The notes: generated by a model from the sequence alone, not told the origin. 64,000 nt of DNA from a bacterium (GCA_963674965.2 CAXXFL010000004.1:192001-256000), one strand, 5' to 3'. Positions 1 to 64,000 are shown, counted from the first letter of the stretch. Made by a program: numbers and translations.

Positions 1-193
1 GCATCTCCACGTCGAACACCCCCGACTGGCTGTAGATGGTCAGGCCCTTTATGCCCCGGCGGATTATCTCGGATATCTGGTTGTAACAGGTCCCGACCGT
101 GTAGTTGCCGATCACAAGCTCGCAGCCGTCACGCACGAACCGCTCGATCGCCTCCCCCGTCGTCATGATTTTACTCGCCTTATTCTCCGGCAT
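1..193 (-). CDS. CoA-transferase subunit A (5' part; runs off the window)
   Basis: Manual translation from ATG at 193 (AGGAG RBS upstream): MPENKASKIMTTGEAIERFVRDGCELVIGNYTVG...IIRRGIKGLTIYSQSGVFDVEM, typical of a family I CoA-transferase alpha N-terminus. Confidence 0.7.
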   Translation of the reverse strand, partial: MPENKASKIMTTGEAIERFVRDGCELVIGNYTVGTCYNQISEIIRRGIKGLTIYSQSGVFDVEM

Positions 194-326
194 TAATAAA
201 TCTCCTCGCGAAAAATTTGAAGGCTATTTTATCACGGAAAAGCCGGGAGTCGGATTTTGATCGGCGCGGGTACCCCGCGGCGCCCGGTGGGTTCCCTCGG
301 CCCTCGCCCACGTGCTACTATAAACA

Positions 327-740
327 ATGATGGACAGGGAAGGACATATTACTCTTCTGACGCTCAGCCTGGGGGCGATAGCGTTGTCCTTTATCTTGCG
401 GGCGGGACCGGACTTCGTTTATATCCCGGCGGCCTGGGGATTGAGGGCGCCCGGCACGTGCCCGTTCCACGACCTTACCGGACTCAACTGCCCCTTTTGC
501 GGACTTACAAGAGGCTTCGTGGCCCTGGCTCACGGTGACTTGAGAAGGGCGATCGAGTTCAACGCCATGGCGCCGGCGGCGTTCATTTTCATCGCGTCGC
601 AGATTCCCTACAGGGCGCTGGCGCTTTGGAGAGGAAACGAGGGCAGGCTGGGAGCGAGGCTGCAAAAGCTGGCGCTTTACTTGATCGGCTCCGCTCTCCT
701 GATACAATGGCTTTTTTATTTGCTCGCGAGGCTTTTATAA
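327..740 (+). CDS. DUF2752-like membrane protein
   Basis: CPFHDLTGLNCPFCGLTR motif plus hydrophobic helices. Confidence 0.8.
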   Translation: MMDREGHITLLTLSLGAIALSFILRAGPDFVYIPAAWGLRAPGTCPFHDLTGLNCPFCGLTRGFVALAHGDLRRAIEFNAMAPAAFIFIASQIPYRALALWRGNEGRLGARLQKLALYLIGSALLIQWLFYLLARLL

Positions 741-828
741 AGGTTTCCACCCGCTTGAAAAAAGGAGATGGTATGAATGAAGAGTTTTGAGGTGGTAAAT
801 ACTTCAACTAGGTTAGGAATGATCTATT

Positions 829-970
829 GGAGTAGGCGGGTCGTGGGCTGGATCGTTTTCGTGAGGCTTATGACCTCGTAAAGGAGATTAGTCAGCCCCG
901 CGACTGGAGCGCCACCGTAAGGCTAGACCTTGTATAGGAGTTTGGCGGCCCCTCAAAGCGTGTCTACTCC
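829..970 (+). ncRNA. Putative IS110 bridge RNA
   Basis: Closing stem GGAGTAGGC (829-837) / GTCTACTCC (962-970) encloses two stem-loops with internal loops (840-904 and about 910-947), directly upstream of the IS110 transposase. Confidence 0.65.
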
Positions 971-1009
971 GACCTTAGATCAAATTTATTTCTAGGGAGG
1001 AGTAAGGAA

Positions 1010-2026
1010 ATGGGAAGGTACATTGGAATCGATCTGCACAGGAATTGTTTCACCTCTTGCGTCCTGGCCGAGAACGGACGGAACTATCTCAAGGACTGGC
1101 GTCTCGAGGATTTGGAGAAGTTTTGCTCGACGCTTCGCGAGTCCGACGAGATCGCGGTTGAGGTCACGGGCAACGTCCGCCTTTTTTACGACGCCGTTCG
1201 CGGCCTCGTTTCCCGCGTCGTGGTTGTCAACCCTCGCCAGTTCAAGGTCATCAGCGAGTCGGTCAACAAAACGGACGGCAACGACGCCAGACGCCTTGCC
1301 CTGTTTTTGTCCAAGGGCCTTTTGCCGGAGGTGAGGATGCCGAACAAGGAACACGCTCAGGTTAAAAGCCTCACTCAAAGCCGGGACAAGCTGGTGAAGC
1401 TTCGCACGGCCTTGAAGAACAAGATCAACAACATCTGCTCGGCCCACGGCATCAACCTGAAGAAGGAATATCTTTCCAGCGAGAAGGGCCTTGAGACGGT
1501 GCAGGAGATACCTTTCGACCCCATGGTCAAGACCGAGGTCCGCGTCCTGGTGGAGCAGATTCGGGGCTTGAACGCCGGGGTCAAGGAGCTTGAGGCCGCC
1601 ATCAAGGACTCGGGCAATCAGCTTCCCGGTCACAAGAATTTGAAGAGCATAAAGGGTATCGGGGACCTTGGCTCGGCCATACTTTTGTCGGTGATCGTTG
1701 ACGTCAAGGACTTCCCCGACGAGGGCAAGCTGGCCTCCTACTTCGGCATCGTCCCCCGGGTTAGCAACTCGAACGAGACCAGCCGCTCGGGCCGGATCAC
1801 GAAGCGGGGCAACAAACTCGGCCGCACTACCCTGGTCCAATGCGCCCTCATCGCCAAGCGTTACAGCCCTTATTTGTCGAGCTTCTACGAGCGTATCAAG
1901 GCCAGGCGCGGCGCGGGCAAGGCCATCATCGCACTGGCTCGCAAATTTTTGAAGATCATTTACATCACTTTACAGGAAAACTTGATTTGGGAGGACTTCC
2001 CGAACGGAGTAATAGCGAAAGGCTGA
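1010..2026 (+). CDS. IS110-family transposase/recombinase
   Basis: DEDD RuvC-like motifs (GIDLH, AVEVTG, KTDGND) and C-terminal SIKGIG...YFGIVPRVSNS with the expected catalytic Ser. Confidence 0.95.
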   Translation: MGRYIGIDLHRNCFTSCVLAENGRNYLKDWRLEDLEKFCSTLRESDEIAVEVTGNVRLFYDAVRGLVSRVVVVNPRQFKVISESVNKTDGNDARRLALFLSKGLLPEVRMPNKEHAQVKSLTQSRDKLVKLRTALKNKINNICSAHGINLKKEYLSSEKGLETVQEIPFDPMVKTEVRVLVEQIRGLNAGVKELEAAIKDSGNQLPGHKNLKSIKGIGDLGSAILLSVIVDVKDFPDEGKLASYFGIVPRVSNSNETSRSGRITKRGNKLGRTTLVQCALIAKRYSPYLSSFYERIKARRGAGKAIIALARKFLKIIYITLQENLIWEDFPNGVIAKG

Positions 2027-2087
2027 GTTTGTAAAATAATTCAGCTAATTTAAAAGGTTGGGTAGACAACCATCATAGGAGGAAGCG

Positions 2088-2906
2088 ATGGCGCAATGCC
2101 CCCGTTGCTCGAGTCGGATACCGGATGGTTCGGCTAAATGCCCCAATTGCGGGGCCGACCTGATAATGGCGCCGGGCGGCTACGCGGGTCCCCCTCCGGG
2201 ACCGGGCGTTCCTTCGCCGGGACAGCCTTTCCGTCCGCCCTTGGCCCCTCCTCCGCCGGGATACTACCAGGGAGCGCCGGGCGGATTCCCGCCGCCCCCG
2301 CCCGCTCCCGAGAAAACCTCGGGCGCGGCCGCGGCCTCTCTCATCCTTGCCATCCTGGGCGTATGCTCCGGAGGCATCCTGGGTATAGTGGGCATGGTGG
2401 TCGGATTTATCGCCCTGTCCTCGATCAACAAGTCGGGTGGGCGGCTGGGTGGAAAGGGACTGGCCATCGGCGGCATAGCCGTCGGGGGCGTCTCGATTTT
2501 CGTGGGCCTGTTCGTGATGGGCATCGTGGCCGCCATTTCCATACCGAGCTTCCTCAAGTACCAGGGCAAGGCCAAACAGGCCGTCGCGAGAACCGAGATA
2601 AACGATTTCCATCTCGCACAGCAAAGGTATTACCTCAGCTATAACGAGTACGCCGACAGCTTCGATACGCTGGGATGGTTTCCGCGAAACGATACTTCTT
2701 ACGCGTATTTTTTAGGACAGGACGAAATCCAGCCCATCGCGGGGGGCCCATATGACCTGCCCCGCGACGTTTATACCTGGGTTGAAAAACACGACTGGCA
2801 GATCATCGCCGTGGCCAATATTGATAGTGACCCGACCCTGGACATATGGATGATGAACAGCGACAAGGGTGAGGTCGAGTGCCTGCTCGACGACTCGGTT
2901 AATTAG
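2088..2906 (+). CDS. Zinc-ribbon / Pro-rich / DUF4190 protein with a type IV pilin-like C-terminal part
   Basis: CPRC..CPNC ribbon, Pro-rich linker, DUF4190-type TM hairpin (GKGLAIGGI), then AAISIPSFLKYQGKAKQAVARTEI resembling a pilin alpha helix. Confidence 0.7.
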   Translation: MAQCPRCSSRIPDGSAKCPNCGADLIMAPGGYAGPPPGPGVPSPGQPFRPPLAPPPPGYYQGAPGGFPPPPPAPEKTSGAAAASLILAILGVCSGGILGIVGMVVGFIALSSINKSGGRLGGKGLAIGGIAVGGVSIFVGLFVMGIVAAISIPSFLKYQGKAKQAVARTEINDFHLAQQRYYLSYNEYADSFDTLGWFPRNDTSYAYFLGQDEIQPIAGGPYDLPRDVYTWVEKHDWQIIAVANIDSDPTLDIWMMNSDKGEVECLLDDSVN

Positions 2907-3694
2907 GACCCGGCCCGGCTTATGCCGAAGGCGCGAAAAGCGTTGGCCGTGGTGGCCTCGGCCACTTGTTCGAGGCTTTGATTCCTTATCCCGGCTATGG
3001 TCTCGGCCACCAGCCTTACATAGGCGGGCTCGTTTCTCTTTCCCCTGTGGGGCATGGGCGTGAGGAAGGGGCAATCGGTCTCGATAAGAATCCTGTCCGC
3101 CGGAAGTGACGCGGCCACCTCCGGCGCCTGCCTGGCGTTCTTATAGGTAATCGTGCCGGGAAAGGATATATAAAACCCCATGGCTAAAAGCTGACGGGCC
3201 ATCTCGGGGGACCCCGCGTAACAATGCATGATTCCCCCCGCCCGTGGCGCGCCGTCCTCGCGCAGGATTCTCATCAGATCGCCGTGGGCGTCCCGGTCGT
3301 GGATGACCACCGGCACGTCGAGTTCTCGCGCCAGGCCGAGCTGGTCGCGGAACCTTTTTATCTGGACTTCCCGGGGCGAGTAATTCTTGAAGTAATCCAG
3401 CCCGATCTCCCCGATGGCCACGACCTTTTCCCTTTTCGCCATGTCCCTTATCAGGCTGAGGTCCTCGTCCGTTATCTTCTTGGCGTCGTGAGGATGGACC
3501 CCGGCCGTGGCCCAGATATTCTCCCGACTCTCGGCCACCTCCAGCGCCCTTTGCATGCACTCGAGTCCGTCGCCCGAGCCGATGGTCACAATATACTCGA
3601 CCCCCGCCTCCCGGGCGCGGGCGATGACCTGGTCCCGGTCCTTATCAAAGGCCGGAAAATCCAGGTGAGCGTGAGTATCGAAAAGGGATATCAT
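2903..3694 (-). CDS. tatD: TatD-family hydrolase
   Basis: DTHAH, GVHPH, AIGEIGLDY, IHDRDA, ETDCPFL and RNEP motifs; start placed at ATG 3694. Confidence 0.93.
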   Translation of the reverse strand: MISLFDTHAHLDFPAFDKDRDQVIARAREAGVEYIVTIGSGDGLECMQRALEVAESRENIWATAGVHPHDAKKITDEDLSLIRDMAKREKVVAIGEIGLDYFKNYSPREVQIKRFRDQLGLARELDVPVVIHDRDAHGDLMRILREDGAPRAGGIMHCYAGSPEMARQLLAMGFYISFPGTITYKNARQAPEVAASLPADRILIETDCPFLTPMPHRGKRNEPAYVRLVAETIAGIRNQSLEQVAEATTANAFRAFGISRAGS

Positions 3695-3717
3695 CTCAAA
3701 AGCTAACCGCGCGGCGC

Positions 3718-5253
3718 CTATTTGTCCTCGATTCTGGGAAACAGCGCCGGCCCCTTGGTCATCCTGGTGTCCGCCTTCAGGCCGCACCATTTGACCTTGT
3801 CCGCCAGCGGCGGGTCGGAGGGTTTGCCCGGAGCGCCGATCTGTTCCCACATCTTTTCGGCCGACTCGGGCATGAACGGCGATATAAGTATGGCGGTGAT
3901 TCTCAGGCACTCGGCCAGGTTGTAAAGCACCGTGCCCAGCCTTTCCTTTTTTTCCGGGTCCTTGGCGAGAGTAAAGGGGGCGGTTTGGTCCACGTACTTG
4001 TTGGCCCTGCTTATCATGGCCCAGATCGAGGTAAGGGTCCGGCTGAAGCCGCATTCGGCCATGGCCGCCCGGACCTCCGTGACCGAGGTCTCGACCTGGC
4101 TTATCAGGTCCCGGTCCACGTCCTCGAGGGCGCCGGGGGCGGGTATGATTCCTCCCACGTACTTGCCGGCCATGCCCGCCGTCCGTGAAAGGAGGTTGCC
4201 CAGGTCGTTGGCCAGGTCGGAGTTGATCCTGCCCACCAGGGCCTGGTAAGAAAAGTCGCCGTCCAGCCCGAAGGGTATTTCCCTGAGCACGAAATAACGG
4301 AAGGGCTCGAGCCCGTACTTCTCGATCACCTCGTACGGATTAATGAAGTTGCCAAGGGACTTGCTCATTTTCTGGCCGTCGTTGGTCCACCAGCCGTGAG
4401 CGAAGACGGTCTCCGGCAGGGGCAGGCCGGCGCTCATGAGCAGGCACGGCCAGATGACCGCGTGATGTCTCAGGATGTCCTTCCCGATAAGGTGGACGCC
4501 GGCGGGCCAGAACTTGTTATATTTCTCGTCGTCCTCCTGCCCGAAGCCCAGGGCGGAGATATAGTTGGTCAGGGCGTCGACCCAGACGTAAAGCACGTGA
4601 TCCGTCGTTCCCGGCACGTGTATGCCCCAGTTGAAGCTGACCCGCGAGATGGAAAGGTCGTTAAGTCCCATCTCGACGAAGCTTTTGATCTCGTTTCTCC
4701 TGCTCTCGGGCATGATGAACCGGGGATGGCTCTCGATGTGCTCGAGCAGCTTGTCCTGGTACTTGCTCATGCGGAAGAAATAGGAGGGCTCGGACACCTT
4801 CTCCACCGGTCTTCCGCACATGGGGCACTTGCCGTCCTTGAGCTGCAACTCGGTGTAAAAGGTCTCGCAGGGAACGCAGTAAATACCCTCGTACTTGCCC
4901 AGGTAAACGTCGCCCGCCGCCTCGATCCTCTTGTAGAGCTCCGCGACGCCCTTTTTATGCCTTGCCTCGGTGGTCCTGACGTAGTCGTCGTTCCCGATCT
5001 TCATGTAGCGCCAAAGTTCCTTGAAATGCTCCGAGTTCTTGTCCGCCAGCTCTTGAGGCGTGATCCCCGCCAGCTCGGCCGCCCGCTGCATCTTCTGCCC
5101 ATGCTCGTCCGTGCCGGTAAGGAAATAAACTTCCTTTCCCGCAAGTCGGTGGTAGCGGGCCAGGACGTCGGCCGCCAGGGTGGTGTAGGCGTGTCCGATG
5201 TGGGGCACGTCGTTGACGTAATAAATGGGGGTCGTGACGTAGAACTTTTCCAT
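3718..5253 (-). CDS. metG: Methionine--tRNA ligase (short form, no C-terminal tRNA-binding domain)
   Basis: TTPIYYVN, HIGH and KMSKS motifs, CxxC..CxxC knuckle. Confidence 0.97.
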   Translation of the reverse strand: MEKFYVTTPIYYVNDVPHIGHAYTTLAADVLARYHRLAGKEVYFLTGTDEHGQKMQRAAELAGITPQELADKNSEHFKELWRYMKIGNDDYVRTTEARHKKGVAELYKRIEAAGDVYLGKYEGIYCVPCETFYTELQLKDGKCPMCGRPVEKVSEPSYFFRMSKYQDKLLEHIESHPRFIMPESRRNEIKSFVEMGLNDLSISRVSFNWGIHVPGTTDHVLYVWVDALTNYISALGFGQEDDEKYNKFWPAGVHLIGKDILRHHAVIWPCLLMSAGLPLPETVFAHGWWTNDGQKMSKSLGNFINPYEVIEKYGLEPFRYFVLREIPFGLDGDFSYQALVGRINSDLANDLGNLLSRTAGMAGKYVGGIIPAPGALEDVDRDLISQVETSVTEVRAAMAECGFSRTLTSIWAMISRANKYVDQTAPFTLAKDPEKKERLGTVLYNLAECLRITAILISPFMPESAEKMWEQIGAPGKPSDPPLADKVKWCGLKADTRMTKGPALFPRIEDK

Positions 5254-5419
5254 GGCAATCCTCTTCGGCTACGGGTAAGATCGATCTTATTGATGGTATT
5301 ATGGAGGGCGACCAATATCAAGTTCCGGATGGCGTTTAAAACCGGGTGATATTTCGTTCATGAAAAAAACGCGCCGTGAGAACCCGTCCCCCGGCGCGCG
5401 TATTTCAAGTTACGAGGCC

Positions 5420-7627
5420 TTATTCGCTATTTATCTCTTTATCGTTATCGGCCGGCTTGTCCTTTTCTTTTCCCTCTTCCTCCTTGGGGGATCCCTCGGG
5501 GGGAAGACCGTTCGCCACCCTGGCGTTTATCAGGGCTTCCATGAACTTGGGCACGAGCTTTAAAGACGGGTCCTCCTCGAAGCTTTTCTCCAGGGGCTCG
5601 AGGGACTCCTTGATCCTGCCCTGCTCGATCAGGAACTGGGCCCATTCCTGAAGATATAAAATGTCGTCGGGCTTAGCCAACTGACCCGCCCGCTGGAACT
5701 CGGCCTCGGCCAGGGCCGGCCGTCCCTGCCGCTTGTAGACCAGGGCCATGCCCACCGCTCCCAGCGGGGTATCGACGACTTTCTCGTTCTGGAACTCGGC
5801 GAAGGCCTTGTCGTGGTCGCCAAGCTCGAGATATATCCTGCCCAGGAAGTACCGGGCCTGGACGCTGTCTTTAAGCTCGATCGATTTCTGGAAGGCCTTG
5901 GCCGCGTCCTGAAGGTATATCTGGGCCTCCTCCAGCATGTCCTTCTGGCGGGCCGCGTCGGCCAGTCTCATGTTGATCTTGCCGATCTGGACCCATCCCT
6001 CCTCGTTTTCCACCTGCCGCGTGAACCATGTATGGTAGGCCGCGATGGCCTCCTCGTAGCGGCCCAGGGCGAACAGGGCCTTGGCACGCGTCTCGAGGGC
6101 CACGGGGCTTTGCGTGTCGCCCTCGAGGACCTCGTCGGAAACGGCCAGCATCTTGTCGAACTGGTCCGCGACCAAAAGTTGGTTCAGGTTTTGCAACTTG
6201 GGTATTAGGTGCTGATAATCGAGCACGTCCTTTTTCATGGCCTTGTTGACGTCGCCCTCGAAGCCCCCGACCACGTAACCGAGGGCGTCAAGTTGGGCCA
6301 TGATCTCGGGAGAAAGGTCGCCCTCCTCCAACTCGGCGCTCTCGAGCTTGTCGCGCGACCATTCGCTCTCGAGACCGTCCAGCCTGGAGCGCATAATGTT
6401 GGCCTGCTTGCACGCGTCCCTCTTGGCGGGGTCCTCGTCATCGCATCCTCCCTCGATGAGATTTTTCAGCTCCTTGGGGTCGTCCTCGAGGTCGAACAGC
6501 AAAGGCTTTGGGGACTTGATGTATTTGTATTCCTTGTTCACCAGACCCGAGAGGGGGGCCCAGCCGTAATGCAGAAAAACGGACTTGCTTTCCATGTAGG
6601 CGAACCTGTCGGCCGGCGGAGGGGTCGCGCCATCGATAAGTCCCCAAAGGCTTTCCCCCGAGGCCTGAGCGGGAATCTCGATACCAAGGTAATCGAGCAC
6701 CGTGGGCAGGACGTCGATCTGGGAGGCGATGGTTTTAATCCGGGTTCCCGGCCTGGTCATGTTGGGAAAACGAGCGATCATGGGGATGTGCTGGGTACCC
6801 TCATAGATAAAGTTGGAATGGGTGGGCTCGTCATGCTCTCCAAGACCCTCGCCGTGGTCGCCCAGGCAGATGATTATGGTGTCGTCGTAAACCTTTAATT
6901 CTTTCAGCTTATCGAAAAGCCTTCCGATCTGCTTGTCCATGAAGGCTATTTCACCGTCGTATTTGGAAGGGTAAAGGAGCTTGTATTCCTCGGGCGGGTC
7001 GTAGGTCGCGTGAGGGTCGTAAAAATGCACCCACATGAAAAAGGGCTTGTCGTGATGCTCGCTAAGCCAGGCCATGCTCGCGTCGGCCGTCTTGTTTCCC
7101 AGACGCTCCGCGACAAGCACCGATCCTTCCTCCTGTTCCTCCAGTTCCTCCTCGTCCCAGTGATCGAACCCCTGGTCGAGCTTGAAGACTTTTCTCAGGA
7201 CCGCCGCGCTGATAAAAGCCGCCGTCTGATAGCCGTTCTTTTTCAGCGCCTCCGCCATGGTCTCGAGCTTGGCCGGAACGCGGTAGGCCCCGTTGTCGAT
7301 GACGCCGTTATATAGGGGGACCGTGCCGGTGAAAATGGAGGTATGGGCCGGAAGCGTAAGGGGTATATGGCTGTAGAACCGCTCGAAAAGCACTCCCTCC
7401 CTGGCCAGCCGGTTCAAGGTAGGGGTCTCGATCCAGCTATGGCCATAGGCCCGGATATGGTCGGCCCGCGTGGTGTCCATGGTGACGATAAGAACGTTCG
7501 GCTTGGATTTTTTCGAGCACGCCGACGAGCCGGCCAGGGTCCAGACAAGGCCGCCTCCGATAAGCATCCAGGCCAGGACCGCGGCCGCAAGGATTATGGA
7601 ACCGCGTCCGTTTCGAGTTTTTGCCAT
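5420..7627 (-). CDS. Sulfatase-like (alkaline phosphatase superfamily) hydrolase with TPR repeats
   Basis: PNVLIVTMDTTRADH, WVHFYDPH and GDHGE motifs; helical TPR-like C-terminus. Confidence 0.85.
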   Translation of the reverse strand: MAKTRNGRGSIILAAAVLAWMLIGGGLVWTLAGSSACSKKSKPNVLIVTMDTTRADHIRAYGHSWIETPTLNRLAREGVLFERFYSHIPLTLPAHTSIFTGTVPLYNGVIDNGAYRVPAKLETMAEALKKNGYQTAAFISAAVLRKVFKLDQGFDHWDEEELEEQEEGSVLVAERLGNKTADASMAWLSEHHDKPFFMWVHFYDPHATYDPPEEYKLLYPSKYDGEIAFMDKQIGRLFDKLKELKVYDDTIIICLGDHGEGLGEHDEPTHSNFIYEGTQHIPMIARFPNMTRPGTRIKTIASQIDVLPTVLDYLGIEIPAQASGESLWGLIDGATPPPADRFAYMESKSVFLHYGWAPLSGLVNKEYKYIKSPKPLLFDLEDDPKELKNLIEGGCDDEDPAKRDACKQANIMRSRLDGLESEWSRDKLESAELEEGDLSPEIMAQLDALGYVVGGFEGDVNKAMKKDVLDYQHLIPKLQNLNQLLVADQFDKMLAVSDEVLEGDTQSPVALETRAKALFALGRYEEAIAAYHTWFTRQVENEEGWVQIGKINMRLADAARQKDMLEEAQIYLQDAAKAFQKSIELKDSVQARYFLGRIYLELGDHDKAFAEFQNEKVVDTPLGAVGMALVYKRQGRPALAEAEFQRAGQLAKPDDILYLQEWAQFLIEQGRIKESLEPLEKSFEEDPSLKLVPKFMEALINARVANGLPPEGSPKEEEGKEKDKPADNDKEINSE

Positions 7628-7807
7628 GCGATATGATCCTCCAATTAATTTAGGCTTCCCGCGGGAGCCGCCGAATGGGTATATGTGTTTTGATTCCCCC
7701 GGAAAAAAATGGTTCGATTTTCAATCCTCCACCGATTATCCAACGTCCATCCTGGAGGTTCAAGACGCGAGAAGCGGAGGCGGGGAAAGGAATGGCTAAG
7801 ATACGGA

Positions 7808-9229
7808 CTACTTGAATATTTTTACCTTTCCCCCCGCGTAGCTTTGAGCCAGGACCCCATTGGTTCCCGACCTTAGCTGGACGGTCTCGTATCCGGCCTG
7901 GGTCGCCTTATCGTGAAGTTTCTCCACGGTTTTTACCTTGTCCGCCTCCTTCATGGCTTTCCATTCCTTGTCGTCCACCTCGACGACGGCCGCTTTCTGG
8001 AGGGCTTTGACGGCCACGATCTTTATCGGAGCGCCCGAGAGATCGATCTCGACCGTCTTGAGCTCGGAGCTTTGAAAGAGTCCGATACTCCACAGGCCCC
8101 AGACGACGGCGGCCAGGACGATTATCGAGGAAACGATTAATATCGGGAGCGAGCGTCGAGACAAGAGACCGTCCGGGCCGCTTTTTTCGGCCTTTGGAAC
8201 TGAAGTATCGAGGTCCGGTTTTTTCTTTTTCCTGGAGTCGGTTATCTCGACGCCGGGCTCAGTCCCGGCCCCGCTCGCCTGTTCTTGAACTCGCTTTTTA
8301 AGGGGTTCCATCGTTTCCCTGGTCGAGCGAAGGCGGTTCCAGGCAGATTGCAGGGCCTCGACGCCTTTCTGGCCCTCCTTCTTGGCCAGGCTGTAACGGG
8401 CAAGCAGCGTGGGCGTCAGCTTGTCCACCTTGGCGTCGATCTGCCTGACGGCCTGGGACCATTCCTGGGGCTTGTAATTTATCGACTTTCCAACCGTGAT
8501 GAGCCGGGCCGCCGCGTAGGCCATGACGAAGCCGTTAAGCTTGAGTATCCATTGCGCGATGGAATCCGCCGCGCCTCCCGGCCTAGCGTCCGAGGACTGG
8601 AGCAGGCTTGCCTCCGGGTCGCTCAGAACGAGTTTATCCACCAGCACTTTTTCAATAATATAGATTTTGGGCGATTCCTTTTGATGGACCCGGTCCAGGA
8701 TGGCCCATTCCATGTAGGCCTCGTTATTGAGAAATCCGGAAAGCGACCTGGATGGATCGGCGCAATTGGGGGCGGGCATATTAAAATTAAAGCCGCTCGC
8801 GACTTTTTCGCTTCCCGTCCGCGCCTCCGTCTCCGGGACCGATCCGATGGCCTCGGATAAGTCGTCGTCCCGCTCAGGAGGAGCGGCGCTTGGAACGGGA
8901 ACGGAGGCGGCAGGACCTTCACTGACCGCGGGACTGGAAGGCTCTCCCCGCCCCTGCGGCACCACTATTTCTATTCCGATCTCTCCCTCCCGTTCCTTCA
9001 GCTTCCGGAAAAAGGAAAGCAGGACCGAGGGCTCGATACCATACTCGCTTTTAAATGCCTCGATCAATCCCGAGGCCATCAGCCTGTCCTCCCGGTAGTA
9101 AACGGCCGCGGCCTCACGGCACATCTGGAGGACGTTGGACTCGGGAATGTCCTTGGCCACCTTCGACTGAATCAGGTAATGAGATATCCATTTGGAAAGT
9201 TTCTCAGGAGAGCACTTGTCCACGCCCAC
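7808..9229 (-). CDS. Hypothetical protein with one TM helix near the C-terminus
   Basis: 473 aa ORF with RBS; hydrophobic LPILIVSSIIVLAAVVWGLW segment. Confidence 0.7.
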   Translation of the reverse strand: MGVDKCSPEKLSKWISHYLIQSKVAKDIPESNVLQMCREAAAVYYREDRLMASGLIEAFKSEYGIEPSVLLSFFRKLKEREGEIGIEIVVPQGRGEPSSPAVSEGPAASVPVPSAAPPERDDDLSEAIGSVPETEARTGSEKVASGFNFNMPAPNCADPSRSLSGFLNNEAYMEWAILDRVHQKESPKIYIIEKVLVDKLVLSDPEASLLQSSDARPGGAADSIAQWILKLNGFVMAYAAARLITVGKSINYKPQEWSQAVRQIDAKVDKLTPTLLARYSLAKKEGQKGVEALQSAWNRLRSTRETMEPLKKRVQEQASGAGTEPGVEITDSRKKKKPDLDTSVPKAEKSGPDGLLSRRSLPILIVSSIIVLAAVVWGLWSIGLFQSSELKTVEIDLSGAPIKIVAVKALQKAAVVEVDDKEWKAMKEADKVKTVEKLHDKATQAGYETVQLRSGTNGVLAQSYAGGKVKIFK

Positions 9230-9389
9230 CTCCCTAACGGTTTACTGCGGCTTATCCCGTGGAATAATCCGGCGACTAAATTATTATATGTAAAACGGCT
9301 TTAGTTTCCAGATATAGATTATATAATCGAAAGAGGCGATTCAAGCGGACGGACGTTTTAAGGATGGACGAGGGAAACGAATATCGCCT

Positions 9390-11780
9390 ATGGCGGTTAA
9401 AATGGGCATGAATATTTCCAGGTTTTTTACCATGTCAGGGTCCCGCCGAGCGATGGACAAAGCGGCTGGAGTCGGGCTTTCTCGTTTTCCATCTCGTCGG
9501 AGGCTGGGCGCGGCGGCCGTAGTCTCGGTTTGTCTGGTCCTTGGCCTCGCCGGCCGTGCCAAGGCGCTGGAAGGGTTGGCCTACGACTTTTTGCCCTCGA
9601 AAGGCCAGGTCCGGATACTGGTGATATTGGCGAGGACGCCCGACGCTCCGCCTGACTTTTCCCCGGAGGACATGAAAAGGATTTTCTTCAGCCGGGAGGA
9701 TGACGGCTATTCGTCCGTGGCCGAGTATTACTCATCGGTTTCCTACGGTCGGTTTCAGATATGCGGGGAAGTCACCGAGTGGGTCGATCTTCCACGCTCC
9801 ACCTCCGACTACTCGGGCGGACGTTTCGGCCAGAGTTACGGTTCCTGGCCTGACAACCTCGGCCGCCTGGTACACGACGCGGTCCTGGCGGGGGACGAGT
9901 CGGGCGTGGACTTTTCCCTCTACGACAACTCGGGAGACGGCCACGTGGACGGCCTCGTGGTCGTTCACTCGGGGGCCGACGCGGCCGGGGACAGGGACAG
10001 GATGAAAATATGGTCGAGGGCCGATTACCTGTCCATGTATGGCGGCGACCCGCTCGAGTTGGACGGCGTCAAGGTCGACCGCTTCAGTCTCTGCCCCGAG
10101 TACTTCCACGTTGGCGAGCGCGACACCATCTTCCCCTACGCCCACGAAATGGGACACCTGCTTGGCTTGCCCGACCTTTACGACACGGACAAAGGCTCGC
10201 TGGGGATCGGGGCCTATGGGCTGATGTCTCATCCACCGCTGGTCCACGGCCACGGGGCCTGCCTGGCCCCGACGGCCTACTCGAGGATGGCGCTCGGATG
10301 GATCGAGCCCAGGCGGATCACGGAAAACCAGCCCTTACGTCTTGGCCCCATCGCCTCGAGTCCGGAGGCCGCTGTGATCGGAACGCCCTTTCCCGGCCAG
10401 TACTTCATCCTTTCCTGCCACCAGCCGATTAAGGAGGACGCCTTTATCTTTGGGGACGGAATGCTCGTCTGGCGAGTCAACGAGAACGCCGTGTACGGCA
10501 ACCGTCTCGAGTGCAGAAAAGGCGGCTGCGAGGGCGGTCCCCTTCTTTCTCTTATCCAGGCGGACGGCAATAACGACCTGGAGATGGGCAAGGCCGTATC
10601 CGATCCCTCCGATTTCTTCCCCGGACCGGCGGGGGTCACGCAAATAGGCCCGGACACGGGAAGGCCGGACAATCCGCTGATGGGCGCCAATACTCTCGCG
10701 GTGAACGGCTATCCCACCGGGGTCAGGATCAAGGACTTGAAGGCCGACAAGGACGGGGTCGAGGTCTCTGTAATAATCGACGACGAGGGAGGTCCATGCT
10801 CGGCCGGCTCGTGCCTTCGCGTCACGAGAGCGGTCTGGGACGACGGCGCGGGCAATGGAAACGGTTGGGCCGAGCCGGACGAAAAGGTCGAGCTCCGGCT
10901 TTTTGTTTTTAACGCCGGCCCTAAAATCGAGAAAGCCGACGTAAGCGTAAGCGGCCCGCTACTGAAGTGGAAGCGCGACTCGGTCAAGATAAAAGACCTG
11001 GCGGCCGGGGGCGAAGGCGAGGTTTCATTTTCGGCCAAGGTCCCGGAGGAGGCCGCTTCCGGGCTTCCCGCCTGGCTCGATTACAAGCTGACCGTCAAGG
11101 ACTCGGGCGTCACGCGGCAGACCGCGCCCGATACCAGGACTGTGGTCGGCGTTCCGAGTCTGCTGATCGTTGACGACGCTCCCCGCGACCTCATCCCCTA
11201 CTGCCGCGGGGCGGCCGACCGTCTCAAGGTCCCCTACTCCGTCGTCGACGTCGAGCGTCACGGACTGCCCTCCCTGGACATGGCCGCGTCCTGCCCCGAG
11301 GTCCTTTGGCTGTCGGGTACCAGGGCCCTCTCGTCAACCTATCCGGACGGCGCGAGGCGAAAAATCTTCGATTCCATAATCGACCGCGGAGGAGCCCTTG
11401 CCTGGAGCGTGGCCAGGATGGACAAGACCGCGGGACCGGACGTCCTCGGCCCCTTCGCCGCGTCTCCCGAGCCCATGCCCGGAATCGGCGCGGCCAAGGG
11501 GCTGGCCCCGGGCGGAAAGACCTTAAACTTTGTCATGGGCGTCCCTTATTATCCCAGCCTTGTGCCTCATCTGGTTTTCGATCCTGGAGAGGGGATATCC
11601 TCTTTCTTGACCGATCAAAAGGGAAGGCCAACCGCGGTCCTGAAATTCCCGGACTCTGACCCGCAAAAGGGGGGAGACCCCAAGCGTCTTTCCATGCTGT
11701 TGGGGTTCCCCTTCGAGGCCCTGAATCCAAGGGACGGCGCCATGCTTCTGGAAGTCGCCATGGGCCTCCCCGGGGGATGA
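9390..11780 (+). CDS. M6-family (immune inhibitor A-like) metalloprotease
   Basis: HEMGHLLGLPDLYD zinc motif, YDNSGDGHVDGL motif, signal peptide; start codon uncertain. Confidence 0.88.
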   Translation: MAVKMGMNISRFFTMSGSRRAMDKAAGVGLSRFPSRRRLGAAAVVSVCLVLGLAGRAKALEGLAYDFLPSKGQVRILVILARTPDAPPDFSPEDMKRIFFSREDDGYSSVAEYYSSVSYGRFQICGEVTEWVDLPRSTSDYSGGRFGQSYGSWPDNLGRLVHDAVLAGDESGVDFSLYDNSGDGHVDGLVVVHSGADAAGDRDRMKIWSRADYLSMYGGDPLELDGVKVDRFSLCPEYFHVGERDTIFPYAHEMGHLLGLPDLYDTDKGSLGIGAYGLMSHPPLVHGHGACLAPTAYSRMALGWIEPRRITENQPLRLGPIASSPEAAVIGTPFPGQYFILSCHQPIKEDAFIFGDGMLVWRVNENAVYGNRLECRKGGCEGGPLLSLIQADGNNDLEMGKAVSDPSDFFPGPAGVTQIGPDTGRPDNPLMGANTLAVNGYPTGVRIKDLKADKDGVEVSVIIDDEGGPCSAGSCLRVTRAVWDDGAGNGNGWAEPDEKVELRLFVFNAGPKIEKADVSVSGPLLKWKRDSVKIKDLAAGGEGEVSFSAKVPEEAASGLPAWLDYKLTVKDSGVTRQTAPDTRTVVGVPSLLIVDDAPRDLIPYCRGAADRLKVPYSVVDVERHGLPSLDMAASCPEVLWLSGTRALSSTYPDGARRKIFDSIIDRGGALAWSVARMDKTAGPDVLGPFAASPEPMPGIGAAKGLAPGGKTLNFVMGVPYYPSLVPHLVFDPGEGISSFLTDQKGRPTAVLKFPDSDPQKGGDPKRLSMLLGFPFEALNPRDGAMLLEVAMGLPGG

Positions 11781-11787
11781 AGGCGGC

Positions 11788-13653
11788 CTACTCGAGTCTC
11801 GGATAAAGGTCGGGCGCGAGAAGATTGGCGCGGCGGAGATGGTCGAGACCCCGCCGTCGGCGGTCGCTATCCGGGCGGCTTGAGGCGAGAATCAGACGGC
11901 CCAGCCTGAAGTGGGCCTGGGCGTAGTCCGGGGCCTGCTCGAGGCAGCGCTCGTAGGCCGCCTCGGCCTCCTCCGCCCGGCCCTGGCCCTCCAGGGACAT
12001 GCCCAGCAGATAATAAGCCTCGGGATGGAAGTCCTTGATCTCGAGCGCCCGGCGAATCTCGACCTCGGCCTGCTTCCACTCCTCGCGCTCGGCGAAGGCC
12101 AGGCCCAGGTTGTAGCGCATGGCCGAGCGGAGGGGACGGTCGTTCCAGGCCGGCCAGTCGGCGTTTATGGGAACGGCCGAGGCCAGGGCCGCCAGGGCCA
12201 GCGCCGCCGGCGCCGCCGCGGCTTGAAGCTTTCGAGAGCGTCGATACCGGGCGGCCCCGGATAGAATCTCCGAAACGGCCGAGGCCGCCAACAGGAAAAA
12301 GAGCGGATATAGGGGGACCCTGTATCTCTCCGTCACGAAGAACATGATGACGGTGGCCGACCAGGACGCGAAAAACAACAGCGGCCAAAGCCACCGCCTG
12401 GGGTCCCGGAGCGCCACGATAAGGCCGGCCAGGGATAGGGGCGCTATCATTCCGAAATGCACCGCCGAAAGAACTCGGAGGGGGAAAAAGGACCCCTTGT
12501 GCGACTCGAGGTCACGGTTGTTGCTCACCTCTCTTCTTTGAAAAAGATAGAGGGTCTTTTTCAGGAAATTCACCGCCGCGTCGGTCGGGTGTTCCCTCAT
12601 CCAGTCCCAGGCCAGGCCGTACCAGTAGCTCGAGGTCTCCGAGCCTCTCACCCTTTTCTTAAGCGCCTCCTGGGCCAGGTAGGTCGAGGTGAGCCACACG
12701 TCCTCCTTGAGGAAGGGGTGGTCGCGCCGGTCCCGGATGAAATCGGCCGGCACCTCCCGGCCGGGCATGGGAATGACCACGGTGCGGCCGTCAACCCCCT
12801 CGTGGTTGCCCAGCCAGAAGTTTATCCCTCCCTGCGACGCTATCAGGACCGGGTCCTTCGCCACCGCCCAGTTCCTGATCGCGACCGGAAGAACCAAAGA
12901 GGCCACGCCGAAACAGAAAAAGGCCGAGCACCACAGAGACCCCTTAAGCGAGAGCCTATTCTCTTCCGCTTGTTCCCGTTTTTCCTTTTCCCTCCCATGA
13001 TAGAGCGCCCTTGCCATCAGGACGGGAGGGACCAGGACGGCGAAGGCCAGGGCGTTGGGCCGGGCAATGGCCATTAGACCGACCGCCGCGCCCGCCGACG
13101 TCCAAAATAATGAACGTTTAAGGGCGTTACCCTTTTCCGCGTCGGCTCGGAGAACGAGCAAAATAGAGGAAAGGCCGAGAAAGGAGGCCAGGCTGGTTAT
13201 GAGAAGCTCGCCGTCGAAATACACCGCGCCCCAGTAAAGCGCGGCCATGATCCCGGCGGCGGCCGCCGCCTTGCGGGGGACGAGAAGGAGTCCCAGCCTG
13301 ACGGTCATGGCCGCCGAGGCCCCACCCAGAAGGGCCTGAAAAATCCTTATGGGCCATAAGGACTCACCGAAAAGACGGACCAGGCCCGCCAGAGTCCATA
13401 TATAGAGGGGCGCCCGAAAATACGAGTAAGCCCCGCCCGCGTCCCCGGCGGCGAGCCGCAGCGCCAGGTCCCAATGGTTGCCCGGGTCCATTATCATCAC
13501 GTCCCAATATGGGGAGCGGGAGTAGGAATACAGATAGAGGAGGCGGACGAAAAAAGCCAGAAAGCCCGCCAGGGCCATGAGCCCGTAATCGGACTTTTCC
13601 AAGCCCCGCCAGGAGGGAGAGGGGAACCTCGCGCCGGCCAAGTCTTCGGTCAT
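11788..13653 (-). CDS. Membrane glycosyltransferase (GT39/ArnT-like) with C-terminal TPRs
   Basis: Multiple TM helices, GGINFWLGN and ERYRVP motifs, TPR tail; start placed at MTEDLAG. Confidence 0.8.
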   Translation of the reverse strand: MTEDLAGARFPSPSWRGLEKSDYGLMALAGFLAFFVRLLYLYSYSRSPYWDVMIMDPGNHWDLALRLAAGDAGGAYSYFRAPLYIWTLAGLVRLFGESLWPIRIFQALLGGASAAMTVRLGLLLVPRKAAAAAGIMAALYWGAVYFDGELLITSLASFLGLSSILLVLRADAEKGNALKRSLFWTSAGAAVGLMAIARPNALAFAVLVPPVLMARALYHGREKEKREQAEENRLSLKGSLWCSAFFCFGVASLVLPVAIRNWAVAKDPVLIASQGGINFWLGNHEGVDGRTVVIPMPGREVPADFIRDRRDHPFLKEDVWLTSTYLAQEALKKRVRGSETSSYWYGLAWDWMREHPTDAAVNFLKKTLYLFQRREVSNNRDLESHKGSFFPLRVLSAVHFGMIAPLSLAGLIVALRDPRRWLWPLLFFASWSATVIMFFVTERYRVPLYPLFFLLAASAVSEILSGAARYRRSRKLQAAAAPAALALAALASAVPINADWPAWNDRPLRSAMRYNLGLAFAEREEWKQAEVEIRRALEIKDFHPEAYYLLGMSLEGQGRAEEAEAAYERCLEQAPDYAQAHFRLGRLILASSRPDSDRRRRGLDHLRRANLLAPDLYPRLE

Positions 13654-13771
13654 CAGCCGTGCATTATAGTATCTAACGTTTTTTTGGCCAAGACCGTGTA
13701 ATATTGGCCCGATACATTGTACAATAAGCTTGGACTCTCCTGGGGGAATCAGGGCGAGAAGAGAGGCGAAA

Positions 13772-14749
13772 ATGGACAATCCTAATATACAAGGCATCCT
13801 GGGCGTGGTTCCCACTCCCCTTAACAACGAGGGCGAGGTGGACGAGGCGGGACTCGAGGCCCTTCTCGAGCACTGCGCCTCCAGCGGCCTTCACGGCGCC
13901 GTGGTGCTGGGATCGACGGGCGAGTTTCCCTATTTCGGGATCGAGGAGAAAAAGCGGATAATCTCCCGCGCCGGCCGTTTGGCCTCCGGCCTTCCCATTG
14001 TGGCGGGAGTGAGCGCCTTCAGCACGCGCGAGAGCGAGGAGTTGGCCATGTTCGCCCGCGAGGCCGGCTGCGCGGCGGTGCTCGCCGGCGTTCCCGTCTA
14101 TTACCAGCTAAGCCCGTCGGAGGTTAAGTATCACCTGGACCGCCTTCACCGGAGCTGTGGTCTCCCGGTTATTTTTTATCATTATCCCGAGACCATGGGC
14201 CTATCTCTTTCTCTTGACGATCTCCAGGAGATAGCGGAGATCGAGGGCGTTCAAGGGGCCAAGATCACGGTGCTTAACCGGGCTTATCTGAAGAACGCCA
14301 TCAAGTACACTCGGGCCGACCTTTGGGACGTCTTCACCGGGACCAGCTTTATGCTTTCCTACGCCATGGACAAGGGAGGGGCCGGGGTGATCTGCCCACT
14401 TCCCCTGATCGCGCCGGAGGAATGCCTCCAGATATACGACCTCTCGCAAAAGGGCAAGCTGGCCGAGGCCGAAAAGATTCAGGAAAGACTTTACGGGAGT
14501 CTTCCCATTTTTTCCGGGCTTGATTTGCCCGAGGCGGTGGCCGTGCCTTATTTCAAGGCCATGCTCAGGAAGCCTTATACCGGCCCGGGCGAGCGCCGTC
14601 CCTCCATGGTGGCCCTGGTCAAGGAGGCCTTGAGGCTGCGGGGCCATCCCATCACCTCGGTGGTCAGGCGTCCCTGTTCGCCGCTGTCGCCCGAGCAGGC
14701 CGACCTGGTGGCCAAGACGATGAAGGAAATGGGATGGCTCCCGAGTTAG
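13772..14749 (+). CDS. Dihydrodipicolinate synthase (DapA/NAL) family aldolase
   Basis: GSTGE motif, YHYP and Schiff-base Lys in GAKIT. Confidence 0.85.
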   Translation: MDNPNIQGILGVVPTPLNNEGEVDEAGLEALLEHCASSGLHGAVVLGSTGEFPYFGIEEKKRIISRAGRLASGLPIVAGVSAFSTRESEELAMFAREAGCAAVLAGVPVYYQLSPSEVKYHLDRLHRSCGLPVIFYHYPETMGLSLSLDDLQEIAEIEGVQGAKITVLNRAYLKNAIKYTRADLWDVFTGTSFMLSYAMDKGGAGVICPLPLIAPEECLQIYDLSQKGKLAEAEKIQERLYGSLPIFSGLDLPEAVAVPYFKAMLRKPYTGPGERRPSMVALVKEALRLRGHPITSVVRRPCSPLSPEQADLVAKTMKEMGWLPS

Positions 14750-15012
14750 GGTCCCAGCTCTGGTATCTTGCCTTGTCCCACGAGAGGATCGTCGAGCTTA
14801 TCTGGCTTCTCGAGGGATACGAGGGCATGGCCGTTCCCCGCGTGCTCGGCAAGGACCCCGGCGTGGTCGAGTTGCTGGTGGCCCCCGACTTGGCCGGGGA
14901 CCTCGAGGTGGTCATACAAAAAATCAACAAAGATCATTTCCCCGTCCAAAGGATACCAAAGCCGGAGGGAGTGAAAAGCATCATTGACGAGGACTGGCTT
15001 GACGCTCCCTGA
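14734..15012 (+). CDS. DUF4911-like small protein
   Basis: LLEGYEGMA..R motif; overlaps the upstream gene, suggesting an operon. Confidence 0.6.
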   Translation: MAPELGSQLWYLALSHERIVELIWLLEGYEGMAVPRVLGKDPGVVELLVAPDLAGDLEVVIQKINKDHFPVQRIPKPEGVKSIIDEDWLDAP

Positions 15013-15114
15013 AAGAAAAACGAGTCGATTTTGCGGCGGGCGAGTTTAAGGATAATCTGAAAGCGCCGCCATATGGAGCGGTTAGCCCGAAACTTCCCCT
15101 GGAGATATCGAAGA

Positions 15115-16518
15115 ATGTCACGGATAAATTTACTCGAACAAGTTAACCTCGAGGCGGTCCTGGCCAAGGCCATGTCCCGGGGCGGCGAATACGCGGACAT
15201 ATTCGCCGAGGAAAAAACCACCACCCTGATCGAGATCGAGGCCGAGAGGGTCGAGAGACTGGTGCAGGGATCAAGGAGCGGAGCGGGGGTCAGGACCATT
15301 CACGACCACCGCGTGGCTTACAGCTATACCGACTCCGTCGAGAAGTCGTCCCTTCTCGACTGCGCCTTTGTGGCCTCGAGGGCGGTCAAGGGGGGAAAAA
15401 GCGTCAACTCGCCCGCCAAGGCCGGGGCATGGAGGAACGAGAGGATGAAGGTACTCGAGCCTCCCTCTTTGGTTTCCATTCCCGACAAGCTCGAAATTTT
15501 ATGGAAAGCGGAGAAGGCGGCGCGAAAGGCGGATAAAAGGATCGTTCAGGTTCGCGTGCTTTTTTCCGACCAGACGAGAAGCATCGCCGTGGCCGACTCG
15601 GGGGGGGGAAGAACGGCCGACTCCTCCACTTATATCGTGTTCTACGTAATAGCCGTGGCGGGAGACGAGTCGGGCATCCAGGTGGCCCACGAGGCCCTGG
15701 GCGGGAACTCGGGCATGGAGATATTCAAGGAGCGCGGCCCCGAGGAACTGGCGGTCCGGGCCGCTCTCCGGGCGGCGGCCGCCCTCGAGGCCAGGCCCGC
15801 TCCCGCGGGGGCCATGCCGGTGGTGCTTTCGTCCGAGGCCGGGGGGACCATGGTACATGAGGCCGTCGGGCATGGCCTCGAGGCCGACCTGGCCGAGCAG
15901 GGGCTGAGCGTGTACCAGGATATGATCGGCCAGAGGGTCGGCTCGGACCTCGTCACCGTGGTGGACGACGCGACCCTGCCGGGCAAGCGCGGGTCATTCA
16001 ACTTCGACGACGAGGGGACCCCCGCGCAAAGGACCGTTCTGGTCGAGAAAGGCATTTTGAAAACCTTCATGTACGACTACAGGATGGCCGCGAAGACCGG
16101 GAGCCAAAGCACGGGTAACGGAAGACGCGAGTCCTATATGTACCCGCCCATCGCTCGCATGACCAACACCATCATCGAGCCGGGCCAGTCGGACCCGGCC
16201 TCCATTTTAAAGTCGGTGGACAAGGGCCTCCTGGTCCTGCGCATGGGAGGAGGAGAGGTCAACACCGTTAACGGGGACTTCGTCTTCGAGGTCGAGGAAG
16301 GCTACATGATCGAGGCCGGCGAGAAAGGCGAGCCCGTAAGGGGGGCCACCCTTACCGGCAACGGTCCCCGGGTCCTGATGGACATCGACATGGTGGGAAG
16401 CGACCTCGGGTTCGGAATCGGCACCTGCGGCAAGGATGGGCAGGGGGCCCCCGTGTCCGACGCCCAGCCCACCCTCCGGATACCCGAGATCATCGTGGGG
16501 GGAAGGCTCGAGGAGTAG
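15115..16518 (+). CDS. tldD: TldD/PmbA-family metalloprotease
   Basis: HEAVGHGLEAD, FDDEG, RMTNT and CGKDGQ motifs. Confidence 0.92.
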   Translation: MSRINLLEQVNLEAVLAKAMSRGGEYADIFAEEKTTTLIEIEAERVERLVQGSRSGAGVRTIHDHRVAYSYTDSVEKSSLLDCAFVASRAVKGGKSVNSPAKAGAWRNERMKVLEPPSLVSIPDKLEILWKAEKAARKADKRIVQVRVLFSDQTRSIAVADSGGGRTADSSTYIVFYVIAVAGDESGIQVAHEALGGNSGMEIFKERGPEELAVRAALRAAAALEARPAPAGAMPVVLSSEAGGTMVHEAVGHGLEADLAEQGLSVYQDMIGQRVGSDLVTVVDDATLPGKRGSFNFDDEGTPAQRTVLVEKGILKTFMYDYRMAAKTGSQSTGNGRRESYMYPPIARMTNTIIEPGQSDPASILKSVDKGLLVLRMGGGEVNTVNGDFVFEVEEGYMIEAGEKGEPVRGATLTGNGPRVLMDIDMVGSDLGFGIGTCGKDGQGAPVSDAQPTLRIPEIIVGGRLEE

Positions 16519-16566
16519 GACGTCTTTGCCGCCCAAGGACCGTCATGATAACCTGATATAATCATT

Positions 16567-17997
16567 ATGAATCAAGAAAATCGAAAGAATGGCCCGTCTC
16601 CCGCGGCGAGCCTGGTGGCGTTTTTTTCCTCGACCAAGCTGACCCTGGTCCTTTTGGCTTTGATAGCGTTCCTGTCCTTTTTCGGGACCACGGGCAGGGA
16701 ATTTAACCTTATCGGTTTCCATCTGGACTTCAGGGGAGACACCCTTTACCGCTCGATACCTTTTCAACTGCTGCTGGGGCTTCTTTTCACCAACCTTCTG
16801 GTCTGCACGATCGACAAGCTGCCGGGCGCGTGGAAGCGGTTTAAAATGGACTCTGGTCCCGAGCCGCCCGCTCCCCCGGCCTCGGCCGACCAAGTGGTGA
16901 CCTTTCTAAAAGCGGACATTGACGACGCCCTTTCCAAGGCCGAGAAATATTTTTTCGGCCAAGGCGCGAAGCCGATAAGGGCGGAGCGCGAGCTGTTCAG
17001 GAAGGTGGGCCCAGGCAAAGACAAGGGCAATGATGGCGAAAAAGAAAAGGCCGCGCCGGAGAAGGTCCGGGCCCGCGTTTCCTTTTTGTCCCGGGGCGGG
17101 ATCAGCGTTCTGGGTCCGCAAATAACTCACGTGGGGATACTGATACTTATCGTCGGCGGCATCATCGGGGGACGGGGACATTTCGAGGCGGAGATGAAGC
17201 TTCGTCCGGGCGAGCAAAAGAGCGAGGCGGGCGTGGCCGAGGCCGATTCCATGCGCCCCGTCGACCTGGGCTTCACCGTGCGTTGCAACGACTTTCAGGT
17301 GACTTATTACGACGACTCCCCCATGGCCAGCGACTATCTTTGCGACCTTTCCATACTGGCGGACGGGCGCGAGGTAAAGAGGCACGTGATCGAGGTGAAC
17401 CGTCCACTCCACTATAAGGGGTACGGGTTCTACCAGGCCAAATACGATTATGAGCCCACCATACGGTACCTGGCCAGGTCCCTGCAGACGGGTGACACCC
17501 TGAGCGTTGTGGCTCCGCTGGGAGAACCGGTCGAGCTTCCCGGCGGCACCTACATGGCCATCGACTTCGAGGAGAAGACCGTGGGCATGGGCCGCGACCT
17601 TGGCCCCAGCCTCACTCTGGGATGGATGAAGGACGGCCAGATGAAGGGCACGGCCAGGCTTTTCCAGAACTTCCCCGACCGGGACCAGGCCAAGGTGGAA
17701 GGCTACCAGATATCCTTCGTGGCCATGCCGGGGCAGTACGCCACCATTCTTCAAATTATCAAGGACCCGGGCATTCCACTGGTCTGGACCGGGTGTTCCC
17801 TTTTGGTGCTGGGGGTGATGGTCTCGTTTTTCATCCGCCACCAGCGCGTCTGGATCGTCGCGTCGAAAAGGGGAGACGGAGTAATCGTCGAGATAGCGGG
17901 CCGAGCGAAAAAGGGCCAGGCCCTTTTCGCGAAGAGGCTGGCGGAGTTGGCCGACGAGCTGGTCAAAGAGAACGCGAAGGCGGCCCCTCCCGAATAG
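16567..17997 (+). CDS. resB: Cytochrome c biogenesis protein ResB/Ccs1
   Basis: N-terminal TM helices, THVGILIL, IEVNRPL, FYQA and DPGIPLVWTGC motifs. Confidence 0.85.
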   Translation: MNQENRKNGPSPAASLVAFFSSTKLTLVLLALIAFLSFFGTTGREFNLIGFHLDFRGDTLYRSIPFQLLLGLLFTNLLVCTIDKLPGAWKRFKMDSGPEPPAPPASADQVVTFLKADIDDALSKAEKYFFGQGAKPIRAERELFRKVGPGKDKGNDGEKEKAAPEKVRARVSFLSRGGISVLGPQITHVGILILIVGGIIGGRGHFEAEMKLRPGEQKSEAGVAEADSMRPVDLGFTVRCNDFQVTYYDDSPMASDYLCDLSILADGREVKRHVIEVNRPLHYKGYGFYQAKYDYEPTIRYLARSLQTGDTLSVVAPLGEPVELPGGTYMAIDFEEKTVGMGRDLGPSLTLGWMKDGQMKGTARLFQNFPDRDQAKVEGYQISFVAMPGQYATILQIIKDPGIPLVWTGCSLLVLGVMVSFFIRHQRVWIVASKRGDGVIVEIAGRAKKGQALFAKRLAELADELVKENAKAAPPE

Positions 17998-18028
17998 CCG
18001 GTAAAAGACGAGTATTTCAAGGTGAGCC

Positions 18029-19426
18029 ATGCTTAATACGTTGCCGGGAATAGACCGTATAATCGAGCTCGAGGAGATTCGCGAGCTTTTAGGCGAGTAT
18101 TCCCACGAGGTGGTGGTGGGCTGGGTCCGGGACGCGGTGGAAGACCTCCGCTCCGGCCTGCTCGGCGGACGCGAGTACCCCCTGGGCGAGGACGGAAAGA
18201 TCGCGCGAGAGACCGTGGCCGCCATGGTCCAGGCCCGCCGCGCTTCTCTGACCAGTCCGTCCCTTCGCAAGTGCGTCAACGCCACGGGCGTGGTGGTACA
18301 CACGAACATGGGCCGGTCGCCCCTGAGTCCATATTTAATGGAGGCCATGAAGGGGGTGCTGGGCACTTACTCGAACCTCGAGTACGACCTGGAAAAGGGA
18401 AAGCGAGGCTCGCGTCACTCCCACCTCGAGCGCCTCATCCGCCGGGTCACGGGCGCCGAGGCCGGTTTCGCGGTCAACAACAACGCGGCGTCGGTATTGG
18501 TGTCGCTCAATACCCTGGCTCGCGGCGGCGAGGTGATCGTCTCGCGGGGCGAGCTTATCGAGATAGGCGGCAGCTTCCGTATCCCGGAGATCATCGAGAG
18601 CGGCGGCGCTCGTCTTCGGGAGGTGGGCACGACGAACAAGACCAGGGTATCCGACTACGAGAGGGCCATCGGTCCGGAGACGTCTCTGATCCTCAAGGCC
18701 CACACCTCGAATTACCGGATACAAGGCTTCACCGAGGAGGTTTCCCTCCAGGACCTGGTCAGGCTGGGACAAGAGCGAGGGGTCCCGGTCATGATGGACC
18801 TTGGCTCCGGGCTCCTCATCGACCTCGAGCCCTACGGCATATTCGGGGAGGACCCGGTCCAGAAGTACGTGGCCATGGGCCCGGACGTTATCACCTTCAG
18901 CGGCGACAAGCTGCTGGGCGGCCCGCAGGCCGGCTTTATCGTCGGGCGCGCCGAGCTGGTCTCGAGGATACAGAAGAACCCCATGGTCCGGGCCCTTAGG
19001 GTGGGCAAGATAACCATCGCCGCCCTCGAGGCCATGCTGACGGCCTACCTAAGTCCCGCCGCCATCACCGAGAAAATCCCCACCCTCAGGCTCCTGACGA
19101 GGCCCGCGCCTCGCATCCGTTCCCAGGCGGCTCGAGCGGCCGCGATGATCCGGGAGCGCTGGCCCGAGGCCAAGGCTCGGGTCCTTCGCGACGAGGCCTT
19201 CGCCGGCGGCGGGTCTTTGCCGGCGGTGCCCCTGCCGACCTACGTGGTCGAGATCGAGGCGGACATGGACGCCGACGGGCTGCATTGTCTTTTCAGGTCG
19301 GCTCCGGTCCCGGTGGTGGGCCGGGTGAGGAAGGGCGCGTTCTGCCTGGATATGCGGACCATCCTGCCCGGCGACCTGGCTCACGTTCTGGCCGCCGTGG
19401 ACATAATCAGGGAGTCGGGGAAATAA
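18029..19426 (+). CDS. selA: L-seryl-tRNA(Sec) selenium transferase
   Basis: NATGVVVHTNMGR, EIGGSFRIP and FSGDKLLGGPQAG (PLP lysine) motifs. Confidence 0.97.
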   Translation: MLNTLPGIDRIIELEEIRELLGEYSHEVVVGWVRDAVEDLRSGLLGGREYPLGEDGKIARETVAAMVQARRASLTSPSLRKCVNATGVVVHTNMGRSPLSPYLMEAMKGVLGTYSNLEYDLEKGKRGSRHSHLERLIRRVTGAEAGFAVNNNAASVLVSLNTLARGGEVIVSRGELIEIGGSFRIPEIIESGGARLREVGTTNKTRVSDYERAIGPETSLILKAHTSNYRIQGFTEEVSLQDLVRLGQERGVPVMMDLGSGLLIDLEPYGIFGEDPVQKYVAMGPDVITFSGDKLLGGPQAGFIVGRAELVSRIQKNPMVRALRVGKITIAALEAMLTAYLSPAAITEKIPTLRLLTRPAPRIRSQAARAAAMIRERWPEAKARVLRDEAFAGGGSLPAVPLPTYVVEIEADMDADGLHCLFRSAPVPVVGRVRKGAFCLDMRTILPGDLAHVLAAVDIIRESGK

Positions 19427-19429
19427 TCC

Positions 19430-21382
19430 ATGGCCCGCTTGCCGACCCTCATCATGGGCACGTCGGGCCACGTTGACCATGGCAAGACCACGCTGGTCAA
19501 GTCCCTCACCGGCGTGGACCTCGACACTCTTCCCGAGGAGAAGGCCAGGGGGCTGACCATCAACCTGGGCTTCACCTCCTTCGATACCCCCTCCGGCCAC
19601 CGGATAGGCGTGGTTGACGTGCCTGGCCACCGCAAGTTTGTAAGGACCATGCTCTCGGGCGCGCACGGGTTGGACTTCGTGCTTTTCATCGTGGCCTGCG
19701 ACGACTCGGTCATGCCTCAAACTCGGGAGCACCTCCAGATACTGAGACTGTTCGGAGTCAAGACGGGGATAGTCGTTCTTACCAAGGCCGACCTGGTCGA
19801 GCCCGAGCTTCGGGAACTGGTCGAGGCCGAGGTTTCCGAGCTGGTGGAGGGGACCTTTCTCGAGCGCGCGCCCATGGTGGCGGTCAGCTCGGTCACCGGC
19901 GAGGGCATGGGCGAGCTGATTGAAGCCATCGACAAGGTTGCCGGCGACTTGAAGCCGCGGGAGAGGGGGGCCTATTTTCGCATGTTCGTGGACCGGTCGT
20001 TCACGGTGGCGGGCGCGGGCACGGTGGTAACGGGCACGGTGCTTTCCGGGTCGTCCTCCCCGGGGGACGAGGTCGAGATACTGCCGGGCGGGCACCGGGC
20101 CAGGGTCCGCAAGATCGAGAGCCATGGGGAGGCGGTGGACCGGGCCCGGGCGGGGCAGCGCGCCGCCGTAAACCTTCGTCTTCTTGACAAGGGCGACGTT
20201 GGGAGGGGAGACATGATCGCCACGCCCGAGGTCGTTCGGCCCACCTACATGGTGGACGTTCGGCTCGAGGTGCAGGACAATTATCCCCGTGCTCTCCAGC
20301 ACTGGACCAGGGTCAGGTTCTACGTGGGCACTCACGAGTCCTTCGGGCGGGTGGTGCTGCTCGAGAAGGACTCGGCCGAGCCGGGCGGCGGGGCGCTGGC
20401 TCAAATAAGGCTCGAGACGCCGGCCCCGGTCATGAACGGCGACCCCTTCATCATCCGGGACTTTTCCTCGAGTTGGACCATCGGCGGCGGCAAGGTCCTT
20501 GACTCCCATCCCACCAAGCACAAGCGCCGGAAGGCCCTGGCGGTGGGAGACCTGGCCCGCCGGGAGGACGGCTACCTCGAGGAGCTTATCGAGCTGGAGG
20601 CGAAAAAGACCGCTTTCTTCCTGTCCCGAAACGCCGTGGCCCTCGATCTTAACGCGCCCATGGACAGGGTGGGGGCCGCTTCTTCCGCTCTGGCGGAAAA
20701 GGGGGACGTCGTATTGCTGCCGCCCAGGAAGTCTCCCTGGATCATTCACCAGGAGGCGTGGAGGCGGCTGGTGGGCAGGATCAAGGAGTGCTTGTCGGCC
20801 CATCACGAGTCTCTTCCCCAGCTCGATACGGGTCTTTCCGAGCAGGAACTCCGCGAGAGGGTCTCCCGCGCCTCGGGGGCGAGGATCGAGGAGGAACCTT
20901 TCCATTATTCCCTGGAGAGGCTGGCCGAGGACAAGGTGCTCAAGTCGGTGGAGGCTACCTATGCCCTTTCCAGCCACGCGGCCGTGCTCGAGGAAGGAGA
21001 CGAGCAGGCCCTGGCCGCCATCCGGGCGAGCTACGTGGACTGCCCCATGACCCCGCCGGCGACGGAGGAAGTTTACGCCGGCTCCGGCTTGCCCAAGGCC
21101 GTGGTCCGCGATTTCCTCGAGCGTCTGCTCGAGGAGGGCGAGTTGGTCCGTATAAGCCGCGAGTTCATCTTTGACAAGAAGGGAGTTTCGATCGCCCTGG
21201 AAAAGGTGTTAGAATATATAAGACAAAATGAAAAAATGACGGTGGCCGAGTTTCGAGACCTGGTGGGGACCTCCCGCAAATACGCGATTCCCCTTCTCAA
21301 TTACTTCGATAATGAGGGCTGGACCGTAAGGGACGGGGATTTCAGGAAACTTGGTCACCGCCGGTTCGACGGAAAGATTTAG
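19430..21382 (+). CDS. selB: Selenocysteine-specific elongation factor
   Basis: GHVDHGKT, DVPGH and TKAD G-motifs; C-terminal winged helix with SRKYAIPLL. Confidence 0.97.
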   Translation: MARLPTLIMGTSGHVDHGKTTLVKSLTGVDLDTLPEEKARGLTINLGFTSFDTPSGHRIGVVDVPGHRKFVRTMLSGAHGLDFVLFIVACDDSVMPQTREHLQILRLFGVKTGIVVLTKADLVEPELRELVEAEVSELVEGTFLERAPMVAVSSVTGEGMGELIEAIDKVAGDLKPRERGAYFRMFVDRSFTVAGAGTVVTGTVLSGSSSPGDEVEILPGGHRARVRKIESHGEAVDRARAGQRAAVNLRLLDKGDVGRGDMIATPEVVRPTYMVDVRLEVQDNYPRALQHWTRVRFYVGTHESFGRVVLLEKDSAEPGGGALAQIRLETPAPVMNGDPFIIRDFSSSWTIGGGKVLDSHPTKHKRRKALAVGDLARREDGYLEELIELEAKKTAFFLSRNAVALDLNAPMDRVGAASSALAEKGDVVLLPPRKSPWIIHQEAWRRLVGRIKECLSAHHESLPQLDTGLSEQELRERVSRASGARIEEEPFHYSLERLAEDKVLKSVEATYALSSHAAVLEEGDEQALAAIRASYVDCPMTPPATEEVYAGSGLPKAVVRDFLERLLEEGELVRISREFIFDKKGVSIALEKVLEYIRQNEKMTVAEFRDLVGTSRKYAIPLLNYFDNEGWTVRDGDFRKLGHRRFDGKI

Positions 21383-21395
21383 TCCGCGACTTAAC

Positions 21396-21491
21396 GGCAA
21401 GGATAGGGTCTGGTGGCTCTACCGGGCTTCAAACCCGGATGCGGGTAGATAAAACTGCTCGTGGCAGGTTCGATTCCTGCCCTTGCCGCCA
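21396..21491 (+). tRNA. selC: tRNA-Sec (UCA)
   Basis: 6-bp D stem, CCGGG-CTTCAAA-CCCGG anticodon arm, long variable arm, TTCGATT T loop, G73-CCA; directly after selB. Confidence 0.95.
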
Positions 21492-21515
21492 TTTTTTGCC
21501 CGCTATTCCCGAGTA

Positions 21516-23633
21516 TCAGAGGAGTTCCTCCAGGCCCATTTCCCGAATGAAGTTGAACTCGTAGTTGGAGGGGGACCTGGCCATGACCGCCTCGAGGGAA
21601 GGAATCTTCGCCCCGTTGTCAATCTCGTTTTTGTAAAGTTTGAACTCGACCGCCCTGGCTATCCAGGCCATGATCAGGCGCCGAAACCTCTCCCTGTTCC
21701 TCTCCAGGTCGGATTCCTTCGAGGAGGTCAGCCATCGGCTTTCCATGAAGGCCAGAAACTGCGTGAGCCACATCGATATTTCACGACAGCCGTTCTCGGC
21801 CCTGGCCATGACCTCGGAGGCCTGGTTCCTTTCTTTCCGATAGGCCTCGGCGAAGCGGGGCGTCATTTTAAGCTCGGGCCAGTTGGCTTTGAGGAACCTT
21901 ATCAGCCCGAGCTTGACGGCGAGTATCTCGAGTTGCAAATAGGGCAGGTGGTTATCCAGCCACGGGTCCCTTCTTTTTAGTCCCGAGGCCTCGAGGAAAG
22001 TGAACCTGCGCCGGGCCAGCTTGAGGAACATCTCGACGTCCATGGCAATCCTCTCCCCCTCCTTTGGGTCGGCCCCCGCGGGAAAGAAGGTCGAGGCGAG
22101 AGGCTCGTCGAAAAGGAGGAGCAGGCCCACGGCGCCCATGCCCGCCGGTCCCTGGAAAACGCGGTGGATTTGGTCGAGCTCCATGACCAGGTCGCCGGCC
22201 TCGCCGGTGGGGTCGCGATGCACGGTCCAGGCGAAGGCCTTGTTGAAGCGGGAGCTGTACTCGGGCGCCTCCTCCCAGGCGTGCCCCGCCGAGTAGGCCA
22301 GCGGGTAAAGCTCGGTCCCGGGCGGGTTCATGTGGCCCATGTCGCCCCATATGGTGACCATCATTCCCTCGGCGCCCATGGATTTGGCCATGGGGACGAG
22401 ACCCTTGTGGTTGGCCTCCATCACCGCCAGGTCGGGAAATGTCTTCATCAGGGTCCAGGTGGTGGTGCAGGCGTAAAAGGGGTTTCCCGACTCGGCTACT
22501 ATCTCGAGTGGGGACCGGTAATGCTCGTGTCCCTCCAGGTTGCCCGTCCCGTAGGACCAGTGGCAAAGGACCATGTCGCGGGGAAGGTCGGGTATTATCT
22601 CGGGGTGCTGGACCAGCGCGTCGGCCCAGACCATCGTTGAAGCTCCCCTGGCCCCGAGGATTTCATGCAGCCTGATCAGGTGGTCACGAATAACGAGACC
22701 GACGCTTTTTCCGCCGAAGCGGCCGGCGTCGAAGTTCTTAATCAGGTCGAAGGGCTCGTCGCATCCCACGTGAAAGACGGAGGATGGACAGACCTCGAGC
22801 CACGCGTCGTAGTAGTCCTCGAGCAGTCGGTATATAAGTTCGTTGGAGGGGTCCAGGGACCAGAGGAGGTTTTTATCGTAGGCCAACTCCCGGTACTCGG
22901 GCAGGGACAGTATTTCCCGCATGTGTCCAAGCGACTGCTGAAAGGGGATGATCTGGACCCGCCTCGAGGCGGCGAACTCGACGACTCGGGCCATTTCCGC
23001 CAGGGTAATAACGTCGCGTCGTCTCGCCGTCTCCGGCCGGGCGGGGCACTCGAGGACGTGCTCGACGTTAAAGGTAAGCTGGTTGTATTTAAGCTCGGAG
23101 ATGAGTTTAATAAGCTCCATCATCGACTCGGCGGTCGGGACCCTGCCCCTGGACGCGTCCAGCAGGACGCACCGGTTGGGCAGGACGGGCGCGTCCTTGA
23201 TGGCGACGCGGGGCGCGGTCTTGTCGGGACCGATGAGCTTGGCAAGGGTCTGGGCCGCGTAAAACAGCCCGCGCTCGCCGCCGCTAACTGCTATTCCGCC
23301 ATTTTCGCCGACCAGGAGAACGTAGGACTGGTCCTTGATCCTGGGGTCGGAGACCGAGCTTAAAAGCTCGTCGATTTCTTTTCCCGCCCTCGCCTGGTCC
23401 TCCTCGGAGGGGGAGCCGAAGGTGAAATGGGCGGAGGCCTCGCGGCAACAAGCGGGGATTGTCCTGAGTCCGATCTCTTTGGCCACGTCGTCTAAAGGAT
23501 GCAGGTCTCCGAGGTATCCGCCGACCACCAGGTCGCGCCCTGAGGCGAAATCGAAAACGCCGTCGCGGCGCTCGATCCTGATTGGCGATGGAATAAGGAG
23601 TTCTCTGGTGTCCAGCTCGCGGGGCCCGGCCAT
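21516..23633 (-). CDS. Glycoside hydrolase family 20 (beta-N-acetylhexosaminidase-like)
   Basis: GLFYAAQTL, LLDASRGRVP, SLGHM and HVGCDE catalytic motif. Confidence 0.85.
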   Translation of the reverse strand: MAGPRELDTRELLIPSPIRIERRDGVFDFASGRDLVVGGYLGDLHPLDDVAKEIGLRTIPACCREASAHFTFGSPSEEDQARAGKEIDELLSSVSDPRIKDQSYVLLVGENGGIAVSGGERGLFYAAQTLAKLIGPDKTAPRVAIKDAPVLPNRCVLLDASRGRVPTAESMMELIKLISELKYNQLTFNVEHVLECPARPETARRRDVITLAEMARVVEFAASRRVQIIPFQQSLGHMREILSLPEYRELAYDKNLLWSLDPSNELIYRLLEDYYDAWLEVCPSSVFHVGCDEPFDLIKNFDAGRFGGKSVGLVIRDHLIRLHEILGARGASTMVWADALVQHPEIIPDLPRDMVLCHWSYGTGNLEGHEHYRSPLEIVAESGNPFYACTTTWTLMKTFPDLAVMEANHKGLVPMAKSMGAEGMMVTIWGDMGHMNPPGTELYPLAYSAGHAWEEAPEYSSRFNKAFAWTVHRDPTGEAGDLVMELDQIHRVFQGPAGMGAVGLLLLFDEPLASTFFPAGADPKEGERIAMDVEMFLKLARRRFTFLEASGLKRRDPWLDNHLPYLQLEILAVKLGLIRFLKANWPELKMTPRFAEAYRKERNQASEVMARAENGCREISMWLTQFLAFMESRWLTSSKESDLERNRERFRRLIMAWIARAVEFKLYKNEIDNGAKIPSLEAVMARSPSNYEFNFIREMGLEELL

Positions 23634-23636
23634 TTT

Positions 23637-24260
23637 CTACTTCTTTTTGCCTCTCGTTTTTTTCTTGTCCTCGTTTCCAGATAATAGGCCCTCGGTGGAA
23701 TAGAGGATAAGCTCGTCGACTATTTTTTCCGGGGCCAGGCTCAGGTCCGACCTGGCCACGTGGTATATTACCTCCTTGATGCTGCCCACCGTGTGATAGG
23801 CCGCGAGCAGGGGGCTCAAGTCTTTCCTCATCAGCCCCATCTCCTGGCCCAGCTTGAAGGCCCCCGCGGTCTTATGGGTAATACCCTGGTAGAAGTCCCT
23901 TATTTTCCGGTCGAATTCCTCGTCCAGCCCCATGGCGTGATTGTAGAGCATCTGGGTGAGTTCCCTGTTCTCGATCAGAACGTTGGCGATCCTCCTCATA
24001 TTGGACCTTATCTGCTCGAGCCAGGGCTTGCCGCCTCCGGAAAGATCGACCCGGACCATCGAGTTGTTGAGCTGGACCGTCAGGATGTCCACCAGCTCGG
24101 CGAAGATTTCCCGCTTGCCCTCGAAGTAAAGATAGAACGTGCCCCTGGCTATGCCCGCCGACTCGATAATGTCGGTCACGCTCGCCTGGTGATAGCCCTT
24201 GGCGGCGAAAACCGAGGTGGCCGCCTGCAGTATCTGCTGCCTTCGTTTTTCCTTTTTCAT
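23637..24260 (-). CDS. TetR/AcrR-family transcriptional regulator
   Basis: N-terminal HTH: DIIESAGIARGTFYLYFEGK. Confidence 0.92.
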   Translation of the reverse strand: MKKEKRRQQILQAATSVFAAKGYHQASVTDIIESAGIARGTFYLYFEGKREIFAELVDILTVQLNNSMVRVDLSGGGKPWLEQIRSNMRRIANVLIENRELTQMLYNHAMGLDEEFDRKIRDFYQGITHKTAGAFKLGQEMGLMRKDLSPLLAAYHTVGSIKEVIYHVARSDLSLAPEKIVDELILYSTEGLLSGNEDKKKTRGKKK

Positions 24261-24349
24261 GTTATCTCCATTCGAGGTCCGACTCGATCGCCAGAATCCG
24301 GATGGTCGTACGTTTCTTGGGGCTTCATGATCGGAAGGGAGGCGGGAAC

Positions 24350-25180
24350 TCATCCGGCCTTGGTAGGGCTTGTTTGAAAATTTTTCTCGACGGCTTTCAT
24401 AACGGCGTTGGTCAGGCCGGCGTGGTCCTGGCCGGGCACCACCAGGCTGACGGGCTGGCAGAACTTTATTACCTTGTCGAAACTGGCCGAGTCGGGAGGG
24501 TTGAAAACGAAGGCCAGGTTGACTCTTTGGTTTTTTTTATATCCAAGCTCGTAAGCCCTTATGGCGATGGCCACGTTAATGCCGTTTACCAGGGGCAGCC
24601 TGAGGTCGAGAAGTATAATGGAAGGCGGCCGGTCCTTGAACATGGCCCCGCTGGCGGCGGCGAGGATTTCCTCGCCGGTGCGGAAGGTCTCGACCTCGAC
24701 CCCCAGTTCCGGGCCCACGTCGGTTCTCATCCATTCCCGGAACTCCGGGTAAAAGCCGGCGGACCACACGGCGGCTCGCTTCTCGTCATTATTGCGCTCG
24801 CCGGCCGCCTCGCGCGGCGCCATGGCCGGGTCCGATGCCTCGTCTCCCAGCTTGAGGGAGGAGAACTGGACCAGCAGCTTCCCTTCCCCTATCTCGACGA
24901 TGTCACCGTTAATGAGCTTTTGCGACGAGGCCATGCGCTCGTTCACCCTTGTAACGCCACCCGATCCCAGGTCCTCGATAAACAGGGAGTCGTTGTGAAA
25001 AGTTAAAAGGGCGTGTCTTTCCGCCACTCCCACGCCGTCGACCCTGAGGTCGGCCTTTTCCCCCCGCCCTATTACGCAGGGCGTGGACGCGAGAACGAAC
25101 CTCTCGCCTTCCCCCGGTCCCTCCAGGGCGAGAAGAGAGGCGCTTACTCCTTGAGGAAGCGGCTTTTTTCCTTCATCCAT
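24350..25180 (-). CDS. FHA-domain protein with a receiver-like C-terminal domain
   Basis: IGRG, RHA and DLGSGGVTRVN FHA motifs; IILLDLRLPLVNG receiver-like motif. Confidence 0.75.
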   Translation of the reverse strand: MDEGKKPLPQGVSASLLALEGPGEGERFVLASTPCVIGRGEKADLRVDGVGVAERHALLTFHNDSLFIEDLGSGGVTRVNERMASSQKLINGDIVEIGEGKLLVQFSSLKLGDEASDPAMAPREAAGERNNDEKRAAVWSAGFYPEFREWMRTDVGPELGVEVETFRTGEEILAAASGAMFKDRPPSIILLDLRLPLVNGINVAIAIRAYELGYKKNQRVNLAFVFNPPDSASFDKVIKFCQPVSLVVPGQDHAGLTNAVMKAVEKNFQTSPTKAG

Positions 25181-25249
25181 ATCGAATATGCTAATACCGC
25201 CGGTCAGGCTTGTCAAAGCGGGGGCCGCTCCCGACCGGAGCGTTCCCGG

Positions 25250-28200
25250 TCAGGCCGCGTCGAGGGCGGCCCTTATTCTTCCGGCCAGCTCCTCGGGGGT
25301 AAAGGGCTTCGAGATCAATTGAGTCCCTTCCTCGAGCACGCCGTGCTTGGCTATGACGTCGTCGGTGTAGCCGGACATGAAAAGTACTTTCAATCCGCAA
25401 AGTCGAGACATTAGCCGGTCGGCCACCTCCCTTCCGCTCATGTCGGGCATGATCACGTCGGTGAGAAGAATATCTATTTCATCGCCCTTTTCCCCGGCTA
25501 TATCCAGGGCTTTTTGGCCGTTGGCCACGTCGATGACCTTGTAGCCGTAGGCATGGAGAACGCGCAGAACCAACTCCCTTACCATGTCGTCGTCCTCGAC
25601 CAGGAGCACCGTCTCGCCGCCTCCGCGTCCTTCCCGATCACCCCTCGTATTAGCCCGGGCGCTCCCTTCCTCATGGGACCTGGGCAGTATAATGTCGAAG
25701 GTCGTTCCTTCCCCCTCCTTGCTGCGGGCGTATATCCGGCCGCCGCTTTGGTTGACTATGCCATAAACGCTGGACAGGCCAAGGCCCGTTCCCTTGCCCT
25801 TGGATTTAGTGGTGAAGAAGGGGTCGAAAATCCTCGATAATGTTTCCTCGTCCATTCCCTCACCGTCGTCGCTCACCGCCATTTGGACGTAACTGCCGGG
25901 AGGAACGCTGGGATATAGGAAGCTGCCTTCTTTTCCGATCTCGAGATTGGCGGTTCCGATGGCCAGTTTGCCGCCCATGGGCATGGCGTCGCGCCCGTTG
26001 ACCACCAGGTTGACCAGGGCCATTTGAATCTGCGTGGCGTCTGCCTTGACGCGGCCCAGCTCGGGGTCAAGGTCCAGTATCAGCTCGACGTTCTCGCCGA
26101 TGAGACGCCTTAGCATGTTGTCCATCTCGAGGACCAGGGAGTTGAGGTTGACCACCTCGGGGTTGAGTATCTGCTTGCGGCTGAAGGCGAGAAGCTGGTT
26201 GGTCATGGAGGTCGCCCGGTGAACGGCCTTCACGATTTCCTGCAGGTCCCGGTTCAAGGGGTCGTCGTCATCGATCGAGTAAATCATAAGCTCGCTGTAG
26301 CCCATGATGGCGGTCATGATGTTGTTGAAGTCGTGGGCCACGCCCCCGGCCAGCCTGCCGATGGCCTCGAGTTTTTGCGACTGTATGAGCTGCTCCCTGA
26401 GGGACGTCTGCTCCGTTACGTCCTCGATGGCGAGAAGCACCTGGTTTTCGTTGAGGCGATTGGATATGCCGCGAATATCCACGTTTAAATACTTGACCTC
26501 ATGGGCCGTGGAATAATGGCGGACCCCGAGCAGGAACTCGTTGCCCCCGTTTTGGGCCACCGCCTTCAGTTTCTCGTGAAGGTCTCCCTCCTCGAGCAGC
26601 GAGGCGGGAAAAAGGTCCTTAATATTTAGGCCCGCCACCTCGCGTTCCCCATCATCGCGTTCCCCATCATCGCGTTCCTCGACGTATCTTTTGTTGGCGA
26701 TGATAACGTTAAGGTTTCGGTCGAGGAGAAGAAGCTTGAGGGGGACGGAATCCAAAGTGTATTTATATAAACGGCCGAACTCCCTGTCCCGTATTTCCGA
26801 GTTGACGCGGTCGGTTACGTCCGTGTTAAGCCCCACCCATTTTTCGATTTTTCCGTCAGGCCCCTTAAGCAGTCTGCCCCGGCTGGAAACGAAGATGTAT
26901 TCGCCGTTTTTCTTGCGTAGCCTGTATTCGTTTCGATAAGGCGCCCCGGATTTGACGTGGTCCTCGATGCCTTTAAAAACCTCGGCCCTGTCGTCGGGAT
27001 GAATGTACTCGACTATTTCGGGAAGCCGTCTCGGGAATTCCCCCTCCCCGTAGCCCAAAAGCCCGTCAATGTCCCCGAACCACTTCATCTCTCCGTTGCC
27101 GGAGTCGATCTCGTAAATCAAGTCGCTGGCCAGGTGAGCTGCTATCCTGAACCTTTCCTCCGATTCCCCCAGCGCGTTCTCCGCCGCGACCCTGTCCGTA
27201 ATGTCGGCGTCCGTTCCCGCCATCCTTATTACGGCGCCTTCCTCGTCCCGAACCGCCAGGCCCCTGACCTCTATCCATCTGACCGAGCCGTCCTTGTGCG
27301 TCATGCGGTGACGGAAAATATATTCCGGCGTTTTGCCGTCAATATGGTCCTGGGCCGCTTGCATCACGGCCCGCTTGTCGTCGGGATGGATATAAGACGA
27401 CCATGTTTCCAGGTCGTTGGGGATTTCATGGTCCTCGTATCCGAGGATGTTCTTGATAATAGGATCGAGGAAAAAGTCGCCCGTCGCGAGGTCCCAATCC
27501 CAGACTCCCACGGAGGCCGCCCTGGCCGCCAGGGCGTATCTTTCCTGGCTGAGATTGAGTCTTCGCTGAATGTCCTTGTTTTCGGTCACGTCGGTTATGA
27601 CTCCGACCAGGCCGGCCGTGTCGCCTTCCTTGTCCTGGAAGGTCGCCTTATTGAAAATGACGTCATGATATTCCTCGTCGGCGAAAAGGATTTGAGACTC
27701 GTATATCTGCCGGCCCGGGGACGCGAGCAGTTGACGATCCATTTTATAAAAGACGTCGGCCCTTTCCCTCGGATATACGCCAAAAACGGTTTTGCCTATT
27801 ATGTCCTCTCGGGGAATGCCAAGATATTCCTCGAAGGCGCCGTTGCAGCCAAGGTATACCGCCTTGGCGTCCTTGTAGAATATGGGGCTGGGTATGGTCT
27901 CGAGAAGGGTCTGAAGAAAAAGAAACTGATCGAGGAATTCCTCCTCGCGCCGCTTCTTTTCGAGGGCGTTGGCGATAATCGAGGACAGCGTTTCCAGAAG
28001 ATAAATATCTCCCTCGTCCCAGCGCTTGCAATCCCTGACCGAGTCGAACCCGATAAACCCCGCCGGCCGGCCCTTGATGACGAGGGGGAAGGCAAGGACC
28101 GACTTGATATCCTGCGCCTCGAGTATGGCTTTTTCCTTTTCCATCTCCGGGGGCATGGAGCCTACGTCGGGAATATGGATATTTTCCCCGCGGTCGATCA

Positions 28201-28918
28201 TGTCCATCCACCAGGGAATCATGTCCCGCCCAATCCCTTGCAGGTTGCCGATCTCAGGCTCGATTCCCTCGGCGCACCATTCGTGGGTATTGCTGGTGGA
28301 TTGGCCGTCCTCGGAAAAAAGGAAAACGTAGCTCCGATCGACGTCGGCGAAAAGGCCGGCTTTCTCGAGCGCGTCGTTAATGCCGTCGTCCACGTCTTCA
28401 TGGCGGAGGTTGATGAAAGTGGAGGCGATCGACGCCACCATGGCCTCCATTTTTTCCTTTTTTTGCAGGACCTGCTGGAAGGAATTTTGACTGTCAACGA
28501 CCCTGATAAGAAGAATGGCCTGTCTCTGGCCGTCCTTTAGGACAAGGCTGCTTTTAACTTTTGCCGTGAAATGGTTTCCCCTTTGATCGACGATTTTTAC
28601 TTTTTCGTTTTGTCCATTCTGGGAAAAGGGATTGTATTTCGAGCCGACTTTATCCGTCGGGTCCGCTGGAAAGATGAAGGATTCAATACTTTTTCCTTCA
28701 ATTTCGGAAGGCTCCATTTTTAATAATTCCGCGGCCCTCAAGTTGACTTTTGAAATGACGCCCTTGGCGTTAACAAGCACTATGGGGTCGGAAACCTCAT
28801 GAAAAATCCAATCGGAGGCGGAGACAAGACCGATCCTGGACGATTTGACGGGCGCTTGACTCGACTCGGCGGATGAAGTTTCTTTTATGCCAGGGTTTAA
28901 GTTTTCATAAAAATCCAT
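25250..28918 (-). CDS. Hybrid sensor histidine kinase (PAS/GAF, HisKA, HATPase, REC)
   Basis: Multiple PAS/PAC repeats, GAF, AHDFNN H-box, FFTTK and GTGLGL, receiver LLTDVIMP. Confidence 0.95.
26640..26678. repeat. 15-bp in-frame tandem duplication within the kinase gene ([12 protein letters not shown])
   Basis: TCGCGTTCCCCATCA x2 plus partial TCGCGTTCC. Confidence 0.9.
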
Positions 28919-29150
28919 TTTCGACCACTCACTACGTCCTCGGAAAAGGACCATGAAAGCATTTGTTATATCTCAGATGGAATGGTGCATTTTACCCCCC
29001 CATGGGGAAAATACATTTCAACTTATCTTGCCTAAAAGAAATCTAAAATTTATGGCCCGCCTAAATGACTGATATATTTATTAAACAACGAGTAGAGTCC
29101 AAAATTCTTCGCTTTAGGGTATTAGATAAATCTCTCGATGGGATTTAAAA

Positions 29151-29165
29151 GCAACGATCATGCCA
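29151..29165 (-). promoter_or_regulatory. Putative sigma-54 (-24/-12) promoter for the hybrid kinase
   Basis: Minus strand TGGCATGATCGTTGC versus consensus TGGCACG-N4-TTGC (one mismatch), in an AT-rich intergenic region. Confidence 0.6.
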
Positions 29166-29557
29166 GCTTGAAAGGCGAAGTGGGTCTTTAAAACTTCATT
29201 TTTTTATCAAGGCGTATAATCTGAAAAGTGGGCAATGCAAAGAATCGGTCGAGATTTAAAGGCTCCCATGTCAATTGTCCCTGGAAATTGGCTTGTTTCT
29301 TGCCCGTTATTAAAAAGGCTTCCGACCATACGGAATTTCATATCGAGAAAAGCATGCACTAAACGGAGGTAAAACAAGGGGAAAACTCTGGCAAGTAAAG
29401 CGGAAAACCTGGGGCCGACATGGACAAAAAGGGGAATTATTTTGTCAAAAATAAGAAATTATTCTCATAATCGCCAAATCGCGGTATTAGGATGGCTTTA
29501 ATCAAGGACATTACCGTATCAAGCAAAAGCTTGAATTTCCAAAATTGGGAGGAGAAA

Positions 29558-29992
29558 ATGATCACGGCCCCAGATAATAACTCGGTTTCGTCCGCCTCCT
29601 CCATACAAGTCCTGCTCGTTGACGATTCCCCCGTAATAACCAACCTGGTCAAAATAATCTTGAAAAAAGCCGATCCCGAGGGCTACGACTTGACCTGCGT
29701 CGATACCTTGGAAAAAGCCTTGATTGTTTTGGGCGAGTCAAAGTTCGACGTTATCCTTCTTGACCTCGGCCTGCCCGACTCCGAGGGCTTGGCTACTTTC
29801 AACGCGATAAATAAGGCAAAAGGCGGCTCCGCTATCGTCGTGCAGAGCGGTAATGGAGACTCCGATCCGGTTATCTTAAAAATAAAGCACGAGGCGGACG
29901 ACTTTATAGACAAGCAACGGATAAGTCTTAATACCGTGACCGACGCGATTCGCCGCGCCGCCAAAAGCGCGTTGACAAAAAGGCATTCTTGA
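29558..29992 (+). CDS. Single-domain response regulator
   Basis: VLLVDD and ILLDLGLPDSEG motifs. Confidence 0.88.
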   Translation: MITAPDNNSVSSASSIQVLLVDDSPVITNLVKIILKKADPEGYDLTCVDTLEKALIVLGESKFDVILLDLGLPDSEGLATFNAINKAKGGSAIVVQSGNGDSDPVILKIKHEADDFIDKQRISLNTVTDAIRRAAKSALTKRHS

Positions 29993-30027
29993 ATTACCAT
30001 TTATTTCTCCGGGATATTTCCTTCCAA

Positions 30028-30103
30028 GCCGGCGTAGCTCAGTTGGTAGAGCAGCTGATTCGTAATCAGCAGGTCGCGGGTTCGAATCCCATCGCCGGCT
30101 CCA
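30028..30103 (+). tRNA. tRNA-Thr (CGT)
   Basis: 76-nt cloverleaf GCCGGCG...CGCCGGC-TCCA with anticodon loop TTCGTAA. Confidence 0.95.
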
Positions 30104-30162
30104 TTTTTTTGCGCTAAACTTCCTGATTATAAAAGACTTTTCGAATATAATCCCCTAACGGG

Positions 30163-31257
30163 CTAATGTTTCTTCGAGGTCCGTCGCTGAAGTTCGGCGA
30201 GTTCTTTTAAAGGACGTTCCTGAAGATTAAGCCCACCCGAAGCGGCTTCCCAGCGATATACGCTCGCCGGAGTGACGCCGAGTTCGCGGGCGAATTGCGC
30301 GACGGACATCCCCATTTTCTTGCGCAGCCGGGCAATGGACTTGCCAGTGGGACGAATCCTTGGCAAGGGCTGAGAATTGGTTTTGGCGGAGGCGCGAGAG
30401 GTTTGGGCTTGTCTGATTTTTTCCGGATTGGCGGCTTTTTGTGAATTCTTTCGCTTTTTGGAGGGCGCCTTTGTTGATTTCCCGGCGGCGCGGGAAGGTC
30501 TTTTCGTTTCCTTGGTTTTTCCTGGACCTTTTTTTCGATCTTCGCTTTCAGTATCGATATCTATACCGAAAATGTCTCCCAGTTGTTCGTCAGCGATCGT
30601 ATCGGCGGCGTCGCCCGCCTGGGCCTTGGGCAGGGATATCCCGGCGGAAATGAGTTCTTGCGCGTCCACTCCTCGCAGTAAAAAAAGTAACTCGGGCCTG
30701 TCGTCGAGCCGGCTGCCCACTCCGTAAAGAACCGCGGCCACATGTTTGCACATGACCGCCCAATCGGGACAACTGCACCTTAGTTTTATCTCACCGGGCT
30801 TGGGGAAAAGTCCATTTTCGCGGTCGGTCACGATGGCCATTACCTGGTCCGAGAGTTTGCCCTTGAGCAGCTCCAGCATCGAACCGATCCGACCGGAACA
30901 CTTTTCCTTGATGGATTTCCATTTCTTGTCCTGGAGTTTATCGATTCTGATGGAAACGCCGTATAGTTCGGTACCGCTGACAATGGCGTCGATCCGGCCG
31001 GCTTTAACTTCGAGGTGACAGACCGAGCCGTTGCGCACATAGGCGCGGCCCCGCGGCAAACGGTTTTCAAAATCGGAGAAAGATTCGAGATGGTCGCACC
31101 ATCCCTTGCCCCAGAAGCTGCGCGCGATAGTCCTTCCGCCAATTTCGACTGGACAGACGTCTTTTCCCTTCTTGCGAAGTTTATTCATCTCCCTAAGCGC
31201 CTTGGCTCGCCGTTCCGCCACCGAGACGTACCTGGGATATCCGTTCCAATAAGACAT
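30163..31257 (-). CDS. SWIM zinc-finger protein with C-terminal Cro/C1-type HTH
   Basis: RLPRGRAY, CSCPD..CKH SWIM motif, and MSVAQFARELGVTPASVYRWE HTH. Confidence 0.88.
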   Translation of the reverse strand: MSYWNGYPRYVSVAERRAKALREMNKLRKKGKDVCPVEIGGRTIARSFWGKGWCDHLESFSDFENRLPRGRAYVRNGSVCHLEVKAGRIDAIVSGTELYGVSIRIDKLQDKKWKSIKEKCSGRIGSMLELLKGKLSDQVMAIVTDRENGLFPKPGEIKLRCSCPDWAVMCKHVAAVLYGVGSRLDDRPELLFLLRGVDAQELISAGISLPKAQAGDAADTIADEQLGDIFGIDIDTESEDRKKGPGKTKETKRPSRAAGKSTKAPSKKRKNSQKAANPEKIRQAQTSRASAKTNSQPLPRIRPTGKSIARLRKKMGMSVAQFARELGVTPASVYRWEAASGGLNLQERPLKELAELQRRTSKKH

Positions 31258-31267
31258 GTGCTACACC

Positions 31268-33958
31268 TTACATTGTCGCCCGATTCACGTCGAGCCGGAC
31301 AAGTTCGATCAGTTCATCGTCGGGCAATTCCGTCAACTTAACCTCACCGTCCGTGGACAGTATTTCATCCGCTAATTTCCTCTTTTCCGAAATAAGGGCG
31401 TCAATCCTCTCCTCGACCGTTCCGCTTGTAATGAACTTATGCACCAACACGTTGCGCTTCTGGCCGATGCGAAAGGCCCGGTCGGTGGCCTGGTTTTCCA
31501 CGGCCGGGTTCCACCACCGATCAAAGTGGATCACGTGAGAGGCCGCTGTTAAATTAAGCCCCGTTCCTCCTGCCTTCAATGACAGGATAAAAAATGGCGG
31601 CCCGTCGTCATCCTGGAACTCGTCGACTATGAACTTACGCTTTTTGACGCTTGTGCCGCCGTGCAGGATCAGTCCGGGCCGTCCGAAAACCCCGGCCAGG
31701 TGGTCCGCCAGCGGCTCGATTATCTCACGGAACTGGGTGAAGACCAATACCTTGTCCTGCCGCTCGGCCAGCTCGGCGCAAATATCCGCCAGTCGGAGGA
31801 ACTTGCCGCTATCCGTCGGATTGTACTCGCCATCGCCGGTAAGCTGACTGGGGTGGTTGCATATCTGCTTCAGGCGTAAAAGAGATTGCAGAACCAGGCC
31901 GCGTCGCTCGATTCCGTCGGATGACTCCAGCGAACGCTTCATGGCCCGCACGGTTTTTTCATAAAGCTTTATCTGCCGTTTGGTGAGAGTGCAATAGCGC
32001 TGCGTTTCTATTTTATCGGGAAGGTCCGCGATAATCTCGCGGTCGGTTTTCAGCCGGCGCAAAATATATGGACTGACCAGTTGGCGAAGCGGAGCGAATT
32101 GATTTTGCTCACGCCCCTGGCAATGAGCCACGAAGGACTTGAAAACCTTGGCCGATCCTAGGAGACCGGGATTGAGAAAGTCGAAAATCGACCACAAGTC
32201 GCCAAGGCGGTTTTCCACGGGCGTTCCTGTCAGCGCGACGCGAGCGTGGGCGGCCAGCTTCTTGACCGCCTTGCTTTGGCCCGTCGAGGGATTTTTTATC
32301 GCCTGGGCCTCGTCGAGAATAACAATCCGCCAATCCCGCTCGTGGAGCCATTGCTGCCTTGGCGCCATGGAATAGGTAGTAACGACAAGGTCCGCGTCGG
32401 CCAGATAATCCGTCGGCGATTCTTCCATTTTTTTCAAGGTTGCCCTGTCGGTCATCGCCGGATGAGTGAACACAAGTTTCAGTGATGGAGAAAAACGCTC
32501 GGCCTCGTTCTTCCAGTTTCCCAGAAGCGAGGCTGGAACCACGAGAAGCGACGGTCCGCTCCTTTCCCGCGCTCGATCTCGCCGAAGGCAAAGGAGCAGC
32601 GCCAGGACCTGTATGGTCTTACCAAGCCCCATATCGTCGGCCAGGCAGGCGCCAAGCCCCAATTCAGCCAACAACCTCAGCCAGGACAGCCCCTCCCTCT
32701 GATATTGTCTGAGTTCGGTCCTCAAGTCCTCCATTTGATCGACGGAGGACAATCGCCCCGGTTCCCTTAAACTGGACAGGACGTCGCGCATGGCGGAACC
32801 GGCGGTGATATGCACCCATTGACGTTCCTCTTCCAGCCGGTCCTCCTGCTTGAGGTCCAGGGAGGCCCCGGCCAACAGGCGCATACCCTCGATAAAAGAA
32901 ATCTCATCTCCCTTTAACTGTTTTCTGAGAGTCTCCCAGTGCTCGATGGCCTCCTTAAGCCTGTCGCGGTCGACTTCGATCCACTGGCCCTTAAAGAATA
33001 CCAGCCCATCCTCGCGGTCGAGCAGGCTCGTCACTTCCTCCGGCGTTAGCGATTCATCGCCCAGGGCAACGTTCAGATTGAAATCCAAAAGGGCGTCCAT
33101 CCCAAGGGTCGCCTTCTTCTTTTCGCCGATCGTGATCGACACCCGTGGCCGCTGGCGTTTCTTCCACCAATTGGGCAAACGCACGGACAGGCCGCACTCT
33201 TCGAGAGTGGGGACGCTTTGTAAAAACCCGTATGCCATGGCTTCGTTCCAGGCCATGGGGCGGTAGATATCGGAGGACTCCACCAGTTCTTTCACCCATT
33301 CGATTTTTTCCGTTGCCCGCTGAACCGGGGACAGAAGCTTGATAAGTGCCGCGCGGTTGCGCGCTCCGGCGTACTGATCGAGGGCCTTGGAAAGAGGAAG
33401 GTATTTCAGGCGTCCCGCGGTCCCGAAGCCGGTGGTGAAAGTGGCCATGAACGCAAAAGGCCGAGCAGGGTCGTTTTTATTTTCAGCCAAATGAAAACAG
33501 ACGCGGCCGACTTGGCGCCACTTCGGCGCCCGCGTCTCGAGAAACGCGTTCAGTCCCCCATCCTCGGCCACGGTCTCGCGAGCCCAATTGTCCAGGGCCT
33601 CCCAAATGTCTTCCAGCGTTTCCACTGAAAGATACTCCCCGCCTTTCATGGGAGGAGCCGACAAGAGAAGAGATGCAAACTCCGAATAGCCAGGCGGCGC
33701 GATCTCGAAGGAATCGGCCTCCTCGGGGATGTGGCATAAACCGGTGAGATATCGGTCGGACAAATCCTTCCAGTAGCCGGCGGAAGGCGATCCAATCAAA
33801 TCGATCTTGTCCGCGGCCAGCCTGAAAAGCCCCTCCCGCCAGTCATCCTCGAAGGCTTTTATCAGCGCGGGAGGTAACGATCGTTCGATCTCGCCTTCAA
33901 CCCGCTCCAGGCGAAGGCGTCCCCCCGGCGTAAGCCATATTTCCACGATGGCGCCCAT
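31268..33958 (-). CDS. SNF2-family helicase/ATPase
   Basis: LADDMGLGKT, DEAQ, TGTPVEN, GGTGLNL and QATDRAFRIGQ motifs. Confidence 0.95.
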   Translation of the reverse strand: MGAIVEIWLTPGGRLRLERVEGEIERSLPPALIKAFEDDWREGLFRLAADKIDLIGSPSAGYWKDLSDRYLTGLCHIPEEADSFEIAPPGYSEFASLLLSAPPMKGGEYLSVETLEDIWEALDNWARETVAEDGGLNAFLETRAPKWRQVGRVCFHLAENKNDPARPFAFMATFTTGFGTAGRLKYLPLSKALDQYAGARNRAALIKLLSPVQRATEKIEWVKELVESSDIYRPMAWNEAMAYGFLQSVPTLEECGLSVRLPNWWKKRQRPRVSITIGEKKKATLGMDALLDFNLNVALGDESLTPEEVTSLLDREDGLVFFKGQWIEVDRDRLKEAIEHWETLRKQLKGDEISFIEGMRLLAGASLDLKQEDRLEEERQWVHITAGSAMRDVLSSLREPGRLSSVDQMEDLRTELRQYQREGLSWLRLLAELGLGACLADDMGLGKTIQVLALLLCLRRDRARERSGPSLLVVPASLLGNWKNEAERFSPSLKLVFTHPAMTDRATLKKMEESPTDYLADADLVVTTYSMAPRQQWLHERDWRIVILDEAQAIKNPSTGQSKAVKKLAAHARVALTGTPVENRLGDLWSIFDFLNPGLLGSAKVFKSFVAHCQGREQNQFAPLRQLVSPYILRRLKTDREIIADLPDKIETQRYCTLTKRQIKLYEKTVRAMKRSLESSDGIERRGLVLQSLLRLKQICNHPSQLTGDGEYNPTDSGKFLRLADICAELAERQDKVLVFTQFREIIEPLADHLAGVFGRPGLILHGGTSVKKRKFIVDEFQDDDGPPFFILSLKAGGTGLNLTAASHVIHFDRWWNPAVENQATDRAFRIGQKRNVLVHKFITSGTVEERIDALISEKRKLADEILSTDGEVKLTELPDDELIELVRLDVNRATM

Positions 33959-34062
33959 TGATTCTTGACCAGATTCCTTTTTACTGAAGATATTATCGTC
34001 CTAATCAAGATACCCGACAAGGCCTATATATCAAATTGAACCGGGCAATTGGATAAATTATT

Positions 34063-34253
34063 CAGCCTCTTGCAAAAGTCCCGCTTTGGAGTCCCGCGCT
34101 GGAGCGCGGCGGCTCGGCGCCGCTTTTCTTCCGAGCGGCTTGACGCTAGGCAAGCCGTTGCATTAGACCTTGTCAAGCCAAGGCCATCGAAAGCGGTCTC
34201 AAGCGATTGCAAAGCGGCTATGCAGCCAAGAAAAAGATTTTTGTAAGACGCTC
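34063..34253 (-). mobile_element. MITE-like element with internal REP-type palindromes (copy 1)
   Basis: Imperfect terminal inverted repeats CAGCCTCTTGCAAAA / TTTTGTAAGACGCTC; reverse-complement similarity to 48843-50478. Confidence 0.75.
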
Positions 34254-34371
34254 GTATGACGCTGCAATCTTTGAAGCGTGCCATCCCCCGTCCGAGTCCC
34301 CGACTTGCGGGACGGGCGGGATTGTTGTATTCCCATGTTGTATGATCTTGACCGGTCCCTGGGGAGGATGG

Positions 34372-35410
34372 ATGAAAAACTCCGGATTATTTATCACGCT
34401 GGCGTGTCTTGTCGTCGCGTCACTTTTTTCCGGCCTGGGCCGGGCGGGGGACTCTTACCAGGACTTCGAGCCCAGGCTGATCATCATCGACGACGACGTG
34501 GGCATGCTGAAGTCGGAGGTGAAAAAGGACGGGCCCGTCCAGGCGCCATGGATACCCATCACCGACCCCGACGGCGGACTCGAGCTCATCTACGCCCTGC
34601 GCGACCCGAGCGTCAAGGTCCTGGGCGTGACCTGCGCCATGGGCTGCTCCTCCACGGAGGTATGCATGAAGTCCGCGGCCAGGATACTCGAGTACACCGG
34701 CGACCAGGACGTGCCCGTGCTGAGGGGGGCCGACTCGGCCGACGACCTGGGCAAGCCCACCGAGGCCGCCCGCTTCATCGTGGACGCGGTCATGTCCAAT
34801 CCCGGCAAGGTCGAGATCATCGCCACGGCGCCCCTCACCAACGGCCCTGATGCTCGAGCCCCGGCTGCCCGAGAACTGGCTGGCCCTGCACGTGGGCACG
34901 GGAGAGTTCGTGGGCGCCCTGGGCCACTATTCCGAGCTTGGCGAGTACGCCCGCCGCTTCGGCTACAAGGACTTGAATATTAACGTGGACCCCAAAGCCG
35001 CGGCTTACGTGCTCGACCGCGGTGGCGACTTCATCCTCTATCCCAACGAGATCATGGACGACGCGTCCCTTTACAAGCGCCACCGCGATGAGTTGAAGGA
35101 GTCGCCCTCCCCTCTCGCCAAATGGGTCGCCTCGGAAATGACGCCCTACGCCCCCATCATCGCGGCCATCGGGGCCGTGACCGGCGCGGGCAAGGGCATG
35201 CCCCTCCACGGCGTCATCCCCGCGGCCGCGGCCCTGGACCCGACCCTGGCCGAGCCTCCCGCCGAGCTCCGCTTCAAAATGGAATACGGCAAAAAGGGAG
35301 GCTACCGCTTCGTAATCACCGACGACCCGGAAGTACCCAAAAGAAAGGTATACGCTAAACTGGCCGACCCGGAAGAACTGGAGAAGAGGCTGGTGGAAAG
35401 ATTGAAGTGA
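34372..35410 (+). pseudogene. Nucleoside hydrolase (IU-NH family), frameshifted near 34843
   Basis: IIDDD..DPDGG and ATAPLTN in one frame; ALMLEPRL..NINVDP..PLHG continues in another frame. Confidence 0.75.
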
Positions 35411-35698
35411 GATTGTATGTTTTCAAAGCGCGTCCGCCGGTGACTTTAATTCTTGGCCCATGGCAGTTCTACAACGATCTTTATTCATCAAACATAATTC
35501 CATCTTTCTCCTTATTAATTCGTCTTTTAAATGAATTAAGTTCCCCGATGAGATTCTCGTCTTTACATAAGTAATTATTTTGGTATATTCGGAATTTAGA
35601 GTAGTTCATATTCACACGGGAGATTTTGACAATATGGGCACATTTCCTGGTGAATTGACGTTAAAGTATACCTGATTGAATTAAAGGAGTCGGGAACG

Positions 35699-36721
35699 AT
35701 GCGTCACAATTGCCCGTCACTATTTTACATTATCGTTTCAGCTTTTTTATTGAATGCGCTGCCAGGAGTGAATCAACGGACCATTGCCGCCGATAAGGAG
35801 GATGAGCTTCGGCTATTCATCGACTGCCATTTTATAAATGATTACATGAATTTTATTGAAAAACGCCCGGAGAGTTCTTTTGCCGATGACTCCTTAATTG
35901 AAATCTCAAGGATTCACCTCCGAAATGGGGATATAGACTCAGCAATATCGTCACTTGAGGCGATAATCAGGGATTATCCCGATTCCTGCCTGCACAGGCA
36001 CATATTTCTTAATGATATACCTGATGAACAATGGATGGCGCAGGGATGGGAAGAATATTGCGAATCAAATCCAATCCCCACGCCACAATGGGCGGAGCTT
36101 CTACTGGCGGATATATATTTCTCAGAAAAAAAAGAACCTGAAAAAACCAAGAACATACTGTTTGAATTATTGTCGAGGACCCGGAAACCTATTAATCCAA
36201 ACCTTGAGATTCCCGCCATTATTTACACTGAGGATATAAGAAGCCGGGTGTTGACGTTATCCGGTAGAGTGGCCAAGAAGACCGGTGATGATGAATGGTT
36301 AAAAAAAATAGAGGCTCTTGTAATAGAAGAATATGGAATCGATCCAATATATGCGACCTCAATTATGCCTCTATTAGAGCGCAAGAAAAGAATGATTGCC
36401 AATTCCATTTTGGAAAAGAAGAAGGGGCCCCAACCGGAAGTAACGACGCCCGAGAAACCCGGGGCAAAAGACAGGTCCACTTCCCAACCAACTAAAGAGC
36501 AGGATAAAGATAAAACGGCAATCCCCGATTCGGGGGATAGCAAAAAAATCGATCAAGATAAAGACAAGAATAAAAGTCAATCATCATCAGCGGAAAAGAC
36601 CGCCGGTAAAAGCTGGGCAAAATTTCCGTGGCCTTTAACGGGCTGGGCGGTCCTTCTTCCCATGTTGGTATTTCTATTCCTTAGCGTCAGAAAATCGATG
36701 AAGAAGACGAACGGTAAATGA
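35699..36721 (+). CDS. AT-rich exported protein with TPR-like segment and C-terminal TM anchor
   Basis: Signal-like N-terminus, AISSLEAIIRDYPDS TPR-like repeat, low-complexity linker, C-terminal TM helix; AAGGAG RBS. Confidence 0.7.
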   Translation: MRHNCPSLFYIIVSAFLLNALPGVNQRTIAADKEDELRLFIDCHFINDYMNFIEKRPESSFADDSLIEISRIHLRNGDIDSAISSLEAIIRDYPDSCLHRHIFLNDIPDEQWMAQGWEEYCESNPIPTPQWAELLLADIYFSEKKEPEKTKNILFELLSRTRKPINPNLEIPAIIYTEDIRSRVLTLSGRVAKKTGDDEWLKKIEALVIEEYGIDPIYATSIMPLLERKKRMIANSILEKKKGPQPEVTTPEKPGAKDRSTSQPTKEQDKDKTAIPDSGDSKKIDQDKDKNKSQSSSAEKTAGKSWAKFPWPLTGWAVLLPMLVFLFLSVRKSMKKTNGK

Positions 36722-37092
36722 TAAGGCGTTATAAAATCATGGTAAAAGGGGAAAACGAAATGAAGCCAATAAAAATTTACGGTAAGGCATGTCTGTTTAT
36801 CGCCATAATAATAAATATACTCGACGGTGATTGCGGATTTAAGGTAAAGAACGCCCCTACGCGTTCCTTATCAATGGCGCGGTACCAAACGCCTTTGCGC
36901 TTGAATCCCCGGGGATACAGATATCAGTGGACAAGATGGCGAAGAGCGGTGCAAAGGCGAGGCGGCGAGAGAGGCGCGGACCTCGGCCCATCCCCCTGCT
37001 CGGGAACCGCGGTTTTTTCAAACCGGACGGGTCGAAAGGACCTTAGCATCGAGGTTGAAGATAAAGAGGACAATAAAGAGAAGGTAGAGAGG

Positions 37093-37461
37093 TCAGCCCA
37101 GTACTTTCCGCACGTGATCGATAATGACGGATATCTCGAAGGGCTTCTCGATGAAATAGCGGGCGCCGATCTTTTTTCCCCTGGCCACGGTCTCGGGGTC
37201 GGAATGGGAGGACATGAAGATGAAGGGGATGTCCCGTGTCTCGAGGCGGTTCTGGATGGCCTCGCAAAGCTCGAGCCCGTCTATCTTGGGAAGCTCGATG
37301 TCCGCCAGGATAAGATCGGGTTGAAAGTTTTCCATGTCCCGAAGCGCCTCGAATCCATTGAGGGAGACCTCGACCTCATACCCGGCCTCGGTCAGCTCGT
37401 CCTGGATCATGAAGGCGATGGTCGGGCTGTCCTCCACTATCATTATTTTTCCGCCGCTCAT
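37093..37461 (-). CDS. Single-domain response regulator (CheY-like)
   Basis: IVEDS, ILADIELPKIDG and FIEKPF motifs. Confidence 0.9.
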   Translation of the reverse strand: MSGGKIMIVEDSPTIAFMIQDELTEAGYEVEVSLNGFEALRDMENFQPDLILADIELPKIDGLELCEAIQNRLETRDIPFIFMSSHSDPETVARGKKIGARYFIEKPFEISVIIDHVRKVLG

Positions 37462-37618
37462 TCAATCCACCCGTTATCTAAATATTTAACTTGAAATCGA
37501 TATTTTTTCAAGCCGAAGGGGAAACAAGACCAGGGCGGGCAAGCCGCGTTCCCTTCCTTTGCGCGTCTTTGCTTTCGCGGCCCCTCCCGGATATGATTAT
37601 CCTGAGAAGGAGGATCGG

Positions 37619-38467
37619 ATGACCTTTCGACACGTTTGGAAAATCTGCGCGCCCCTGGCGATTATTCTTATGGTCCTGGCCGGCGCCGGCTGCAAGAGTT
37701 TATTGAAAAAAGCCTATCGCGACCCCAAGGTCAAGGTCGTCGACGTGGCCTTGACCGACGTCTCGACCAGCGGTCTCGAGCTGGGGGTCAACGTCGAGAT
37801 AGACAATCCCAATCCCATCAAGGTCAGCTTTTCGGGCATGGAATACGACCTCGTGGTTGACAACCTTCCCATGGCCAAGGGCAGAAAAGACTCGCTTATC
37901 GAGATCAAGGCCTCAGACAAGACCAACGTGACCATCCCGGTGGAGCTCAACTACAACCAGATGGCGGCGGTCTATAACTCGTCCATTGTCAAGGACCGGG
38001 TACCTTACACGCTCAGCGGCAAGGTCTTTCTCAACACTCCCGTGGGCTCGGTCCCTCTCCCCTACCAGGCCAGCGGGACCATGCCGGTGGTCAAGCCCCC
38101 GACCCTCCGGGGCGTGAAGAACCGGACCAACAGCCTGTCCACCGAGGGACTGGACATGACCATGACCCTGGTGCTCGACAACCCCAACGGCTATCCCCTG
38201 GTGCTCCAGAACCTCGAGTACCAGCTCAACCTGAACGGACAGGAATTCAGCTCGACCCATTCCCAAACGCAAACCCTGCCCGCCAAGGGAAGGGGAGAGG
38301 TTAACCTGCCGGTAAAGCTGAATTTCAGCAGCCTCGGCCAGTGGGCCGTCTCGCTGGTGACCTCCGGCCAGGCAAGTTACTCCCTCAAGTACCGGGCCAC
38401 GTTTATCATCGACGGAAAGCCCGTAAGGCAAACCGAGGTCAACCAGGGAACAATTAAGCTAAGATAA
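37619..38467 (+). CDS. Lipoprotein with two LEA_2 (WHy) domains
   Basis: Lipobox GAGC; two DNPN motifs. Confidence 0.85.
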   Translation: MTFRHVWKICAPLAIILMVLAGAGCKSLLKKAYRDPKVKVVDVALTDVSTSGLELGVNVEIDNPNPIKVSFSGMEYDLVVDNLPMAKGRKDSLIEIKASDKTNVTIPVELNYNQMAAVYNSSIVKDRVPYTLSGKVFLNTPVGSVPLPYQASGTMPVVKPPTLRGVKNRTNSLSTEGLDMTMTLVLDNPNGYPLVLQNLEYQLNLNGQEFSSTHSQTQTLPAKGRGEVNLPVKLNFSSLGQWAVSLVTSGQASYSLKYRATFIIDGKPVRQTEVNQGTIKLR

Positions 38468-38492
38468 ACGACTTATATAAAAGGAGTACAAA

Positions 38493-39347
38493 ATGAATTT
38501 TAATAAATTTAGCCAAGTCCGCTCGCTGGCGGCCGTTTTCGCGTTGGTAATACTGGGGGCCGGTTGCCCGGACGTTCAGGACGTGATCGAACAAGTTGGG
38601 GGGGAACCCGAGGTCAAGGTAAAAGACCTGGTAATAACGGGAATATCGGCCAAGGCCCTGGACCTGGCGCTTTCCATGGAAGTGGACAATCCCCTTCCCG
38701 CCGAGATAAACCTGGCCGGCATGGATTACGATTTGCAACTGGCCGGGTCGAAGATGGCCGGCGGGGAGTCCAAAGACCCCATGCAGATCAAGGCCATGGA
38801 TAAAAGCGTTTTAAAGGTCCCTTTTTCTTTATCCTACAAGGACGTGCAGAACGTATACGACGCGGCCAAGGGAAAAGACGAGATACCCTACCAGGTAAAG
38901 GGAACGGTCAAGCTGGCCACGCCGGCTGGAGACCTTCCCATCCCCTACGACGTCAAGGGCAATCTGCCGGTGGTCAGGCCCCCCACCATTAAAGGCGTCA
39001 GCGCCGACGTGAAGAAATTCGACCTCTCCGGCGCGTCCATGGACATGAAGGTAAAGCTCTACAACCCCAACTCCTTTGACCTGGATATAAACAAGCTTGA
39101 TTACAAGGTCACCCTCGAGGGCAAGGATTTCACGCGCTCGAGCGGCAAGGGACAGTCGGTGAGTTCCAAGTCCGAGGGAGAGCTGGTCGTGCCCATGGAC
39201 ATGGACTTCTCCGGGCTGACGACCTGGGCCGCGGCGCTCGTTACCAAGGGCAAGGCGAGCTACGACCTTGAATATAACGCCACTTACAAAATGTTCGGTT
39301 GGGACGTAAACCAAAAGGAAACCTCGAAAGGAAACCTGAAAATATAA
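38493..39347 (+). CDS. Lipoprotein with two LEA_2 (WHy) domains (tandem paralog)
   Basis: Lipobox GAGC; DNPL and YNPN motifs; collinear with the upstream gene. Confidence 0.85.
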   Translation: MNFNKFSQVRSLAAVFALVILGAGCPDVQDVIEQVGGEPEVKVKDLVITGISAKALDLALSMEVDNPLPAEINLAGMDYDLQLAGSKMAGGESKDPMQIKAMDKSVLKVPFSLSYKDVQNVYDAAKGKDEIPYQVKGTVKLATPAGDLPIPYDVKGNLPVVRPPTIKGVSADVKKFDLSGASMDMKVKLYNPNSFDLDINKLDYKVTLEGKDFTRSSGKGQSVSSKSEGELVVPMDMDFSGLTTWAAALVTKGKASYDLEYNATYKMFGWDVNQKETSKGNLKI

Positions 39348-39367
39348 TCCACCTGGAGAAGCGATCC

Positions 39368-40288
39368 ATGCTGACGAGAAGAAAAGTACACGTTGACGGC
39401 GATTTGATTCCATTCAACAAGATGCTGGTCCACGTGATGAGTCACTCCTTTTGCCGGGGGTCGGCCATATTCGAGGTCATAAGCCTGCACCAAACCGACA
39501 AGGGCGCCTGCGTCTTTAGGCTTGACGACCACGTGAAGAGGCTTTTTCGCTCGGCCGAGTTGGTCCACATGCCCCTTCCCTACTCGATGAAGAAGTTCAA
39601 GGACGCGGTCAAGGAAACGGTCCGGGTGAACAAAATCGAGAAGGGCATGGTCAAACTCATGTGCTATTACGGCGGCGTCGAGTTCGAGGTGGTCCCTCGC
39701 AACCCGGCGGTAACGGTGGCCGTGGTGGCGGTGGACCCCGAAAAGGACCTGGGCGCCGAGCGCTTCAACAAGTCGCTTCGAAAGCCGGCCGCGGTCATGA
39801 CCTCGAGGTGGCGCAAGGTCCCGCCGAGCTCGACGCCGGTCGAGTGCAAGTGCGCGGCGAGCTACATGGGGGGGACCATCGCCAAGATAGAGGCCATCAA
39901 GGAGGGGTACATGACCCCCCTTATGCTCGACGATAAGGGCTACGTGGCGGAAGGGCCCACGGAGAGCCTGTTCATGGTCAAGAACGGAAGGCTCATTACC
40001 GCGCCCCTGGGCAAGATATTGCCCGGCATCACCAGGGACACCATACTTACCCTGGCCCGGGAATACGGCATCGACACGGTCGAGCGCAAATTCAAGCCCG
40101 CCGAGCTGTACAAGGCGGAGGAGGCCTTCTTCACCTCCTCCGTGGTCAAGGGCTGGCCCATATGCAGGATCGATAAGGCGGAGTATAACGCCCCCGGCGA
40201 GGTAACCCGGCTGCTGGACGGGATCATCGACAAGATACTGGACCGGAAGGTTAAAAGATTCAACAAATGGCTGGTTCCGGTGAAATAA
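39368..40288 (+). CDS. Class IV aminotransferase (branched-chain aminotransferase-like)
   Basis: FRLDDHVKRL, KCAASY, ILPGITR and EAFFTSS motifs. Confidence 0.9.
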   Translation: MLTRRKVHVDGDLIPFNKMLVHVMSHSFCRGSAIFEVISLHQTDKGACVFRLDDHVKRLFRSAELVHMPLPYSMKKFKDAVKETVRVNKIEKGMVKLMCYYGGVEFEVVPRNPAVTVAVVAVDPEKDLGAERFNKSLRKPAAVMTSRWRKVPPSSTPVECKCAASYMGGTIAKIEAIKEGYMTPLMLDDKGYVAEGPTESLFMVKNGRLITAPLGKILPGITRDTILTLAREYGIDTVERKFKPAELYKAEEAFFTSSVVKGWPICRIDKAEYNAPGEVTRLLDGIIDKILDRKVKRFNKWLVPVK

Positions 40289-40336
40289 GAGAAAGCGGCG
40301 CTTGACGCCGCCATCATATCCGACGGGAAAGACCGA

Positions 40337-40999
40337 ATGCATGAAACAAGAAATGGACTGAAAAAACACGGCCTCGCGACAATTATAATATTGGCGCTTG
40401 CCGCTCCATCCCTCATCGTCGCCCAGAAGGTAAAAAAATATTCCCCCCAGGAAAAACTGGTCCTGGCCGCCCGCGCCTGGGTTGGTCCCACTTGCAAATA
40501 TGACGGCGGATACCGGGTGCTGACCTATCCGGGCGGCGACCCCGGCGGGGACGTGGGAGTTTGCACCGACTTAATCGTGCGCGCTTACCGGGCGCTGGGG
40601 ATCGATCTCCAGGTCCTCGTCCATGAGGATATCTCGAAAAGGTTCGCCGAGTATCCCGTGAAAAAACTCTACGACCAGGACAAGCCGGATAAAAACATCG
40701 ACCACCGACGGGTCCCCAATTTAATGGCCTTCCTGCGGGAACACGCCTCCAGCCTCAACACCTCGATCGAGGCGGAGGGCCTCGAGCAATGGAAAGCGGG
40801 AGACGTGGTGATCTTCGACCTCCTCGATAACGGCATACCATCCCACGTGGGATTGATATCGGATAAAAAGTCCGAGTCGGGCAGACCTCTGGTCATCCAC
40901 CACTTTCCGCCCTTTCCAACGGAGGACGACTGTCTGCCCAAATGGAAGATAATCGGACACTTCAGGTACTTCCCCGACAAGAAAACGCTCGATCGATGA
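40337..40999 (+). CDS. DUF1287 (YijF-like) protein
   Basis: YPGGD, GVCTDLIVRA and NIDHRRVPNL motifs. Confidence 0.85.
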   Translation: MHETRNGLKKHGLATIIILALAAPSLIVAQKVKKYSPQEKLVLAARAWVGPTCKYDGGYRVLTYPGGDPGGDVGVCTDLIVRAYRALGIDLQVLVHEDISKRFAEYPVKKLYDQDKPDKNIDHRRVPNLMAFLREHASSLNTSIEAEGLEQWKAGDVVIFDLLDNGIPSHVGLISDKKSESGRPLVIHHFPPFPTEDDCLPKWKIIGHFRYFPDKKTLDR

Positions 41000-41021
41000 C
41001 GCGCCACATGGGAGGCAGATT

Positions 41022-43055
41022 TTGAGGAATTATATTATGGCCGCTCTTGTCGCGGCCGCTCTCCTTGCACCGCCCGCGGCCGCCCTGGCCAGGGTGCAAA
41101 TGAAACTGGACCTGGACGGCTCCCTGGATTACTTCGCCATACCCTACCCCAGCGACTTAAGACGCAATCCCGACGGCACGGTGGACAGAAAACGTTTTCC
41201 CGTGCCGGAGACCAACGCCCTCTCGACCCATTACCGGTCCCTGGCCGACGGCATGGAAGGGTTCGGGGTGAGCGAGTCGGCCTTTATTCGCTTCACGGGC
41301 AAGCTGGACCCGGAGCGGCTTCCCTCCCCCGAGCGTTCGGTCGAGCCCGATTCCCCGGTTTTCATCGTGAACGTGGACAAGGACTCCCCGGCTTACGGCG
41401 AGCGGATTCCCATTTATTGCTGGTTCCACGACCACACCCATGGAGCGCTGAAGGACCTGCTTGCCGTTTGTCCCTATCCGGGTTTCGTGTTGCGGGAGGA
41501 AACCACCTACGCGGTGGTCGTCATGTCATCCCTCGATCCCGAGCTCGAGCGATCGGCCGAGCTTAAGGACTTATTGGAAGGCAGGGACCCGGGCGGCAGA
41601 CTGGGCCCTCAAGCGGCCGAGGTCTATCGTCCCCTCGCTTGCTTTCTCAAGGACAAGGGCATCGACGAAAAAGACGTGGCTGCGGCCACGGTCTACACCA
41701 CGGGCGATCCCACCCGCCGCCTTCGCGCCATCATCGAATATATAGACGAGATATCTCCTCTTGGGCTGGACTCCCCGCCGACGTTCTTCCGGGAGCACGA
41801 GTCCTTCTACGCTCTGGCCTCCTCCTATACGGCCCCCCAGTTCCAGACGGGCAAGGGGTCGCAGCTTCTTCGAGGCGGCAAGGTCGAGTTCGAGGACGAC
41901 GGCCGTCCCATCGTGCAAAGGACCGAGAGCATACCCGTCAAAATCGTCATTCCCAAGTGTCCCATGCCGGCGGACGGTTTTCCCCTGCTCATTTACCTTC
42001 ACGGCGGAAGCAACACCAGCGTCGAGTTCCTGGACCACTATATAAAGAGCCAGGACGACCAGTTCACGCCGGGGGCCGGCCCGGCCCGGACCTACGCCGA
42101 GCGAGGCATCGCCGGCGTCTCGATGGGCATAGTCAAAAACCCGGAGCGGTACGGACGCTTCGGGGAGCACGGCCGCATGGCCGAGCTTCCCTTTTACAAC
42201 TTCCTGAGGGGAGACGCGCTGGTGGGCAACCACTGGCAGGCCGCGGCCGACGCCGCCGCTCTTCTTCGGCTCATGCGCGCTCTCGAGATCGATTCTTCCC
42301 TTTGTCCCGAGACCGACGCGAGCTCCTCGCCCGACGGCAAGATACGCTTCAATCCGAGATTGTTTTTCGCCTCGGGCTTTTCCATGGGTGGGACCATCCT
42401 CGGAAGCTGGGCGGGGGTCGAGCCGGGCATCGTGGCGACCATCCCCTCCGGGGCCTCGGGCCATTGGGGACTGCTGATAAGGAACTTCACCGCCGTGCCC
42501 GCCAAGCAATACTTCTTCGCCTGGCTGACCAACGGCAAACGCGACGAGCCCATGGACGCCCGCTGGCCCACCATCAGCCTTATCCAGGCGGTGCTCGAGC
42601 CGTGCGACACCATCACCTATGGGCCCCACGTGGCCATCCGTCCCTTCCCCGGCTCGGAGCCCAAGCATATCTACCTGGCCCTGGGCATGAACGACTTCTA
42701 CACCAAGACGGTGACCCAAAACGCGGTGGCCACATCTCTTGGCGTTCCCCTCGCCGGCCGGGTCATCGACGAGGAGATATTGCTGAGCCAGCGGCTTTTG
42801 GGTTACCATGCTCCCCAGGAGTTTCCACTGAAGCAAAACGTGGAAACGGAGGACGGAAAACGCGTGACGGGGGCCGTCATTCAGTGGGAGCCCGACGACT
42901 GGACCAACGAGGGCCACAACGTCAACTACAACCTGACGGAAACCAAACACCAGTACGGGTGTTTCTTAAGGACCCTGATCGACGACGGCGCGCCGACCAT
43001 CCCTCCGCCCGGCCCGGAGGGTAGCCCGTGTCACCTCGAGGCCGCGGGCGATTAA
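41022..43055 (+). CDS. Secreted alpha/beta-hydrolase-fold protein
   Basis: Signal peptide, PYPSDLR, YLHGG and GFSMGG nucleophile elbow. Confidence 0.7.
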   Translation: MRNYIMAALVAAALLAPPAAALARVQMKLDLDGSLDYFAIPYPSDLRRNPDGTVDRKRFPVPETNALSTHYRSLADGMEGFGVSESAFIRFTGKLDPERLPSPERSVEPDSPVFIVNVDKDSPAYGERIPIYCWFHDHTHGALKDLLAVCPYPGFVLREETTYAVVVMSSLDPELERSAELKDLLEGRDPGGRLGPQAAEVYRPLACFLKDKGIDEKDVAAATVYTTGDPTRRLRAIIEYIDEISPLGLDSPPTFFREHESFYALASSYTAPQFQTGKGSQLLRGGKVEFEDDGRPIVQRTESIPVKIVIPKCPMPADGFPLLIYLHGGSNTSVEFLDHYIKSQDDQFTPGAGPARTYAERGIAGVSMGIVKNPERYGRFGEHGRMAELPFYNFLRGDALVGNHWQAAADAAALLRLMRALEIDSSLCPETDASSSPDGKIRFNPRLFFASGFSMGGTILGSWAGVEPGIVATIPSGASGHWGLLIRNFTAVPAKQYFFAWLTNGKRDEPMDARWPTISLIQAVLEPCDTITYGPHVAIRPFPGSEPKHIYLALGMNDFYTKTVTQNAVATSLGVPLAGRVIDEEILLSQRLLGYHAPQEFPLKQNVETEDGKRVTGAVIQWEPDDWTNEGHNVNYNLTETKHQYGCFLRTLIDDGAPTIPPPGPEGSPCHLEAAGD

Positions 43056-43085
43056 TCGCCCGGCCGCTTGCAAGGAGGACCGCCC

Positions 43086-44525
43086 ATGAACGAGTTGTTA
43101 ACCATGTCCGCCACCGAGATGGCCCGGCGGATCAAGTCACGAGATATTTCCCCCCTCGAGGCCCTCGAGACTCACATATCGAGGATCGAGGAGGTCAACC
43201 CGAAAATCAACGCGGTGGTGGTCAAGCGCTACGACGATGCCAGACGCGAGGCCAAGGAAGCGGAAAGCAAGCTGAAGGAGGGGAGGGACGACCTTCCTCC
43301 CCTGTTCGGCGTTCCCTGCACTATCAAGGACACCTACGCCGTCAAGGGCCTTACCTGGTCCGGCGGCGTGTATAACCGCAAGGACCTGGTGGCCGACTTC
43401 AACGCCTCGGTGGTGGACAGGATCGTCAAGGCGGGCGCCATCATCATGGGCAAGACCAACGTGCCCGAGGCGGCCATGTGGTGCGAGACCTACAACACCG
43501 TCTATGGCCGGACCAACAACCCCTACGACCTTACCCGCGCCGTGGGCGGATCGAGCGGCGGGGAGGGGGCCATAGTCGCCGCCTCCGGCTCACCCTTCGG
43601 CCTGGGCAGCGACATAGGCGGGTCCATCCGCTACCCGTCGGCCTTTAACGGCGTGGCCGGACACAAGCCCTCGGGAAGACTCACGCCCGGCACGGGCCAC
43701 TGGCCCGACATTCATCCTCCCCTCTCCGGCTATTGCTGCTACGGCCCCCTCGCCAGGCGGGTGGAGGACCTTATAACCATACTGCCACTGATAGCCGGTC
43801 CGGACGGCAAGGACGAGGTCTGCGAGGAGCGCGAGCTCAAGTCGCCCGACTCGGTGGACCTTTCCAAGACCAGGGTGTACTTCTTCGACGACAACGGCCA
43901 GGCAGCGCCCGATCCCGAGGTCAGGCGAGCCGTGAGCATGGCGGCGGGCGCGACCGGGGCAAGCGGGATACAAACCGAGTACTGGTACCCGGAGGGGGTA
44001 AATCAAAGCCTCCAGATATGGTCGGCCGGCATGGGCATGAGTTCCGGACCGAGCATGAAAGAGTACCTGGGCCGCGGAAAGCCCATCCCCGTCTACTCGG
44101 AAATGCTAAAGCTTATGGCCGGAAGGTCCAAAAACACCTTCCCGGCCCTCGGGGCCGCCCTCATTGAAGGGCCGACCTCGGCTTTCAAGTTCATCAACCG
44201 CTGGACCCTGGCGCAAGCCGACGACCTGCGCCAAAGGATCGAGGAAAAACTCGGAGACAACGGCGCCCTCATCTGCCCGGTCTTCAGCTCTCCCGCGCCC
44301 AAGCACACCCATATCTGGCTCAAGTTCATGGGCATCGGCTACTCGGGCCTTTTCAACGTCCTCGAGTTCCCCTCCACCATCATCCCCGTTTTCCACCGGC
44401 CCGACGGCGTGCCGGTCAGCGTGCAGGTGGTGGCGAGGCGCTTTAACGACCACGTGACGCTGGCCGTGGCCAGGGCAATCGAAAAAGCCTTTGGGGGATG
44501 GAAACCCAAGGAGATAATCGAATAG
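43086..44525 (+). CDS. Amidase-signature family enzyme
   Basis: GVPCTIKD, GGSSGGEG and GSDIGGSIR motifs. Confidence 0.93.
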   Translation: MNELLTMSATEMARRIKSRDISPLEALETHISRIEEVNPKINAVVVKRYDDARREAKEAESKLKEGRDDLPPLFGVPCTIKDTYAVKGLTWSGGVYNRKDLVADFNASVVDRIVKAGAIIMGKTNVPEAAMWCETYNTVYGRTNNPYDLTRAVGGSSGGEGAIVAASGSPFGLGSDIGGSIRYPSAFNGVAGHKPSGRLTPGTGHWPDIHPPLSGYCCYGPLARRVEDLITILPLIAGPDGKDEVCEERELKSPDSVDLSKTRVYFFDDNGQAAPDPEVRRAVSMAAGATGASGIQTEYWYPEGVNQSLQIWSAGMGMSSGPSMKEYLGRGKPIPVYSEMLKLMAGRSKNTFPALGAALIEGPTSAFKFINRWTLAQADDLRQRIEEKLGDNGALICPVFSSPAPKHTHIWLKFMGIGYSGLFNVLEFPSTIIPVFHRPDGVPVSVQVVARRFNDHVTLAVARAIEKAFGGWKPKEIIE

Positions 44526-44556
44526 GAGAGCGGCCGGGCCGGGGCCGCGCCAAGCC

Positions 44557-45588
44557 ATGGAGGTGAAAAAGAAGAGGACGATAAAGCGGCTTACGCTGGC
44601 CGCGATTTCCCTTTTCGCGGCGCTCCTCTTAGCCGAGACGGCGCTTCGGTTCGCGTCCCCCACTTACAAGCGACTCCATGACCCGCCTCACAAGTTCTTC
44701 ACCGGCCATCCCACGCGAGGCTACGCCCTGAAACCAGGATACAAGGGAGACTCCGTGTGGAAAGTGCCCTTCCGCGTCAACTCCCTCGGGTTCAGAGGCC
44801 CCGAGATAGAAACGAAAAAGCCGGCGGGGACCTGCCGGGTAATCGTGATCGGAGACTCCATCGTCATGGGCACGGGCCTGCCGGAGGAGGCCCTGGTAAC
44901 GGCCAAGCTCGAGAAACTGCTTCAACAAGAGGAGCCGGAGGCCAAGGCCGAGGTGATAAACGCGGGCGTGGCCGGCTATAACGCCGACGGTTACGCCCTT
45001 TTGCTCGCCGAGGACGCTCTGAAACTGGAACCGGACGCGGTGGTGGCCGTGGTTTGTTTAAACGACGCGCCCGGCGCCTTTCCCTCCGATTTCATCAATC
45101 CCATCCGGGATTTGAATATGCCGGGCAAGAGCTTCCTGGTCGAGCGAACGGCCGTGGGACTAACGGTGCAAGCCATGTATAGCGGATTGGGCGCCCAAAA
45201 AGATTCTTCCCTTTCCAAGTGGCTGGCGGCCGAAAGGCATCCTCCCACCGCGGCCCGGATAGATCGTAGCAAAAAAAGATTCGAGACGGACGTCATATCC
45301 ATGCGCGACGCCTGCGCCTCGCAAAAAATCCGGTTCATATTAGTGGCGGTCCCCCACGCCGCCCAGTTTAGCGACGAGCGGCGGCGCTTCCTCTTCCAGG
45401 GCTGGCTTTCGGAATTCACCCGGGCGAATGGAATCGCGTTTATCGATCTGGCGCCCGCATTCGAGGGCATGGACCATTTGCCATATTTCCTGCCCGACCC
45501 CGTCCATCCTTCCCCCCAGGGGCACCAGATCATGGCCGAAAAAATCCTCAAGGAACTTCATCCCAAAACAAATATGCCCCCGCCGTGA
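44557..45588 (+). CDS. SGNH/GDSL hydrolase family protein
   Basis: GDS, NAGVAGY, CLND and DPVHP blocks. Confidence 0.85.
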   Translation: MEVKKKRTIKRLTLAAISLFAALLLAETALRFASPTYKRLHDPPHKFFTGHPTRGYALKPGYKGDSVWKVPFRVNSLGFRGPEIETKKPAGTCRVIVIGDSIVMGTGLPEEALVTAKLEKLLQQEEPEAKAEVINAGVAGYNADGYALLLAEDALKLEPDAVVAVVCLNDAPGAFPSDFINPIRDLNMPGKSFLVERTAVGLTVQAMYSGLGAQKDSSLSKWLAAERHPPTAARIDRSKKRFETDVISMRDACASQKIRFILVAVPHAAQFSDERRRFLFQGWLSEFTRANGIAFIDLAPAFEGMDHLPYFLPDPVHPSPQGHQIMAEKILKELHPKTNMPPP

Positions 45589-45621
45589 TTGTGGGCCGGG
45601 GCTGTTCCCGTACGTCCCTTC

Positions 45622-46800
45622 CTACACCCCCCATGATATTTCGTCGCTTATTCCGGCGCGCTCCTTGATCAGCCTGGCAATGTCGTAACCGTCATCAAGG
45701 GATGACGAATGGGCAAGCCATATTGTTTTGCCATTGATTTTCAACCAGATCGGACCCTGTTTGGAGGTAAGGTAATATGTCGGGGAAAATACCTTCATGT
45801 CCTTGACGTGGAAGGTCTCGGTTTTTCCACGTAATCCAAAGTAGTCCATCCTCCTCGTAACCTGTCCGGGAATAGCGGTTATGACTTCGCCGCCAATAAA
45901 TGGCTTTATAGTTGAAATCACCAGAAAAAGTATAAGAAGAGTCATGGGAAACAGAAGTATTATGCCCAATCCGTCTCCGTCAATAATCAGTACAATCGGG
46001 ATCGCCGCCAGGACCGCGGTAATAATGAGGAGAATAGTAACGAGGAGGGCCAGGTCCGAGATTCGAGGTTTCCGAGTAATGGTTATAACCGCCTTATCGT
46101 CGTCGTCGTCTACGTCAATCTTATTTTCGCCGGCGTACAAAAGGTCCTTCCGGACGGGCTCTTGCGGCGGGGAAGACGCTTTATGGTCGATTATTCCCGT
46201 TTTTTGCTTTATTGCTCCGGCCAACTCGGCGGCCATCTCCAGAGGGAGGTCAAGGCCGAAAAGGAACCACAGTCCATCCTCCAGGCAAAGCCAGAAGGGA
46301 CCTTGAAAACCTGGATATAAAGCTTTTTCTCGAAAAGGCGACAGGGCAAGAAAGGATATCGTCTCCTTGGGATAGGCTGAGGTTTTATTGTAGAATAAGG
46401 AACGATTGAGGATAGTGATTCCCTCTGACGTTGCCGTTATGGTCTGCTTCTTCGAAAGAAAATGCGCCAGCGTTGCGGCGGATAAAATAAAAGTGGCGAT
46501 ATAGATGACCAGAATCAGAGCCAGAGGAAAAGTAATAGTAGCGTCCCTCAGCTTGTATAGAAGAAAGAAAAGAATGAAGGCAAAAGATACGGCGCCAAAA
46601 ACCCCTTTAAACGTCGTAAATCCGAGTAATTGCGGTCTTAGAGTTATTACCAGCTTATAGCCGTCGTCCTCGACGTGGACGCCTGGTTTGGTTCTGGATT
46701 TATTATCGAGGGCCTTTCGCCTATGTTCTCGTTTCCTTGGTCGTTCTTTCTTTGGCCTTTTCATTTTTGCTCTTGTAGACCAGATATATCTTTGCGCCAT
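45622..46800 (-). CDS. AT-rich membrane protein with an internally duplicated 2-TM plus beta-rich unit
   Basis: Two similar units (EDDGYKLVITLRP and DDDDKAVITITRKP), each followed by two TM helices; start codon uncertain. Confidence 0.65.
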   Translation of the reverse strand: MAQRYIWSTRAKMKRPKKERPRKREHRRKALDNKSRTKPGVHVEDDGYKLVITLRPQLLGFTTFKGVFGAVSFAFILFFLLYKLRDATITFPLALILVIYIATFILSAATLAHFLSKKQTITATSEGITILNRSLFYNKTSAYPKETISFLALSPFREKALYPGFQGPFWLCLEDGLWFLFGLDLPLEMAAELAGAIKQKTGIIDHKASSPPQEPVRKDLLYAGENKIDVDDDDDKAVITITRKPRISDLALLVTILLIITAVLAAIPIVLIIDGDGLGIILLFPMTLLILFLVISTIKPFIGGEVITAIPGQVTRRMDYFGLRGKTETFHVKDMKVFSPTYYLTSKQGPIWLKINGKTIWLAHSSSLDDGYDIARLIKERAGISDEISWGV

Positions 46801-47323
46801 AATTTACGGCCATCATTAGCGCCAGGACGAAGAAAATAAAGTGTAACCTATTTCGGGTGAAAAACGCTTCATACATGTGCAGCCTATGGCTTTCGACGTG
46901 ACTCGAAAGCATGGTGAAGGCGAGAACGGGGGGTTCAAATAAGATGACGCCTGCAATAATGGTGAAGAAAATTACGAAAAAAATGACCATGTTGGCCTTA
47001 TAGATCAAAATGTCCTCGCCTTTAAGTTTAGCTATAACGTATTTTAGAACGACCATACATGCCAGCAGCGATAATATTTCTATTTTCAGGCCGGGGAACT
47101 GGGTCGAGTCGAAGTTAAGGAAATTCCAGATCAGCAATCCTTGGATATCGATCAAAACCCCGCTAACTCCGCTGTTGCCTTGTTTCCCGTAATAAGAGAT
47201 GGCGCTCATGATCTCGAAAGCCGCGAGGATCATAATCAAATAAAGGAGGATGAAGGAAAAGTCCCCCACATATCCACGAATCTGTGGAAATAATGCCCGC
47301 CTTTTCAAAGGTTCATCACCCAT
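46721..47323 (-). CDS. AT-rich multi-TM hypothetical protein
   Basis: GAGGAG RBS before ATG 47323; about four hydrophobic helices. Confidence 0.65.
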   Translation of the reverse strand: MGDEPLKRRALFPQIRGYVGDFSFILLYLIMILAAFEIMSAISYYGKQGNSGVSGVLIDIQGLLIWNFLNFDSTQFPGLKIEILSLLACMVVLKYVIAKLKGEDILIYKANMVIFFVIFFTIIAGVILFEPPVLAFTMLSSHVESHRLHMYEAFFTRNRLHFIFFVLALMMAVNYGAKIYLVYKSKNEKAKERTTKETRT

Positions 47324-47340
47324 CTTGTATGCTCCTCGTA

Positions 47341-47608
47341 AGATCTGAAGATCTGGGGACATCATGAAGATCTGGGGACATAAGATCTGGGGACATCATA
47401 CATAACTCACTGCAGATCTGGGGCAGATCTGGGGACAGCAGATCTGGGGACAGCATACTTATCTCGCCTTTATTTACGGCTAGAGAGGCGTTTATGAATA
47501 TTCCATCAATATTCATCGTCGAAGAACCCAGCTGATTTTCAAAAATTAAGTACACTGTCCCCAGAACTCAAGAACTCACATAACTCAAGTACACTGTCCC
47601 CAGAACTC
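47341..47608. repeat. Stuttered array of GGGGACA-type end motifs, direct and inverted
   Basis: AGATCTGGGGACA at 47349, 47368, 47383, 47425 and 47440 (partials at 47341, 47414); inverted AAGTACACTGTCCCCAGAACTC twice (about 47548 and 47587). Confidence 0.9.
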
Positions 47609-47742
47609 CAAGCTATTCATTATCCGGCCTCTATAGCTTTAATTGCCGATATTGACATGAGATATCGGAAACGTCAATATTTATTTTTGATGACATCATA
47701 TATAATGCCCCCATATCCACGGATACAAATTCCGAGCGAAAT

Positions 47743-47961
47743 TCAAGATGACCAGGACATTTTCAAGTCACGCTGGGTCGCCGCGCAATCTTGCAGATAC
47801 AGGTTGATCAAGGATTGGTATGGAATGCCTTTTTCCGCTGACATCTCCTTGAAGTATTCGATGACTTCCGGGTCCAACCGGAGCGTGATCTGCTTCTTGA
47901 GCCTTTTGGCATACGGGTTTTTCCGCGATTTCATTTTGGAAAGATCGTATTCGTTTTTCAT
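47743..47961 (-). CDS. BrnA-like (CopG/RHH) antitoxin
   Basis: MKNEYDLS..KNPYAKRLKKQITLRLD..GIPYQSLINLYL. Confidence 0.85.
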   Translation of the reverse strand: MKNEYDLSKMKSRKNPYAKRLKKQITLRLDPEVIEYFKEMSAEKGIPYQSLINLYLQDCAATQRDLKMSWSS

Positions 47962-47965
47962 TTGG

Positions 47966-48247
47966 TCACCTCACGTAGTGTTTGGATTCGGATTTCGTCG
48001 CCTTGCGCGCCGAAATAATTCGAATCGTCTCTTCGTCTTCCCGGTGGCAATGGCAGACAAGAAGAAGTCGCGCATGGGCGCTGATTCCCAAAAGCAAAAA
48101 GCGATCTCCTTCTTCCGAATGTGGTTCGTCATAAAACTCAATGGCGTGCTCGTCATACAAAACCGTGCGCGCTTCTTCGAACTTTACGCCGTGTTTTTTG
48201 AAATTGCTTTTCGCCTTTTTAGCGTCTTATGTGAATCTAATACCCAT
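47966..48247 (-). pseudogene. BrnT-family toxin with premature stop
   Basis: Manual translation MGIRFT*DAKKAKSNFKKHGVKFEEARTVLYD...RIISARKAT; TAA at 48227-48229 where a Trp is expected. Confidence 0.8.
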
Positions 48248-48249
48248 TA

Positions 48250-48286
48250 TAACTACAATGTAACTACACGAGTGCCCTTTTGTCAA
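48250..48286 (-). promoter_or_regulatory. Sigma-70-type promoter of the brnTA operon with a direct-repeat candidate operator
   Basis: TTGACA-18 nt-TACATT; TGTAGTTA occurs twice around the -10 element. Confidence 0.55.
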
Positions 48287-48336
48287 GACACTCTCACGCG
48301 GAAATATCCGTATAATATATGGACACCTTACTTAAC

Positions 48337-48613
48337 TCACTTCTTTTCAGGCTTTGGGCCCGGCTTTTGGGGGGCGAAGCGGCGGCCGAGGGCGGCCTCG
48401 AGTCCCGCGACGAAGTCCTTTACTCCGAGGGGGCGCTCGGCGAGCTCGTGCGTTTTTATTCGCGATACCTCGGAGCCAATTACGGGCAGATTCAAAAAGT
48501 CCTCCAAATTATAAGGTACCTTGTTGAACCGAAAAGGTTTGCTGCCTCCCGTTGCCCGGCTGGGTAACGTGGTGGGGCGCGTGAGGAACAACGGCTCTTG
48601 CCATCCTGACCAT
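48337..48613 (-). pseudogene. Internally deleted REP-associated tyrosine transposase (RAYT)
   Basis: N-terminus MVRMARAVVPHAPHHVTQPGNGRQQTF and, in another frame, C-terminus ERPLGVKDFVAGLEAALGRRFAPQKPGPK; catalytic core absent. Confidence 0.75.
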
Positions 48614-48619
48614 GGCAAA

Positions 48620-48648
48620 ATTTTGCCCCAGAGGAAGATGTATGTCAA
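48620..48648 (-). promoter_or_regulatory. Sigma-70-type promoter of the RAYT remnant
   Basis: TTGACA-17 nt-CAAAAT, 6 nt upstream of ATG 48613. Confidence 0.55.
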
Positions 48649-48669
48649 TAATCAAGTATGGTCCCCCAT

Positions 48670-48840
48670 ATTTACTTCTCGGGGTCTTCCACGGGACAGG
48701 CCGCAAGCGCCTGCAACTTTATCTCGGCGAGTTTTGTTATCGCTTGAACCGCCGCCTCTGGGAAGGAGAGTTGTTCGACCGACTTATAAGGGCATGCGCA
48801 ACACCGGGAGGGCTACTCGTTAGGAGTTAACCGCAAAGCC
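48670..48840 (+). pseudogene. IS1595-family transposase C-terminal remnant with probable right end
   Basis: GVFHGTGRKRLQLYLGEFCYRLNRR..LFDRLIRAC motif, followed by GAGTTAACCGCAAAGCC. Confidence 0.7.
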
Positions 48841-48989
48841 ATGAGCTTCTTGCAAAAGTCCTTTTCTTTGCGGCATAGCCGCTTTGGAGTGCGGTCGCTT
48901 GAGACCGCTTTCGAGGGCCTTGGCTTCAAGGCCTATTAATACACCGGCTTGCCTCGCGTCAAGCCGCTCGGAAGAAAAGCGGCGTCAAG

Positions 48990-50437
48990 TGTACAGACCG
49001 GAGACATGCTTCACAAGTGTTCGGGCACATAGGTAACATATTTCCTCGCTTGCTCGCGCTCCTGCTATTGACCTATTTTTCCTCGACCTAAGTTTATCTA
49101 TGCATCGATCACGTGGCCAGTCAAGGGCGGCGCAGCCGTCCCGCAGGGATTTACCCTTGACGGGCCTCGTGGAGATGCTATCGTCCTCATGGTCGAGAAA
49201 ACCTTTTATCACGTTTGCCTCCAGCTATGGTCTCGCAGATCGACGACCATGATCCGTTGGCGGCAGTAATAAACCTCGATCACGCCGTCCACTTGTGTAT
49301 TTCGCAAGCCGACCTTTTCACCAACGAAGGCCCGCCCCACTGGATAAAACTCGCCTTTGATTCTAACCGCCCCGCCCGGGTTCACCTTGCAAGTCGGCCA
49401 ATCATCCCGATACCAGACTTCGGGCAGAGTCTCGGGATAGGCAAAGGGGCTCATCGCGTAACGGCTGGCCGGCGTGTTCATGTCCAGGGCCTCGTGGGGA
49501 CGTTCATGGTTATAGCAGTCGCGAAAACGGTCGAAGGCTTTCTGACAGTCGTTCAGGTCGCCGAAGTTGCGTCCCCTTATCGCCTCCTCCTTAAGGGTCC
49601 GGTTGAACCGCTCGTTCTTGCCCTGGGTCTGGGGATGAAAGGGACGGCCGTGGCTGATGCCGACGCCGAGCCTGATCAGCCAGGCGCTCATGTAGTTGTA
49701 ACGCGAGTTCGGCGCGCAGAAGCTCGATCCGTTGTCGGTAAGTATGCGGCTGGGCAGGCCGTAGCGCATGAAGACCGGCGCCAGGCTTGCCCGCACGGTG
49801 TCCGCCCGTTCGTTGGAGCAGGCGGTGACCGTCAACGCGAACCTGGAGTGGTCGTCCACCACGGTGAGAGGGTGACAGGAACCGGCCGCCGTCGGAAAAT
49901 GTCCCTTGAAATCCATCTGCCACAACTGGTTGGGAGCCTCTCGTTCGAAACGCTTCATGGGACCGCGAGCCTTGCGCTGGGCGTCCCGCAGCCTGCCGTT
50001 GCGGTCGAGGATCGCCGTGATCGTGCTCGGCCTTGGCACTTCGTCGTGACCAAGATCGATCAGCCGCCGCTCGATTTTGCGCCCTCCCCAGGTCGGATGC
50101 TCGTCGCGAACCGAAAGCACCAACTGCTCGACCTCCGGGCAAACACGCTGGGGAGATCGCCTGGGACGGCGGGACCTGTCACATGCCCAGTCCTCTTCAC
50201 CGCTTTGCCCACGGCTGATCCACTTGTAGCCGGTGCGGCGACTGATACCGAATCGACGGCATAACTCGCTTATGTTGGAACCTGGCTGCATCGCTAAATA
50301 AACAAAATCCTTCCTCTGAGACACTTCGGTAACCTCATTCCATGGCATCTTTCTTCTCCTGTATTGACATACAGAAGAATGTACCAACTGTTACCCATGT
50401 CTCCGAACACCTGTTACCCATGTCTCCGGTCTGTACA
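48990..50437 (-). mobile_element. IS481-family insertion sequence
   Basis: Perfect inverted repeats TGTACAGACCGGAGACATG; CAAG duplicated at 48986-48989 and 50438-50441. Confidence 0.92.
49209..50348 (-). CDS. IS481-family transposase
   Basis: HTH LCRRFGISRRTGYKW; DDE motifs WQMDFKG, TDNG and GKNERFNRTLK. Confidence 0.95.
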   Translation of the reverse strand: MPWNEVTEVSQRKDFVYLAMQPGSNISELCRRFGISRRTGYKWISRGQSGEEDWACDRSRRPRRSPQRVCPEVEQLVLSVRDEHPTWGGRKIERRLIDLGHDEVPRPSTITAILDRNGRLRDAQRKARGPMKRFEREAPNQLWQMDFKGHFPTAAGSCHPLTVVDDHSRFALTVTACSNERADTVRASLAPVFMRYGLPSRILTDNGSSFCAPNSRYNYMSAWLIRLGVGISHGRPFHPQTQGKNERFNRTLKEEAIRGRNFGDLNDCQKAFDRFRDCYNHERPHEALDMNTPASRYAMSPFAYPETLPEVWYRDDWPTCKVNPGGAVRIKGEFYPVGRAFVGEKVGLRNTQVDGVIEVYYCRQRIMVVDLRDHSWRQT

Positions 50438-50631
50438 CAAGCCGCCGCACTCCAAAGCGGGAATTTTGCAAGAGGCTCCCATATATTGGAATTCATCCCC
50501 ATGAAGACTTATACAAGAGGCCCTTCCGTAAATTTCTCATTCCCTCATTTTCATCGATTTGGCGCCGGGCGGCCCCGCCGTGTTAGAATATTGCATGTTG
50601 CTTAGCTCGTGATTTTTCTGGTGGAGGAAAA

Positions 50632-51222
50632 GTGATGAATATTGAGGGACCTCTTCCGATGGTTAAGGGGACGGCTTTTCTTGGCGTGCTCAAGTTCGTG
50701 AAGACCAGCCACAACGGCGAGGAAACGCTGGCCAAGGTTATGGGGTTGCTTTCCGATGAGTCGCGTCAATCCTTCAAGCATAAAATAATCGCGGTGGCGG
50801 ACTATCCTTACAAGACCTTCACCGAGCTTATTCGAGCGGTTGACAAGGTCCTGGGCACGGGCGATCTATCTCTTTGCCGCGAGCTTGGGAGATACACGGC
50901 CAAGCGGGACGTCGAGGGGATTTACGACTTTTACAAGAAGCGGGCCCGCCCCGATGACCTGGTAAGGGACGGCTCGGTCATCTGGAACAGTTATTACGTC
51001 AACGCCGGAGAGATGGAGCAGGAGGTTCGCGCCGACGGCGTGGTTGTTATCGGCATCCGGAGATTTGCCGCGATGGACGAGGCCCACGCTCGATTGCTTG
51101 AAGGCTGGATGAGCCAGGCCATGCAGGAGGCGGGCGCGGCCTGGATCACCGAGATTCGCGAGAGGCAAAGCCGGGCCGGAGAGGAAGACCTCAAGGTTTT
51201 CGAGGGAAAATGGAGGGTTTAA
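50632..51222 (+). CDS. Hypothetical protein, myxobacterial DUF2378/V4R-like
   Basis: VKGTAFL N-terminus, W..YY..G and EGW motifs typical of that class. Confidence 0.5.
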   Translation: MMNIEGPLPMVKGTAFLGVLKFVKTSHNGEETLAKVMGLLSDESRQSFKHKIIAVADYPYKTFTELIRAVDKVLGTGDLSLCRELGRYTAKRDVEGIYDFYKKRARPDDLVRDGSVIWNSYYVNAGEMEQEVRADGVVVIGIRRFAAMDEAHARLLEGWMSQAMQEAGAAWITEIRERQSRAGEEDLKVFEGKWRV

Positions 51223-51369
51223 TCCTCCCCCGGCCGCGACGGTTCCGGGGCGAATCTAGCAAGGCCATCCGATTTCGGCTAACATGTACTGATATACTAG
51301 GCGCCGGAAAGCCCGGCCTTTCGGCGATACGAAAAAAGTGGTAAGGGGATTCATCAGTTGTCGGTTGAG

Positions 51370-52347
51370 ATGGCGCTGGAAAAAATCGCCGAGGCGAAAG
51401 CGAACCGCCTGGAGGAGCTTGACCTCTCCGGTCTCCAACTGAAGTATCTGCCCCCGGACCTTTGGAGGCTATACCGTCTCAAGTCCCTTAAACTCGACGG
51501 GAACAATTTCGACAGACTTCCTCCCGAGCTCAGCCGGCTGGAAAAACTCGAGCGCCTGTCCATCGCCTCGAACAACATCTCCGCCGTGCCCCAGGTATTG
51601 GGAAGGCTGGCCAACCTGGTCGAGCTCCGACTCGAGAACAACCGCCTTACCACCCTGCCCTCCCGGGTGGACAAGCTGAGAAACCTGAAAAGCCTCAGTC
51701 TGGACGACAACCAGATCACGGCCGTTCCTCCCGAGATCGGCAAGCTCAAAAGCCTCGAGAGGCTGACCTTGTCGGGAAACGATCTCAACCGGCTGCCCCG
51801 AGAGTTTTCCTGGCTGGTCCGGCTGCGCGAGCTTCACCTGAACCGCAACCGTCTCGAAACCCTGCCCATGTGGATCGGCGGGCTGAAAAGCCTGGCCATA
51901 TTGCTTGTCTCCGGCAACAGGCTCCAGACCCTGCCCTCGGAGATTGGCATGCTCGCCGGCCTTAAGATACTGACCGTATCGGCCAACGGGATGAACTCCG
52001 TGCCGCCGGAGTTGGGGAAACTTTCCGGCCTAACGCGGCTCAGGCTTAACGCCAACAACCTGACCCGCCTGCCCGAGAGTATGGGAGCGCTTGAGTCGCT
52101 AAGAGAACTCGATCTTTCAATGAACAAGCTCGTGTCGTTGCCCGATGAAATTGGAGAACTTAAGTCATTGGGCGTTCTGAAGATTTCGGCCAACTCCTTA
52201 AAAGCGCTGCCCCAAAGCATGAATGATTTGACCGCGCTTTCCGTCCTCGAGGTGGAGGGCAACCATTTCAAGGCCCCGCCGCCGGAGATTGCAAAGCTGG
52301 GAGGACAGGCGATACTGACCTATCTCCTGCTCGAGCACGGCGAATGA
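51370..52347 (+). CDS. Leucine-rich repeat protein
   Basis: About 12 regular LxxLxLxxNxLxxLP repeats with a PPPEI C-terminal cap. Confidence 0.92.
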   Translation: MALEKIAEAKANRLEELDLSGLQLKYLPPDLWRLYRLKSLKLDGNNFDRLPPELSRLEKLERLSIASNNISAVPQVLGRLANLVELRLENNRLTTLPSRVDKLRNLKSLSLDDNQITAVPPEIGKLKSLERLTLSGNDLNRLPREFSWLVRLRELHLNRNRLETLPMWIGGLKSLAILLVSGNRLQTLPSEIGMLAGLKILTVSANGMNSVPPELGKLSGLTRLRLNANNLTRLPESMGALESLRELDLSMNKLVSLPDEIGELKSLGVLKISANSLKALPQSMNDLTALSVLEVEGNHFKAPPPEIAKLGGQAILTYLLLEHGE

Positions 52348-52397
52348 CCGCGCGCCCTCCTCGGGCAAGAGGCGGCTTCCCGCCCTTAAAATGGGCG

Positions 52398-52808
52398 TCA
52401 CTTTAATACGATAAACGAGCCTATGACCTTGATGAGCAGATTGTCCGACTCGTCCAGGACCTCCGACTCGACCGTCACTATTTTACCGCCCCTTTTGACC
52501 GTCCGGGCCGAGGCCTTGATCGTGCCCGACTTAATGGGCCTCAAGTACCTCACGCTCATCTCGATGGTCGCCGTGCTTTGGCCTTTTTCCAGATTGGCCA
52601 GGACCGCGTGGGCCATGGCCTCGTCGGCCAGGGTGGCCAGGATTCCGCCGGCCGTCACCCCGCCTCCCTGGATAAAGTCATCCCTCAAAGGCAGGGAAAG
52701 GACCGTCAACTCCCGGGATATTTTCTCCACCTTTACGCCCAGAAAATTGAATAGCGGGTTGGCCGTCTGTCCGGCGGCCGATACCCTCTCCAGATAATCC
52801 TTTTCCAT
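52398..52808 (-). CDS. PaaI-family thioesterase
   Basis: GGILATLADEAM and SVRYLRP hotdog-fold motifs. Confidence 0.88.
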   Translation of the reverse strand: MEKDYLERVSAAGQTANPLFNFLGVKVEKISRELTVLSLPLRDDFIQGGGVTAGGILATLADEAMAHAVLANLEKGQSTATIEMSVRYLRPIKSGTIKASARTVKRGGKIVTVESEVLDESDNLLIKVIGSFIVLK

Positions 52809-53159
52809 CAGATGGTTCTCCTTGGTCTCATTCCAATTATATTGCTTTACGGTAAAGAGGAAACCCAAGCCAACAATCGCATGGCGGCGAACGGATTCCC
52901 TGGCGAGTCCTCTCTCAAGCCATTATATTTGTTAACTTATTTTAAAACAAAGGTCTCCAATATAAAATTAACTTGAAATTGGAAAAATTCGGCGTATAAT
53001 ATAAATAACTTATACTCACGGGAACTATAAGTTTTGCTACTCGATACTCTCGCCTCTTGATCGAGTAAGGGGTCCCAAGGGGACGCAAACTCGAACGTTT
53101 CTCGGATACACAAACAGGCGACATTCCGATATAACTGTTCGACCATCCAAGGAGAAAAA

Positions 53160-53486
53160 ATGAATATCTATGTGGGGAATCTGTCTTACGACCTGACGGA
53201 AGACGAGCTTCGCTCGGCCTTCGAGGCCTACGGCGAGGTTGACTCGGTAAACATCATCAAGGACAGGTACAGCGGCCAGTCCAAGGGCTTCGGCTTCGTC
53301 GAGATGAACGACGACGACAAGGCCTCGGCCGCCATCGAGGGCCTGAACCAGACCGAGCTGAAGGGACGCAACCTGAACGTCAACAAGGCCAAGCCCAGAA
53401 ACGACCGCGGCGACCGCGGTGGACGCGGCGGCGGCGGCGGCGGAAGGGGCGGCTACGGCGGCGGCGGCGGTCGCGGCAACTGGTAA
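53160..53486 (+). CDS. RRM RNA-binding protein with Gly/Arg-rich tail
   Basis: RNP2 IYVGNL and RNP1 KGFGFVEM; RGG tail. Confidence 0.95.
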   Translation: MNIYVGNLSYDLTEDELRSAFEAYGEVDSVNIIKDRYSGQSKGFGFVEMNDDDKASAAIEGLNQTELKGRNLNVNKAKPRNDRGDRGGRGGGGGGRGGYGGGGGRGNW

Positions 53487-53502
53487 TCGACGCTTTAAAC
53501 GC

Positions 53503-53539
53503 AAGCGCCCTTTTTGGACCTCTTCCAGAAAGGGCGTTT
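53503..53539. terminator. Hairpin between convergent genes (putative bidirectional terminator)
   Basis: AAGCGCCCTTTTTGGA-CCTCT-TCCAGAAAGGGCGTTT. Confidence 0.7.
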
Positions 53540-53556
53540 GATTTTCTCTAGCCCTT

Positions 53557-54009
53557 TTAACCGAGAAGCTTCGCGGCTATCACGGTCAAGCCGCCTTCTT
53601 CCCGGTTGATTATCTCGACCCGGTCCATCATCCGCATTATGGCCGGAATGCCGCTTCCAAGTCCTCTTTTGCCGACGTCTCCTTCCAAAGGGAAGAGATA
53701 CCTTCCCTCCGAGAAGCCGTCGTCCATGGCCCTGGTCACGTCGCTTATGCCGGGGCCGTCGTCAACCGCGATTATCTCGATACCGACATCGGGAGGGGAA
53801 AGGCTTAAAAGCCTTATCGTGCCCTTCCCCGCGAACTTGACCATATTGTCCGCCAATTCGCTTACGGCGATGGCTATCTTCCACTGGTCCGTGCCCTGAA
53901 AACCCATCTCACTGGCAAGGCGGCGGACGGCGTTCCTGGCGTGGATGACGTCAAGCTGGCTATCTATCGATATTTCCAGCTTAATACCGGATAACGACGC
54001 AGGTTGCAT
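53557..54009 (-). CDS. RsbT-like HATPase/serine kinase (second copy)
   Basis: AVSELADNMVKFAG, DDGPGI and GLGSGI motifs. Confidence 0.8.
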   Translation of the reverse strand: MQPASLSGIKLEISIDSQLDVIHARNAVRRLASEMGFQGTDQWKIAIAVSELADNMVKFAGKGTIRLLSLSPPDVGIEIIAVDDGPGISDVTRAMDDGFSEGRYLFPLEGDVGKRGLGSGIPAIMRMMDRVEIINREEGGLTVIAAKLLG

Positions 54010-54550
54010 CGTCGTGCTCCTTGCCGTGCCTGGAAAGTATATCTTGCGCCATCTCCCCGCAAGGCATCGAGTCGTAAGAGCCAAGATCCACCCGTGAGGA
54101 TATGCCGTCAGAATGAAGCAAAAACAGATTGCCTGGAATGAGACCAAAACCGTATTCCCTCACGCGACGCATACGATGGCCCACTATGCCCGGCGAGTTC
54201 ACCACGTTGTTCCTGCCTTGGCTGGTCCTGGCCCGAAGCTCGACGTTGCCCACGCCCACGAAGCAAAGCTCGCTTTTAGCCTCGTCGATCCTGAGCAGGG
54301 AAAGCGCCGCCCCCCTGGTGTGCGAAATGGCCTTGTTGCAGCCCTCCATCAGGACCTCGAGGTCCATGTCCCGGTTGGTCTCGACGTATTCGATCGCCGC
54401 CCTGGCCGCCTCGGCCGCCTTGGACCCGTGGCCGAGACCGTCGGCCAGAGCGATCAAGGTCGTCCTTTTTTCATCGTCTCGGAGTATTATATATTGGTCC
54501 CCGCATTCGACTTCGCCCAGCTTGGGCCTGGTGGCCGCTCCGACTTCCAT
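53981..54550 (-). CDS. RsbX-like PP2C/SpoIIE phosphatase
   Basis: CGD, ADGLGHG, HSDGI and DDAT motifs. Confidence 0.85.
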   Translation of the reverse strand: MEVGAATRPKLGEVECGDQYIILRDDEKRTTLIALADGLGHGSKAAEAARAAIEYVETNRDMDLEVLMEGCNKAISHTRGAALSLLRIDEAKSELCFVGVGNVELRARTSQGRNNVVNSPGIVGHRMRRVREYGFGLIPGNLFLLHSDGISSRVDLGSYDSMPCGEMAQDILSRHGKEHDDATCVVIRY

Positions 54551-54551
54551 G

Positions 54552-55238
54552 TCAATTCCTGTATTTCACCGCGGTGATGAGAGTGCCCGAGCTTCCCGTC
54601 TCGATATCGAACTCGTCCATGATCTTTCTGCAGCCGAGAATGCCGAGGCCAAGTCCGGTTTTGGACCTGTATTGTCCCGAGAGCACGTCGCTTAAATTGG
54701 GGATTCCATGGCCGTGGTCGATGCAAATAATCTTAATCCCCCGGGTCCCTCCCGCCAGGGGCTCGAAGCTTATAGCCCCCTCTCCCACGTAGCGGATGAC
54801 GTTCCGGGCCATCTCGGACACTGAGGTCGCGATCTTGATCTGCTCGGTCCGCGTGAAACCCATGCCCTCGGCGATGGCCCTGGCCTCGTTTCGAGCCACC
54901 ACTATATCGTCCTCCGTTTTCAGGTGAATGGAGCGGGCCTCGGCCTCGGCCGGTTCCCGTTTCCGGTCCTTTCCTGAATGGCCCCCCCGGCCCAGGTCGG
55001 CCAGCTTTTCCTTGCAGCTCGAGCGCATGGACTCGTCGCGAAGAAAGATATCTATGCCCTTGTTCAGGTTTTGAAGAAGGCTCTGGGAAACGCGCCCTCC
55101 CCTTTCCTCCAGGTCACCTCCCTGGCAGCGTTTAAGGCCGTACCTGAAGATGCCCCTGGCGACGGCGTCCTCCATGTACTCGCGCAGGATGCCCACGATA
55201 AGGGTTTCCTGCCGGCTCGCCGTCTCGGTCTCGCTCAC
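54552..55238 (-). CDS. rsbT: RsbT-like serine kinase with N-terminal extension
   Basis: DIVVAR, IATSVSEMARN, DHGHGI and GLGLG motifs. Confidence 0.82.
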   Translation of the reverse strand: MSETETASRQETLIVGILREYMEDAVARGIFRYGLKRCQGGDLEERGGRVSQSLLQNLNKGIDIFLRDESMRSSCKEKLADLGRGGHSGKDRKREPAEAEARSIHLKTEDDIVVARNEARAIAEGMGFTRTEQIKIATSVSEMARNVIRYVGEGAISFEPLAGGTRGIKIICIDHGHGIPNLSDVLSGQYRSKTGLGLGILGCRKIMDEFDIETGSSGTLITAVKYRN

Positions 55239-55675
55239 GATATCTCCTCCAGGATCGAGTCTATGAGTTCATCGTCGTCCACCGCGTCTTGCCCATCTTC
55301 CTCATCCTCCTCCTCGTAGAAGTATTCCCGCCGCAGCATATCGAGGGCCGTCTCGATGGTAAGGGCCGTTTCCATGGCCGTAAGGGTCAGGCCCATCTCG
55401 ACCAGGGTGATGGCCATGGACGGGTCCAGACCCACGATGACCGCCTTCACGCCCATGAGCCGGACCACCTGGGATATGTCCCGAATCGAGCGGGCGATGT
55501 AGCTGTCCAGAATGTCGACGCCCGACACCTCGAGGATGAGACCCTTCGGGTCGTGCCGCTGGATTTCCTCGCAAATCCCGTCCTTCAGTTCATGGACCAG
55601 CTTGTCCGAAAGCTCCGTCTGGATCGAGACTAAAAGGTTGTCGTACAACCTGATGATGGGAATGTTCCGCGACAT
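55235..55675 (-). CDS. rsbS: RsbS-like STAS protein
   Basis: IPIIRL, GVDILDSY (phospho-Ser context) and AITLVEMG; acidic tail. Confidence 0.85.
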   Translation of the reverse strand: MSRNIPIIRLYDNLLVSIQTELSDKLVHELKDGICEEIQRHDPKGLILEVSGVDILDSYIARSIRDISQVVRLMGVKAVIVGLDPSMAITLVEMGLTLTAMETALTIETALDMLRREYFYEEEDEEDGQDAVDDDELIDSILEEIS

Positions 55676-55676
55676 T

Positions 55677-56366
55677 TCAAGCCTCTTCGTTCCTCATGTC
55701 CGAGCGCCGGATAAACTTGATGCAGTCCAGGAGCCCGGCCTTCAAGTTCCGGAGCGTCTTGACGGTCGAGAGGTCCGCGCCGATATCGACCAGGGTCTGG
55801 GCCACCGCCGGGTTGATGCCCGTGAGCACGCACCGGGCGCCCAGGAGCTGGGCCGCCTGCACCACCTTGAGGAGGTAATCGGCGGTCTTGGTGTCCACGA
55901 TCTCGACGCCGGTAATATCGATGATGATGCATCGGGACTGGCTCTCCACGATTTTAGAAAGGAGGTTGTCCATAATTTCCATGGACCTTCGGGTGTCGAC
56001 TATTCCGACGATGGGCAGGACGAGGACGTCGTCCCACACCTCCATGACAGGGGTGGACAGTTCGCGAATGGCCTCGGCCTGTTTCTCGATGGTGGAAAGG
56101 TTGTTCTCCAACTCCTTTTGCTTGTCCAGGAGGTTGTTCTCTTTTCTCCGGTTGTCTTCCTCCATGGTTCGGAGGTCCATGATCATGAAGTTGATCCCCA
56201 TCTCCAGGTTGGTAAGGGGATCGGGAGAGTCGAAAATCTCGATGTTAAGGTCGAAGTTGCCCTGGGCCACCTCGGTGAGGATTTTTTCCGCGCGCTCGAG
56301 CCGCTCGATGAGGTTGGGTACGGACGCTCCCTCCCCTTTGCCCGCGTCATTATCCTTTGTTGACAT
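55677..56366 (-). CDS. rsbR: RsbR-like STAS protein with short coiled-coil/HAMP-like N-terminus
   Basis: ELSTPV, LPIVGIVDT, DITGVEIVDT and TGINPAVAQTL motifs. Confidence 0.88.
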   Translation of the reverse strand: MSTKDNDAGKGEGASVPNLIERLERAEKILTEVAQGNFDLNIEIFDSPDPLTNLEMGINFMIMDLRTMEEDNRRKENNLLDKQKELENNLSTIEKQAEAIRELSTPVMEVWDDVLVLPIVGIVDTRRSMEIMDNLLSKIVESQSRCIIIDITGVEIVDTKTADYLLKVVQAAQLLGARCVLTGINPAVAQTLVDIGADLSTVKTLRNLKAGLLDCIKFIRRSDMRNEEA

Positions 56367-56370
56367 GGCC

Positions 56371-56919
56371 CTAGTCCTCCCACTCGATAAGGTAGACGCA
56401 TTTGTCGCCGTCCTTGTGCCGGCAGGGGCCCTGGTCGTCGTGGGTCACCCTGGCGGTGGGGCAGAAGGTCTTGGCGATGACCTCGAAAATCCCGAAATCG
56501 AAGTGGCAGGGATAGGGGTTGTCGCAGGTCATCCTGCCCGAGTGGTCCGACTCCCTGGTCCAGTGGTATCCGCCGATTTCGCCGGGCTTGGCGTCGTGGT
56601 TCATGTAGTAGGCGTCGTTGATAATGGACATGGCCTTTTCCACGCCGTCGATGTCAGGGGGAAAAGCCGCGTTGGCGAAGATTCCCTGCCCGATCTTGCG
56701 CATGAACTCCCGACCGAACTGTTCCTGGAACTCTTTAAGGGCCTTGAAGAACTCCGTGAGAGGATACATGACGCTGGCGTCCCCCACCAACTCGTCCACC
56801 CCGAAATACTTGCAAAGGACGTTCTCGCCCCGCTTCTGGTAGGGACCGAAAGCCGATAAATAGGCCTTGAGAACGGCCCCCGTCACCCGGGCCTCACCGT
56901 GATAATCGAATTCCTTCAT
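56371..56919 (-). CDS. Stand-alone V4R/HNOX-like sensory-domain protein
   Basis: AYYMNH, IGGY, C..PYPC.FD.G and CR..GD.C.Y...W pattern. Confidence 0.55.
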   Translation of the reverse strand: MKEFDYHGEARVTGAVLKAYLSAFGPYQKRGENVLCKYFGVDELVGDASVMYPLTEFFKALKEFQEQFGREFMRKIGQGIFANAAFPPDIDGVEKAMSIINDAYYMNHDAKPGEIGGYHWTRESDHSGRMTCDNPYPCHFDFGIFEVIAKTFCPTARVTHDDQGPCRHKDGDKCVYLIEWED

Positions 56920-57561
56920 CTTCCTTCCTCCCCGCGCCCCTCACCGGGTGGGCGCGTTATTTCGCGGCCTAAGTACAAAAGGGTTAAACCTCCGCCCTCC
57001 GGCCGCGAGCCGTATTAACTTTTTTTGTCCTGACTGGGCCTCTTTACGGTTGGAGCGCAAGCGGTGAAAAACGAGTCGAATCCATCGGGGCCAAGAATCT
57101 TTAAAGTCGAATCGTCTTGGGCTAAAGCCGCCTGAAAAACCTATCCTGGCGGTCCACGTGGAGAAATACGATGATGCTTCAGGTCGTCGGACCAGACCTA
57201 TCGAGCCGGTCCGAATTTTTTCGCGGCCAGGACGGGTCGCATGGGCGAGCCCTCGGCCCGCCTCGCGTTCAAACCTCCTCCATCGCCGGGCAATCCCGAC
57301 ATTGCCGCCCCCAGGCGCGGGCGGCTTACTATCGAGGACGCCGTCGTCCCCTTCCCTTTAATAATTCACTCGAAATCCAGCGGCCGTTATGGGTCCCCGT
57401 GCTTATGGCGCCGGCTTTTTTGGAAATCCCGATATGCCCGACGACCCGCGACGCGTTAACCTGTCCCCGTTTGATTTCATCCCCCATGTATTTCCCGGGG
57501 ACGCGACGGATCGGTCGGCTCTCGTGCTATGCACTATAGTAATCCGGCTTGGCCCGGATTG

Positions 57562-58797
57562 TCAATTCGACCGCGCCTCCAGGTTTACGTATTTATTCAA
57601 GGGTCTTTCCAGTTCCCCGGCCCTCGAGTCGTCTCCCTTCAGGTAGGTCTCGAAAAATACCGCCGAGTAGTCCTTATAGGCCTGGGCCTTCTTCTTGTAG
57701 CCCGAGCGGAACCCGGGCAAAAACATCTTGACCAGGAAACTGGCCGCCAGGGTCATGTCCGATATGGTCATGTGATCGGTCTTGTCCAGCCTGATGGCGT
57801 ACTTGGGCGGGGGAGCGTTGTCGTATATTGCCTGGATCGGCTCCCAGGGCACTTCCATTTTCTTGTGTCCGCCCGAGATGATCATGATGGGTACCTCGAT
57901 CTCCGAGGCCGCCCGCTCGATCTCGGGAAAGAACGCCGCCGGGCCAAGGGGCAAGATGGCCTTCACCCGCTCGTCCTTCGCCCCCAGGGCCCCCTGGGAG
58001 CGAACGGACTCCATGCAGCAGGGGTCCATGCCCTCGCGCAGGGTCAGGCCCCGGTCCATGTCGCACTGCCCGGCCTCGGGGCTGAAGTCCTCGCAGTGAA
58101 AGGGCACGCCGCCGATCATGAGCGTCGTATAGCCGCCCAGCGAGTGGCCCGTGGCCCCTATCCTCGAGGGGTCGATCAAGCCCTCGATCACGTGGCCTGA
58201 GGCCCCGTTCCACTCGAGGGCCTTGTCGATGGCCGCCGAGGCCTCCCTCGGCCGATAGGAAAAGTCGTAGCCCATCTCCTCGAACTTGTCCTTGAAAAGT
58301 TCCATCACCGTCCCGCCCAGGTCGCCACCGCTCTTGACGGCCGCCGAGGCGATCCGGCCCGGCGTAATGTCCGGCTCTCCCTGGATATGACACATGGCCG
58401 AGTCCAGGTGGTCGGGAGCCACCACCACGTAGCCGTAGCTGGCCAGGTTCTCGGTGTAATAAACCGACTGGTCCCCGCAGGCCCCCATGCCGTGAGAGAA
58501 AAGGATCAAGGGATAAGGCCCGCCCTCCTTGTCCGCCGGCGCGTCGTAAACGGCCGCCCCCACCACGGCGCCCCCCGAGTACTCGTAGGGCTCGGCCGAG
58601 GGCTCGGCCGCCGGGTACCAGAGCATGACCCAGGTCGGGCGCCCGTCAAGGGTGGCCTTCTCCACCGTGACCCCCACCTTATAAGGACCATCGGGCGAGA
58701 AAGTCTTGAGAGGCTTCTTTGCCCACGCGCTTCCGGATATTAACAAGGCCGCCAAAGCGGCGCAACACGCCATAAACCTCGCTTTGTTCATTACCAT
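57562..58797 (-). CDS. Secreted alpha/beta hydrolase (PAF-acetylhydrolase/dienelactone hydrolase-like)
   Basis: Signal peptide, PLILFSHG, GYVVVAPDH and GHSLGG motifs. Confidence 0.85.
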   Translation of the reverse strand: MVMNKARFMACCAALAALLISGSAWAKKPLKTFSPDGPYKVGVTVEKATLDGRPTWVMLWYPAAEPSAEPYEYSGGAVVGAAVYDAPADKEGGPYPLILFSHGMGACGDQSVYYTENLASYGYVVVAPDHLDSAMCHIQGEPDITPGRIASAAVKSGGDLGGTVMELFKDKFEEMGYDFSYRPREASAAIDKALEWNGASGHVIEGLIDPSRIGATGHSLGGYTTLMIGGVPFHCEDFSPEAGQCDMDRGLTLREGMDPCCMESVRSQGALGAKDERVKAILPLGPAAFFPEIERAASEIEVPIMIISGGHKKMEVPWEPIQAIYDNAPPPKYAIRLDKTDHMTISDMTLAASFLVKMFLPGFRSGYKKKAQAYKDYSAVFFETYLKGDDSRAGELERPLNKYVNLEARSN

Positions 58798-58849
58798 CTC
58801 CTTTCACGCGTGCATTATATCAAGAAAAGCAAAGGGAAGCCCGCTCGCG

Positions 58850-59416
58850 TCATTTCTCCCGCCCCCCTTGGCGAACGACCATGGTTTTTCCGGCCAGGTC
58901 CCCTATCCGCTGGTACTTTCGAGTCGCCGCCGCGGAAACGATGGTGGCCACGTGACAGGTAAGGAGGTCGGCCAGGCGGCACAGGTTTCTGATAAAGGCG
59001 GCCTTGGTCGTTACTCTCGAGCCGTCGGCCATGACCACCCTTATCCCCATAAGCGTCTTGCCGAGGCTCCTGCCCCATATTGCCTCGGTGACGAAGAAAT
59101 ATACGGGCAGAAATATATAATAAAAAAGCAAGATCGCCGCGCTCAGGGTGAACAAGACGTTAATAAATGAGCCCATGTCCCCGAGGAATACCGGCTCCTG
59201 AGACTTTATCAAATAGCGCCAAATACAAAAAGAAAAAGGGAGTTCGATCACGGCAAAGTCAATGCCATACGCGATGGACCTCCTTCCCAGGGAAGCCATC
59301 TCGTCCTCGCCTTCCCCAATCTCTATTCGAGGATTTTTCCGGGACCTGAAATGAAAATGCGCCGCCAGCACAGTAATTGCCGGTATCAGGAAAAAGACCA
59401 CGTCGCTAATCAGCAT
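58850..59416 (-). CDS. RDD-family membrane protein
   Basis: RRSIAYGID, GRSLGK and QRIGDLAGKT motifs. Confidence 0.88.
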   Translation of the reverse strand: MLISDVVFFLIPAITVLAAHFHFRSRKNPRIEIGEGEDEMASLGRRSIAYGIDFAVIELPFSFCIWRYLIKSQEPVFLGDMGSFINVLFTLSAAILLFYYIFLPVYFFVTEAIWGRSLGKTLMGIRVVMADGSRVTTKAAFIRNLCRLADLLTCHVATIVSAAATRKYQRIGDLAGKTMVVRQGGREK

Positions 59417-59711
59417 GGAAACATTTTTTCCAACTCCTGCGAATTTTGGCGTCCTCTAATAGGTCCCCGCCGGGATTCTCGGCTATCTTGGCTATGGCGT
59501 ATGGATGCAGAGGAATATCATCGCCAAGCCCGGCGGATACGGGGTCGGCCGGTTCTTCCCATATATCTGGGTCCGGCCGGAAAATATCGTTGGCCGACTC
59601 GTTTGGATTTACGGTTCTGTTTCTTCTGGCTTCGTCGTCGAGAGGCAGACAGCACTTCTTGTATTTCTTGCCGCTGCCGCAGGGGCCGGGAGCGTTTCGT
59701 CCGATTTTCAC
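59406..59711 (-). CDS. Short SEC-C motif protein (possibly truncated)
   Basis: GRNAPGPCGSGKKYKKCC with the first Cys replaced by Gly. Confidence 0.6.
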   Translation of the reverse strand: MKIGRNAPGPCGSGKKYKKCCLPLDDEARRNRTVNPNESANDIFRPDPDIWEEPADPVSAGLGDDIPLHPYAIAKIAENPGGDLLEDAKIRRSWKKCFHAD

Positions 59712-59758
59712 AGCTACTCCTTTTCCAGAATTCTTCCGTAATCGAGGACAGCAGGCAA

Positions 59759-62044
59759 TTAGAACAGACTGCCTTGCCTTGGATCGACGATCTCACGGGC
59801 CCACTGCCGCACCGATTCTGCCCTGTCGTCCAGGGCAGGCCGGATAAAGGACTCGCCGAATTCCTTGTATCCTTCTTTATATGCCGAAAGCCTTTGGGCC
59901 GCGTATTTGCTCTCCGTCATCCGTTCGAGGATGCGGCGCATGATCTCCCGGGAACCTTCCTCTTGCGAACCCCGGACCTTCTCCAGCATCTGTTCGTAAT
60001 TATGCCGCGTGTGCTCCGAGTAGGGGATCGATTCTACAAACTCGGCAATGAAGGGGACCTCCTCTTCCTCGGCAAGAAACTCAACACTGATACCGTCGTT
60101 AAAAATAAAGCCCTCTTCATCCTCTTCGTTAAGTGAAACGGGTTTCTCAGGTTCCGGCAGGGGAGGAGCGCCATCAAAAGCGCCGGGCGAAGCCAGTATC
60201 CTCGACAGGCCGTCGCGCAATTCCACCGGGACCGCGGCGATCTTCACCCGCCGCTTATTCACTTTCGCCATGCCAACGAACACCAATCCGTGGAGCCGCA
60301 GAAGCCCGAGGGGCGTTCTCGGCGTCTGGCCCTCGTCCCAGAACCAGGTGGCGTCTTCGTCCTTGCCGAACCTGCGGGACAGCTCCTGCATCGAGGCATG
60401 GCCGCCTTCATCGGCCAGAATATGTCCGAGCATCCGGCGGGACTCCTCCGGCAACCTCGACCAGATAAAAACAAGCGCGTCCTCGCGCGGCAACCGCTCT
60501 TTCAAAGCCTCCAGCCTCTCCTTGTTTTTCGCGAGTCCCAACATGCCCACCTGGTTGCATATGCCCTCGACCCAGTGCGCGGGCAGTTTCTTCAGGGCCG
60601 GCAGAAGTCCGGTGTTCGGCTTCAGTGCCTTATCCTCTAGTTCCCCGCGCCGCTCGGCCAGCATTTCCTCCATGAGTTCCCCGACCATACCGGGAGTGAC
60701 CAGGGGGAAGTCTGATTCATCAAGGTCCGCCAGGTCCACGGGCCGCGTCGGCTCGGCAATTTCGCTCTCATCCATTCCCCAGCGGGTGATGACGTCGGAT
60801 ACAAGCTCCGGGTCATCCACCATCAAAATGCGGGGCAATGGCTTGATCGCTTCGAGAAGTTCGGCCCTGACAATTTCGGACTTCTCTTTTTCGCACAGCC
60901 CCTTTTCCGCGAGAAACTCGAGCCACGCGGGCAACGCCAGCCCGAAAGCCGCGGCCCTGTACGGCTGGGGGAAAATGAACTGAAGCTTCTCGGCAAGGTG
61001 CTTGTCCGCCGATTTCGGCCTGGGAAGCAGCGCGCTCGCCGCCTTTTTCGCGGACAGGGCTTTATTTCCTTTCAACGCGGTCTCGAAGTTTTCGCTCAAG
61101 TACTCGTACATCTCGTCTTGTGCAAGCATGGACCGGGAGCGGATCCATCCGCGCCTGTAATGAAGAAAAGCGGAGAAATCCACGATGAGCAGGAACAGGT
61201 TCTTGGAGAGAAGACCATAGTCCGAGGTCTGGAAATCCTCGATGGTCCATTCCCGTTCCGACCGGCCCGAGTAATGGAACAGGATTTTCTCGAGCCATTC
61301 GGGGGTGACTCCATCAAGAGGCCCTACCTGGTCCAGGAACGAAACATTACTGCAATCACAATCCGGGTTGGAATCGAGGTGCTCTCCGATAAGTATGGCG
61401 GCGGCTTTATTCTGGAACTCTTCGATCCCGACGGGCAGGATGCCCGACATTTTCTTGACCTTGGGCCAAGCTTGCACCATGGCTGTGCTTAATTCCTTGA
61501 CGCGGCCATGATAGCGGAGTTTGTCGATTAAATAGAAGAACGGATCGAAAATCTTATCGTCAAGGTTCTCGGCCAGGGCCATGAGCGGCGTTTCCAGGTC
61601 CCCGCCGGGTTGCGACAAGGCCGCGTCCGCCCGCCAGATATTGAACCAGCCCGCATCCTCCGCGTACGCCTCCGGGCGTAGTTCCTCTATCCTTTTTATG
61701 ATTCGTTCGAACTCGTCGAAACGCCCGGCCTGCACCAGGGGAACGTGAAGGCATTCCATGATCTCGGACGCGATCTCACCATCAAACTCATCATCCCCCT
61801 CTATATAATCAAGGGCCAAGCGAAGCTTATCCTCGAATGAAGCCTTCTCAAACTCATCCCAAAACCGGTCGAAGTCCGAATCACGTACTTCCCGAACTCC
61901 AGAGTCATCATCGGATATATACTTCTCCTTCGCCGCGGGCAAACGAACAACCTTCGATTCATCCCTCTCTTTGTCCTGGCAGCACTTCTTGTACTTTTTG
62001 CCCGAGCAGCACGGACAGGGATCGTTACCGCCGATCTTTCCCAT
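59759..62044 (-). CDS. Large SEC-C motif protein
   Basis: N-terminal GGNDPCPCCSGKKYKKCC; 761 aa, helical and acidic. Confidence 0.8.
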   Translation of the reverse strand: MGKIGGNDPCPCCSGKKYKKCCQDKERDESKVVRLPAAKEKYISDDDSGVREVRDSDFDRFWDEFEKASFEDKLRLALDYIEGDDEFDGEIASEIMECLHVPLVQAGRFDEFERIIKRIEELRPEAYAEDAGWFNIWRADAALSQPGGDLETPLMALAENLDDKIFDPFFYLIDKLRYHGRVKELSTAMVQAWPKVKKMSGILPVGIEEFQNKAAAILIGEHLDSNPDCDCSNVSFLDQVGPLDGVTPEWLEKILFHYSGRSEREWTIEDFQTSDYGLLSKNLFLLIVDFSAFLHYRRGWIRSRSMLAQDEMYEYLSENFETALKGNKALSAKKAASALLPRPKSADKHLAEKLQFIFPQPYRAAAFGLALPAWLEFLAEKGLCEKEKSEIVRAELLEAIKPLPRILMVDDPELVSDVITRWGMDESEIAEPTRPVDLADLDESDFPLVTPGMVGELMEEMLAERRGELEDKALKPNTGLLPALKKLPAHWVEGICNQVGMLGLAKNKERLEALKERLPREDALVFIWSRLPEESRRMLGHILADEGGHASMQELSRRFGKDEDATWFWDEGQTPRTPLGLLRLHGLVFVGMAKVNKRRVKIAAVPVELRDGLSRILASPGAFDGAPPLPEPEKPVSLNEEDEEGFIFNDGISVEFLAEEEEVPFIAEFVESIPYSEHTRHNYEQMLEKVRGSQEEGSREIMRRILERMTESKYAAQRLSAYKEGYKEFGESFIRPALDDRAESVRQWAREIVDPRQGSLF

Positions 62045-62153
62045 TCAGGTTTCCCCTCTCCCATCTTGATATCCCATTTGATAACATTTCATCACAACTT
62101 GAACCATGAAGGAAATTTACAACTGGGAGGAGAATTTTGAAAGTTACCGATTG

Positions 62154-62180
62154 CTTCCGGGCTCGTCCACAGCCCGGAAG
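62154..62180. terminator. Perfect hairpin, possible terminator
   Basis: CTTCCGGGCT-CGTCCAC-AGCCCGGAAG. Confidence 0.45.
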
Positions 62181-62252
62181 TCTTTACAGATGTGACTTGC
62201 CTGGAAGTGTAATGCCCCTCAGCAAGTTGCGAGGCGCCCAAGCGGCCGCGCT

Positions 62253-62615
62253 TTATTTTAGCGTCTTCTTACGGGCCCCTTGCACTCTCGTGGCCGTGAA
62301 GCCCGACTCATCCCCCAGGTGGAAAAACAGCTTTCCCTCGATAACTCCTTGATCGTTCAGGACGACCCATCCTCTTCCACTGGCCTCGTCCATTTCATCG
62401 TAGCCGTCCCAGGAAAACTCCAGCGAAGGCCTCCCGTCGCGGATGTCCGGGCGGTGGTCGATCCAGCCTCTTACCAGCCCGAACTGAAACTCACCGGTCC
62501 CGTTCTTTTCGAACCGGATGAAAGCTGGTACTTCCATGTCCATGAAGTCCCGGTCCCACATCTCCATCTCTTCCATTCGCCATTCGCCCAACAGATCGGA
62601 TACCTTTTTTTTCAT
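62253..62615 (-). CDS. Conserved hypothetical beta-rich protein
   Basis: GEWRMEEMEMWD..GEFQFG..FSWDGYDEMDEASGRGW pattern, often seen near mobile DNA. Confidence 0.7.
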   Translation of the reverse strand: MKKKVSDLLGEWRMEEMEMWDRDFMDMEVPAFIRFEKNGTGEFQFGLVRGWIDHRPDIRDGRPSLEFSWDGYDEMDEASGRGWVVLNDQGVIEGKLFFHLGDESGFTATRVQGARKKTLK

Positions 62616-62776
62616 TGAAGCGCCCCCGCAATCAGTATTTGATAATTTCAGAAATCTGGGGACGCAGATCGCTGATAACGGTTTCAAATGGAGGCAGTCC
62701 AGGAACTAACGGCCCGAGCCATTGCTCCCAGGTTTTTTCGACAAAGCTCAACATCTTGAGAGTACCGAGTTCTATC

Positions 62777-63100
62777 CTACTTTTCGGTTTCTTCTTTAGC
62801 AATCTCGATTTCAAGTTTTGACCGTTCGATGGAAAGGTCAATCCACCTCTCGATCAGGCCCCTGAACTTTTTGTATTGCTTGATTTGGTCCCTGACGTCC
62901 TTCAGGAAGGGTGGACGCACATATTCTGTTTTGCTTTTTCCGTGATTGGTGTAGCTGATCTGGTGGAACGGTCCGATCTTTTTTTCAGGATCGCGGTACT
63001 GCACGGTCAATGAACCAGGGCGCATTCTTCCGATCCGTCCCAACTCCCGCCTGACCTTCTCGATTTCTCTTTCCACTTGCTTGAGTCGCTTTTTTTTCAT
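62777..63100 (-). CDS. DUF6788-like protein (mobile-element associated)
   Basis: MRPGSL..GPFHQISYT..GKSKTEYVR pattern. Confidence 0.65.
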   Translation of the reverse strand: MKKKRLKQVEREIEKVRRELGRIGRMRPGSLTVQYRDPEKKIGPFHQISYTNHGKSKTEYVRPPFLKDVRDQIKQYKKFRGLIERWIDLSIERSKLEIEIAKEETEK

Positions 63101-63107
63101 AATATAT

Positions 63108-63136
63108 AGCATAGCAGTGCTAGATAGTCATGTCAA
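63108..63136 (-). promoter_or_regulatory. Sigma-70 promoter, probably producing a leaderless mRNA
   Basis: TTGACA-17 nt-TATGCT with extended TG; ATG lies 7 nt downstream with no RBS. Confidence 0.6.
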
Positions 63137-63358
63137 GAAAAAAGTACAAATAACCGAGATATCGCATTAATCGAACGAGACATTTCCATCTCCATCAAAC
63201 GATACAAGCTCGGCGGGTGACCCGTCCGGTTTCGAAGAAACCGCGCGGGTCCCGCCAAGCTGGATGAGTAGACCGCCCCATCTCTACCCGTTGCCTCGTC
63301 TTCAATCCGCTCTTTGCCACTTTGCCCGACTTGGCGAGCTTACTCACGGATCCCTCTG

Positions 63359-64000
63359 TGCCAACGTAGATGAGACACTTCCCCTATGTTAAATTACTGT
63401 AGGGCGGGGGAGGTATTAGGATGTATAGAGAGATGGATGAAGACAGGAAGAAGGCAGGGATTGTTGGGGAGACGGAGGGAGCCCGTAGGGCGACCGGAGT
63501 CTCCCCAACCGGGACGGCCGAGCCGGAGGACACTCCTGCCAAGCGGCCCGAGCGGGTGGGGGCGCCGATCATTCTTCCCGAGCCGGAGGTCCCGGAAAAG
63601 CCCGCCCGGCGGCGCTTCACCGCGGCTTACAAGCTCGCAATCCTCGGGAAGGCCGACGCCTGCTCGGGGCATGGCGAGGTCGGCGCCCTGCTGCGCCGGG
63701 AGGGCCTTTATTCGTCGCACCTGACGGCCTGGCGCAAGCAGCGGGACGAGGGGGCCTTGAAAGCGCTTTCGCCCGTAAAGCGGGGCCGCAAGCCCAAGGC
63801 CAAAAACCCGCTGGCCGATGAAGTGGCCCGCCTCGAGCGCGAGAACGGGAAGCTCCAAAAGCGGCTCGAACAGGCCGAGATGATAATCGACTTCCAAAAA
63901 AAAGTTGCCGATCTGCTGGGGATACCCCTGGCCAAGCCGCCCGGCGAAGAGAGCGAATGATGGAATCGGCAAGCACGGCCGCTCCCCGGGTCGGCGCCAA
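63359..64000 (+). mobile_element. IS3-family element, left part (truncated by the window edge)
   Basis: Probable left end TGCCAACGTAGATGAGACA; orfA followed by an overlapping ATGA start of orfB at 63957. Confidence 0.75.
63421..63960 (+). CDS. IS3-family transposase OrfA
   Basis: RRRFTAAYKL..GALLRREGLYSSHLTAWR HTH plus leucine zipper and QKKV. Confidence 0.88.
   Translation: MYREMDEDRKKAGIVGETEGARRATGVSPTGTAEPEDTPAKRPERVGAPIILPEPEVPEKPARRRFTAAYKLAILGKADACSGHGEVGALLRREGLYSSHLTAWRKQRDEGALKALSPVKRGRKPKAKNPLADEVARLERENGKLQKRLEQAEMIIDFQKKVADLLGIPLAKPPGEESE

What the first reader, a model, noticed from the sequence alone, without database searches (positions are those of the whole stretch)
814..1009. 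IS110 left end folds like a bridge RNA, with AGGAG in both guide-like loops
Seen: 829-837 pairs with 962-970 and encloses two hairpins. Hairpin 1 (840-904) has an internal loop ATCGTTTTC / TAAAGGAGATTAG. Hairpin 2 (about 910-947) has an unpaired TATAGGAG. Both loops carry AGGAG, matching the TAGGA(G) at the element junctions. With G:U pairs allowed, the left strand of loop 1 can pair with the right flank GGAAGCGAT (2081-2089) and also with the left-end sequence, so target and donor assignment is ambiguous. Established: IS110 recombinases such as IS621 use a bispecific bridge RNA encoded in the non-coding end. Inference: this is a complete natural bridge system whose guide geometry may differ from IS621.
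Basis: partly seen in the sequence, partly recalled or inferred. Interest (0 to 1): 0.7.

Follow-up and report, generated by a model that had tools for sequence, protein, structure and literature searches.

The report
Mirror-image bridge RNA targeting ribosome-binding sites
The left end of this jumping gene encodes a real guide ("bridge") RNA that steers it into the ribosome-binding sites of host genes, a known kind of system whose guide segments here sit in the opposite order to the textbook example.

Summary
Window 763-2081 is a 1314-bp IS110-family insertion sequence, present in 10 identical copies in this genome. A long-range helix (830-837 with 962-969) encloses two internal-loop hairpins. 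On 57 distinct left ends, 95.2% of cells pair, against 33-44% when partners are slid, and 18 of 42 pairs change on both sides.

The true junctions are AAAGGAG|ATGGTATG at 763-767 and CATCATAGGAG| at 2077-2081.

Hairpin 1 is the target-binding loop. Its 3' strand AAAGGAG (880-886) tracks target positions -6 and -7 across relatives, matching in 78/80 and 72/80 insertions (p=0.0002 each). Hairpin 2 is the donor-binding loop, and its AUAGGAG (934-940) equals the right end.

The family inserts into Shine-Dalgarno sites, co-directionally with the host gene. A start codon opening an ORF follows 2-15 nt downstream at 56 of 78 right junctions.

Relative to IS621 the guide polarity is mirrored: the 3' strands match the transposase-sense strand and the 5' strands are complementary to it. 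This puts a CT core on the antisense strand. Pairing of the 5' target guide with the right flank is weak and variable. No RNA data exist. Verdict: a genuine bridge RNA and a new variant of a known kind.

The parts
763..2081 (+). Whole IS110-family element with both junction copies of AGGAG. The unit length is 1314 bp, counting 763-2076 or 768-2081.
   Evidence: 10 copies at 100% identity share exactly this span. A contig of run X3 joins 2076 back to 763 with 5 shared letters.
763..767 (+). Left junction AGGAG: the end of the target's Shine-Dalgarno. The inferred crossover dinucleotide is AG at 766-767, which reads CT on the other strand.
   Evidence: All 10 left junctions read AGGAG|ATGGTATG, 9 of them preceded by AA. 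The core lies within the last 4 letters, from L106/L107. AG=CT is inferred by analogy with the position of the IS621 RTG.
768..778 (+). Start of the left end, ATGGTATGAAT. This is the donor flank read by the 5' strand of loop 2. It includes a -10-like TGgTATGAA (769-777).
   Evidence: Found in 76 of 81 elements. Position +4 covaries with RNA column 174. The promoter reading is by eye only; the scan tool found none.
814..829 (+). 5' stem-loop as placed by the family alignment. It is weak in this copy, where the MFE instead forms a small hairpin at 787-807.
   Evidence: In the family 5 of its 6 pairs change on both sides. MFE of the window copy.
830..837 (+). 5' strand of the closing helix (GAGUAGGC). 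It pairs with 962-969.
841..903 (+). Target-binding hairpin: basal stem 841-850 with 893-903, apical stem-loop 863-877.
   Evidence: Basal stem 98.6% paired, with 4 pairs changed on both sides.
851..862 (+). 5' target guide GAUCGUUUUCGU, complementary (with G:U) to AG plus the right flank. It is variable between relatives.
   Evidence: Pairs with 2081-2089 over 9 bp. Cognate versus non-cognate run 5.09 vs 4.32±0.16, p=0.0002. The signal is weak in the fixed-register matrix, in the replication set and within this genome.
880..886 (+). 3' target guide AAAGGAG, identical to the target on the transposase-sense strand. It is preceded by a GU linker (878-879).
   Evidence: Positions -6 and -7 match the target in 78/80 and 72/80 insertions, p=0.0002 each. 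Replicated in 11 of 13.
887..888 (+). AU at the handshake-guide position, identical to the first two letters of the left end.
   Evidence: AU is conserved in the alignment (one exception, L081). The Tardibacter relative has CU and a left end starting CT. The position corresponds to IS621 nt 81-82.
909..950 (+). Donor-binding hairpin: basal stem about 909-914 with 946-950, apical stem 919-931.
   Evidence: In the apical stem 6 of 7 pairs change on both sides. The basal stem is 83.6% paired.
915..918 (+). 5' donor guide CCGU, complementary to ATGG at 768-771.
   Evidence: Column 174 versus left-end position +4: G:C 33, A:U 21, non-Watson-Crick 3, of 57. Tardibacter has CCAGCU against AG|CTGG.
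934..940 (+). 3' donor guide AUAGGAG, identical to the last 7 letters of the right end. It is preceded by a GU linker (932-933).
   Evidence: Conserved in the family. L106/L107 have AUGGGAG and a right end reading CATGGGAG.
962..969 (+). 3' strand of the closing helix (GUCUACUC).
1010..2026 (+). IS110-family RNA-guided transposase, 338 aa.
   Evidence: Pfam PF01548 and PF02371. NCBIfam NF033542, 221.5 bits against a cut-off of 140. IS621 chain 8wt6_A, E 6.6e-13. D8, E51, D89, D92 and S254 are invariant in 30 relatives.
2063..2081 (+). Right end TAGACAACCATCATAGGAG: a -35-like TAGACA (2063-2068), the donor flank and the junction AGGAG (2077-2081), which gives the downstream gene a Shine-Dalgarno again.
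   Evidence: The right end was found in 70 of 76 elements. The promoter reading is by eye only.
2082..2090 (+). Right flank GAAGCGATG, containing the start codon (2088) of the zinc-ribbon/DUF4190 gene. It pairs with 852-860.

Best explanation
Window 763-2081 is an active IS110-family insertion sequence. Its non-coding left end (about 785-985) encodes a bridge RNA. The RNA has a 5' stem-loop, then a closing helix that encloses a target-binding hairpin (841-903) and a donor-binding hairpin (909-950).

In each hairpin the 3' strand of the internal loop follows a conserved GU linker. It carries 7 nt identical to the transposase-sense strand: AAAGGAG equals the target's Shine-Dalgarno, and AUAGGAG equals the right end. 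The 5' strand is complementary to that same DNA strand on the other side of the crossover. In the donor loop this is CCGU against ATGG of the left end. In the target loop it is a variable, U-rich 11-12 nt against the purine-rich spacer and often the ATG.

Compared with IS621 this is the same RNP architecture read on the other DNA strand. The crossover dinucleotide is AG on the sense strand, which is the canonical CT on the antisense strand. The element body is therefore inverted relative to its own recombination site.

As a result the element lands between a host gene's Shine-Dalgarno and its start codon, co-directional with that gene. Its right end supplies a new AGGAG at the original spacing. 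Host transcription can then read into the bridge RNA and transposase and on into the host gene.

Shown: the boundaries, the structure, the covariation and the target statistics. Inferred: the exact cut sites, the CT core, the junction promoter, the hitch-hiking on host transcription, and that the RNA is made at all.
For: Element and activity: 10 copies at 100% identity, including a head-to-tail pair sharing AGGAG. An RE-LE joint occurs in a contig of a second sample. The recombinase family and its catalytic residues are conserved.

Structure: 42 pairs, 95.2% of cells paired against 32.9-44.0% when slid. 18 pairs change on both sides. 0/500 shuffles reach any of the five measures. G:U pairs fix the transcribed strand.

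Target loop: the LTG-like 3' strand matches target position -6 in 78/80 insertions and -7 in 72/80, with near-diagonal contingency tables. Element-level permutation gives p=0.0002 for each. There is no match at -8 to -11. An independent metagenome set replicates this in 11/13.

Donor loop: AUAGGAG equals the right end, and AUGGGAG pairs with CATGGGAG in L106/L107. Column 174 against left-end position +4 is Watson-Crick in 54/57. A 50%-identical plasmid element has CCAGCU against AG|CTGG and a handshake CU against a left end starting CT.

5' target guide: element-level permutation gives 5.09 against 4.32±0.16, p=0.0002. Runs of 8 or more occur in 12/74 cognate pairs against 2.7% of non-cognate pairs.

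Targeting of ribosome-binding sites: a start codon opening an ORF lies 2-15 nt downstream at 56/78 right junctions. In this genome 8/9 occupied sites have an ATG 3-11 nt downstream, against 478/2039 free AAAGGAG sites.

Canonical polarity from the literature: the 5' side pairs the bottom strand and the 3' side the top strand (PMC11208160, passages). In IS621 the LTG is nt 50-58, the RTG nt 77-80, a G72-U73 linker precedes the RTG and the HSG is nt 81-82 (PMC11208158, passages).
Against: There is no expression evidence: no RNA run holds the sequence. Rfam has no match at all.

The promoter scan found no sigma-70 site at the natural RE-LE junction, so the junction promoter is a by-eye reading.

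AGGAG is invariant in the guides and in the DNA, so it cannot covary. The position of the 2-nt core rests on analogy with IS621.

Pairing of the 5' target guide is weak. The fixed-register matrix shows no clear stripe (maximum Z 2.2). Only 1 of 8 new insertions ranks in the top 5%. In this genome the occupied sites score 4.89 against 3.97 for free sites (p=0.049), and p=0.10 against free sites with an ATG. 55 free sites have runs of 8 or more.

The excess of ATG at occupied sites could come from selection against insertions inside genes, not from guidance.

The donor-loop handshake position matches right-flank position +1 only weakly (p=0.013) and +2 not at all.

The covariation at RD+4 may reflect one or a few evolutionary events.

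I could not run a canonical IS110 element through the same analysis as a positive control.
Confidence: 0.8

Rival explanations
1. The structured left end is only a leader that controls transposase expression, for example by hiding or exposing its ribosome-binding site or blocking read-through translation. On this view the AGGAG motifs are decoy or competing Shine-Dalgarno sequences, not guides.
For: The leader lies directly upstream of the transposase RBS (995-1002). In the window copy the closing helix extends to 821-826 with 975-980, near that RBS. The left end starts with ATG GTA TGA and ATG AAT ... mini-frames just after the captured Shine-Dalgarno. No expression data exist.
Against: A leader has no reason to track the flanking host DNA. 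Yet loop positions follow target -6 and -7 (replicated). They also follow the right-end variant of L106/L107 and the first letters of the left end. A regulatory role and a guide role do not exclude each other.
Confidence: 0.05
2. The polarity is canonical after all. On this view the sense-strand matches on the 3' sides are a by-product of target and donor both containing AGGAG, and the working guides are other segments or are read in another register.
For: AGGAG cannot covary. The evidence for the 5' target guide is weak. No canonical element was analysed here as a control.
Against: The letters that do vary all agree with the mirrored reading. These are -6 and -7, -5 in L106/L107, +4 and +1 of the left end, and the handshake dinucleotide. 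The GU linker, 7-nt guide and 2-nt handshake layout on the 3' side matches the position of the IS621 RTG, which pairs CT with its last two letters. No segment on the 5' sides equals the left flank or the right end.
Confidence: 0.07
3. Site choice is mainly made by the protein, or is an outcome of selection. The recombinase would recognise AGGAG-like DNA itself, or only insertions at ribosome-binding sites would survive. The RNA would be a scaffold.
For: Only 7 nt are clearly specified. 2039 AAAGGAG sites are unoccupied. Enrichment for a downstream ATG (8/9 against 23%) is what purifying selection would give.
Against: Target letters -6 and -7 change together with the RNA across relatives, which a fixed protein contact would not produce. 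In the family studied experimentally the RNA specifies both sites (PMC11208160, passages).
Confidence: 0.05

Closest known systems
IS621 bridge RNA and recombinase of E. coli (IS110 group; Durrant et al. 2024, PMC11208160; Hiraizumi et al. 2024, PMC11208158; passages read)
   Same: DEDD plus Ser recombinase. Guide RNA in the left end, upstream of and co-oriented with the gene. Order 5' stem-loop, then target loop, then donor loop. Pseudo-symmetric loops. A GU linker before the 3' guide. A 2-nt handshake position after it. A 2-nt core that reads CT in the frame of the RNP. No target duplication beyond the shared core.
   Different: The guides are read on the other DNA strand relative to the gene: the 3' strands are identical to the left flank and the right end, and the 5' strands are complementary to the right flank and the left end. 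A conserved 8-9 bp closing helix encloses both loops. The 3' target guide is 7 nt and the 5' donor guide only about 4 nt. The 5' target guide is U-rich, and its match to cognate right flanks is weak and variable; many reach 8 pairs only with G:U allowed. The target is a Shine-Dalgarno site, not a REP element. The protein match is distant: E 6.6e-13, resting mainly on the C-terminal domain.
IS900 of Mycobacterium avium subsp. paratuberculosis (IS110 family)
   Same: The target motif reported for IS900 is CATGNNNNNNTCTCCTT (PMC8141618, passage). This is the reverse complement of AAGGAGA-N6-CATG, the same kind of site between a ribosome-binding site and a start codon.
   Different: IS900 carries a complementary-strand ORF, hed, that has no RBS or start codon of its own (same paper). 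So its transposase points against the host gene; the detail that hed uses the host's RBS is partly my recollection. Here the transposase is co-directional with the host gene. No paper in the library links IS900 to a bridge RNA (0 hits). I did not compare the sequences.
IS1111-group seekRNA/bridge RNA elements (ISEc11 and others; Siddiquee et al. 2024, PMC11187229; passages read)
   Same: RNA-guided DEDD transposases with orientation-specific insertion.
   Different: In those elements the RNA lies downstream of the transposase in a long right end. Here it lies upstream in the left end, and the right end is 55 bp. A second, IS1111-like element with 4 copies exists in this genome.

Membership tests
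IS110-family bridge-RNA system (IS621 type) | [quoted passage not shown] | tested here: met
   PF01548 (E 2.5e-15) and PF02371 (E 1.6e-21). NF033542 at 221.5 bits against a cut-off of 140. D8, E51, D89, D92 and S254 are invariant in 30 relatives. S254 aligns with the Ser of the IS621 'YES' motif.
IS110-family bridge-RNA system (IS621 type) | Structured non-coding RNA in a non-coding end with two internal-loop hairpins | tested here: met
   RNAalifold gives 41 pairs, 17 with compensatory changes. The manual structure has 95.2% of cells paired and 0/500 shuffles reaching the observed values.
IS110-family bridge-RNA system (IS621 type) | First loop matches the target DNA on both sides of the core, with covariation | tested here: met
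   3' guide: 78/80 and 72/80 matches at -6 and -7, p=0.0002, and 11/13 in a second set. 5' guide: significant at element level, but weak.
IS110-family bridge-RNA system (IS621 type) | Second loop matches the joined ends of the element (the donor) | tested here: met
   AUAGGAG equals the right end, and the L106/L107 variant covaries. The 5' guide against left-end +4 is Watson-Crick in 54/57. Position +1 is compensated in the Tardibacter element.
IS110-family bridge-RNA system (IS621 type) | Short core shared by target and donor, present at both junctions, with no other duplication | tested here: met
   AGGAG is at both junctions of all 10 copies, and the tandem pair shares one AGGAG. The joint has 5 shared letters. 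That the 2-nt core is AG/CT is inferred.
IS110-family bridge-RNA system (IS621 type) | [quoted passage not shown] | tested here: not met
   Here the 3' sides equal the sense strand of the left flank and right end, and the 5' sides are complementary to the sense strand of the right flank and left end.
IS110-family bridge-RNA system (IS621 type) | The RNA is expressed and required for recombination | not testable with these tools
   No RNA run is listed. Recent activity is inferred only from the identical copies and the RE-LE junction.
IS110-family bridge-RNA system (IS621 type) | Promoter rebuilt across the RE-LE junction | tested here: inconclusive
   By eye there is TAGACA, 17 nt, then TGgTATGAA. 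The consensus scan reports 0 sites at the natural tandem junction.
IS900-like IS110 elements that target ribosome-binding sites | Insertion between a Shine-Dalgarno-like AAGGAG and the start codon | tested here: met
   The IS900 motif is from PMC8141618.
IS900-like IS110 elements that target ribosome-binding sites | Transposase oriented against the host gene | tested here: not met
   Every insertion for which both junctions could be placed is co-directional with the downstream host gene.

The most novel reading that the evidence does not exclude
A widespread clade of IS110 elements, found in Acidobacteriota, Planctomycetota and other phyla and on an alphaproteobacterial plasmid, has its recombination site inverted relative to the element body. 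The strand carrying the CT core is the one cut and transferred first in IS621 and CazIS110-1. Here that strand is the antisense strand of the bridge RNA and transposase genes.

This mirror arrangement makes the element insert co-directionally into ribosome-binding sites. Host promoters would then drive its RNA and transposase, and its right end would restore the host gene's Shine-Dalgarno. The sister solution, IS900, targets the same kind of site in the opposite orientation.

The clade also shows a 'generalist' bridge RNA: a strict 7-nt guide combined with a wobble-rich, loosely matched U-tract guide.
Probability: 0.4. Interest if true: 0.65.

Novelty: new variant of a known kind. Interest (0 to 1): 0.52.

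Why it matters
Bridge recombinases are being developed as programmable genome-writing tools. Their rules are drawn almost entirely from IS621 and close relatives.

A natural family with the same RNP but an inverted site-to-body orientation shows that gene orientation and recombination polarity are separable. If transposition runs through a single-stranded circle of the 'top' strand (CazIS110-1 preprint; half-match preprint, abstract), the mobilised strand here would be the antisense strand.

The family also illustrates a way to combine RNA guidance with abundant targets. It aims at the Shine-Dalgarno plus spacer, which occurs about 2000 times in this genome as AAAGGAG, and repairs the site it splits.

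For annotation, the family is easy to recognise. The left end starts AGGAG|ATG(G/A)NATGAAT and the right end finishes GTAGACA...CATCATAGGAG.

Tried and rejected
1. Rfam scan of 600-2300 at E up to 10: only a chance lncRNA hit.

2. Expression: no RNA holder is listed for 700-2150. The three runs found are DNA-type contig sets from one study.

3. Junction promoter: the consensus scan found 0 sites at the natural tandem junction in L006 and none inside the left end.

4. Empty site: the right flank was searched in 30 relatives (31 genomes with G000). None holds a close homologue of the locus, so no uninterrupted target could be shown.

5. Fixed-register covariation matrix between the 5' target guide and the right flank: no clear anti-diagonal.

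6. Donor-loop handshake position against right-flank +1 and +2: weak (p=0.013) and not significant (p=0.29).

7. Positive control with a canonical IS110 element:
 - The 4-copy paralogue in this genome turned out to be IS1111-like.
 - The control genomes of the family search give no loci.
 - A Bradyrhizobium plasmid element had unclear boundaries, and I dropped it.

8. I considered that the GGAGTAGAC motif repeated in the right end is a third guide or pairs with the closing helix. Elements with GGAGCAGAC in the left end keep T in the right end. I therefore read the right-end copy as a -35-like box only.

9. Literature:
 - 'bridge RNA' plus 'IS900': 0 papers.
 - 'bridge RNA' plus 'Shine-Dalgarno': 8 papers, 7 listed, none on this topic by title or abstract; one was checked.
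 - The Durrant supplements hold no 'RBS', 'Shine' or 'start codon'.
 - Green et al. 1989 is not held.
 - Figures, and the supplements of bioRxiv preprints, could not be seen. A mirrored family may be shown there, for example in Fig. S12 of the 2026 preprint.

Full report
**What is there**

Window 1010-2026 (+) encodes a 338-aa IS110-family transposase.
- Pfam finds DEDD_Tnp_IS110 and Transposase_20.
- NCBIfam NF033542, 'IS110 family RNA-guided transposase', scores 221.5 bits against a cut-off of 140.
- The only solved relatives are the IS621 and ISCro4 recombinases, at E 6.6e-13 and 1.7e-12.
- D8, E51, D89, D92 and S254 are invariant in an alignment of 30 relatives of 67-100% identity. S254 aligns with the serine of the IS621 'YES' motif.

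The window's genome holds 10 copies at 100% identity, plus a 48-bp fragment of the left end.

**Boundaries**

I lined up the 10 copies with their flanks.
- Every left junction reads flank-AGGAG|ATGGTATGAATG. Nine are preceded by AA. The tenth is the inner junction of a head-to-tail pair.
- Every right junction reads CCATCATAGGAG|flank.

In the window the element therefore runs from 763 or 768 to 2081, with a unit of 1314 bp.

A contig from a second sample of the same study joins 2076 back to 763 with 5 shared letters. The IS has about 10 times the depth of its flanks. The junction may come from the tandem pair that is also in the assembly, so it does not prove a circle.

**A large family with the same ends and the same kind of target**

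The protein has thousands of relatives (4456 at E<=1e-30 among 8000 candidates scored). A scan of species-representative genomes confirmed 420 stretches, and I examined the best 80 (61-71% identity). They are mostly Acidobacteriota. Planctomycetota, Latescibacterota, Hydrogenedentota, Nitrospiraceae, Gemmatimonadetes, Thermoleophilia and others are also represented.

- In 76 of 81 elements (80 loci plus the window) the left end starts AGGAG|ATG(G/A)NATGAAT. No motif was found in L041, L070, L077, L088 and L104.
- In 70 of those 76 the right end finishes ...GACA...CATCATAGGAG.
- At 56 of 78 right junctions a start codon lies 2-15 nt downstream and opens an ORF of at least 50 codons, or runs off the locus. 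The commonest spacers are 5-6 nt, and 48 of the 56 start codons are ATG. At least 6 of the 22 misses have under 160 nt of flank.

The family therefore inserts between a Shine-Dalgarno AAGGAG and the start codon, co-directionally with the host gene. Its own terminal AGGAG replaces the Shine-Dalgarno at the original spacing.

In the window the split pair is a DUF2752 gene (327-740) and a zinc-ribbon/DUF4190 gene that starts at 2088.

**The RNA structure**

I aligned 57 distinct left ends. RNAalifold gives 41 pairs, 17 of them with compensatory changes.

A manual structure of 42 pairs in six helices scores as follows:

| Measure | Value |
|---|---|
| Cells paired | 95.2% |
| Cells paired when 3' partners are slid by 1-3 columns | 32.9-44.0% |
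| Pairs with changes on both sides | 18 |
| Shuffles reaching any of the five measures | 0 of 500 |

The six helices are the 5' stem-loop, a closing helix, and the basal and apical stems of each of two hairpins.

It is 99.1% paired, and one pair switches U:A to C:G in 4 sequences (4 more have U:G). Frequent G:U pairs fix the transcribed strand as the transposase strand.

For the window copy alone the fold is modestly better than shuffles. For 814-1009, z is -2.07 and 8/200 shuffles fold as well. For 786-985, z is -2.90 and 1/200 do.

Rfam 15 has no matching family.

**Which loop reads what**

The two hairpins are built alike:

basal stem / 5' loop strand / apical stem ending GACCUC or GACCUU with a bulged A / G-N linker (GU in the window) / 7-nt segment / 2 nt / UGG or UAG / basal stem.

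In hairpin 1 the 7-nt segment is AAAGGAG (880-886). In hairpin 2 it is AUAGGAG (934-940). These equal the target (AAAGGAG in 9 of 9 independent sites here) and the right end (CATCATAGGAG).

*Target loop, 3' strand.* Across 80 insertions the two variable letters of the hairpin-1 segment equal the target:

| Target position | Matches | Expected identity | Element-level permutation p |
|---|---|---|---|
| -6 | 78/80 | 0.79 | 0.0002 |
| -7 | 72/80 | 0.58 | 0.0002 |
| -8 to -11 | no match beyond expectation | - | - |

The contingency tables are almost diagonal. In an independent set of metagenome contigs, -7 matches in 11 of 13. Some of those contigs share flanks and are not fully independent.

*Donor loop, 3' strand.* The two elements whose right end reads CATGGGAG carry AUGGGAG in hairpin 2.

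*Donor loop, 5' strand.* CCGU (915-918) is complementary to ATGG at the start of the left end. Its second-to-last... more precisely, its column 174 against left-end letter +4 reads G:C in 33 elements, A:U in 21 and non-Watson-Crick in 3, of 57.

*A more distant relative.* An element on a Tardibacter plasmid, 49.8% identical, sits in front of a gene starting ATGATCC. Its junctions are cgAAGGAG|CTGGCATGAAT and CATCATAGGAG|acaaccgATG. Its loops read GAAGGAG-CU and CCAGCU ... GAUAGGAG. The change of the left-end start from AT to CT is matched in two places: in the 2 nt after the target-loop guide (AU to CU) and in the donor-loop 5' strand (CCAU/CCGU to CCAG).

**The 5' strand of the target loop**

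This strand (851-862, GAUCGUUUUCGU) is the most variable part of the RNA. It is usually U-rich and often starts NAU.

Evidence that it reads the right flank:
- Some relatives pair over 10-11 bp, running into the ATG (L042, L044, L072, L093).
- With registers anchored on the junction, 46 distinct guides over 74 insertions give a mean longest run of 5.09, against 4.32±0.16 when target sets are permuted between elements (p=0.0002).
- Runs of 8 or more occur in 12 of 74 cognate pairs against 2.7% of non-cognate pairs.

Evidence that the signal is soft:
- A fixed-register matrix shows no clear stripe; the maximum Z is 2.2.
- Only 1 of 8 new insertions ranks in the top 5%.
- In this genome the 9 occupied sites score 4.89 against 3.97 for 2039 free AAAGGAG sites (p=0.049). 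Against free sites with an ATG the comparison gives p=0.10. 55 free sites have runs of 8 or more.

Occupied sites are far richer in a downstream ATG: 8/9 against 478/2039. This may reflect guidance, or survival of harmless insertions only.

**Comparison with IS621: the polarity is mirrored**

The published rules for IS621 are these.
[quoted passage not shown] It therefore equals the top strand of the left flank or right end.
- The LTG is nt 50-58 and the RTG nt 77-80. A G72-U73 linker precedes the RTG, and the handshake guide at nt 81-82 follows it.
- The last two RTG letters pair the CT core (PMC11208158, passages).

Here the segments that equal the left flank and the right end sit on the 3' sides, behind a GU linker and in front of a 2-nt handshake-like position. 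The complementary segments sit on the 5' sides.

Read in the frame of the RNP, the layout is the IS621 layout on the other DNA strand. The 3' guide AAAGGAG pairs CTCCTTT, and its last two letters pair CT. So the inferred core is the canonical CT, lying on the strand antisense to the transposase (AG at 766-767 and 2080-2081).

L106/L107 independently confine the crossover to the last four letters of AGGAG.

I conclude that the element body is inverted relative to its own recombination site. I could not run a canonical element through the same analysis as a control. The comparison therefore rests on the published description.

**Relation to IS900**

IS900 is an IS110-family element. Its reported target motif is CATGNNNNNNTCTCCTT (PMC8141618, passage). 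This is the reverse complement of a Shine-Dalgarno plus spacer plus ATG.

Its complementary-strand ORF, hed, lacks its own RBS and start codon (same passage). That fits a transposase pointing against the host gene.

Ribosome-binding-site targeting in this family is therefore not new. The present clade does it in the opposite, co-directional orientation, which is what a mirrored site predicts.

**Inferred consequences**

These are not shown.
- Host promoters would transcribe into the bridge RNA and transposase, and on into the host gene, whose Shine-Dalgarno is restored.
- The left junction regenerates a perfect AAAGGAG-AU match to the target loop. This would explain the tandem pair on contig C7.
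- A junction promoter (TAGACA, 17 nt, TGgTATGAA) is visible by eye but fails the scan's criteria.

**Novelty**

Bridge RNAs, their diversity and ribosome-binding-site targeting by IS900 are all in print.

In the library I found no paper that links bridge RNAs to Shine-Dalgarno targeting or to IS900. I found no text describing inverted guide polarity in the passages I read. Figures and preprint supplements were not visible.

Earlier notes of this scan describe what looks like the same family in another genome: an RBS-targeting element with GGAGTAGA helices (e1-4903129). They also mention IS110 RNAs 'arranged differently'. Those notes are unverified.

I file this as a genuine bridge RNA and a new variant of a known kind.

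Noticed in passing
G000:C7:6724-9358 (L006/L010): Two copies of the element lie head to tail and share one AGGAG. This fits insertion of a second copy into the left junction of the first, which regenerates the AAAGGAG-AT target.
   Followed up: partly
L011 1508-1555 (G000:C6:1074153-1074200, minus strand): A solo 48-bp fragment equals window 761-808, the left junction plus the start of the left end. It breaks off at ...TACTTCAAC. Its outer flank resembles the left flank of the C7 copy. It may be a truncated copy or a duplicated junction.
   Followed up: partly
L087, right junction (about 2243-2275 of the locus): The last 16 letters of the right end (acaaacatcataggag) occur twice in tandem before the host start codon. 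This may be a footprint of an earlier insertion or excision.
   Followed up: no
L023-L026 (G000:C2 and C6, 4 copies): A second RNA-guided element, about 1.6 kb and IS1111-like. Its left end is about 104 bp and its right end about 400 bp, with loop-like segments matching its own end. It is inserted in a repeated sequence, ...ATGGGTTACGCCGGAGG....
   Followed up: partly
window 768-790 and alignment A2 columns 6-30: Just after the captured Shine-Dalgarno, the left end opens two tiny frames that stop at once. These are ATG GTA TGA, and ATG AAT followed by a stop within 2-5 codons. They are conserved across the family. They may discharge ribosomes loaded on the host Shine-Dalgarno, or simply follow from the -10-like box.
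   Followed up: no
window 821-826 with 975-980: In the window copy the closing helix is extended by GAUCUA/UAGAUC. In relatives, CUUCC of the 5' stem-loop can instead pair with GGAAG downstream of the closing helix. This suggests two exclusive folds near the transposase ribosome-binding site.
   Followed up: no
right ends of L032, L036, L039, L044, L045, L055 and others: Many relatives have right ends of 260-355 bp, against 55 bp here. These carry conserved GC-rich stretches such as ...gcggggcgctgccccgg.cccc.gccaggggg.... They may be a passenger structured element.
   Followed up: no
window 327-740 and 2088-2906: The IS separates a DUF2752 gene from a zinc-ribbon/DUF4190/pilin-like membrane protein gene. 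Before insertion the two were only about 30 bp apart and probably formed one operon.
   Followed up: no
L066 (contig labelled Candidatus Bathyarchaeota MAG): One family member sits on a 2.8-kb contig binned as archaeal, while the family is otherwise bacterial. It may be a binning artefact or a transfer.
   Followed up: no

Follow-up and report, generated by a model that had tools for sequence, protein, structure and literature searches.

The locus described here lies in a 64,000-nucleotide stretch of bacterial DNA, hereafter the window, and comprises two membrane protein genes, a brnT/brnA pair and a series of short elements and element remnants (Table 1). The membrane genes form a two-gene operon with mem214 as its first gene and a GC content of approximately 0.46. 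The mem392 protein has four hydrophobic stretches arranged in two pairs, and neither product matches a Pfam or PADLOC family. Among 13 genomes of the phylum mem392 is present in one, with paralogs at C2:24450-25556 (50%) and C7:9932-11062 (35%). The first 196 nt of mem214 recur at C7:9710-9905 with 96% identity, and this homology stops at 47338, where a stack of element ends begins. The look-alikes of mem392 in the Atlas are unnamed Planctomycetota proteins and serve as leads only.

The brnA and brnT genes are adjacent and both score above their Pfam cut-offs (the last 64 residues of the toxin match PF04365 with 54.7 bits against a cut-off of 34.5), and they make up a BrnT/BrnA type II pair in which the toxin frame is not intact. 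In a related genome (G007) the brnA homolog is 89% identical, and brnT carries tryptophan at about the position of the codon-7 stop, according to our own comparison of the two translations. A comparison with metagenomes matched 594 stretches and gave 477 relatives of brnA. Around the brnA start, homology with brnTA modules located elsewhere spans -326 to +219 and ends at about 48287, and this module of approximately 550 bp is found in many unrelated contexts.

Table 1. Features of the locus in positions of the window, with the evidence on which each of them is based.
Feature	Position	Strand	Evidence
mem392, membrane gene, 380-392 aa	45622..46764	-	ORF and translation
mem214, membrane gene, 200 aa	46721..47323	-	ORF, ATG 47321-47323, RBS GAGGAG 47332-47337
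Stack of truncated ends	47341..47439	+	Repeat families D1/D2, CTGGGGACA copies, matrix hits 47348, 47367, 47382, 47424
MITE-A, complete 129-nt non-coding element with inverted ends	47440..47568	+	Genome-wide BLAST
Extra MITE-A right end, 30 nt	47579..47608	-	90% identical to 47540-47569, repeat family D5
MITE-B, truncated	47609..47719	-	About 110 nt left of 175-nt element
brnA, antitoxin gene, 72 aa	47743..47961	-	PF14384, 40.1 bits, cut-off 26.1
brnT, toxin gene, in-frame TAA at codon 7 (48227-48229)	47966..48247	-	Translation
brnTA promoter-like site	48257..48286	-	TTGACA, 18 nt, TACATT; 10/12 positions
Internally deleted TIRtron	48315..48675	-	Two BLAST segments to C7:625993-626745, 90% and 93% identity
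IS1595-family 3' remnant	48672..48841	+	78-79% identical to C1:1248258-1248418 and C1:1253480-1253650

The end motif and its derivatives in the window

The initial annotation had placed most boundaries of the modules in this region at a GGGGAC/GTCCCC-type motif. The bare hexamer was rejected as the motif, for its count is at chance level: the window contains 74 copies of GGGGAC where 67.5 are expected, and 23 of 100 shuffles have at least as many. What is real is a longer sequence, an element end of 19–27 nt, TCTGGGGACAGCATACTTA. Its core CTGGGGACA is found seven times against 0.58 expected, a number that none of the shuffles reaches, and all seven copies lie within 47353-47603. A 27-nt weight matrix derived from 49 end copies, all outside the window, scores at least 4 at 11 of the 127,948 window positions, and 10 of the 11 fall within 47348-48338. 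Single ends have no hairpin of their own, folding no better than shuffles (z-scores: 5' end, +0.9; 3' end, -1.4). The end sequences GGGGACAG or GGGGACAC fit the TIRYT consensus GGGGWSAS, which is described as the consensus of the terminal inverted repeats (TIRs) of TIRtrons, i.e., of Y1/HUH tyrosine transposase genes (TIRYT, a relative of RAYT) located between 26-nt TIRs (Di Nocera et al., 2013, PMC3733652; TnpA-Y1 subclass 2.1 in Quentin et al., 2018, PMC6006769). The motif is the inverted end of this known small mobile element. The earlier suggestion that the motifs are ends of a RAYT-like transposase element holds, on the evidence of the PF01797 match, the protein motifs, the flanking inverted ends and the homolog loci given below.

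From 47341 to 48675 the window contains a nest of TIRtron derivatives, none of which encodes an intact transposase. The members of the stack begin at the outer tip AGATCT and break off after 8–31 nt, with starts at 47349, 47368, 47383, 47414 and 47425 and an 8-nt stub starting at 47341, which is 3 nt from the RBS and 17 nt from the ATG of mem214. The repeat array that had been noticed beside the membrane genes is confirmed, as an array of truncated ends. A consensus scan found no promoter inside the stack on the strand directed toward the membrane operon, and a comparable stack of ends is located at C6:75784-75909. MITE-A matches 13 other genomic places over at least 110 nt at 76–98% identity, and with one further copy split by an IS3-family insertion there are about 15 copies altogether. 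In single-stranded form its ends pair to give one long hairpin (z = -4.9; none of 200 shuffles folds equally well), and no target duplication was seen at five copies. The extra right end that follows it scores 33.8 with the matrix at 47582-47608 on the minus strand. MITE-B has BLAST matches at seven other loci (77–91% identity, eight copies aligned), and its degenerate end at 47693-47719 overlaps a weak plus-strand end. The scores of 9.8 (minus) and 5.7 (plus), the 8th and 9th best in the window, agree with the previous description of 47692-47716 as a degenerate fused motif, which alignment identifies as the end of the 175-nt element.

The internally deleted TIRtron keeps both ends, the promoter (a promoter-like site at 48648-48620), the first codons and approximately the last third of the transposase gene, with about 396 bp missing. 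Three further copies (C6:71852-72181, C6:73917-74266, and C6:486571-486914) align over the junction in a single piece of 332–353 nt, which we read as the same deletion, and a deletion copy of this kind, of the same length, is thus present at four loci. The motifs reported at 48321 and 48667 are real, but they are the two ends of this one element and not separate boundaries. The outer tip of this element coincides exactly with the start of the IS1595 remnant, as had been stated for the motif at 48667; the PF12762 match of the remnant is weak, below the cut-off, and covers only the last 25 profile positions. At the left border of the membrane operon, 45598-45618 had been proposed as a weak copy of the motif, and this candidate was rejected with a best matrix score of -30.6; by eye it is also unlike a truncated end. 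The earlier observation is thus partly confirmed, with three of the four sites being ends or degenerate ends and the site at 45.6 kb not a copy. The brnTA pair does sit between two element tips, but these tips are the outer tips of separate elements.

The intact TIRtron and its relatives

Elsewhere in the genome, at C7:625994-626745, there is an intact copy whose enzyme could work in trans, as had been proposed; here inverted ends at C7:625996 and C7:626722 flank the transposase gene. The PF01797 match (C7:626102-626419, 241-aa frame) reaches 45.7 bits against a cut-off of 23 over residues 19–122. The 221-aa translation shows, read by eye, the HuH motif NHVH and the Y motif YVEMNP, and these agree with the HuH motif NHVH or NH[YF]H and the class 2 Y motif Y---NP in Table 1 of Quentin et al. 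(PMC6006769). The protein falls just under the NCBIfam equivalog REP_Tyr_transpos (74 bits, cut-off 80). A C-terminal helix-turn-helix (Bac_DnaA_C, HTH_23, or HTH_28) was not detected, PF01797 being the only Pfam match with an E-value of 1 or less; group 2.1.2 is described as having a heterogeneous tail (PMC6006769), and thus a missing helix-turn-helix is compatible with subclass 2.1. In G007 the TIRYT frame on C11 is longer, with 327 aa.

The genome collection gave 558 matched stretches and 489 confirmed relatives of the transposase, out of which 80 homolog loci spanning many phyla were retained. In 53 of the 80 loci the gene has an end at no more than 200 nt on either side, the upstream one typically 55 nt before the start; the others have only the upstream end (16/80), only the downstream end (8/80) or none (3/80), and by our own tally the upstream end is doubled or tripled in about 15 of the 80. 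Across phyla, end sequence and transposase gene are conserved jointly, which suggests that they have spread horizontally and have not co-evolved over a long vertical descent. A trans-acting enzyme has probably multiplied the elements that lack an intact transposase, namely the four deletion copies and the approximately 15 copies of MITE-A.

The elements found here are of a known kind. As in published TIRtrons, a Y1 gene with NHVH and Y---NP lies between GGGGWSAS TIRs and not between hairpin REPs, and the repeats are moderately abundant and occur in dimers and clusters (PMC3733652; PMC6006769). Unlike them, the present protein has 221 aa without a C-terminal helix-turn-helix detectable by Pfam. 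The two end-sharing MITE families, the deletion copy at four loci, the end stacks and the AT-rich bracketing are absent from the consulted sections of the published TIRtron accounts. TIRYT is scarcely named in the literature searched, yet the family is very widespread, and this locus together with its genome provides a clean set of derivatives for defining the mobile unit: an intact gene, a deletion copy, two MITE families, and stacks.

REPtrons, or RAYT genes with REP/REPIN, were reportedly described by Nunvar in 2010 and by Bertels and Rainey in 2011. They resemble the present elements in that a genome carries a single intact transposase gene with the repeat that it presumably mobilizes on its flanks, and in having repeat clusters and inverted-repeat doublets that fold into a hairpin. 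They differ from them, since here an end by itself forms no hairpin, the GT[AG]G tag was not seen in the end sequence, the end and the gene are conserved together across phyla, and a genome contains about 50 ends instead of hundreds. The IS200/IS605 (IS608-type) and IS91/ISCR elements share with the present ones HUH chemistry on single-stranded DNA without target duplication, and ISCR elements, whose enzymes belong to a different HUH family, are the known example of HUH elements that take up neighboring genes. Unlike IS200/IS605, the elements described here have inverted ends instead of subterminal hairpins, no tnpB, and a RAYT-like class 2 transposase instead of class 1.1.

AT-rich modules and the search for cassette movement

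With about 50 ends per genome, the elements are far from evenly placed. Another clump is located within 10 kb for 17 of the 31 end clumps, against a mean of 2.7 and a maximum of 15 in 2000 trials of random placement, and the flanks of the ends have a median GC of 0.536 compared with 0.590 at random positions (Mann-Whitney p = 4e-9). In the present genome (G000) GC is below 0.47 in five of ten bracketed segments but only in 3.9% of the 1-kb windows genome-wide. In G007, all seven neighboring minus/plus end pairs that are 0.4–3 kb apart enclose one to three genes, with a gene GC of 0.30–0.39 in five pairs, whereas the flanking ORFs have mostly 0.50–0.68. The family therefore brackets small AT-rich accessory modules far above chance in both genomes. 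The minus/plus geometry itself is expected of any series of symmetric elements and is thus uninformative, and because MITE-A is AT-rich by our own count, the edge-versus-inside test of AT-rich segments was judged to be confounded and its result was set aside. Judged by eye, the first gene starts within 35 nt of an element tip in five of eight modules (four of seven in G007, and the membrane operon here).

A test for enrichment of defense and toxin-antitoxin genes between the motifs had been suggested. In G007, 5 of 18 module proteins, in 4 of 10 regions, match models of anti-phage defense systems. The membrane genes here have no PADLOC family. Beside TIRtrons of other phyla, 16 segments contain 21 ORFs, of which 16 have no Pfam family. 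For 15 of the 18 G007 proteins no homolog is found in G000, and for the remaining ones a position no more than 1.5 kb from an end is seen only for some of the many paralogs of a single Kelch-type protein. Genes of the IS110, IS3, and IS5 types adjoin ends at C3, C4, and C7.

The proposal of the initial annotation was that cassettes may be captured or shuffled at the motifs, and the data do not show this: in G000, the one genome searched whole, none of nine segments between or beside elements recurs as an end-bounded unit, the genes lie outside the elements, and the left border is without a motif. Wherever an end next to brnTA or the membrane operon is confirmed, it is an outer tip with the element body on the far side. 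Two sequencing runs, both from one sample, contain the stretch, and no excision joint and so no excised circle was seen in their contigs, which is a weak test as contigs break at repeats and rare excision would be missed. A joint from 47338 to 45622 with 23 letters in between was considered as a circle and rejected, being the paralogous locus C7:9710-9985. In the nearest genomes, which belong to other genera of the family, synteny is limited to an amidase gene plus, in one of them, its upstream neighbor, and shows no borders of the island. No empty site was seen. An integron integrase, which had been described as lacking, is not found among the 25 ORFs scanned in 25250-52347, where the only rve-type protein is an IS481-family transposase.

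Whether homologs of the passengers are flanked by the motif elsewhere had been proposed as a check. This is not so for the membrane genes, with an end within 3 kb at neither of the two paralog loci. GGGGWSAS-type sequence does occur beside brnTA in 5 of 15 loci inspected. Direct repeats lie on both sides within 300 bp at 8 of 58 distant brnTA loci against 1 of 117 shifted control placements. One contig of 1088 nt has inward-facing ends on both sides of brnTA, and in G007 a second family is represented by an intact TIRtron at a distance of 2.8 kb from the brnTA pair, which lies between ends of this family.

Explanations for the bracketing of modules

We consider it somewhat probable, at roughly 0.55, that the locus is a nest of TIRtron derivatives in which brnTA and the membrane operon are the DNA between elements and not their cargo. 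In such a scenario the single intact TIRYT would move the derivatives in trans, and new copies would land in or beside existing ends, which is proposed to give rise to stacks of truncated ends and to nests. Copies would remain at the edges of small modules gained by horizontal transfer, and later deletion or recombination between copies would trim the neighboring DNA back to the element tips; possible examples are the truncated IS1595, the truncated MITE-B, and the DNA upstream of the membrane operon that ends 3 nt before the RBS. Both the self-targeting and the trimming by recombination are steps that we infer. The position of the genes outside the elements, the membrane-gene paralogs without ends, the segments that do not recur and the other insertion sequences that accumulate at ends favor the nest reading. 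Passive settling may not be sufficient for so tight a bracketing of AT-rich modules, and this counts against it, as do the gene starts close to element tips, the defense-type proteins in G007, the direct repeats around distant brnTA homologs and the location of brnTA in G007.

An alternative, which we hold tentatively and at clearly lower probability, regards the TIR elements as vehicles, with a transposase supplied in trans moving or capturing small modules (toxin-antitoxin, defense, immunity, or orphan genes); it is the proposal of the initial annotation, adapted to the anatomy. The moving unit would be either a composite in which the cargo lies between two elements and the outermost ends are used, or the cargo with a hairpin-forming end doublet that inserts at another end, comparable to attC of an integron cassette. 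Y1 enzymes such as that of IS608 act on one strand and recognize like-oriented ends, so cargo between direct end repeats would be a plausible substrate. The tight AT-rich bracketing in two genomes with a composition shift at the tips, cargo that, judged by eye, begins 5–35 nt away from a tip, the defense-type content in G007, and the mostly orphan small proteins beside TIRtrons of other phyla are consistent with vehicles, as are the unrelated contexts of brnTA and the excess of direct repeats around it. Comparison of brnTA loci adds that the block common to L140 and L141 begins shortly beyond brnA and reaches as far as the outer tip of an upstream end, that the block common to L142 and L143 includes an upstream repeat, and that brnTA lies between inward-facing ends in L158. 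However, the repeats flanking brnTA elsewhere are of several unrelated kinds (among them 60-nt repeats in L188 and L201 and, in L144, L155, L157, and L159, the end of a gene for an integrase-type transposase), and in the 53 homolog loci with both ends no more than 200 nt from the transposase gene there is no room for a second gene. Moreover, no passenger unit of G000 is present twice, the paralogs of the membrane genes are without ends, the left border of the membrane operon is without an end, and no circles or excision joints were seen, the last point being weak since it concerns contigs only.

It is rather unlikely that the ends serve as breakpoints or landing sites for other machinery, either through homologous recombination between dispersed copies of 130–350 nt that shuffles their flanks, or through insertion of IS110-type elements or toxin-antitoxin cassettes at the ends with duplication of part of the end. 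The tips that abut truncated sequence at 47338/47341, 47608/47609, and 48672 fit this idea, as do the IS110-family genes that directly adjoin ends at C3 and C7, the reports of REPs as targets of insertion sequences (PMC3733652; PMC8450116), and the toxin-antitoxin operons of Photorhabdus flanked by a duplicated palindrome that resembles the Tn3 res site (PMC13617665); yet no reciprocal recombination product was found, and the idea overlaps with the nest reading. Mere chance co-location of motifs and boundaries in a region crowded with mobile DNA is very improbable. A chance-level GGGGAC hexamer and one of four claimed boundaries without a motif would suit it, but 10 of the 11 best matrix positions of the 64 kb fall within 1 kb, and both the clustering and the GC bias are far beyond random placement.

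If vehicles were the true explanation, a widespread Y1/HUH family would act as an integron-like shuttle of accessory genes without integrase or attC. The link between elements and AT-rich modules is measurable; if causal, it would represent a new route for moving defense and toxin-antitoxin genes, and if not causal, the elements would still be signposts of accessory hot spots. Integron cassettes resemble the present arrangement as small, often promoterless, orphan or toxin-antitoxin modules between short foldable sites, with the first gene sometimes a few nucleotides after the site. Here, unlike in integrons, no integrase is found among the scanned ORFs, the sites are transposable element ends, the orientation is not uniform, and no recombination event was seen. 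The Photorhabdus case resembles brnTA in that a toxin-antitoxin operon of approximately 0.6 kb in unrelated contexts is bracketed by two copies of a short site; the site described there is resolvase-like, whereas here the sites are ends of Y1 elements, with the two nearest copies inverted (PMC13617665).

The end repeat and its transposase

The initial annotation placed a GGGGAC/GTCCCC-type motif at most module boundaries of the island. The bare hexamer GGGGAC carries no signal in the window (74 copies vs 67.5 expected) and was rejected as the motif, but the repeat itself is real and longer: CTGGGGACA occurs seven times against an expectation of 0.58, always within 47353-47603, and the full unit is a 19-27 nt end that reads TCTGGGGACAGCATACTTA. 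The source genome (6.5 Mb in seven contigs, C1-C7; the window is C4:192001-256000) holds 53 copies of this end at three mismatches or fewer, and an 18-mer search returned 54 copies vs 3 for a reversed control pattern. When the window was scanned with a weight matrix trained on 49 copies outside it, 11 of 127,948 positions scored at least 4, ten of them in 47348-48338, while the supposed motif at 45598-45618 scored -30.6 and is no copy. The ends are clustered in the genome, with 17 of 31 clumps having a neighbour within 10 kb (random mean 2.7), and the DNA beside them is comparatively AT-rich (median GC 0.536 vs 0.590 at random positions, p = 4e-9).

A gene of 221 amino acids on another contig (C7:626054-626719) has a match to PF01797, the domain of Y1 transposases, and contains both NHVH and YVEMNP motifs; on the NCBI model for REP-associated tyrosine transposases it reaches 74 bits, with a cut-off of 80. 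It is enclosed by inverted ends at C7:625996 and C7:626722. Among 558 matched stretches in contigs of one genome per species, 489 were confirmed as relatives, and the best 80 of these (56-66% identical, from many phyla) were examined for ends. In 53 loci the transposase gene has an end no more than 200 nt away on each side, the upstream one typically 55 nt ahead of the start; 16 loci have an upstream end alone, eight a downstream end alone and three neither. The end sequence is near-identical across phyla, AATTC-C/T-GGGGACACCATACTTAATT. The proposal that the motifs are the ends of a RAYT-like element is thereby borne out. Di Nocera et al. (2013; PMC3733652) describe RAYT-like genes between terminal inverted repeats that share GGGGWSAS and occur "in dimers or clusters", and Quentin et al. 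(2018; PMC6006769) assign most such genes to TnpA-Y1 subclass 2.1 with the motifs NHVH and YIELNP. The motif-bearing element belongs to this published TIRtron/TIRYT class, in which a TIRYT transposase gene lies between terminal inverted repeats. A single end has no fold of its own and therefore is not a classical REP.

Anatomy of the island

Features of the island, in window coordinates
Feature	Position	Strand	Remarks
Two AT-rich membrane genes (mem214, mem392)	45622-47323	minus	
Stack of truncated ends	47341-47439		Each opens with the outer tip AGATCT and stops after 8-31 nt
MITE-A	47440-47568		Complete 129-nt miniature element
Additional MITE-A right end	47579-47608		
MITE-B, truncated	47609-47719		Right 110 nt remain; about 175 nt when complete
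brnTA with promoter	47743-48287		TAA at toxin codon 7
Internally deleted TIRtron	48315-48675		About 396 bp of the transposase gene missing
IS1595-family remnant	48672-48841		Last 170 bp; cut exactly at the TIRtron outer tip
Abundant repeat enclosing an IS481-family element	from 48843		

The stack of truncated ends begins 3 nt from the ribosome-binding site of the membrane operon. Paired through its ends, MITE-A folds into a single hairpin (z = -4.9). The genome contains 13 other near-complete copies of it and one that is split by an IS3-family element (C4:374929-376716). What had been described as a degenerate fused motif is the degenerate end of the truncated MITE-B, and the IS1595 remnant is indeed cut off at a motif. 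The motifs at 48321 and 48667 had been taken for two cassette borders; because both belong to the deleted TIRtron, they are instead the two ends of one element. Three further loci align across its deletion junction, in one piece of 332-353 nt each, and we read them as carrying the same deletion. The deletion derivative has therefore been multiplied in its own right, presumably by a transposase supplied in trans.

In the stretch to the right (48843-50478), positions 48843-48900 match well over 90 genome sites at 85-100% identity and so represent a repeat family of their own with a very high copy number; within 48870-48990, short pieces also have matches of 72-100% identity in genomes from other genera. 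The IS481-family element within this repeat (1470 bp, 48979-50448) has six other copies at 99-100% identity, three of which share the repeat flanks. Elsewhere in the genome, IS110-family transposase genes directly adjoin ends at L021 (C3:17000-25000; locus positions 3642-4658) and L023 (C7:507000-521000; 6675-7694), and IS3- and IS5-type genes lie in or beside nests of ends in these areas. At an RHS-repeat locus (L024, C4:372000-384000), copies of MITE-A and MITE-B alternate with genes of possible immunity type (ankyrin, SUFU-domain and orphan genes).

The genes between the elements

Wherever a confirmed end borders brnTA or the membrane operon, it is an outer tip and the body of its element extends away from the genes; both modules are DNA between elements. 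In the matrix scan the membrane operon has no end on its left side, and none lies within 3 kb of its paralogs (C7:9.7-11.1 kb, C2:24.4-25.6 kb). None of nine segments between elements or beside one recurs within the source genome as a bounded unit, and the ends of the 53 two-ended homolog loci, at most 200 nt from the transposase, leave no room for a passenger. The initial annotation proposed a search for excised circles; the contigs of the two available runs contain no excision joint, although this counts for little, since rare forms are lost from contigs. The minus/plus geometry of the ends is uninformative, because any series of symmetric elements yields it.

At C7:9710-9985 a 196-nt copy of the mem214 start (96%) follows, after 23 nt, a 57-nt copy of the mem392 end (93%) that terminates a far more distant paralog (35% at the amino acid level). 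A former tandem array or a recombination may have left this arrangement behind, and the locus appears as a backward-going joint in the read-contig comparison of the window.

The toxin gene brnT has its in-frame TAA at 48227-48229, about where the homolog in a related genome of the same order (G007) has tryptophan, and the antitoxin gene brnA is intact; judged by its sequence, the module seems to be in decay. A block of about 550 bp, which begins with the promoter and extends slightly beyond the brnA stop, is common to the homologs and is found in many unrelated contexts. The pair in G007 is enclosed by ends of a second TIRYT family, GGGGTCAGG... (21 copies vs 0 for a reversed control pattern), and is 2.8 kb away from an intact TIRYT gene of 327 amino acids that is itself flanked by the same ends. 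Repeats no more than 300 bp away flank brnTA on both sides in eight of 58 metagenome loci with sufficient flank, compared with 1 of 117 shifted control placements. All eight pairs are direct repeats, and they differ in type: two TIRYT-like families (L140 and L141; L142), a 60-nt repeat (L188, L201) and others. The 60-nt repeat starts with TAAC and finishes with GTTA, and 31 nt of it are matched in L201; at L188 a shifted control placement catches a direct repeat as well, pointing to a longer array. In four related loci the neighbour is instead the end of a transposase gene of the integrase type. On one short contig (L158), brnTA is framed by ends that face inward and belong to the same family as those in the window. 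It follows that brnTA moves as a cassette does and frequently ends up among repeats of this sort, yet flanking repeats and arrangement are not uniform, and transposase-driven movement is seen in no case. In the window, the distance between brnTA and the adjoining element tip is 23-25 bp on either side, and the two gaps (47720-47742 and 48288-48311) form by eye an imperfect inverted repeat with each other (ACGGATA...TTCCG.GCG), one arm of which overlaps an inverted pair (I5) from the repeat search.

Nest or vehicle

The likeliest reading in our view, with a probability of about 0.55, is that derivatives of a TIRtron have built up into a nest within a hot spot for accessory genes. The single intact TIRYT of the genome, on C7, would copy the derivatives in trans, new copies would land in or beside old ends, and deletions or recombination between copies would then trim the neighbouring DNA to the element tips. 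The lack of bounded recurrence and of room for a passenger in the homologs argues against the integron-like cassettes originally proposed. Nevertheless, a model in which the elements act as vehicles for cassettes, although we hold it to be rather doubtful, stays a serious rival because the bracketing is tight and AT-rich in two genomes and defence-rich in G007. Half of ten segments between elements in the source genome have a GC below 0.47, a level found in 3.9% of 1-kb windows genome-wide. G007, which has 52 ends, provided an independent check, for which every neighbouring pair 0.4-3 kb apart was taken from the list: all seven minus/plus pairs so spaced enclose one to three genes, with GC of 0.30-0.39 in five pairs where flanking ORFs mostly have 0.50-0.68. 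None of these ends stands alone: the DNA behind each is miniature-element interior or a TIRYT gene's 3' end. In boundary sequences read by eye, the first enclosed gene lies at most 35 nt from the tip in four of the seven modules, as it does in the membrane operon of the window. Among the 80 homolog loci, 16 have a further end 0.6-1.3 kb away, and the intervening DNA holds 21 ORFs, of which 16 belong to no Pfam family. Defence-system models match 5 of 18 proteins in the G007 regions and 1 of 12 in the source genome. That other machinery uses the ends is improbable in our view, and chance is very improbable.

The G007 matches come from AT-rich modules between TIR elements (L222, L226, L227, L228) and comprise an NsnA-like protein with a GmrSD_N domain, which adjoins an FRG-domain gene matching PDC-S15, as well as SIR2, an AAA ATPase (AAA_15/21) and a CAP12/Pycsar-type TIR effector. 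Elsewhere in the window, a nucleoside hydrolase (PF01156) extends over two overlapping ORFs at 34207-35410, covering profile positions 12-125 and 159-263, and may be frameshifted.
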